Source of the DNA: Candidatus Saccharimonadota bacterium
GTDB taxonomy: Bacteria > Bacillota_I > Bacilli_A > Mycoplasmatales > Hepatoplasmataceae
Assembly: GCA_027925225.1 (NCBI GenBank)
Contig: AP027131.1
Location: 180,001 to 212,000, forward strand
Direction of reading: 5' to 3'
DNA: 32,000 nucleotides
The notes under the pieces are model-generated. The model made no database searches, was not told the origin of the DNA, and worked only from the letters and a program-made list of their open reading frames with translations. Both the position numbers and the translations under genes were made by a program. How positions within the stretch are numbered: the stretch's first letter is position 1; each line of letters starts with the position of its first letter. Shown piece by piece: positions 1 to 32,000 of this stretch.

Positions 1-1
1 T

Positions 2-1798
2 AAAAATAAGATTTTTAAAACACCTTATGTTGGTTCATTTTTAAAAATTTCTTCTTTTGGAAATTATTTTATTGCAAAAATAATTTCTGAAAAATTATTT
101 ATTAATGAAAAAAATAAATATAAAATATACAAAATTTCTCTTATTGGTTTATTAGATGATTTTTATAAAATAAAAAATGATTATTCTTTTAGTCCGCAAG
201 TTGGAAATAATGCATCCCTTTTTAGTAATGATGAACTAGATAAAATAGAATCAACAAAAGTTGAAGAAGGTTTTTATATTGAAAATGTAGGTACAATAAA
301 AGATAATAGAGTACCGCTTGCAATAAATATAGATTTTTTTGCATCAAATATATTATTTGTAGGAAATAAAAATTTTGGGAAAACTAATTTAGTTTTTAGA
401 ATTTATCGTAAATTTTTTTTTAATTATTTAAAAAAATTTAATAAAAATTATAAATTTTTATTTTTAAATTTTGAAAGTGAATTACATGATGATTTAAAGA
501 TAATTTCAGATAAGGAAAATTACAAAGGTAAATTTATAGAAGTTGGTCTTGAAAATAATTCAATAAATCTTTTTAAAAAAGAAGATTTATTGCTTAATGA
601 TTATTATTTATTGGGCGAAATAAAAGGAAATTCAGAAGCAAAAATTGCAGAAGATTTTTTTAATTGAGAAAGAAATGGATATGAAGATTTAAATATAGGA
701 GAAATTTTTAATTTTGTTAAAAGTGACGAGAGAATATTAAACCATTTTAAAAACTCTTTTAAAGCTCTTTATAGAAAAAGAAGAGAATTAATAAAAAATA
801 ATTTTAATTTTTCTAAATTAGAAAGATATCTTAATTATGCTCTTTTAAATATTAATAGTTTTTTAGACAATCTTTTTTTTAAAGAAAATAAATTGTTTTT
901 AAAAACAGCACTTTTTAAAGAAAATAAAGATTTTAAAAAAGCTTTTTCAAGTCTCTATAAATATTATAAAGATGTTGAATATCTTGAACTTACTGGAGAA
1001 AGATTTAAATGACTTAGAGATTTTATTTTATTAAAAGAAAATAAAAATACATTTGATGTTACTTTTGAATTTAAAAAAAATATTAAAAAAAGTTTTAGAT
1101 TGAAACTAAATTTTTTTGTATTAAAATCTCTTATAGAAGAAAAGGAATGTAATTATGATCAAATAATAAATTTTTCTTCTAAATTTATTAAAAACTGAAA
1201 AATAATAAAGCATTTATTTTATGAAAATGATATTGAGTTAAAAGAAAATGTATTTGAAAAAAATAATATTTTTTCATTTAATTTTAAAAATTTAGGTAAT
1301 AATAAATCCTTGTTTGCAACAATTATTATTAAAAAAATTTATTCAAAATTTATAAAAATATCCGAAAAAGAAAAATTATTAAATATAATAATAGATTCTA
1401 AAGAGCAATTATTTGATTCAAAATATGATGATAGTATGTATTATGTAAAATATAAAAATAATTTTTTTAAAAATCTTTTAATAAAAGGAAAAGAGAATAA
1501 TGTTTATTCAACTTATTTATCATCATCATTTAAAAATTTAAATGTAGATATTCTTAATTTATTTAATAATTTTTTTGTTTTTAATTTAACTAGTAGCTTC
1601 GATTTTCAAATTATTTTGGAAAATTTTAATATTATAGAAGAAGATAATATTAAAAAAATAAGAAAATTTGGATATAACAATTGTTATTGTTTTGGGAAAA
1701 ATTTTATTAGATTATTAGAAATTTATTTTGAAGAAAATTATAACAAACAAAAAAGAGAAATTAATAATGAAACAACCATTAGTAAATTTCTCTCATAA
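2..1798 (+). CDS. P-loop NTPase, 5'-truncated at the window edge (tentatively HerA/VirB4-like AAA ATPase)
   Basis: Frame 2 is open from position 2 to the TAA at 1796-1798 and is interrupted only by three TGA codons (665, 1010, 1195). I checked this codon by codon. The Walker A motif is intact (ILFVGNKNFGKTNLV, about 355-400). The C-terminal part (LLNIIIDSKEQLF ... LIKGKENNVYSTYLSSS ... FVFNLTS) resembles the Walker B, RK and TQ blocks of DUF87/VirB4-type ATPases but is non-canonical. The track lists only 1310..1798. Confidence 0.6.
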
Positions 1799-1841
1799 TT
1801 TTTAAATATTTACTTATTAACATTTAAAAAAATAATTAATT

Positions 1842-2381
1842 CTACAATATATATTTATTAGGAAATTCCTTGCGCATTTTATTAATAAAAGTCTTTTTAT
1901 CTAGATTTTTATATTTTTTATACAATTCTTTAGCTTCCTTAATTTCTTTTAATGCAAATTCTAAATTTTCAAAACCACCAATAATAACTTTTTTGTTTTG
2001 CAAGTTTTTATAATTTTCAAAAAAATCTTTGTAAATATTTAACTGATGTTTTGGAATATCCTCTAATTTTTTAATATGATCAAATCTTGGATCAACATCA
2101 ATAACAGTAATTATTTTAGTATCAGTTTCTCCGCCATCTATCATTTTCATCGCACCAATAATTCTTACTTTTACTCTTGATTTCGGATAAAAACCTTGTT
2201 CAGAAATAACAATTGCATCCAAAGGATCTCCATCTCAATCTAAAGTTTCTTCAAAATAACCATAGTTTTCTGGATAAAACATTGAGCCAAAAAGAATTCT
2301 ATCTACCACAATATTTCCATTTAAAATTTCATATTTTACATTAGAACCTTTTGGTATTTCTATTACTATATCTTCTTTCAT
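1842..2381 (-). CDS. ppa: Inorganic pyrophosphatase, family I
   Basis: Track ORF 1842..2222 extends upstream through one TGA to the ATG at 2379-2381, giving 179 aa. The N-terminus reads [18 protein letters not shown]...[23 protein letters not shown], which carries the classic soluble PPase motifs. Confidence 0.92.
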
Positions 2382-2414
2382 ATCCTTATTATAAAAAAAG
2401 AAGAAAACTATTTT

Positions 2415-4028
2415 TTATTTTTTAAGAAGTTTTTTTTCATCTCTAGTAAATTTAAATTTTATTTTTTCGTTTTTTTCTTTTATTTCAATTTCTTTTAATG
2501 ATGGATATTTTTTTATTAAGCTTTTATATTGAGTATTTGTGAAATGTCTTTTTCTTAATCCACTTTTTAAATCTTTAGACATTTTTTTTAATTCTTGTTC
2601 AAATTTTTCTAAAAAATTAGGTGATTTACTTTTTTTATTATCTTCTTTTTTAGATTTTTCTTTTTTAGTTTTTTCTTTTTTAGTTTTCTCTTTTTTAGTT
2701 TTCTCTTTTTTAGTTTTCTCTTTTTTAGTTTTCTCTTTTTTAGTTTTCTCTTTTTTGGGTTCTTCTTTTTTGGGTTCTTCTTTTTTGGGTTCTTCTTTTT
2801 TTGGTTCTTCTTTTTTGGGTTCTTCCATCTCTTTTTTAGATTTTTCTTTATTTTCAATTATTTCTGCTTCTTTTGATTCATCTTCATTTCTTGAATTTGT
2901 AAATTTTTCTTTTAATTTTCTATGATTTTCAATAGAAACTTTTAATTCTTCTAAATGTTTTTTTAGAAATGAATTTTCCCCTTTCAATTCTTCTTCTTTT
3001 TCTTTTTCTTCTTCTAATTCTTTATCTTTTTCTTCGCAATTATCTTTTGGCTTATTTTTTTTTTCCTCTTTTATTTCTTCATCTACTTTTTTAGGCTCTT
3101 CTTTTTTAGGTTCTTCTTTTTTAGGCTCTTCTTTTTTAGGTTCTTCTTTTTTAGGTTCTTCTTTTTTTGAAGAATCAATTTTTTCATCCTTCTTTACTTC
3201 TTCTTTAAATGATTTTTCCATTTGTTCTATTTCAGGATTTTCATTCATATTTTCATGATATTTTATATCTAATTCTTTTTTAGGTTTGTGTGTATGAGCA
3301 ATAACTTCTTTCTTTTCTTTGACAACAGTTTTCTCTTCAGGAATTGTTTGTTTTTCTTCTGGAGTGCTTTCTTCTTTTTCTTCATGTAAAATTTTTTCTT
3401 TTATAAATGAAGTTACTTTTTCCCTAAATGTACTTTTTTCTTCTTGATTAACTTCTTCTTTTCTATTTTCCTCGCTTAATTGTTTAAAAAGATTTTCAAG
3501 TTCTATAAATATTTTTGTTATTTTATCAATTTCATTTTTATTATGATGTGATTTTAGTAATTTTGATTGAATTGATTCTAATTCTCTTTTTTTATTTTCA
3601 ATTTGACTTATTAATTTTATATTATGTTCATTTCCATTATTTTTTATATAATTTTCAACTTCTTTTGTATCAAGTATTTCTTTTTCTAAAGTATGTTGTT
3701 TTTCTTTTAAAATATCGCTTAAGTTAATTTGAACTGTTTTTTCAGTAGTGTTATTACTGTTATATTCTTTTCTGGCATTAGAAATTTTTTTAAATAATAA
3801 TTCTCTTTCTTTCTTTCTTTCTTCCATTAATTCTTCTATTTTGTCTGTTTTATTTTTAAAAACTTCTTCTTTTTTTAAATTTAAAATTTCTGCTTTAATT
3901 ACAGGATCATTTAAAAGTTTATAAATTTCTTTTCTAATCTCATAGCTTTCATCTAAGTAGTTATAATTCCATTTAATGATATTATCAACTCTTTTTAATA
4001 CAATTCTTACAATTTGGTCAGTTGTCAT
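2415..4028 (-). CDS. Lys/Glu-rich low-complexity coiled-coil protein with pentapeptide tandem repeats (function unknown)
   Basis: This is an uninterrupted 537-aa ORF. It contains (KEKTK)x6-7 and two separate (EPKKE)x5 arrays. I see no signal peptide or TM segment (N-terminus MTTDQIVRIVLKRVDNIIKWNY). Confidence 0.75.
   Translation of the reverse strand: MTTDQIVRIVLKRVDNIIKWNYNYLDESYEIRKEIYKLLNDPVIKAEILNLKKEEVFKNKTDKIEELMEERKKERELLFKKISNARKEYNSNNTTEKTVQINLSDILKEKQHTLEKEILDTKEVENYIKNNGNEHNIKLISQIENKKRELESIQSKLLKSHHNKNEIDKITKIFIELENLFKQLSEENRKEEVNQEEKSTFREKVTSFIKEKILHEEKEESTPEEKQTIPEEKTVVKEKKEVIAHTHKPKKELDIKYHENMNENPEIEQMEKSFKEEVKKDEKIDSSKKEEPKKEEPKKEEPKKEEPKKEEPKKVDEEIKEEKKNKPKDNCEEKDKELEEEKEKEEELKGENSFLKKHLEELKVSIENHRKLKEKFTNSRNEDESKEAEIIENKEKSKKEMEEPKKEEPKKEEPKKEEPKKEEPKKEKTKKEKTKKEKTKKEKTKKEKTKKEKTKKEKSKKEDNKKSKSPNFLEKFEQELKKMSKDLKSGLRKRHFTNTQYKSLIKKYPSLKEIEIKEKNEKIKFKFTRDEKKLLKK
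2645..2825. repeat. About 12 contiguous 15-bp tandem units inside the KE-rich CDS (ttttttagttttctc, then ttttttgggttcttc)
   Basis: The periodicity is directly visible. The units encode KEKTK repeats followed by EPKKE repeats on the minus strand. Confidence 0.9.
3087..3161. repeat. Five 15-bp tandem units (ttttttaggYtcttc) inside the KE-rich CDS
   Basis: The repeat is directly visible. It encodes a second EPKKE x5 array using CCT Pro codons, where the 2751-2825 array uses CCC. Confidence 0.9.
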
Positions 4029-4127
4029 AATTTTCCTTTATTTTAAAATATAAAATGAAATAACATTCATTCCCTATATTAATTTTAAAATAAAAATATT
4101 TTTTTTTAAAAAAAAGAGATTTATATG

Positions 4128-5351
4128 TTAAATATCACGCAATTCTTTTTTTACTATTTCATTGTCTAGATATAAATATTTTTCTTTTATTCTTGTTTTT
4201 TTAGATATTTTTTTAACTTCTTCTTTCATTTTTTTATACTCTTCTCTTAATATATCTACTGTATCATCTGAAAAATTTATTTTTTTAATATCTAAAATTT
4301 TTGGATTTAATTTATTTTTTTCAGATTCTTTATAAATTAAAACAAAAGATGTTTTTTCTATTTCTTTTAAAGTTTCGCTCTCTTCTCAATTTTTTGGATT
4401 TTTCAGTTGTTGTATTAAATTAAAATTAATTTTAATTTTATTATTAATTTCATTTTTATTATTTAGTGTTATTGTATAAAAATTAAAGTCTGTATTTTCT
4501 TCATTATTAAATTCAACTGCACTTCCAACATTTAATATTCTAAAAAATATATCCTCCTTAATTTTTGGATATAGTTTATTTATTTGAAACTCTTCCATTA
4601 AAAAAGCTATTGATTTATTTTTATAATTTAGTACATTTTTTTTAATTGATTTTTCAATTTGAGTTGTGTTTTCATCGTTTTTCATATTATTTTCATCAAA
4701 AAGAATTTGCATAAAGTGATTTTTAAATATTAGTGTTCTTGGATAAAATTTTTTATCAGAATGTGGTTGAATAAGATTTGGTTTTTTTTTAATTTTTTGA
4801 TCTCTTACAACTCCCAAAAATTTTGTATCGCCTTCAGCTAATTCGTGTGCCTTTCCTAAAAATATTTTATTTCTAATAATTTGATAGTCATTTTCAAGTA
4901 TGTTTTTTAATTTGATATTTTCTTCGAGTTTGATGAGTTTACTTTTTATAATTTTTGCGTTTTTTCAATTTGTGTTTTTTTTTATAAAAACAATAAACAT
5001 ATTTTTATTATTTTTTCAAAAATTTGTTTTAAATAATGATTCATTTAAGATCATTTCATTTAATTCAAATTTTTTTATTTTTATTCTATTTTTAATAACC
5101 AGTTTATCATTTTTGCTATATTCTAATTGACAATTTTTAATAGAAAAATTAAATTCTTGTTTTCTAGGAAAATTGAATCTTTTTTTTTCTTGTTCAAGAT
5201 TATTATCAATAACAGCATTTATTTTTTCGTTTTTGTGTTTGTTTAAAAAAAAATCAAAATTTTCTTTTTTAAAAATATCTGAAATCTTTTTATTTTCTAT
5301 TTTTTGGCTAAAAATAAAAAGCAAGTCATCACTTGTGATTGGTGTGTTCAT
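4128..5351 (-). CDS. MutH/Sau3AI-family endonuclease-like protein (tentative), 407 aa
   Basis: Track ORFs 4386..4817 and 5016..5360 and the sequence between and after them are in one frame, joined by TGA codons at 5016-5018, 4965-4967 and 4386-4388. The stop is the TAA at 4128-4130, and I prefer the ATG at 5349-5351 over the TTG at 5360. The segment LGKAHELAEGDTKFLGVVRD...IQPHSDKKFYPRTLIFKNHFMQIL closely resembles the Sau3AI/MutH block GKAHELSEG...L...TKG......QP.SD....R.F.LK..Y, as I recall it from memory. Confidence 0.45.
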
Positions 5352-5497
5352 TACAATCAAGATTATTATAAAGACAAATTAAAAAATAAATAATTTTTTA
5401 TTTTACATTTTTAAAAATATTCAAAATAAGAAATTTCGCTTTTTCTTATATATAATTTATGTATATATTTTATCTTTATAATAATTATTTTTAGCAA

Positions 5498-6034
5498 ATG
5501 AAAGACGAGAAAAAATTAAATCAAATTATTTTAGCTGGTATCTTTCTGTCATTAAGTTCACTCCTAATTCTAATTCAAATTCCTATTTTTTCTTTTTTAA
5601 AATTAGATTTTTCATTAGTAATTATTTTAATAGCAGAATCTTATCTTAGTTTTTCCCTTTCCTTATTTATTGGTTTTTTTTCACCTGTTGTAATTTTAAT
5701 TGCATATGGAGATCCAATAGGAATGCTTTTTTTAATGCTCTTAAATATTATTGTTATATTATTTCATCACTTATTTTATTCAAGCAAAAATAAAAAAAAC
5801 TTATTTATTTCATCTATAATAATTATTCTTGTTACATCTGTTGTTGTTTCTTTTATTAATATCTTTATTTTTGTTCCTTTATTTTATGGATTTTCTTATA
5901 TAAATGATTTTTTATCAATGTGATTATATTGATTACTAATACTTTCATTTAATATAGGAAAACTTTTATTAATTTATTTTATTATTGGTTTTTACTTTTA
6001 TTATCTTTTTGAAAAAAATAAGAATGTAATTTAA
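5498..6034 (+). CDS. ECF-transporter substrate-binding (S) component, RibU-like membrane protein
   Basis: Track ORF 5498..5923 extends through two TGA codons to the TAA at 6032-6034, giving 178 aa. The protein is polytopic and hydrophobic, with LKLDFS, GDPIG and FVPLFYG motifs typical of ECF S components. Confidence 0.65.
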
Positions 6035-6131
6035 TTTTTTGAATTTTTGTTTTTTAAAAATTATAGTTTTTCTTTTTAAATATATTAAAATAAAGTTGTG
6101 AGTAATTTTTATAAATTTTTCATATATGCGT

Positions 6132-6208
6132 GCCCACATAGCTCAGCAGGATAGAGCATATGCCTTCTAAGCATAGGGTCAGAGGTTCGAATCCTCTTGT
6201 GGGCGCCA
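6132..6208 (+). tRNA. tRNA-Arg (anticodon UCU) with encoded CCA
   Basis: The cloverleaf can be read by hand. Acceptor stem is GCCCACA/TGTGGGC, D stem GCTC/GAGC, and anticodon stem TATGC/GCATA with loop CTTCTAA. The T stem is AGAGG/CCTCT with loop TTCGAAT, followed by discriminator G and CCA. Confidence 0.93.
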
Positions 6209-6248
6209 TTTTTTTATTTTAGAAAGGATTTTTGTCAATTTAAAAAAT

Positions 6249-6986
6249 ATGGAAAATGATTTTTATACAAATTTAATTTCACAGATTAAAAATTTAATTG
6301 TTTCTAATAATTATATGGAAGCATTAAATATTGTTAATAAAGAATTAAATATGCCTTATGTTCCAACAAAAATTGAAAATGAGCTAATTAATTTTAAAAT
6401 ATTTCTTGAGACTAAAGAAAATTTTAAAAAAGAAAAAAAATTAGATTTTTTTGATATTTTAAAATTAATTAATTCATCAAAGTTATCAAATAATGAAAAA
6501 TATGAAGTATTGAATTTGCTTACAAATTTTAATTTAAGAGAAAATTTTTCTGAAATTAAGGAAATTCTTATAGATGAAACAATAGAAGATTATTTAAAAT
6601 TAAAAATAATAAATGAACTTAAAAAACAAAATATAAAAGATAAAGTAACTTTGTTTTATAAAAATAAAAAGAGAGTTTTATTTTTGGAAAAATTAACAGA
6701 AGTTTCTTTTAATAAAAATTTTGTAAATGATTCAAATAAAATTGAAAAATTTTTATTTAAAGATCCTATAATTTGTAATTTTTCATTAAATTTTTTAGAA
6801 ATACTTTATTTAAATAATTTTGTGTTAAATAAAGAATTAAAAGATATTTGAATGGAGGTAATTTATATTGTCTCTAAATCATTAAAATATCAAGAAATTT
6901 TGGATAAATTAGAATCATCCATTGTTAAAAAAACAAATTTTAAAAGTAGTTTAAATTATATTTTAAAGCACACTAATTTTATATAA
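6249..6986 (+). CDS. Hypothetical helical protein upstream of tig
   Basis: Track ORF 6249..6851 extends through one TGA to the TAA at 6984-6986, giving 245 aa. I recognise no catalytic motif. The position immediately 5' of tig-lon recalls a conserved Mollicute hypothetical gene, but I did not verify this. Confidence 0.6.
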
Positions 6987-7082
6987 ATAATAGATAGAGG
7001 TATAATAATCTTGGATTAAATTTAAAAGATTTAATTTTTACTTATTATGTTAAGAATCTAGTTATTTTAAAAGAGGGGAATC

Positions 7083-8378
7083 ATGTCAAAAATTATCGTA
7101 AAAAAAGAAAAAGATATTTTAAAAGTTAAGCTTGTTTTAGACGGGGAAAACTGAAAAAATTTTATTGATAAATCAGAGAATGAATTAATAAAAAATGTAG
7201 AAATTAAAGGTTTTAGAAAAGGAAACGCACCAAGAGAAGTAGCTCTAAAAAATATTAAAGTTACAGATATTCATGCAAAAGCAATTGATTTTGCTGTAGA
7301 CTCAAATTTTGAAAAAGTAATAGAAGAAATGAAAAAACATAAAATTATTACAAAACCACATTTAACAATAGATGAAGTTTCAAATAAAACTGCAACATTA
7401 TCTTTTGAATCACATTTATCACCAGATATTAAACTGCCAAATTATTTAAACTTTAAGGTTGAATATAAAGAAAAAGTTATTACTGAAAAAGATATATCAG
7501 ATGAATTTAACAAATTCAAAGAACTTTTTAAAGTTAAGAAATCTATAGAAAATAAAGAACATAAAATTGTTCTAGGAGACGATACAAAAATTGATTTTGT
7601 TGGAAAAATTAATGGAAAAAAATTTGAAAATGGTTCATCAAAAGATTATGAATTAAAAATTGGTAGTAAAAAATTTATTAAAGGATTTGAAGAGCAACTA
7701 ATTGGATTAAAAATAGGAGATAAAAAAGAAGTTAAAGTTACTTTTCCAAATACTTACCCTGAAAAGAGTTTGGCTGGAAAAGAAGCAACTTTTGATGTTG
7801 AAATAAAAGATATTACATTATCAGAAGAAATATCTAAAGAAAAATTACTTGAAAGAATAAATAAAATTGGTTTTAAATCAGTGGAAGATTTTAAAGAAAA
7901 AATCAAAGAAATGCTTGTTGAGCAAGCTAAACAAAAAGCAACAGATATTTTTATCGGTAAATTAATAAGTATGATTATTGATCATAAAGATACAGAAATT
8001 AATATACCAAAACAATTACTTGATGATGAAATTGAACATCAGTTTAAACATTTTAAAGAAAACTTAATAAAACAAAACGTAAAAGTTGAAGATTATTTTA
8101 AAATGCTTCAAACGGATGAAAAAAAATTTAAAAAAGAAAATTTAAGCAGCGCTGCTGAAAAAAATGTAAAAGATGGACTTATTTATGCAAGACTTGTTGA
8201 AGAAAACAATATAAAAGAAATTAGCGAAGAAGAATTTGAAAAAGAATATAGTAGACTTGCAGCATTACAACAAATGAAAATAGAAGATGTTAAAAAACAA
8301 ATAACTTTAGAAAGACTTAATGATTCATTAATTTTCTTAAAATTAGTTGATTTATTAAAAGAAAAATTAAATAAATAA
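7083..8378 (+). CDS. tig: Trigger factor
   Basis: The ATG at 7083 is preceded by AAGAGGGGA and is in frame with track ORF 7329..8378 through one TGA. The protein has an N-terminal ribosome-binding motif GFRKGNAPR and an FKBP-type middle domain (FVGKINGKKFENGS...FIKGFEEQLIGLKIGD). Confidence 0.92.
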
Positions 8379-8430
8379 AATTAAAAAAGAAATTACACAC
8401 AAACATTTTAAGGAGTAAATTGATTTAACC

Positions 8431-10779
8431 ATGGCATTAAAAAGAAAAGTTACTTTAATACTTACACAAGGAGATATTGTATTTCCCAATTTTTCGATTG
8501 CTTTAAAATATAAAGAAAACGATATTACAAAAAGCTTACTTTCGGAATTTGAAAAGAAAAATAATTTAATGGTAATTACATCATATGAAGAAGGAATATG
8601 AAATAGTGATAATAACCATTATGATTACGGAACACTTGTTAAAATTACAGCAATGGACTATGATAAAACACAAGGTATTTATACAGTTTTATTAAATGGT
8701 CTTTCAAGAGTTAAAATAAAAAATTCAAAATATTTTAATTCTAAGAAAATAATGGAAACAGATTATGAAGTTCTTGAAGATAAGAATGATTGAACAGCAA
8801 AAGCAATAGAAGCAAAAAAAGAAATTGAAGTATTACTTTCAGACAGATTAAGAGAAATTGGATTTGATAAAAAGCATATGAAAAGTCTTTTTCAAGTTCC
8901 AGCAAATCCATTTTCATATTCAATTTCATCAATAATTCCACTTACTCTTGATGAAAAATTACATATTTTAAAAGAAAATGATGTTGAAAAAAGATTAACT
9001 TTTATAAAAGAAGTTTTTAATTATCATATCGAAGAAGCTCAAAATGTTGCAAATTCAATTAATGACAAAGTAAGAGTAAAATTAACAAAACAACAAAAAG
9101 AATTTTACTTAAAAGAACAGTTAAAAGCAATAAAAGAAGAACTTGATTTTATTAATGGTGAAGAAAGTGAAGTTAATGGACTTCAAAAAAAATTAGATAA
9201 TGGTGATTATCCTGATCATATTAGAGAAAAAGTTTCAAAAGAATTAAAAAGATTAGAAGCAACTCCTTCTTCAGCTCCAGAAGCAAATATTATAAGAAGT
9301 TACATTGATTGATTATTAAGTTTACCTTATAAAGAAAAAACAACAGTAGAAATTGATATTAAAGCAGCAAAAAGGATTCTTGATGAAGATCATTATGGTC
9401 TTGAAAAACCTAAAGCACGTATAATTGAATATCTTGCTGTTAAAAAACAAAATCCTAATGCAAAAGGTTCAATTATTGCTTTAATAGGTCCTCCGGGTAC
9501 AGGTAAAACATCATTTGCTCGTTCAATTGCAAGAGCAATGAATAAAGAGTTTGCAAAAATTTCTTTAGGTGGAGTAAAAGATGAGTCTGAAATTAGAGGT
9601 CACAGAAGAACATACATAGCTGCGATGCCAGGTAAAATAATTCAAGCAATGAGAAAAGTTGGCGTTGTTAATCCAATTATCCTTTTAGATGAAATTGACA
9701 AAATGTCATCTGATTTTAGAGGAGATCCTACTTCAGCAATGCTTGAGGTTCTTGATTATGAACAAAATTACAAGTTTCAAGATCATTACATTGAAGAAGA
9801 ATATGATTTATCACATGTAATTTTTATTGCAACAGCAAATTATTTAGAAAATATTCCAGAAGCACTTTTTGATCGTCTTGAAATAATTAATTTACATTCT
9901 TATACTGAAATTGAAAAAATGCATATTGCAAGAAATCACTTAATTAAAAAAGTTATTGATGAAACAAACATAAACCCAAAACAATTTAGAATTTCTGATG
10001 AGATTTTAAGCATGTTAATAAGACATTATACAATTGAAGCCGGAGTTAGACAATTACAAAGAGTATTAGAAGAAATTGCAAGAAAAATAATTGTTGCACA
10101 AATGGATAAAAAATTAGGGAAAAGTTTTAAAATTGATGAAAATTTTATTTTAGAATATCTTGGCAAGAAAAAATACGATTTTACAAAAAAAGAAAAATCA
10201 CCGCAAGTTGGTACAACAAATGGTCTTGCTTGAACTGCTTATGGAGGAGATATCCTTCCAATTGAAGTTACACTTTATCCTGGTAAAGGAGATTTAATAA
10301 TTACTGGTCAATTAAAAGATGTGATGAGAGAATCAGCAAATATTGCATTAAGTTACATTAAAGCAAATAGAGAAAAATATGATATCAAAGCAGAAAGAAA
10401 TGGGAAAGATTTATTTAAAGATTTTGATATTCATATCCACTCACCAGATGGAGCAACACCAAAAGATGGCCCTTCTGCTGGCGTAACTTTTACAACATCA
10501 ATTATTTCAGCACTTACAGGTAAAACAATTTCGCAAAACATTGGTATGACTGGAGAAATAACACTTAGAGGAAAAGTGCTTCCAATAGGTGGCCTTAAAG
10601 AAAAATCAATTTCAGCTTTTAGATCAGGATTGAAATTAATTTTTGTTCCAAGAGAAAACTTAAAAGATTTAGATGAAATTCCACAAGAAGTAAAAGATAA
10701 TTTAAAAATAGTTTTAATAGATGATTATGATGAACTTTATAATTATTTAGTGGATGAAAAATATTTACAAAGCAAATAA
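8431..10779 (+). CDS. lon: ATP-dependent Lon protease
   Basis: The ATG at 8431 follows AAGGAG. Track ORFs 8878.., 9538.. and 10321.. all share this frame and are joined by TGA codons, giving 782 aa. The protein carries Walker A GPPGTGKTS, the catalytic Ser context PKDGPSAG and the Lys context GGLKEK. Confidence 0.95.
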
Positions 10780-13309
10780 TTTTGAATCAGAAATTCAAAG
10801 TTTTTGAAAAGAAAATAATTATTTTAAAAATGCAAGAGAAGGAAGTAAAACTTTTTCAATAATTTTACCACCCCCTAATATTACGGGTGATTTGCATTTG
10901 GGACATGCTTGAGATTCTTATTTTCCTGATTTATTAATAAGATACAAAAGACTTAAAGGATATGATGCAATTTGATATCCTGGTTTAGATCATGCAGGCA
11001 TTGCAACTCAAGTTAAAGTAGAAGAAAAAATTTTAAGAGAATTAAATAAAAATTTATCTGATATTTCAAAAGAAAAATTTATTGAATTAACTTGAAAGTG
11101 AAAAAAAGATTTTGAAAACAATATTAAAAACCAATGAGAAAAATTAGGTATTGCTTTAGATTATAAAAATCTTAAATTTACTTTGGATCATGATGTAAAT
11201 GAATTTGTAATTGATACTTTTATTCATTTTTATAAAGAAGGTTTAATTTATGAAGATGAAAGATTAATAAATTGAGATAAAAAATTACAATCAGCAATTT
11301 CTGATATTGAAATAATTCATAAAGAAAATAAATCAAAACTTTATTTTATTAAATATAAAATAAAAGATGAAAATGATTATTTAATTGTAGCAACAACACG
11401 ACCAGAAACAATGTTTGGCGATGTTGCTCTTTTTATTAATTCAAATGATTTAAAAAATAAAAAATTTTTAAATAAAATTGCAATAAATCCAGTAAATAAT
11501 AGAAATCTTCCAATTCTTCATGATAAAGAAATAGATATGAATTTTGGCACAGGGATAATGAAGGTTACTCCAGCACATGATTTTTTTGATTATAAATTAG
11601 CAAAAAAATATGATTTACCCTTTATAAAAATTTTTAATAATAATGGTAAATTAAATGAAAATGTTGAATTTGAATATCAAAATCTTTCATCAGAAGAAGC
11701 TAGAAAAAAAATAATAAAAGATTTTGAAAACAAAAAAATAATTAAAAAAATAGAAGATATTAATAATGTAATTCCTATTTCTTCTCGTACTAATGTAATT
11801 GTTGAACCAATGATTTCAAAACAATGATTTTTAAAAACTTCAGAACTTTCAAAAAAAATAAAAAAATATCAAAAATCAAAGGACAAAATTCTTTTTTTCC
11901 CTTTAAAATTTGAAAAGGATTTTTTAAATTGAATAAATAAAATGGAAGATTGATGTATTTCTAGACAGATAATTTGGGGACATCGTTTACCTGTTTGAAA
12001 AAAAGGCGATGAAAAAAAAATTCAAAAAGAATCACCTGGAATTTCTTGGAAACAAAGTTGAGATGTACTTGATACTTGATTTTCTTCTTCTCTTTGGCCA
12101 ATTGTTTTTTCAAATGATAATATAAGTAAAAAATCTGAAAATCCTAACTTTTTAACTGATACGCTTTTTACTGGATATGATATTATCTTTTTTTGAGTTG
12201 CAAGAATGATAATGCAATCATTACATTTAAAAAATAAAGCTCCTTTTAAAAATGTAATTCTTCATGGACTTATAAGAGATAAAATTGGAAGAAAAATGTC
12301 AAAATCTTTAGGAAACGGAATAAATCCAATAGAAGTAATTAATAAATGGGGTTCAGATTCTTTGCGATTATTTTTATTAGGCAACTCAACTCCGGGGAAT
12401 GATTTAAAATATAATGAGAAAAAAATAAATCATTATTGATCAATTTCTAATAAACTTTTTAATATTTTTAATTTAATTTATACATATTCAGATTTAGAAA
12501 ATTTTAAATATGAAGATGATTTAAATAAATTGTCTTTAAATGATATTGACAAATACATAATAAAAAGGATAGATCAACTTATAAATTCAATTGAAAAAAA
12601 TGTTGAAAAATATAATCTTTCAATTTTAATAAATCAAATTATTATTTTTATTAATGATGATTTTTCAAGTATTTATTTAGAGTTAATAAAAAAATTTTCT
12701 GATAAAAACCAAAAGAAAAATACACTTAATATTTTTATAAGATTAATTATTTTATTACACCCTTTTATTCCGTTTTTAACTGAAAAAATTTATAGAGATT
12801 TTTCAAAAAAGTATAAACTCAAAGAATCCATTTTATTAGAAAGTTTTCCAAAAGAAAGTAAAATGAATTTCAATAATAAAGTATCTATTTTATTAGATTT
12901 AATTAGAGCTACAAGACTAATACATTCACAAACAAACTATAAATATCTTAAAAATTTAAATTTATATTTAAACAATATTTCGATAGATAATGAAGTTTTT
13001 TATAACAAGTATTTAAATGTTTTTAATGCAAATGTAAATCAAAGAGAAAAAAAAGATTTGTTTAATGGCATAGAAGTTTCTTTACATGCTGGTGTAATCT
13101 ATTATACTTTTAAAGAGGAAGAATTAATTAATTATAAAATTCTTGATAAAAAAGCTATTTCTAAATATGAATTTGAATATGAAAGAGCAAAAAATATATT
13201 AAATAATAAAAATTTTCTTGAAAAAGCAAATTCTGAATTAATTAAAAATGAAAAAATTAAGAAGGTTTTTTATAATAAATTACTTAAAATTTTAAAAAAT
13301 GAAAATTAA
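10754..13309 (+). CDS. valS: Valyl-tRNA synthetase
   Basis: The ATG at 10754 lies just after an in-frame TAG and overlaps the lon 3' end by 26 nt. HIGH region is [15 protein letters not shown] and the KMSKS region is [10 protein letters not shown]. Track ORFs 11411, 12206 and 12530 are in the same frame, with many TGA = Trp codons, giving 851 aa. Confidence 0.93.
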
Positions 13310-14231
13310 TATTAACTATGATTTTGGGATTGAAAAAAGAATTGATCAGTATTTGGTGGATTATTTTTTTAATAATGAAACAATTAAATTCTCAAGAAGT
13401 CAAATAAAACACTTAATTAATAATGGAAGAATAAAAGATGGAGATTTATTAATTAAAAAATCTGGTTATTTGTTAAAAGGTAAAGGTATAATTACCATTG
13501 ATATTCCAGATAATAACAATAATGAAAAGTTAATGAAATGGGATAGATGAGATTTAATTAATATTGTTTATGAAAATTCTGATTATCTTGTTATAAATAA
13601 ACCAGCAAATTTACCAGTACATCCTGGGAATGGTAATTATGATAAAACATTGGTTAATATTTTGGTATCTAGGTATGATAAGCTTGCAAATTCTAATACT
13701 ATAAGACCAGGAATAGTTCATAGAATTGATAAGCATACAACTGGAGTTTTAGTAATTGCTAAAACTGATGAAGCTTTTTTTCATATTCAAAACCAGTTTA
13801 TAAATAGAGAAGTAAATAAAATATATTTTGGACTTACAAAGGGTAATTTTAAAGAAAAAAAAGGAAAAGTTTTTCTTCCGCTTATAAGAAGTAGAGTAGA
13901 TCCTAGAATGATTACAGTAGCAAAAAACGGAAGAGAAGCTACTACTTTATATCAAGTTATTGAACGTTTCGATGGTTTTGATTTTGTTGAATTTAAAATA
14001 TTAACAGGAAGAACACATCAAATTAGAGTTCATTGTAAATACTTGAATGCTCCAATTTATAATGATTATCTTTATGGAAAAAAAGAAATTAGTAATCCAA
14101 ATATCGGACACTTCTTACATGCAAGAAGTATTGAATTTAAAGATTTGAATAATAAATGAGTAAAATATGAAGCAGAATTACCATATTATTTTAAAGATAA
14201 ATTAGAAGAATTACGGAAGGAAGAAAATTAA
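13299..14231 (+). CDS. rluD: RluA-family (RluD-type) 23S rRNA pseudouridine synthase with N-terminal S4 domain
   Basis: Track ORFs 13299..13550 and 13650..14159 are joined in frame through TGA codons, and the stop is the TAA at 14229. The catalytic motif is HRIDKHTTGVLVIAK, with GRTHQIRVH downstream. The gene overlaps valS by 11 nt. Confidence 0.85.
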
Positions 14232-14235
14232 TATA

Positions 14236-15888
14236 ATGTCAAAAATAAATTTTTTAGCACTGGGTGGGTTAGACGAAAAATATAAAAGTTTAAATATTTT
14301 AGAAATTGATTCTAAAATGTATATTTTAGATGCAGGTATATATGAACCATTAAAGAATAACTTTGGAATTCAATCATTTATTCCAAATCTTGATTATATT
14401 GTTGAAAATAAGGATAAAGTTAAAGGTATTTTTTTAACTACAGCAATCTATCACCAAATTGGTGCAATAATAAATATTTTAAAATTAGTTCCAGATATTA
14501 AGATATATGGTTCAAGAATAACATTGAATACTTTACATATCTTTTTTGAGAAATTTAGTTTTTCTAAAAATTTTAATTTTTTAGAAAATGGAGAAGAATA
14601 TGAAATAGGAGGTATAAAAGTTTTTCCTGTTGAATTAAATTCATCAATTCCAGGAACTTTTGGTTATATTTTTAATTCAAAGGATGGCAATATTTTTTAT
14701 TTTAATAATTATGCATTTGATTCACTTGATGAATATAAGATTCCTTTGCTTAAAAATTTAAATAATTTTTTTGATAAAGATAATTTATTATTTATTTCTG
14801 ATTCTTTAAATATGGAAATTGAATCATCAGTGTCTCCAAAATATAAAATTACAAAATACATTCAAAATTCTTTTTCTCTTAAAAAAAGAATAGTTTCTTT
14901 TATTTATGAAGAAGATTTTATAAATATAATGGAACTTATAAAACTAGCCAAAACTTATAATAAAAAGATTTATTTTTATGAAGAAAAAATGCTTAATTTT
15001 TTAAATATTATTTTTAGTGAAACAAAAATGAAAAAATATGAAAAAATATATTTTTTAAAGAAATTAAAACCAGAAAATGAAAAAGAAGCATTAATTATAA
15101 TTACTGGAAATAAGTCAAATCTTTATAAAAAAATTCAGGGTATTATTGCCGAAAATAATGATGAGGAATTTAATTTTTCAAAAAATGATGAAATTCTTTT
15201 GGCAGCAGAACCAATTCCAGGTAATGAGCATATATTTCAAGACATTGTAAACGGACTTTCAAGATATGATTCTACAATAATTATTCCTAATAAAGGCGAA
15301 AAATTTTCAATTCACCCTTCACGTTTTGATTTAAAAAACTTTTTAAGTATTTTAAAACCAAAATATTTAATTCCTATAAGAGGTTATTATAAAGATTTTT
15401 TTCTTGCTAAAAAAATGGCTGTTGAATCTGGTTTTCCAAATGAAAATATAACTATCATAGATAACGGTGATGTTGTTGAAATAAATGATAAAAGATTAAT
15501 AGGTAAAGTAAGAAAAATTAAAAATGTTGGTTCAAAAGTTATTGAAACAATAAATGATTCAGAAATTCATTCAGCAATTATCGAAGAAAGAAAACAACTC
15601 GGTAAAGATGGAATATTAACAATTAGTTTTATGATTGATAAAAAAACAAAAGAAATAATTTCTAATGTGGATGTACAAATGCGTGGGGTTATTTTTATAA
15701 AAAATCAAGAAAATTTAATGAAAAATATTGACGAAATAATTAAAAAAAATGTACTTGAATTAAATGAAAATTGAAATCTAAATAAGTTAATAAGTAACAT
15801 AAATAAAGAAGTGATAAAATTATTAAAAGCTACTATAAAAAAAGTTCCTATAATTATTATTAAAATAAAGGAAAATGAAAGAAAATAA
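14236..15888 (+). CDS. RNase J-like beta-CASP/metallo-beta-lactamase-fold protein lacking the canonical metal ligands
   Basis: The protein is 550 aa after read-through of the TGA at 15772. It is collinear with RNase J (FLALGGLDE..., ILDAGI, SDS.N, PIPGNE, KPKYLIPI.G). The HxHxDH position reads TTAIYHQ (14437-14457), and PIHGE reads PIRGY. Confidence 0.75.
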
Positions 15889-18121
15889 AAATCAAAACAC
15901 ATCAAAAAATTTAGAAAATGACGAATTAGAAACTTTAGATAGATCTTCTATTTCTTTTAAAAAAATTTTTAAAAGAAATAATAAAAAATCAATAGAAAAA
16001 TCTAAAAATACAACAAAAATTTTTTCAACATCAAATTTAGATAAAGAAAAAGAAGAAGAAATTTCAATAGAAAAAACAGTTCCCGAAAAAATAAGAGAGA
16101 AGATTGATTTTTCTTATATTTTAAAACAACAAGATAATAATAAAATAGAAAAAGAAAAATTTGAAAATCTTAAGAAAAAAATAATAAATTTAAGAGAAGA
16201 AGCAAAGGTCGGGAATGATATTTCTGAATATAATAAAAATTCAAATATTTATTTAAATCATGATTATGATATCCCTGGATATAATGATAAAAGGATTGAA
16301 AAAACAGAAAGAAATAATACAATGGAATTAAACAATAAATTTATTGAACTTGCTAAAAAAAATATAAAAGACCCAACAGGAGAAATGCCTTCTTTTAAGG
16401 ATGCTTTAGCTCAAAAAAATAAAATTGATAATGTGGTAAATAAATCTTTTTTAGAAGCAACAGGAGAAATTTCTTTTTCAAAAGATGAAAATTCTTTTTC
16501 AACAAAAGAAACAATTATAAAATCAATTAAAAATTATGAAAATGACAATTCTTTTAAAAGCGGTTATATTATTCAAAATAATATTCCTCAAGCAGAAGAG
16601 CAAATAAAAGAAAAAGATTTTTTTCTTAATAATAATGATTTTGAAGAAGATAAATTGGATTGAAATTTTAATGATACTTTTGTAAATGAAGAAATAAATT
16701 ATTTTAAAGAATATAAATATCCTCCTTTAGATTTATTTCTTAAAAAAGAAAGAGACACTGCACTTTATATTAGTGAAAGAAAATACGCAGAAGAAATAAA
16801 ATTAAAATTAGAGGAAATATTTAAACATAATAATTTAGATTTAAAAATTGTTGATTATGATTTATCAAATAGAGTTATAAGTTATTCTGTTAAGTTACCT
16901 GCACATACTAATATAAATGATATTGTTGCTTTAGAAGAAAACATAAAAATTCATTTAAATGTAAAAAATGTAAGAATACAATTACCTATACCCGATAAAT
17001 CTCTTATTGGTATTGAAATTGCTTTTACAAAAGGCGGAAATTTATCTTTTATTGAAACTTATTTAAATATTAATAAATCCTTTAATAATAATACAAAAGG
17101 TAAATATAAAATTTTTTTAGGTAAAGATATTTATAATAAAAACTTATCTTTTGATTTATTAAATTATTCAAATATTTTAATTATTGGTAATTCGGAGAAT
17201 GGGAAAAATAATTTAATAAATTTATTTATAATTTCACTTTTAATGAATTATAACCCACAAGAATTAAATTTTATTTTAATAGATCCAATAGGGACTGAAT
17301 TAATGAGTTATCATAATCTTCCTCATCTTTTAATGCCAGTTGTAAATGAAACGAAAAAAGCATTTGATGTTTTTAATTCAATTATACAAATGCTTAAAGA
17401 GAGATATATTTTAATGATGAAAAATCATGTAAGAAATATAGAAGAATTAAATGAAAAGTTAAATGATAATTCTCTTGCAAAAATTCTTATAATAGTAAAT
17501 GAATTTAGTTCACTTTATACTTTTAATCCATCGCTATTTAATAAATTTGTTTCTTTAATAAAAGAAAGAGGAAAAAAAGCAGGAGTTTTTTTTGTTGTTG
17601 CTTCTGATAAACCCAAAATTGATTTTTTAAATAGTGATTTTTTAAGAGATTTTGATTTAAGATTACTTACAAAAACAGAAGATATAAATATTTCTAAAGC
17701 TATTATTAAAAAAAACGGTGGTGAAAAACTTCTTTTTGGTGATGATTTTTTAATTTGAAAAAAAAATGATATATCTTTTAGAGCGCAAAGTTCTTATATT
17801 TCAAGAGAAGAAATTGATAAAATTGTTTATTTTTTAGAAAGAAAAACAGCACCCAAATATCAAATGCATGTCGAAGAAGATAATTTAAATTCAAAATATT
17901 TTTTAGAAAGTAGTAATTATATTCAAGCTGCAAAGATAATTTTGTGTAGAAAATCTTTTGTAAGTATTCCTCTATTACAAAGAGAATTAAATATTAATGA
18001 AACAGTAGCAAAAAAAATAGAAGATACTTTAGAATATTTAGGAATTATTGAGAAAAAAAGAGAAAGTATAAATAGAAGATATTTATTAAAAAAGGAAATT
18101 TGCTATGATAAAAAACATTGA
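15875..18121 (+). CDS. ftsK: FtsK/SpoIIIE-family DNA translocase-like protein with no TM segments and degenerate Walker A, Walker B and Arg finger
   Basis: Track ORFs 15875.., 17243.. and 17864.. and the unlisted stretch 16664-17242 share one frame, giving 748 aa. The alpha and beta domains are collinear with FtsK (YKYPPLDLF, IGIEIAF, LGKDIYNK, ILIDPIGTELMSYHNLPHLLMPVV). A gamma winged-helix domain is present (SIPLLQRELNINETVAKKIEDTLEYLGIIE). Confidence 0.8.
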
Positions 18122-18443
18122 TAATGATGAACTAAATCAATATATAAAAACTTCTAAATTTGCACTTGTTCTTTTTTATGTTGATTGATGCGGTCAATCA
18201 ATTATGACTTTAGATCTTTTTGATGATTTAGAAAAAGAATTTTCAAAAAATGAAATAGATTTTTTTAAAATTAACTCTGATAAAAATTTTTTATGAGAAA
18301 ATGAAAAAAATGGAAAATTTGGAATTAAAAAATCTCCTACTTTTATTTTTTTTAAAGAAGGTAAAGAAATAAATAGATTAGAACAATTTCAAAATAAAAA
18401 AATAATTTTAGATTATTTGAGAAATGAATTAAATGGAGAGTAA
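18105..18443 (+). CDS. Thioredoxin-fold protein with a monothiol WCGQS motif
   Basis: The ATG at 18105 overlaps ftsK by 17 nt, and the protein is 112 aa. It is absent from the ORF track because of two TGA codons. The sequence FALVLFYVDWCGQS...KSPTFIFFKEGKE matches the thioredoxin pattern (WCxxC, cis-Pro, G), but the second Cys is replaced by Ser. Confidence 0.7.
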
Positions 18444-19092
18444 AAATAATTTAAATAAAATCGAAGAATTACATTTAACTTTTGAAGAAAGAAAGTTAAT
18501 TTCAAATTTAAATAAAAATATTAAATCTCTACAAATTAAAACAGATGAATATTTAAATGCAAAAGGAGATCTTAATATTAATACAGAATCAGCCTTTATT
18601 TTTAAGTATGAAGATAGTAAAAATATTTTAGAATTGAAGAACATTATAAATGAATTTAATGATGCTATTTTTGCAATTGAATCAAATGAAATAGATTTAA
18701 AAATAAAAGAAAAATCATTTCCAAATCTTCTTAAAAGTGAAAATATTTCTTTAATAAAAAATACTTTAAATGAATATAATAATTTTTATTTGAAAACATT
18801 AAAGCAAGAAGCTTTAAATATTTTTTCTAAATTAAATTTAGAAAAAAATAAAGAAAAAATAGATGAGTTAAATAAAAAATATAAAGAAATATTACTTATT
18901 TTAAAAGAAAAAGTAAATGATAAAGATGTACTTGTTTTAGAAAGTTTAAAAAATGACTATAAACTTTTATTTTCTTTAAAATCTGATAAAAAATATGAAT
19001 TTAAAATTTCATTAGCTTGAAAATTTTTTTTGCTTGCTGCATCTTTTATAATAATTTTACTTTTTATTTTGATTCTTGTATTTAATGTTTAA
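18433..19092 (+). CDS. Tail-anchored coiled-coil protein (hypothetical)
   Basis: Track ORF 18433..19020 extends through a TGA into a single C-terminal hydrophobic helix (KFFLLAASFIIILLFILILVFNV), with the TAA at 19090. The protein is 219 aa. The gene overlaps the preceding gene by 11 nt. Confidence 0.65.
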
Positions 19093-19150
19093 TTAATTAT
19101 TTTCTTTCTTTTTAAGCTAAACTTTATTATTATTAAAATAGAGTTTTAAA

Positions 19151-19891
19151 ATGAGTATTATTACAATAGATGGTGGAGCAGCTTCGGGGAAAAGTTCAAT
19201 TGCGAGTTTACTTGCAAAAAAAATAAATTATTTTGCAGTAAATTCAGGTCTTATTTATAGACAAATAACATTTTTTCTTATTCAAGATGATTTAAAAATT
19301 AATGTAAACAACAAAGAATTTTTAAAAGATAAAAATTCTTTAAATGAATTTAAAAAATTTTTATCTTCTTTAAATTCTGAAAAATTAGAAAAAAAACTTA
19401 AAGAATTTAAAAAAAATTATTTTAAAGAAGAATTAGTAAGTGATGATATTTTAATAAAGTTATTTTCAACAAATAATAAAGAATTATTTTCAGAAAAAAT
19501 TTCTTATGCTACCTCTTATTTTTCAACTTATTTTCTTTTTTTAAGAGAATTTGTAAATGAAATTTTAATTTCAATTTCAAAAGAAAAAGAAAATGTAATT
19601 TTTGAAGGAAGAGATATGGGAACTGTTGTTTTTCCAAATGCTAAATTAAAAATTTTTCTTAAAGCTGACCCAAAAATTGCAGCCAGAAGAAGACAATTAC
19701 AGATTAATGATGAATCATATGAAGAAATATTAGAAAAAATAAAATATAGAAATAAACAAGACCAAGAAAGAAAAACCGCTCCACTTATTCCAGCGAAAGA
19801 TGCAATAATATTTGATACAAGTAAATATAATAATGCAGAGGATGCAACAAAAGAAATTATTAAACTTATAAAAGATAAAATGGATTTATAA
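19151..19891 (+). CDS. cmk: Cytidylate kinase
   Basis: The P-loop is [11 protein letters not shown]. The blocks [26 protein letters not shown] and AARRR match the Cmk layout. Confidence 0.85.
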
Positions 19892-19901
19892 TAAAAAGAA
19901 T

Positions 19902-21215
19902 ATGAAAAGTAAACTTCCTAATGTTGTAATAGTTGGTAGATCAAATGTTGGAAAATCAACATTATTTAATAAAATAATAAATAAAAAATTTTCAATTGTC
20001 CATGATGAAGAGGGAGTTACTAGAGATAGAATTTATTATCAAACAAATTGACTTAATTATTTTTTTAATTTAATTGATACGGGCGGAATTTCAAAAAATA
20101 TTAATTTACCTTTTCAAGAGGAAATTAATTTTCAAATAGAAATTGCTTTAAAAGAAGCAGATGTAATTATTTTTTTAGTATCAGGGAAAGAAGGTCTTCA
20201 AGAAGGAGATTTTTTTTTAAATAAAAAACTTAGACAATTAAAAGATAAGAAAATAGTTCTCGCAGTAAATAAAATTGATAATATTGAAAAACAAATAGAA
20301 GAATATCAATATGAAAAATTAGGAATAAAAGATATTTTTATGATTTCTTCTATTCATGGTCATAATGTTGATAAACTTTTAGATAAAATTATTTTTTATC
20401 TTCCAAAAAAAATTGAAAAAGTAGATGAAGAAATAAATATTGGAATTGTTGGTAAGCCAAATGTTGGCAAATCAACTTTACTTAATCAATTATTAAAAGA
20501 AGAAAGAGCAATCGTTTCTTCGATTCCGGGAACAACAAGAGATAGTTTTAATACAAAAATTAAATACAATGATAAAACTTATATTTTAAAAGACACGGCG
20601 GGAATTAAAAAAAACAAGAAAAGTCTAAATGATGTAGAATGATATGCTGAATTAAGAGCTAATTTAGCAATAATAGATTCTGATATAGTTTTGCATATAT
20701 TAGATTATGACCAAGAATTTACTTTTATTGATGAAAAAATTTTAGGAATTTTAAAAAATAATTTAAAACCAACAATTTTATTAATTAATAAATTAGATCT
20801 TTATAAAGGAGATAATTTAGAAAAAATAAAAAAAGATTTAAAAAATAAAATGAAATTTTCACCCTATTTAAAAGAATTATTTATTTCTGCAAAAAATAAT
20901 AAAAATATAGACAAAATTTTTCCTTTAATAGAAAAAATAATAGAAAATTCAAAAAGAAAAATCTCAATTTCAAAGTTAAATGATTTTTTATTTGAATTAC
21001 AATTAATAAAAAAGGTTCAAAATTATCATGGAATAAATGTAAAATTGACATACATTACTTATGTAAATAAAAATTATCCTCATTTTATAATATTTTCAAA
21101 CCATCCAGATATGATACATTTTTCTTATAAGCGATTTATTGAGAATCAAATAAGAAAAATTTTTGATTTTGAAGGTGTACCTATAAAAATCACTTTTAAA
21201 AGAAAGGAACAATAA
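19902..21215 (+). CDS. der: Ribosome-associated GTPase Der/EngA (tandem GTPase domains plus KH-like domain)
   Basis: The ATG at 19902 is in frame with track ORFs 20340.. and 20691.. through TGA codons, giving 437 aa. Two G domains are present: [17 protein letters not shown] and [17 protein letters not shown]. Confidence 0.92.
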
Positions 21216-21216
21216 A

Positions 21217-22221
21217 ATGGAAAGTAAATTATTACGCGATAAAATAACAATTTTTGGTTCAGGTGCCTTTGGAACAGCAATGGCTTATCTTTTATCAAAA
21301 AAAAATAATTATATTTGTATTTATGGAATAGATGAAGATGAAGTTAATGATATTTTAAATAATCATAAAAATAGTAAAATTTTTGAAAAAATATTACCTT
21401 CTTCAATAACTGCAACAACAGATATGAAGGAGGCATTAAAAGATGCAAAAATTATTATGATTGCTACACCTTCTTTTGCTGTGAGAGATTTGCTAAAAAG
21501 AATTGTAGAAAATTTAGATCATCAAATTTATATTATTAATTTGTCTAAAGGATATGATCTTGAAAAAAATGAATCTTTATCAAGTCTTATTTATGAAAGC
21601 ATTCCATCTAAATTTAATTTAGGAGTTATTAAATTGTCTGGTCCATCTTATGCAAGTGAAATTATAAGAGATGAACCAACAATTTTTAATTTTGCCTCTT
21701 TAAAAAAAGAAGTCTTTGAAAAATTAAATAAATATTTTAATATTGAAAAAATTAAATTAATTTATACTTCGGAGTTAGAAGGAGTAGAACTTCTTTCAGT
21801 TTTAAAAAATGTTTATGCAATTGTTCTTGGAATAAATAAAGGCTTAGGATATGGCAAAAATGCTGAGGCTTTACTTTTTTATCAAATTTTAGAAGAAATG
21901 AAATTAGTTTTAAAAACATTAAAAGTTAGAGAAGAGTTAGCTTATACGGTTTCTGGTCTTTGAGATTTATATTTAACGGGTACATCAAGAACTTCAAGAA
22001 ATTTTAATTCTGGTTTTTTAATTGGAGAAAATAACAAAGTAAATAAAGAGATTTTTGATACTTCAAAAACAACAGAAGGAATTATTTCTTTAAATGCAAT
22101 GAATAATTTTTTAATAAAAAATAAATTACATTTGTTATCTTTTGAATTACTTTATAAAATAATTTATGAAAAAAGTAATCCTAAAGAAGCATTTAAAATT
22201 TTTTATCAAACATATAACTAA
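21217..22221 (+). CDS. gpsA: NAD(P)H-dependent glycerol-3-phosphate dehydrogenase
   Basis: The Rossmann motif is IFGSGAFGTAMA, and GPSYASE is present. After TGA read-through the sequence reads GLWDLYLTGTSRTSRN. The stop is at 22219, giving 334 aa. Confidence 0.88.
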
Positions 22222-22226
22222 TTTTT

Positions 22227-22254
22227 TTGTTTTAAAAAAGACAATAAGTATAAT
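22227..22254 (+). promoter_or_regulatory. Candidate sigma-70-type promoter for hup (TTGTTT, 16-nt spacer, TATAAT)
   Basis: The TATAAT lies at 22249-22254, 45 nt upstream of the hup ATG, and AAGGAG lies at 22281-22286. AT-rich sequence makes chance matches likely. Confidence 0.35.
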
Positions 22255-22298
22255 TCATATTGCTTAAATCATTAATAATAAAGGAGAATATTTGAAAA

Positions 22299-22577
22299 AT
22301 GGCAATTAATAAAAAAAATTTAATCGATAAGGTTGCTTCTGAAACAAATGAAAACAAAAAAGTAGTTGAAGAAATTTTTAATTCTATTTTTTTACATTTA
22401 GGAAAAACAATTAAAAATGAAAAAAAAGTAATTGTTCCTGGTTTTGGAGTTTTTAAAATTGTTGAAAGAAAAGCAAGAACAGGAATTAATCCAAGAACAA
22501 GAGAAAAAATTGAAATTGCAGAATCAATTTCTGTAAGATTTAAACCTGCTAAAACTTTTAAAGAAGACTTACAATAA
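22299..22577 (+). CDS. hup: HU-family nucleoid DNA-binding protein
   Basis: The protein is 92 aa. The sequence GFGVFKIVERKARTGINPRTREKIEIAESISVRFKPAK is the canonical HU beta-arm. Confidence 0.93.
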   Translation: MAINKKNLIDKVASETNENKKVVEEIFNSIFLHLGKTIKNEKKVIVPGFGVFKIVERKARTGINPRTREKIEIAESISVRFKPAKTFKEDLQ

Positions 22578-22591
22578 ATAAAAAATTTATT

Positions 22592-22622
22592 AAAAAAATA
22601 GAGTATTTCTCTATTTTTTTTT
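22592..22622 (+). terminator. Rho-independent terminator after hup
   Basis: A hairpin forms from ATAGAG (22598-22603), loop TATTT, and CTCTAT (22609-22614). It is flanked by an A-run upstream and a run of 8 T downstream. Confidence 0.6.
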
Positions 22623-22705
22623 ATATTTTTCTTGAAAAAAAGAAGATTTTATCAAGAAAATAAAATATAATAATAGATATATTAAAAAAGAAGGATTAAA
22701 TTAAA

Positions 22706-23419
22706 ATGTCAGATTGAGCTTTATTTGGAATAATAATGGGAATTATCCTTTCATTAGGTATTATTTCTCAAATTGTTTCTTCTAATTTTAAAAAAAAGAG
22801 AATGGAGTATTCTTCTATACCTTCTTCAGCAAGTAAAACTGGTGCACAGGTAGCTGAAGAGATTTTGTCTAAAAATAATATAAAAAATGTTCAAATTGTA
22901 AAAGATTCAAAAGAAGGAAGAGATCACTATGATCCTCATAAAAATATAATTGTTCTTTCTCCTTCGGTATATGATTCTTCATCAATTGCGGCAATTGCAA
23001 TAGCAGCTCATGAAACAGGACATGCCATTCAATGAGGTCACAGAGAGATTGGTATTAGAATAAGAGACACAATAGCGAAACCAGTAATGATTGTGAACCA
23101 GCTTACAAGTGCTGTATTATCTATGTGAATTTTATTGGCTATCTTTGGTGTTTTTGTTGAAGCGGTACTTTGACTTGGGCTTGTAATGTATGCATCAACT
23201 GCAATTTTTCAATTAGCTACACTTCCTGTTGAATATGGAGCAAGTAGAAAAGCCAAACAACAACTTATAGAATTAGGTTATACTTCAAATCCCGATGAAA
23301 TAGCTGGAACAAAATCTCTTTTAACAGCAGCGGCTAATACTTATTTAATTGCAACTTTAAGTACACTAATAATGTTGGCAACATATATTCTACTTATTCT
23401 TGCAAGAAGTAGAAGATAA
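22706..23419 (+). CDS. YugP-like membrane zinc metallopeptidase (Zn_peptidase_2 family)
   Basis: The ATG at 22706 is in frame with track ORFs 22736.. and 23186.. through TGA codons, giving 237 aa. The blocks TGAQVAEEIL, DHYDP, HETGHAIQ and LPVEYGASRKA are collinear with B. subtilis YugP. Confidence 0.85.
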
Positions 23420-23440
23420 TATATAATTTAATAAAAATTA

Positions 23441-24028
23441 ATGAATACCGAACAACTTTTAATTGATGGGGTTTTAAATTTAGAAAGTTTGCTTTTGAAA
23501 AAAAGCAATCATTTAAAACTTGAAGCAGAAGAAATAATTTTTATTTTAAAAATTATTCCTATTTTAAAAAAAAATAAAATTACAGAAAAAGAAATTTATA
23601 AAAAGTTAATAATTAAAAAAAAGGATTTAGATACATATCTTTCAAGTCTTTTAAAGAATAAATATGTAAAAACTTTTTTTAGAAAATCTGAAGATAATGT
23701 TATTTTTGATTTTTTCCCACTTTGAGAAAAACTTTTACAATTTTATCAAACACCAACAGAAGATTCAACTTTTGAAGAGAAAAGTAAATGATTTTTAAAT
23801 ATGTTAGATTTTGAAAATGATTCTTATATTTTAGAGACATTATCTAAATGAATAAATGAAAAAGATTTTAAACATATTGTTGATCTTGTAAGTAAGGTAC
23901 AATTATCAGAATTAAAAAACATTTCCTGAAATAGCTTTGTTACAATTCATGATAAATTATTTGAAAAAAATACAAAAAATAATAAAAATACATTAAAAGA
24001 AATAATAAACTTAAATTGATTAGAGTAA
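23441..24028 (+). CDS. Hypothetical protein, possibly a DnaD/DnaB_2-like replication helper
   Basis: Track ORF 23441..23725 extends through five TGA codons to the TAA at 24026, giving 195 aa. The N-terminal part looks like a winged helix. The C-terminal part is Trp-punctuated (SKWINEKDFKHIVDLVSK...ISWNSF) and only loosely DnaB_2-like. Confidence 0.4.
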
Positions 24029-24071
24029 AAAAAATTATTTATAGGATATATAAATTTTAAGAATATTTAAA

Positions 24072-24272
24072 ATGAAAAATAAAAATTTAAAAATTAACGA
24101 CAAAAAATTATTTTATGATGAATATTTAGAAGAAATTAAAAAATTAAATGATGATATTTTAAATAACAAACCTATTTGGGGCGGAATGAAAAATTCTTCT
24201 AAAGAAGTAAAAATAATTTTAAAAGATGATAATGATTTAAGAGAAGAAACTAAATTTAATATTCTAATTTAG
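24072..24272 (+). CDS. Small hypothetical protein (66 aa)
   Basis: This is an intact ATG-to-TAG ORF in a gap not otherwise occupied. I recognise no motif and no clear RBS. Confidence 0.35.
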   Translation: MKNKNLKINDKKLFYDEYLEEIKKLNDDILNNKPIWGGMKNSSKEVKIILKDDNDLREETKFNILI

Positions 24273-24331
24273 AAAGACCAATTTTTTTTTAGAAAAAAAA
24301 GATATATATTTTTAATATCAATATTTTTTAT

Positions 24332-24769
24332 TTAATTAAAAATATTGGTTATATTATTGATTTCTATATTTATTGTTTTTAAAATTATATTTTCCTTTGA
24401 AATACTTTTCATTTTACTATTTTTAATTATTTCTCTAAAATCATTTATATTTGTGTAACAAATTTTTTCTTCATTTATAAGATAAAATATAATCAATGAA
24501 ATTCCTCCCAATTTATCAATTATTTCTAATTGTTCTAATTGATGTTTTTTTAATCTTCTAAATTCAAAATTTTTTGTAATGGTTTTAATTTCTATTAAAA
24601 TAAATTTTTGATTATATATTCCAATAAAATCACAAAGTGCTTTTTTAGCATAAATTATTTTTTTATCTTTTGTTATTCTTATTGGTGTTGGTGATTTAAT
24701 AAAATAACCATTTTTTATTTTATTTAATTCTTTTTCTATAATATTTTCAATTCTTTTTCCATTGTTCAT
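24332..24769 (-). CDS. recU: Holliday-junction resolvase RecU-like (PD-(D/E)xK)
   Basis: The protein is 145 aa. The blocks G..IEN.I....N......YFIKSPTPIRI, CDFIGIY, ILIEIKT and KKHQLEQL are collinear with RecU (KKPTP, TDYNGIY, DFEAKET, HQ). Confidence 0.6.
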   Translation of the reverse strand: MNNGKRIENIIEKELNKIKNGYFIKSPTPIRITKDKKIIYAKKALCDFIGIYNQKFILIEIKTITKNFEFRRLKKHQLEQLEIIDKLGGISLIIFYLINEEKICYTNINDFREIIKNSKMKSISKENIILKTINIEINNITNIFN

Positions 24770-24858
24770 TTATATAAAGTTATTTAATGTTAATTATTTT
24801 TTCTTATTTTTAAATTTAAAGTATTTCCATCCTTATATAATTTTTTTGGTGATAAATA

Positions 24859-27300
24859 ATGAGTATAACAAAAAATTTTGATGGATTTGTTGAAAGAATA
24901 GATTATAATAAAATAATTTTTAAAGATGATAAAGTAAAATTTGTTGAAAAATTACAAAAATTAGAAAATTTTGCAAATGAATCTGAAAAAAGAATATTAG
25001 AAAATTCTTCATATATTTCTACAGATTTAAGACAATTATTAGAAATATTTTTAGAGAGATTTATTTTTTTAAGAGTAAAAGAAAATTATAAAGAAATTGA
25101 TAATAGTGAATATTTAAATTCAATTTTAGAAGACAAAATAAAATATTTGGATAAACTTGGTTATTTACCAAAATATATAAAAAATATCTTATTTTGAATT
25201 AAAAATAGAACTAATGATAATTTACATTATAAAAAAGACGACGGAGAAGCAGAAGCAATTAAATTTAATAAATCATCACTTGTTGATTCTTTACAAAATA
25301 TTTATAATCTTTTGTATTGATATTTTGGAGAAAGAAAATTAAGAGAATTTAATTCAAGTAGATATTATAAAATAACCGACGAAAGAGAACCGAATGCCGA
25401 GGTTAAAGTAAAGGAAATTTTTCCAGATGAAAAATTTAAAAATATTGTAATCAATGATCAAAAAATATTAAATATTTTATTTGATAAAAAAATAAAATTT
25501 ATTATTCCTAATTATCAAAGAAAATATGCATGAACCGAAGAAGAAATTGATGAATTATTTTTAGACTTAAAAAAAAGTGTAAAATATGAAAAAAATCATT
25601 TTTTTGGTTTTGTCATTTTAAGTAATCTAGGAATATCAAAAAAGAAAATAAATATAGCTAAAGTTATTGATGGGCAGCAAAGATTTACAACAATAACTTT
25701 AATTGTAAGAGCACTTTATAATACTTATAATAGTTTAAATAAAAACAAAAAAATTGATGAAAATCTTACAAATTTTTTAACAAATAAGAATATTCCAATT
25801 GATAGATTTGATAATGAAAATTCAAAAATTGTTTTTAAAAAAATTTGAAATGGAAGTCATAGGGAATTATATGATCCTCAAAGATATAAAATTGAAGGTG
25901 ATTATGAAGATTTCACAAATACAAAAATTTTTAAAGCTTTTTCTTATATATTAAAAATAATTAAAAAATATAATGAAGAAGAATTAGATGATCTTTATAC
26001 TGGTTTAAGAAATTTGGTTGTTGGTGTAAGTTGAATTAAAAACTATGATGAATTTGAATTATTTGAATCAATTAATTCAAAAGGTTTAAGACTTACTAAT
26101 TTTGATATTTTTAAAAGTTTTATTTTATCATTAGCCGATAAAAGCGGCGATGAGGATTTTGAATTATATGAAAAAGAGTCAAATTTGCTTTCTAATTTAT
26201 TTGAAGAATACATTTCAAATAAATTAACTTTTATTGAAAAAAAAGGTGATGATTTTGAAGAAGTAACTGATAATTTTTTCTTGTCTTATGTTAAATATTA
26301 TTCAAATGAAAAACCTAATAAAAATAGAATTTTTACACAATTTAAAAGAGAGTTTAATAAAAAGTTAGAAAAAAAATTTAATAAAATAAAAGATTTCTAT
26401 CTTGATGAATTTACAGAGATTTTATATGAATTATCAATTTATTTAAATGCATTTCTTTTAACTGAAAGTGGTAAAAAAGAAGTGTGGAAAAAAAGTGTTG
26501 CACTAAAGAATTATTATAAATATTTTTATTCTTATGAAGCTACTGTTTTTTCACCAATTTTAATAAGTTATTTTTTAAAAAGCAAAAATATAATTTATTC
26601 AGAACATGGGAACATAGTTAAATTAAACGAAGAAAATGAATTAATAAAAATTTTAAAACTTATAGAAGCATGAAGAATAAGAGTTCTTATTTGTACAAAG
26701 CACAATAATCAAATAAATATAAGTGGGATGCCAAATTTTATAAAAAAATTTAACAAAAAATATAATGATAATAATATTGAAAATTTTTATGAAATTCTCA
26801 AAAAAGCAATTGATGATGAAAAAGATGGATTATTAGAATACTCAACAGACAATGAGTTTTTATTTTCCTTACAAGAGCCAATTGATAATTTTAGTACTAT
26901 AAAAAATATTATTTTTAAAATAATTCAAAATAATGATGCTGATTTTGATGTATATAATCAAGAAAAATATGATGTTTATTCATTGATAGAAAAAACTGAA
27001 AAAAAGAGAGGAGAGTATTCAAAAGAATTTTTAAATTTAACAGAAGAAAAATTGTCAAAATTAGGAAATTATTTTTTTCACAGTAAAATAAAATTAAAAA
27101 GAAAAAAAGAATATTCTATATCTTCTTTAAATTATTTAAATGACGACAATTTTACTACTAATATAAATAATAAATTTGAAGTTTTAAGTGTAAAAGATTT
27201 AATTAAATATAAAAATAAAGATATAGATGACTATATTATTCCTCGTACAAAAACTATTGCAATAAATGCAGTAAAATTATTTAAAACACCAGAAGATTAG
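24859..27300 (+). CDS. DUF4145-DUF262 (GmrS/ParB-like NTPase) fusion protein with a possibly decayed DUF1524-like C-terminus, 813 aa
   Basis: Track ORFs 24859.., 26185.. and 26728.. and the unlisted stretch 25198-26184 share frame 1 and are joined by six TGA codons. The DUF262 signatures are IPNYQRKYAWTEEEIDELFLDL (25504-), VIDGQQRFTTITLI (25669-) and LFESINSKGLRLTNFDIFKS. The N-terminal part is DUF4145-like (LRQLLEIFLERF...LGYLPKYIKNILFWIKNRTNDNLHY). Confidence 0.8.
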
Positions 27301-27322
27301 TCTTTTAGGGTGTTTTTTAAGG

Positions 27323-27328
27323 TATAAT
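27323..27328 (+). promoter_or_regulatory. Candidate -10 box (TATAAT) for rnpB
   Basis: The TATAAT lies 6-8 nt upstream of the first nucleotide of the predicted P1 stem. No convincing -35 element was found. Confidence 0.4.
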
Positions 27329-27334
27329 TATATA

Positions 27335-27693
27335 TGACTATCAACCAACCGCTGATACAAAATTATTGTATTAGAGGAAAGTCCATGCTGGTACAAACTG
27401 CGATGTTTGTAGTGTTTGTGAGGTAGGAAGAAATAACTACCTAGACAAGAGAAGTACTTGTTATGACATGAATAAACCTAAAGCTTTTGCTACGGTAAAT
27501 TCTATAAAGTGCCACAGGAACGATGTTAAGGGAAACCTTAAATTGAAACGAGGTAAACTCCACAAACCAGTAATCCAAAATTTGGTAGGAGCACCGAGAT
27601 AGGGAAATTGAACTAAATCTTGGAGTAATAATTAGTCATACTAATATTGCTAGATAAATGGTTGGTAAAACAAAACATGGCTTATGATAGTTA
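27335..27693 (+). ncRNA. rnpB: RNase P RNA (bacterial, likely type B)
   Basis: The universally conserved CR-I block GAGGAAAGTCC (about 27375) and the CR-V block ACAAAACATGGCTTA (about 27670) are both present. P1 pairing is ACTATCA (27337-27343) with TGATAGT (27685-27691). The region is locally GC-richer and non-coding in all frames. Confidence 0.9.
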
Positions 27694-27699
27694 AAACTT

Positions 27700-27738
27700 A
27701 ACAGCAACATAAATGAAAATTAATGTTGCTGTTTTTTA
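27700..27738 (+). terminator. Rho-independent terminator after rnpB
   Basis: A 10-bp stem forms from ACAGCAACAT (27701-27710) and ATGTTGCTGT (27723-27732), followed by a T-run. Confidence 0.75.
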
Positions 27739-27793
27739 TTGTATGGAATAATAATAGAATCTTTTATTATAATTTATATTATTAGGTAAAAAT

Positions 27794-28312
27794 ATGAATG
27801 TTGGTGGAATAGTTTTTCTTTGTATATTCTTTGGAATTGTTGGATTTCTTATTTTTCTTGCTATTTGAGGTTCAAGAAAAGATAAAAACAAGCGTCAAAG
27901 GGAAGTTGTTAAAAGAAAAAAAGATGATAATCTTTCTAAAGTAAAACATATTGAGCTTTATTTAAAGCTTTATTTTCTTATAGAAGATTTAGAAAAAAGA
28001 ATAAAATTTTTTGATCCACTTACAGGTATTTATTCAATTGGTGATATTAATAGAAATTTTTCACAAGCAATTCTGGAAATTAAAAATTCTGCAGATCTTA
28101 AAGATGTTTTTTTATTTGAAGAAAGAAAAGATGAATTTAAACCTATTGTTGATGAATTATCTTCTATAAGACCAACAAAATGAGAAAGCGAATCTATATT
28201 TGCAGTAAATATAATTAAAGCAAAATCACAATTTATAGTAAAAGACCCAAAAAATATTGAATATGTTAAAATAGCAAAGGAATGAGTTAAAAATAAAGCC
28301 AAAAAAGAATAA
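27794..28312 (+). CDS. Hypothetical membrane-anchored protein (N-terminal TM helix)
   Basis: The frame is open from the ATG at 27794 to the TAA at 28310 with four TGA codons, giving 172 aa. The gene is not in the ORF track. The N-terminus MNVGGIVFLCIFFGIVGFLIFLAIW is a TM helix followed by a basic stretch. The track ORF 28030..28302 on the minus strand is its antisense shadow. Confidence 0.6.
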
Positions 28313-28313
28313 A

Positions 28314-29030
28314 ATGAACAAAGAAGACTTGCCAGATAATAAAAAAGAAGACACCAATAAAACTATTGTTAAAACAGGAAAACAATATAGACAAGATAAT
28401 TATAATTTTCCAAATGTACTTATTTTATTAAGATTTGTTTTAACAATAGTTTTATGAATATTATTATCATTAATACCAATGAGTATTGATAAAGGTCAAT
28501 ATTTTGATATTCTTAATGGTTCTATTATTTCTTATTATTTAATTGCTTCGCTTTTTATATTTCTATTAGCATCATTTACAGATTTTTTAGATGGTCATTT
28601 AGCAAGAAAAAGAAATCAAATTACTAATTTTGGTAAATTCTTTGATCCATTAGCAGATAAAATTTTAATTAATTCTGTTTTAATATTTTTTGCTGCTTAT
28701 GCCTATATTCCAATTTGGGTTGCAGTAGTTTTTATTACTAGAGATGTTTTAGTAAGCGGATTAAGAATGATGCTTGCCACAAAAAGCAAAACTTTAGCAG
28801 CAAATAAATATGGTAAATTTAAAACATTATTACAAGTACTGGGACTTACAATAGTTTTTATAATTCATCCAGAACCAGTATCAATAACAAATAATTCAAA
28901 TGCATTTTTTAGATATGATTATGGTAGTATTTTACAAACAGGAATAATAATTCTTTACATAGGTTTAGGTGTTTCAATTTATTCTGGTATAAAATATTAT
29001 TATGATAATTGAAAATATTTAGAGGACTAA
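28314..29030 (+). CDS. pgsA: CDP-diacylglycerol--glycerol-3-phosphate 3-phosphatidyltransferase
   Basis: The ATG at 28314 is in frame with track ORF 28479.., and the stop is at 29028, giving 238 aa. The CDP-alcohol phosphotransferase motif is DFLDGHLARKRNQITNFGKFFDPLADK. Confidence 0.9.
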
Positions 29031-29031
29031 G

Positions 29032-29382
29032 ATGAAAAAAAAGGATGCTAATTTAAAAGTAACAAAAGAAGAAAAAGAAAAACAAGATAAAAAGAAATTA
29101 ACATCAGAACAAAAAAAAGAAATGCGTATTTTTATGTATAAAGGTGTTTTTTGAATATGTATAATTGGGTTCTTTATGATTATGATAAGTATAATAATAT
29201 ATCCTAGCACATTAGGAGATGGTGAAACAACCGAAAATGGTTTATTAATTTTTGGTTATACAATGTTGGGTGTAACTTTTCTTGCAATAAACATATTAGG
29301 TTATTACAGCGGGATTTATAAAAAAATTTATGGAAAATTTAAATCAAAATCTAAAAATATTTCTATCACAAATAAAAAATAA
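29032..29382 (+). CDS. Small two-TM membrane protein (hypothetical)
   Basis: The ATG at 29032 is in frame with track ORF 29176..29382 through one TGA, giving 116 aa. The protein has a Lys-rich N-terminus followed by two hydrophobic helices. Confidence 0.5.
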
Positions 29383-29812
29383 AAATTTAAAACTTTCTGT
29401 TGCTGAATCAGTAACAGGAGGGAAATTTGCGAGTTTAATTACTTCGATTTCTGGGGCAAGTAATTATTTTAAGCTTGGAATTATTTGTTATTCAAATGAA
29501 GCAAAGAAAAAAATTTTAAAAATAGATCAATTAATTTTAAAAAATAAAGGCGCTGTTTCAAAAGAGACTGCTGAAGCTATGCTTAGAGGGATTTTAAAAT
29601 TAATTTCAGTTGATTTTGCTTTATCTTTTACAGGTAACGCTGGACCAAGCATTATGGAAGACAAAGAATTGGGTTTAAGTTATATTGGAATTTATTATAA
29701 GGGTAAATTTGAAATTTTTAAATACAAATCAATGCTAAAAAATAGAAAAAAAATAATTTTAGATACAATAAATTATTCTCTAGAAGAATCAATAAAGATT
29801 TTAGAAAAATAA
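29330..29812 (+). CDS. cinA: CinA C-terminal-domain protein / nicotinamide-nucleotide amidohydrolase PncC-like (stand-alone)
   Basis: The protein is 160 aa. The motifs LSVAESVTGG, YSNEAK, GAVS.ETA..M and SFTGNAGP are present, and the gene sits immediately upstream of recA. Confidence 0.85.
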   Translation: MENLNQNLKIFLSQIKNKNLKLSVAESVTGGKFASLITSISGASNYFKLGIICYSNEAKKKILKIDQLILKNKGAVSKETAEAMLRGILKLISVDFALSFTGNAGPSIMEDKELGLSYIGIYYKGKFEIFKYKSMLKNRKKIILDTINYSLEESIKILEK

Positions 29813-29844
29813 GAATATTTATTATTATTTAATAGTTTTAAATT

Positions 29845-30816
29845 ATGAATGAAAACGATATCAAAGAAATAATTAAAAATATTGAAAAAGATTTTGGAAA
29901 AGAATCTGTAATTAATTTTTTTAAAAATAAAAATGATGAAAAAATTTCAGCAATTTCAACAGGTTCCTATTTAATTGATGAAATTACTGGAATAAATGGT
30001 TATCCAAAAGGTAGAATTATTGAAATATTTGGTCCAGAATCTTCAGGTAAAACAACTCTTGCACTCCATTCTATAGCTTCTGCGCAAAAAAATGGAATAA
30101 TTTCTGCTTTTATTGATGCAGAACATTCAATTGATGTTTCTTTTGCGCAAAGAATTGGTGTAGATATTAAATCATTAATAATTTCTCAACCAAATTCTGG
30201 CGAACAAGCATTAGAACTTGTTGAACATCTTTTAAATACAAAAAAAATTGGTTTAATTGTTATTGATTCAGTAGCGGCACTAACCCCTCAAGAAGAAATT
30301 GATGGAAATATTTCAGATAAAACAGTTGGTTTACAAGCAAGGCTTATGGCAAAGTCTTTAAGAAAACTTAATTCTATAATTTCAGATACAAAAGCAGTTG
30401 TTATTTTTATTAATCAAATAAGAGAAAAAATTGGAGTAATTTTTGGTAATCCTGAAATAACACCCGGTGGAAGAGCATTAAAATTTTATTCAACACTTCG
30501 AATTGAAACAAGGTTGAAAGAAAGAGTGGGGACACAAAATAATTTAATTGGACAAAAAACTACTGTAAAAATAATAAAAAATAAATTAGCAGTTCCTTAT
30601 AAAAAAACTGAAGTTTTAATTTATTTTGATAAAGGAATTAATAATGAGGAAGAAATTCTTGAATTAGCTTTAAAATCTGAAGTTTTAACTAAAAATGGTT
30701 CTTGATATTTTTATAAAAACAAAAAAATTGCTCAAGGAAAAAATGAAACATTAAATAAACTTAAAATTGAAAATTTATTTGAGGAAATAAAAAAAGAAAC
30801 TTTAAAAAAAATGTAA
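29845..30816 (+). CDS. recA: Recombinase RecA
   Basis: Walker A is GPESSGKTT. The blocks FIDAEH, VIDSVAAL, GLQARLMAKSLRKL and FINQIREKIGV are present. Extension through one TGA to the TAA at 30814 gives 323 aa. Confidence 0.95.
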
Positions 30817-30853
30817 ATTAAGTTTTACATTTTGCTTGTATTATAATTCTAGT

Positions 30854-31639
30854 ATGATAAATATTGTACTTATTGGTGATATTTTTGGTAAAGAAGGAAA
30901 AGAATTTGTTGCCAAAAAGATTTATTTTATTAAAAAAAAATATAACCCTGATGTAATTATTGCTAATGGTGAAAATGTTTCCTTTGGTGGGAAATCGATG
31001 ATAAAAGAAGATTATATTTTCTTAAAAAATTCAGGAATTAATTATTTTACGATGGGAAATCATACTTTTAGAAATTTAAAAATAAATGAATATATAGATG
31101 AAACAAATGATTTAGTAAGACCAGCAAACTATATAGAAAATGTTAAGGGAAAAGGTTTTTTGACATTTGAATTAAAAGGTAAAAAAGTTTTGCTTTTTAA
31201 CCTTTTAGGTGAAACATTTATGAATATAAAGGTTAAAAATCCTTTTAAAAAAGCAGATGAAATTTTAAGTAAAAATAAATATGATATTGCAATTTTAGAT
31301 TTTCATGCTGAAACAACTTCAGAAAAAATAGTTTTAGGGAATTATCTTTCAAATAGAATTAATATTTTTGTTGGCACACACACACATATTCAAACTTCAG
31401 ATGAAAGAATTTTAAATAATAAAATGGCTTATATTACAGATTTAGGAATGTGTGGAGTTTTTGATTCTGCAATTGGAATGGATTTTCATGCTGTAACAAA
31501 TAGACTTATTCATCAAGGCAAAGGAGAAAGATTTATAGAGGCCAGAGGAGGAAAAAAAGTCCTTTGTGGACTTTTTGTTCAATTAGATTCTTTTAATTTA
31601 AAAGTTAATAAAATTGAAAGAATTCAAATTAGAGAATAA
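30854..31639 (+). CDS. ymdB: YmdB-like metallophosphoesterase (2',3'-cyclic-nucleotide phosphodiesterase family)
   Basis: The sequence MINIVLIGDIFGKEGKEFV...VIIANGENVSFGGKSM...TMGNHTF...DFHAETTSEK...GTHTH matches the YmdB/TIGR00282 layout. I prefer the ATG at 30854 over the TTG at 30836 used in the track. Confidence 0.85.
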   Translation: MINIVLIGDIFGKEGKEFVAKKIYFIKKKYNPDVIIANGENVSFGGKSMIKEDYIFLKNSGINYFTMGNHTFRNLKINEYIDETNDLVRPANYIENVKGKGFLTFELKGKKVLLFNLLGETFMNIKVKNPFKKADEILSKNKYDIAILDFHAETTSEKIVLGNYLSNRINIFVGTHTHIQTSDERILNNKMAYITDLGMCGVFDSAIGMDFHAVTNRLIHQGKGERFIEARGGKKVLCGLFVQLDSFNLKVNKIERIQIRE

Positions 31640-31644
31640 ATTTT

Positions 31645-32000
31645 TTATAAAGCCATTATTATTCCTGCGGCTATTGCTCCACCGCATAGTGGTGCAATAG
31701 TTCCTACTATTGAATACATTCAATTTGAAGATCCTTTTTCTTTAAGGGGTAGAAACATATGTGTTAATCTTGGCATTAAATCTCTTGCAGGGTTTAATGA
31801 AAATCCTGTAATTGATCCAATAGACATTGCTATACCAAATACTACAAGTCCAACAAAAATAGGACTAAATGCTGGTCCAGCTGCATCAACTACTTGTGGT
31901 AGTAAAACAGCAAATACTAATGTAAATGTACCAACTAATTCAACAGTAAAATTTCTTGTTCAATTCATTGTATTATTTGTTTCAAATGAGTTTCCTGTTA
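31645..32000 (-). CDS. glpF: MIP-family channel (glycerol uptake facilitator-like), C-terminal part, truncated by the window edge
   Basis: Reverse-strand translation gives ...VELVGTFTLVFAVLL...GIAMSIGSITGFSLNPARDLMPRLTH...GGAIAAGIIMAL*, which includes the second NPAR motif. There are two in-frame TGA = Trp codons, and the stop is at 31645-31647. The gene is not in the ORF track. Confidence 0.88.

What the first reader, a model, noticed from the sequence alone, without database searches (positions are those of the whole stretch)
24859..27300. 813-aa DUF4145-DUF262 fusion gene between recU and rnpB: a candidate single-gene, GmrSD-like defence locus with an atypical C-terminus
Seen in sequence:
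- Three track ORFs and an unlisted 1-kb stretch fuse through six TGA codons into one 813-aa protein.
- The protein carries unmistakable DUF262 signatures (IPNYQRKYAW, DGQQRFTT, LFESINSKGLRLTNFDIFKS).
- The N-terminal 150 aa has the DUF4145 pattern (L..L..LGYLP..I...L..I...N...HY).

Established knowledge: DUF262 is the NTPase/ParB-like half of GmrSD and BrxU-type modification-dependent restriction enzymes. DUF4145 is a sensor-like module found on HsdR and Abi proteins.

Inference:
- The nuclease half is non-canonical. Where DUF1524 should show EH..P ... GNL.L...N, this protein reads SLIEKTEKK ... KLGNYFFHSKIKL (about 26980-27080), so the His-Me finger His appears to be lost.
- Either the effector activity is carried by an unrecognised roughly 450-aa C-terminal region, or the gene has been repurposed.
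- It is the only clearly non-housekeeping gene of this size in the window. It sits divergently from a Holliday-junction resolvase.
Basis: partly seen in the sequence, partly recalled or inferred. Interest (0 to 1): 0.72.

Follow-up and report, generated by a model that had tools for sequence, protein, structure and literature searches.

The report
HEPN-GmrSD defence-type gene, dead nuclease
This is a real 813-residue gene of the woodlouse gut symbiont Candidatus Hepatoplasma vulgare: a relative of GmrSD-type anti-phage restriction enzymes that keeps its NTP-binding sensor half, has lost the catalytic histidine of its DNA-cutting half, and carries an extra N-terminal RNase-like (HEPN) domain, which makes it an interesting variant of a known kind of defence protein rather than something new in kind.

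Summary
Window 24859-27300 (+) is one intact 813-codon ORF read with code 4, with six in-frame TGA codons. The host is Candidatus Hepatoplasma vulgare (gene HPAVJP_1860).

**Domains**
- Residues 207-422 are a canonical DUF262/GmrSD_N domain (Pfam E 4.9e-30) with DGQQR intact.
- The C-terminus is not an unknown fold. It aligns end to end with ordinary DUF262+DUF1524 proteins.
- Residues 651-813 are a degenerate DUF1524 (hhalign 94.5%). Here canonical E-H reads E711-K712 and the metal-binding Asn is missing.
- Residues 1-175 are a DUF4145/HEPN domain, supported through relatives and by fold, with motif K115-x3-N119-x3-H123.

**Relatives**
- More distant relatives from code-4, AT-rich genomes carry DUF4145, DUF262 and an intact DUF1524.
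- The His-less form is confined to Hepatoplasma and its nearest relatives.

**Context**
- The gene is absent from the otherwise syntenic recU-rnpB site in two relatives.
- Paralogues sit at two other loci.
- Relatives lie beside Fic, methyltransferase, Gabija-like and second GmrSD genes.
- dN/dS is 0.38.

**Best reading (inferred)**
It is a defence-type protein whose DUF262 and dead-HNH body senses DNA, with the HEPN domain as the likeliest effector. I class it as a new variant of a known kind, of moderate interest.

The parts
24859..27300 (+). Complete gene, 813 codons plus TAG, read with genetic code 4 (six in-frame TGA = Trp). It is HPAVJP_1860 of Ca. Hepatoplasma vulgare.
   Evidence: No in-frame TAA/TAG against about 75 expected in shuffles. 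dN/dS 0.38 against the 70%-identical orthologue in L005.
24859..25383 (+). N-terminal all-helical domain (aa 1-175), DUF4145/HEPN-like.
   Evidence: Pfam DUF4145 hits in 6/10 family members (best E 3.4e-4) and in relatives P0131 and P0150 (E 9e-5 and 5e-5, at or just under the cut-off). hhalign against the N-termini of those relatives gives Prob 97.9-98.9%. The AF2 model has pLDDT 81 and pTM 0.80, and its six best PDB matches are all HEPN proteins, though with weak E-values of 0.25-1 and TM up to 0.64.
25201..25227 (+). HEPN-type motif K115-N-R-T-N119-D-N-L-H123. It corresponds to the DUF4145 R-x3-N-x3-H motif, with Lys in the Arg position.
   Evidence: Alignment of 35 N-terminal domains. N and H are conserved everywhere except in the locus-C paralogues. 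R and K alternate at the first position. In RAZR the equivalent R146 and H154 are essential (PMC13017515).
25477..26124 (+). DUF262 / GmrSD_N ParB-like NTPase domain (aa 207-422).
   Evidence: Pfam PF03235, E 4.9e-30. PADLOC Orf5, HEC-06 and SspE models. PDB profile hits to DndI 9jfl and SspE 6jiv.
25669..25683 (+). DGQQR motif (D271-R275), the NTP-hydrolysis motif of the family.
   Evidence: Invariant in all 16 aligned family members. Mutating it abolishes function in HEC-06 (Q79A, R80A) and in DndI (R87A).
26125..26808 (+). Helical middle/linker region (aa 423-650), collinear with the middle region of canonical GmrSD-like proteins.
   Evidence: Global hhalign over 195-813 against 69 DUF262+DUF1524 proteins. 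PADLOC Orf5 and HEC-06 models align out to residues 673-744. pLDDT is mostly 85-95.
26809..27297 (+). Degenerate DUF1524-like (His-Me finger) domain (aa 651-813) lacking the catalytic residues.
   Evidence: Local hhalign to the DUF1524 region of canonical proteins gives Prob 94.5%, E 7.5e-8. No Pfam PF07510 hit. dN/dS 0.26, so it is still constrained.
26989..26994 (+). E711-K712, the position of the canonical (D/E)-H catalytic pair.
   Evidence: It aligns to 'EH(I)xP' of canonical members. The second residue is K, S or P in the ten Hepatoplasma members, and tier-1 relatives have 'IIEP'. E471A/H472A abolish HEC-06 defence, and the D/H mutants abolish BrxU defence.
27064..27069 (+). G736-N737, the retained 'GN' of the HNH core (LGNYFFH against canonical GNLTL). 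The downstream metal-binding Asn is not retained.
   Evidence: Invariant in 16/16 members. Alignment.
24332..24769 (-). recU. This is context only: it is the left boundary of the variable site.
   Evidence: PF03838. In relatives that lack the gene it lies directly next to rnpB.
27337..27688 (+). rnpB (RNase P RNA, class B). This is context only: it is the right boundary of the variable site. Its own -10 box (AAGGTATAAT, 27320-27328) lies between the stop codon and rnpB.
   Evidence: Rfam RF00011, 245.6 bits. The upstream box is conserved in all four loci compared.

Best explanation
The gene encodes a lineage-specific member of a HEPN(DUF4145)-DUF262-DUF1524 branch of the GmrSD-like (type IV restriction-like) defence proteins, one in which the DNA-cutting His-Me finger has been inactivated.

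**Shown**
- It has three homologous modules in the family order.
- The NTPase motif DGQQR is intact.
- The catalytic E-H is replaced by E-K, and the metal-binding Asn is lost.
- The whole protein is under purifying selection.
- The gene is accessory at this site.

**Inferred**
- The DUF262 NTPase, the helical middle region and the dead HNH domain still bind and interrogate DNA, possibly modified foreign DNA. They would undergo the NTP-driven conformational or dimer cycle described for BrxU, SspE and DndI.
- Because that body cannot cut DNA itself, the output is most likely delivered by the N-terminal HEPN domain. HEPN RNases need to dimerise to form their active site, so this would amount to RNA cleavage with an abortive-infection-like outcome.
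- Failing that, the output could be non-catalytic DNA binding.
For: **Architecture and motifs**
- DUF262 at E 4.9e-30.
- Collinear alignment of 195-813 to 69 canonical DUF262+DUF1524 proteins.
- Local DUF1524 homology, Prob 94.5%.
- E711-K712 sits at the E-H position in all ten Hepatoplasma members. The seven tier-1 relatives are also His-less.
- DGQQR is invariant in 16/16.

**HEPN domain**
- DUF4145 hits in 6/10 members and in relatives.
- hhalign Prob 98-99% to those relatives' N-termini.
- HEPN proteins occupy the top of the fold search.
- DUF4145 is the catalytic HEPN RNase of RAZR.

**Wider family**
- About 19 further 50%-identity clusters among the top 150 hits carry the N-terminal domain plus DUF262. 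In those checked, EHIxP and Pfam GmrSD_C are intact.

**Defence-type context**
- The site is empty in H. scabrum and in SRR24015491.
- Paralogues lie at nagB-ksgA and at PTS-secA.
- Fic genes lie near three family members.
- A Gabija-like UvrD plus AAA_15/OLD-TOPRIM pair and a second GmrSD lie in L089.
- DNA methyltransferases lie in L091 and L092.

**Selection**
- dN/dS is 0.38 overall. By region it is DUF262 0.30, DUF1524-like 0.26 and HEPN 0.63.

**Functional benchmarks**
- The E/H and DGQQR mutants kill HEC-06 and BrxU defence.
- DndI R87A and N541A abolish function.
Against: - No experiment exists on any member of this branch.
- The window protein itself gives no Pfam DUF4145 hit.
- Its HEPN motif has Lys where RAZR needs Arg, and the HEPN domain is the least constrained part (dN/dS 0.63).
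- The locus-C paralogues have lost the N and H of the HEPN motif as well, yet remain intact ORFs. So at least some family members must work without either nuclease motif.
- The fold matches to HEPN have weak E-values of 0.25-1.
- No phage of Hepatoplasma is known to me, and the genome paper does not list this gene among defence genes.
- The gene family is present in every Hepatoplasma genome sampled, which also fits a host function.
Confidence: 0.5

Rival explanations
1. It is a domesticated or relic protein. A former defence enzyme that lost its nuclease activities is now kept for a host function, such as NTP-dependent DNA or nucleoid binding in the manner of other ParB/Srx-fold proteins.
For: - At least one copy is present in every Hepatoplasma genome seen, in genomes of only 0.6-0.66 Mb.
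- The ORFs stay intact at 35-44% identity between paralogues, and there is purifying selection.
- Locus-C paralogues lack both HEPN and HNH catalytic residues.
- The locus-B copy lies about 7 kb from dnaA-dnaN.
- The dead HNH domain is the most constrained part apart from the short inter-domain linker (dN/dS 0.26).
Against: - The position differs between species, and the recU-rnpB site is empty in close relatives with perfect flanking synteny.
- Relatives sit among Fic, methyltransferase, Gabija-like and GmrSD genes.
- dN/dS is at the high end for the neighbourhood.
- No ParB-type function has been reported for DUF262 proteins in the papers read.
Confidence: 0.25
2. It is a sensor or regulatory subunit that works with a separate, catalytically active nuclease encoded elsewhere. 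One candidate is a BrxU-like GmrSD that forms a mixed dimer with it.
For: - In two tier-1 loci the His-less HEPN-DUF262 gene is directly adjacent to a second GmrSD-like gene: 652 aa in L089 and 619 aa in L093.
- Those two partner genes are homologous to each other (E 2e-26), and both carry DGLQR and DHI[FI]P.
- GmrSD-like proteins act as intertwined dimers.
Against: - There is no second DUF262 gene in the 32-kb window.
- None lies next to any of the five Hepatoplasma-type loci examined.
- No other Hepatoplasma-labelled DUF262 protein appears in the top 120 hits. Weak hits beyond that list were not inspected.
Confidence: 0.15
3. The HNH domain is still an active DNase that uses substitute residues, for example K712 or H741.
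For: - The ββα-like strands (704-708 and 738-742) and the GN motif are retained.
- E711, R717 and K750 are conserved.
- The domain is under constraint.
Against: - The residue after E711 varies (K, S or P). H741 is Tyr or Ala in several members.
- The metal-binding Asn has no counterpart.
- In tested relatives the His is indispensable, and so is the Asn (N541A in DndI).
Confidence: 0.07
4. It is a pseudogene or an annotation artefact created by reading through TGA codons.
For: Under table 11 the frame is interrupted six times.
Against: - The whole window reads as code 4 at 21.5% GC.
- There are no TAA/TAG codons in 813 codons, against about 75 expected.
- Five of the six TGA codons fall on Trp columns that are invariant across all ten homologues (W154, W225, W330, W392; W113 is the exception, and W605 is only majority-conserved).
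- dN/dS is 0.38.
Confidence: 0.01

Closest known systems
GmrSD-like single-chain type IV restriction / defence proteins (Eco94GmrSD, BrxU, SspE, DndI, HEC-06)
   Same: - The N-terminal-to-C-terminal order is the same: DUF262 (ParB-like NTPase with DGQQR), a helical middle region, then a DUF1524-type domain.
- The best sequence, profile and structure matches fall here: PADLOC Orf5/HEC-06/SspE, PDB DndI 9jfl and SspE 6jiv.
   Different: - The catalytic (D/E)-H and the metal-binding Asn of DUF1524 are missing. Both are essential in the tested members.
- An extra ~175-aa HEPN/DUF4145 domain precedes DUF262.
- No dnd/ssp modification genes or BREX genes are adjacent.
Uncharacterised DUF4145-DUF262-DUF1524 proteins of AT-rich, code-4 genomes (e.g. 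P0131, P0150, P0221), and the HEPN + ParB(DUF262) + HNH fusions listed by Anantharaman et al. 2013 (PMC3710099)
   Same: - The three-domain architecture is the same, with collinear full-length profile matches.
- The N-termini are homologous at Prob 98-99%.
- They are also found next to DNA methyltransferase and integrase genes.
   Different: - Those relatives keep EHIxP and a Pfam-detectable GmrSD_C. The Hepatoplasma branch does not.
- The 2013 fusions involve a different HEPN family and DUF2081-type HNH.
RAZR (PD-T7-4), a zinc-finger + DUF4145 HEPN RNase
   Same: It has a DUF4145-type HEPN domain with the R-x7-H spacing. There the domain is the effector RNase, and it is activated by assembly.
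   Different: RAZR has no DUF262 or DUF1524. Its catalytic Arg is a Lys in the window protein. The trigger is unrelated.
DUF262 defence systems without DUF1524 (PD-T4-2, Dazbog, Menshen NsnA)
   Same: DUF262 is used as a sensor/NTPase while the killing activity lies in another domain or gene. Inactivated nuclease domains are reused as binding modules in Menshen.
   Different: There is no PADLOC hit to the PD-T4-2, Dazbog or Menshen models at E<=1. Here the DUF1524 homologue is still present, only dead, and everything is in one polypeptide.
CoCoNuT-type McrBC systems (type IV restriction systems predicted to target RNA; PMC11090510, title and listing only)
   Same: The concept is shared: a type IV restriction scaffold combined with HEPN nuclease domains.
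   Different: The scaffold is unrelated (McrBC GTPase rather than DUF262). I did not read the paper in detail.

Membership tests
GmrSD-like (DUF262+DUF1524) proteins | DUF262/GmrSD_N ParB-like domain above the Pfam threshold | tested here: met
   PF03235, 105.6 bits against a cut-off of 33.2, residues 207-422. All ten homologues hit.
GmrSD-like (DUF262+DUF1524) proteins | DGQQR NTP-hydrolysis motif | tested here: met
   D271-G-Q-Q-R275 is invariant in 16/16. The motif is essential in HEC-06 and DndI.
GmrSD-like (DUF262+DUF1524) proteins | C-terminal DUF1524 domain homologous to GmrSD_C | tested here: inconclusive
   No Pfam PF07510 hit at E<=10. Profile-profile homology to the DUF1524 region of 69 canonical proteins gives Prob 94.5%, E 7.5e-8. 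The global alignment is collinear.
GmrSD-like (DUF262+DUF1524) proteins | His-Me finger catalytic residues: (D/E)-H, GN, and a metal-binding N/H | tested here: not met
   E711-K712 replaces E-H. GN is retained (G736-N737). No counterpart of the distal Asn exists.
GmrSD-like (DUF262+DUF1524) proteins | NTP-stimulated cleavage or nicking of (modified) DNA, and phage restriction | not testable with these tools
   This needs biochemistry and phage assays.
DUF4145 / HEPN superfamily | Match to Pfam PF13643 | tested here: inconclusive
   There is no hit for the window protein. Six of ten homologues hit weakly (best E 3.4e-4, below the cut-off). Relative P0150 reaches 23.7 bits against a cut-off of 23.1. 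The N-termini are homologous at Prob 97.9-98.9%.
DUF4145 / HEPN superfamily | All-alpha HEPN fold | tested here: met
   AF2 model with pLDDT 81 and pTM 0.80. The top six PDB matches are HEPN proteins (7ae6, 1ufb, 2hsb, 7bxo, 8xdj, 1wwp), with TM up to 0.64 but E only 0.25-1.
DUF4145 / HEPN superfamily | Catalytic R-x(4-7)-H motif (R146/H154 in RAZR) | tested here: inconclusive
   The motif reads K115-x3-N119-x3-H123, so H and N are present but Arg is replaced by Lys. R and K alternate across the wider family. The motif is lost in locus-C paralogues.
PD-T4-2 / Dazbog / Menshen (DUF262 systems without DUF1524) | Match to the PADLOC models of those systems | tested here: not met
   Only Orf5, HEC-06 and SspE models are hit at E<=1.
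HEC-06 / DndI-type ('Orf5' in PADLOC) | Full-length model match including the EHxxP nuclease motif | tested here: not met
   The models align from DUF262 into the middle region or the start of the C-terminal region (for example 208-673 to 3-415/543). The EH motif required for HEC-06 function is absent. I did not establish which system PADLOC's 'Orf5' belongs to.
Accessory (defence-island type) gene, as opposed to a fixed core gene | Variable presence at a syntenic site, and defence-type neighbours in relatives | tested here: met
   The recU-rnpB site is empty in L086 and L087. Three different loci are used among Hepatoplasma genomes. Neighbours include Gabija-like, Fic, MTase and GmrSD genes.

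The most novel reading that the evidence does not exclude
The Hepatoplasma/tier-1 branch could be an RNA-targeting derivative of a type IV restriction enzyme. The GmrSD body (DUF262 NTPase plus a catalytically dead HNH kept as a DNA clamp) would read foreign or modified DNA. Through its NTP-driven dimer cycle it would then bring two N-terminal HEPN domains together to switch on an RNase, turning a DNA-cutting restriction enzyme into an abortive-infection switch. On this reading the locus-C paralogues, which have lost both motifs and sit next to a solo HEPN-like gene, would be decoys or regulators of the active copy.
Probability: 0.25. Interest if true: 0.6.

Novelty: new variant of a known kind. 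Interest (0 to 1): 0.45.

Why it matters
GmrSD-like proteins are a widespread family of single-gene defences, and in every tested case the HNH histidine is indispensable. Here a whole branch has discarded that histidine, yet it stays under purifying selection in some of the smallest bacterial genomes and always carries a HEPN domain. That makes it a natural experiment on how the DUF262 sensor can be rewired to another output.

It also adds an unlisted candidate defence gene to the Hepatoplasmataceae, whose published defence inventory covers only R-M and CRISPR-Cas9 (PMC10928387). The practical value is modest: it gives a clear set of point mutants to test (R275, K115/H123, E711).

Tried and rejected
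- **NCBIfam scan:** no family matched.
- **Genome-contig scan with the family alignment:** It returned no Hepatoplasma locus, so it gave nothing on distribution. Synteny was obtained through exact-protein look-ups instead.
- **Profile of the N-terminal domain against PDB sequences:** only chance hits, to ribosomal protein S24e and a HEAT repeat.
- **Fold search of the N-terminal model against viral structures:** nothing significant.
- **Promoter and terminator scan:** 36 promoter-like sites against 35.6 expected, and no terminator, so it is uninformative in 21% GC DNA.
- **Repeat search for target-site duplications or terminal inverted repeats around the gene:** only low-complexity AT-rich matches, so there is no sign of a transposon-like insertion.
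- **Hidden nuclease fold in residues 360-813:** the whole-protein model matches only SspE and DndI at significant E-values.
- **Locus B in H. vulgare:** I tried to check whether it holds a second copy by way of NagB orthologues. No H. vulgare NagB of this type was found, so that site could not be examined. The claim of a single copy rests alone.
- **Pfam on the neighbour genes of L005, L003 and L004:** no hits. My reading of the L005 224-aa protein as Panacea-like and of the L004 222-aa protein as GIY-YIG-like rests only on motifs seen by eye.
Full report
**1. The observation**

The window has 21.5% G+C and reads as genetic code 4. Under table 11 the region 24859-27300 falls into five short ORFs. 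Under table 4 it is one ORF of 813 codons. Six in-frame TGA codons fall at residues 113, 154, 225, 330, 392 and 605, and the ORF ends at TAG 27298-27300. Shuffled versions of the same 2442 nt contain on average 75 in-frame TAA/TAG codons, so the open frame is far beyond chance.

The identical protein is on record as hypothetical protein HPAVJP_1860 of Candidatus Hepatoplasma vulgare, on a 662,108-bp contig. The left neighbour is recU (24332-24769, minus strand; PF03838). The right neighbour is a class B RNase P RNA (27337-27688; 245.6 bits).

**2. Domain anatomy**

*DUF262.* Pfam finds one significant domain, GmrSD_N/DUF262, at residues 207-422 (E 4.9e-30). PADLOC's best models are 'Orf5', HEC-06 and the N-terminus of SspE. 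Several of these align from residue ~200 out to 670-745. NCBIfam finds nothing. A profile of the ten full-length homologues hits the solved structures of DndI (9jfl, E 3e-14) and SspE (6jiv, 7drr). An AlphaFold2 model of the whole protein (pLDDT 74.9) matches only SspE and DndI at significant E-values.

*C-terminal half.* I aligned the family against 69 non-redundant DUF262+DUF1524 proteins recovered, all of which carry the canonical [DE]H..P motif at about position 460-500.
- Globally, residues 195-813 align collinearly with the canonical architecture.
- Locally, residues 650-813 alone align to the canonical DUF1524 region with Prob 94.5%, E 7.5e-8.
- In that alignment 'SLIEKTEKKR' lies on 'TIEHImPQ', so E711-K712 occupies the catalytic E-H.
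- 'LGNYFFH' lies on 'iGNLTLt'.
- The canonical 'N..sN..F..K' helix has no Asn counterpart.
- Across the ten Hepatoplasma-type proteins the residue after the Glu/Asp is K, S or P, and never His.

So the C-terminus is not an unknown 450-residue effector. It is the usual GmrSD middle region plus a DUF1524 homologue stripped of its catalytic residues. In tested relatives those residues are indispensable: E471A and H472A abolish HEC-06 defence, and the equivalent D/H mutants abolish BrxU defence (bioRxiv 10.1101/2024.01.29.577857). N541A abolishes DndI nicking and defence (PMC11662687).

*N-terminal 175 residues.*
- The window protein gives no DUF4145 hit even at E<=10, but six of its ten homologues do (best E 3.4e-4).
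- An exhaustive profile search of 1.84 billion representatives found seven closer full-length relatives (P0121-P0127, 'tier 1'). It also found about 19 more distant clusters whose match starts in the N-terminal domain ('tier 2').
- Tier-2 proteins P0131, P0150 and P0221 carry Pfam DUF4145 + GmrSD_N + GmrSD_C. P0150 reaches the DUF4145 gathering score.
- The Hepatoplasma N-termini align to the tier-2 N-termini with Prob 97.9% (98.9% with tier 1 added).
- A separate AF2 model of residues 1-186 (pLDDT 81, pTM 0.80) has HEPN proteins as its six best PDB matches (7ae6, 1ufb, 2hsb, 7bxo, 8xdj, 1wwp). Csm6, AbiV and sacsin HEPN follow further down. E-values are only 0.25-1 and TM is up to 0.64.

DUF4145 is a HEPN family (PMC3710099). 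In RAZR it is the catalytic RNase, with R146 and H154 essential, which gives R-x7-H spacing (PMC13017515). The window protein reads K115-N-R-T-N119-D-N-L-H123. The Asn and His are conserved in nearly all 35 aligned domains, while Arg and Lys alternate at the first position.

**3. Who has it, and where**

Full-length homologues are confined to Hepatoplasma-type sequences and occupy three loci.

| Locus | Position | Members and genomes |
|---|---|---|
| A | recU-rnpB | The window, and a 70%-identical orthologue in L005 |
| B | nagB-ksgA, ~7 kb from dnaA | H. scabrum, H. crinochetorum |
| C | PTS-secA | Two H. crinochetorum genomes |

- In H. scabrum (L086) and another relative (L087), recU and rnpB are separated by only 63 and 89 nt. 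Synteny on both sides is the same: ftsK, trx, cmk, der, gpsA, hup, Zn-peptidase, dnaD, recU | rnpB, pgsA, cinA, recA, ymdB.
- No flanking repeats mark the insertion.
- rnpB keeps its own conserved -10 box directly upstream in all four loci.

Context in relatives is defence-like.
- P0121 lies beside a second GmrSD, DnaJ, Fic and a Gabija-like UvrD-helicase plus AAA_15/OLD-TOPRIM pair.
- P0124 is preceded by a second GmrSD.
- The two 'second GmrSD' genes are homologous to each other, and both keep DGLQR and DHI[FI]P.
- P0127 lies near an N6/N4 methyltransferase.
- P0150 lies next to a C5 methyltransferase and an integrase.
- Fic genes recur near family members.
- All these loci have 20-25% G+C and in-frame TGA codons.

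**4. Selection**

Against the L005 orthologue, dS (0.46) is like that of the neighbouring genes. dN/dS is 0.38, inside but at the upper end of the neighbourhood range of 0.11-0.45. By region the values are:
- HEPN: 0.63
- DUF262: 0.30
- Middle region: 0.49
- DUF1524-like: 0.26

The gene is functional, and the dead nuclease domain is still constrained.

**5. Mechanism**

*Shown:* an intact NTPase motif, a homologous but catalytically stripped HNH domain, a HEPN-type domain retaining N and H, accessory distribution, and purifying selection.

*Inferred:* the DUF262, middle and dead-HNH body still binds DNA. The C-terminal domain of DndI is the high-affinity DNA-binding part, and ATP hydrolysis modulates binding. 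Inactivated nuclease domains are commonly reused as binding modules. GmrSD-like proteins work as intertwined dimers with NTP-driven rearrangements, and HEPN RNases need dimerisation. The most economical output is therefore HEPN-mediated RNA cleavage after DNA sensing.

*Against this:*
- Arg is replaced by Lys in the HEPN motif.
- The HEPN domain is under relaxed constraint.
- The locus-C paralogues have lost the HEPN Asn and His too.

I therefore hold the effector step at roughly one in three. The overall statement (a HEPN-bearing, HNH-dead GmrSD-type defence protein) I hold at about one in two. The architecture itself is close to certain.

**6. Rivals**

- Domestication for a host DNA-binding role (0.25).
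- A sensor subunit working with a separate active GmrSD, as suggested by the paired genes in L089 and L093 (0.15).
- Residual HNH activity through substitute residues (0.07).
- Pseudogene (rejected).

**7. Comparison and novelty**

The protein belongs to the GmrSD-like superfamily by DUF262 and overall architecture. It fails the defining catalytic test of the nuclease half, so it should not be filed as a type IV restriction endonuclease. HEPN fusions to ParB/DUF262+HNH proteins were noted in 2013 for another HEPN family. DUF262 systems without DUF1524 exist (PD-T4-2, Dazbog, Menshen), but PADLOC does not place this protein in them. The Hepatoplasmataceae genome paper lists only R-M and CRISPR-Cas9 as defences. 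I rate it a new variant of a known kind, with interest 0.45.

Noticed in passing
L003:10542-11057 and L004:10540-11055 (H. crinochetorum, directly downstream of the locus-C paralogues P0009/P0008): A 171-aa gene that is a stand-alone copy of the family's N-terminal HEPN-like domain. It aligns over its whole length, and it also lacks the motif His (…VKGNSENKD…). It sits next to the two paralogues whose own HEPN motif is degenerate. Pfam finds nothing in it.
   Followed up: partly
L089:10421-12379 (-) and L093:6140-7999 (+): In two tier-1 loci the His-less HEPN-DUF262 gene is adjacent to a second, shorter GmrSD-like gene (652 and 619 aa). These carry DGLQR and an intact DHIFP/DHIIP motif, and the two are homologous to each other (27% identity, E 2e-26). 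This may be a two-gene module.
   Followed up: partly
L089:13184-17561: Near P0121 lie a Fic gene and then a UvrD-helicase gene next to an AAA_15/AAA_21 + OLD-like TOPRIM gene, which is a Gabija-like pair. This indicates a defence island in a code-4, 22% GC symbiont contig that is part of a large assembly (GCA_040777445.1).
   Followed up: no
L005:6629-7462, L088:7194-8201, L089:13184-14053: Fic-domain genes recur within a few kb of family members in three different loci. The window itself has no Fic gene: the 66-aa ORF at 24072-24272 is followed directly by recU.
   Followed up: no
L005:10570-11604: The 70%-identical relative has two extra genes between the DUF262 gene and rnpB. One is a 224-aa protein with a '…WLAYQNGPITNHYKYG…' stretch that, by eye, recalls Panacea/DUF4065 antitoxin domains. 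The other is a 116-aa protein with predicted membrane helices. Pfam gave no significant hit. The window lacks both, so this interval is a small hot spot for gene gain and loss.
   Followed up: partly
L004:11120-11788: A 222-aa ORF present in only one of the two H. crinochetorum genomes at locus C has a '…IPCYIGQSKNITNRWIRH…' stretch that resembles a GIY-YIG nuclease motif by eye. There is no Pfam hit.
   Followed up: no
window:27301-27336: Only 36 nt separate the stop codon from rnpB, and no terminator-like hairpin is found. The box AAGGTATAATTATA just upstream of rnpB is conserved in all four Hepatoplasma-type loci compared, whether or not the DUF262 gene is present. So rnpB probably keeps its own promoter.
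   Followed up: partly
window:2415-4028 (-) and 2539-3651 (+): Two long code-4 ORFs (537 aa and 370 aa) overlap on opposite strands in a 21% GC genome. A third ORF in the region contains KKNPKKKNPKK-type repeats. This is probably a low-complexity, Lys-rich gene with a spurious antisense frame. I did not examine it.
   Followed up: no
(no locus): No H. vulgare orthologue of the nagB copy that flanks locus B in H. scabrum and H. crinochetorum was found among 195 hits. The origin-proximal PTS-nagA-nagB block may therefore be absent or different in H. vulgare.
   Followed up: no
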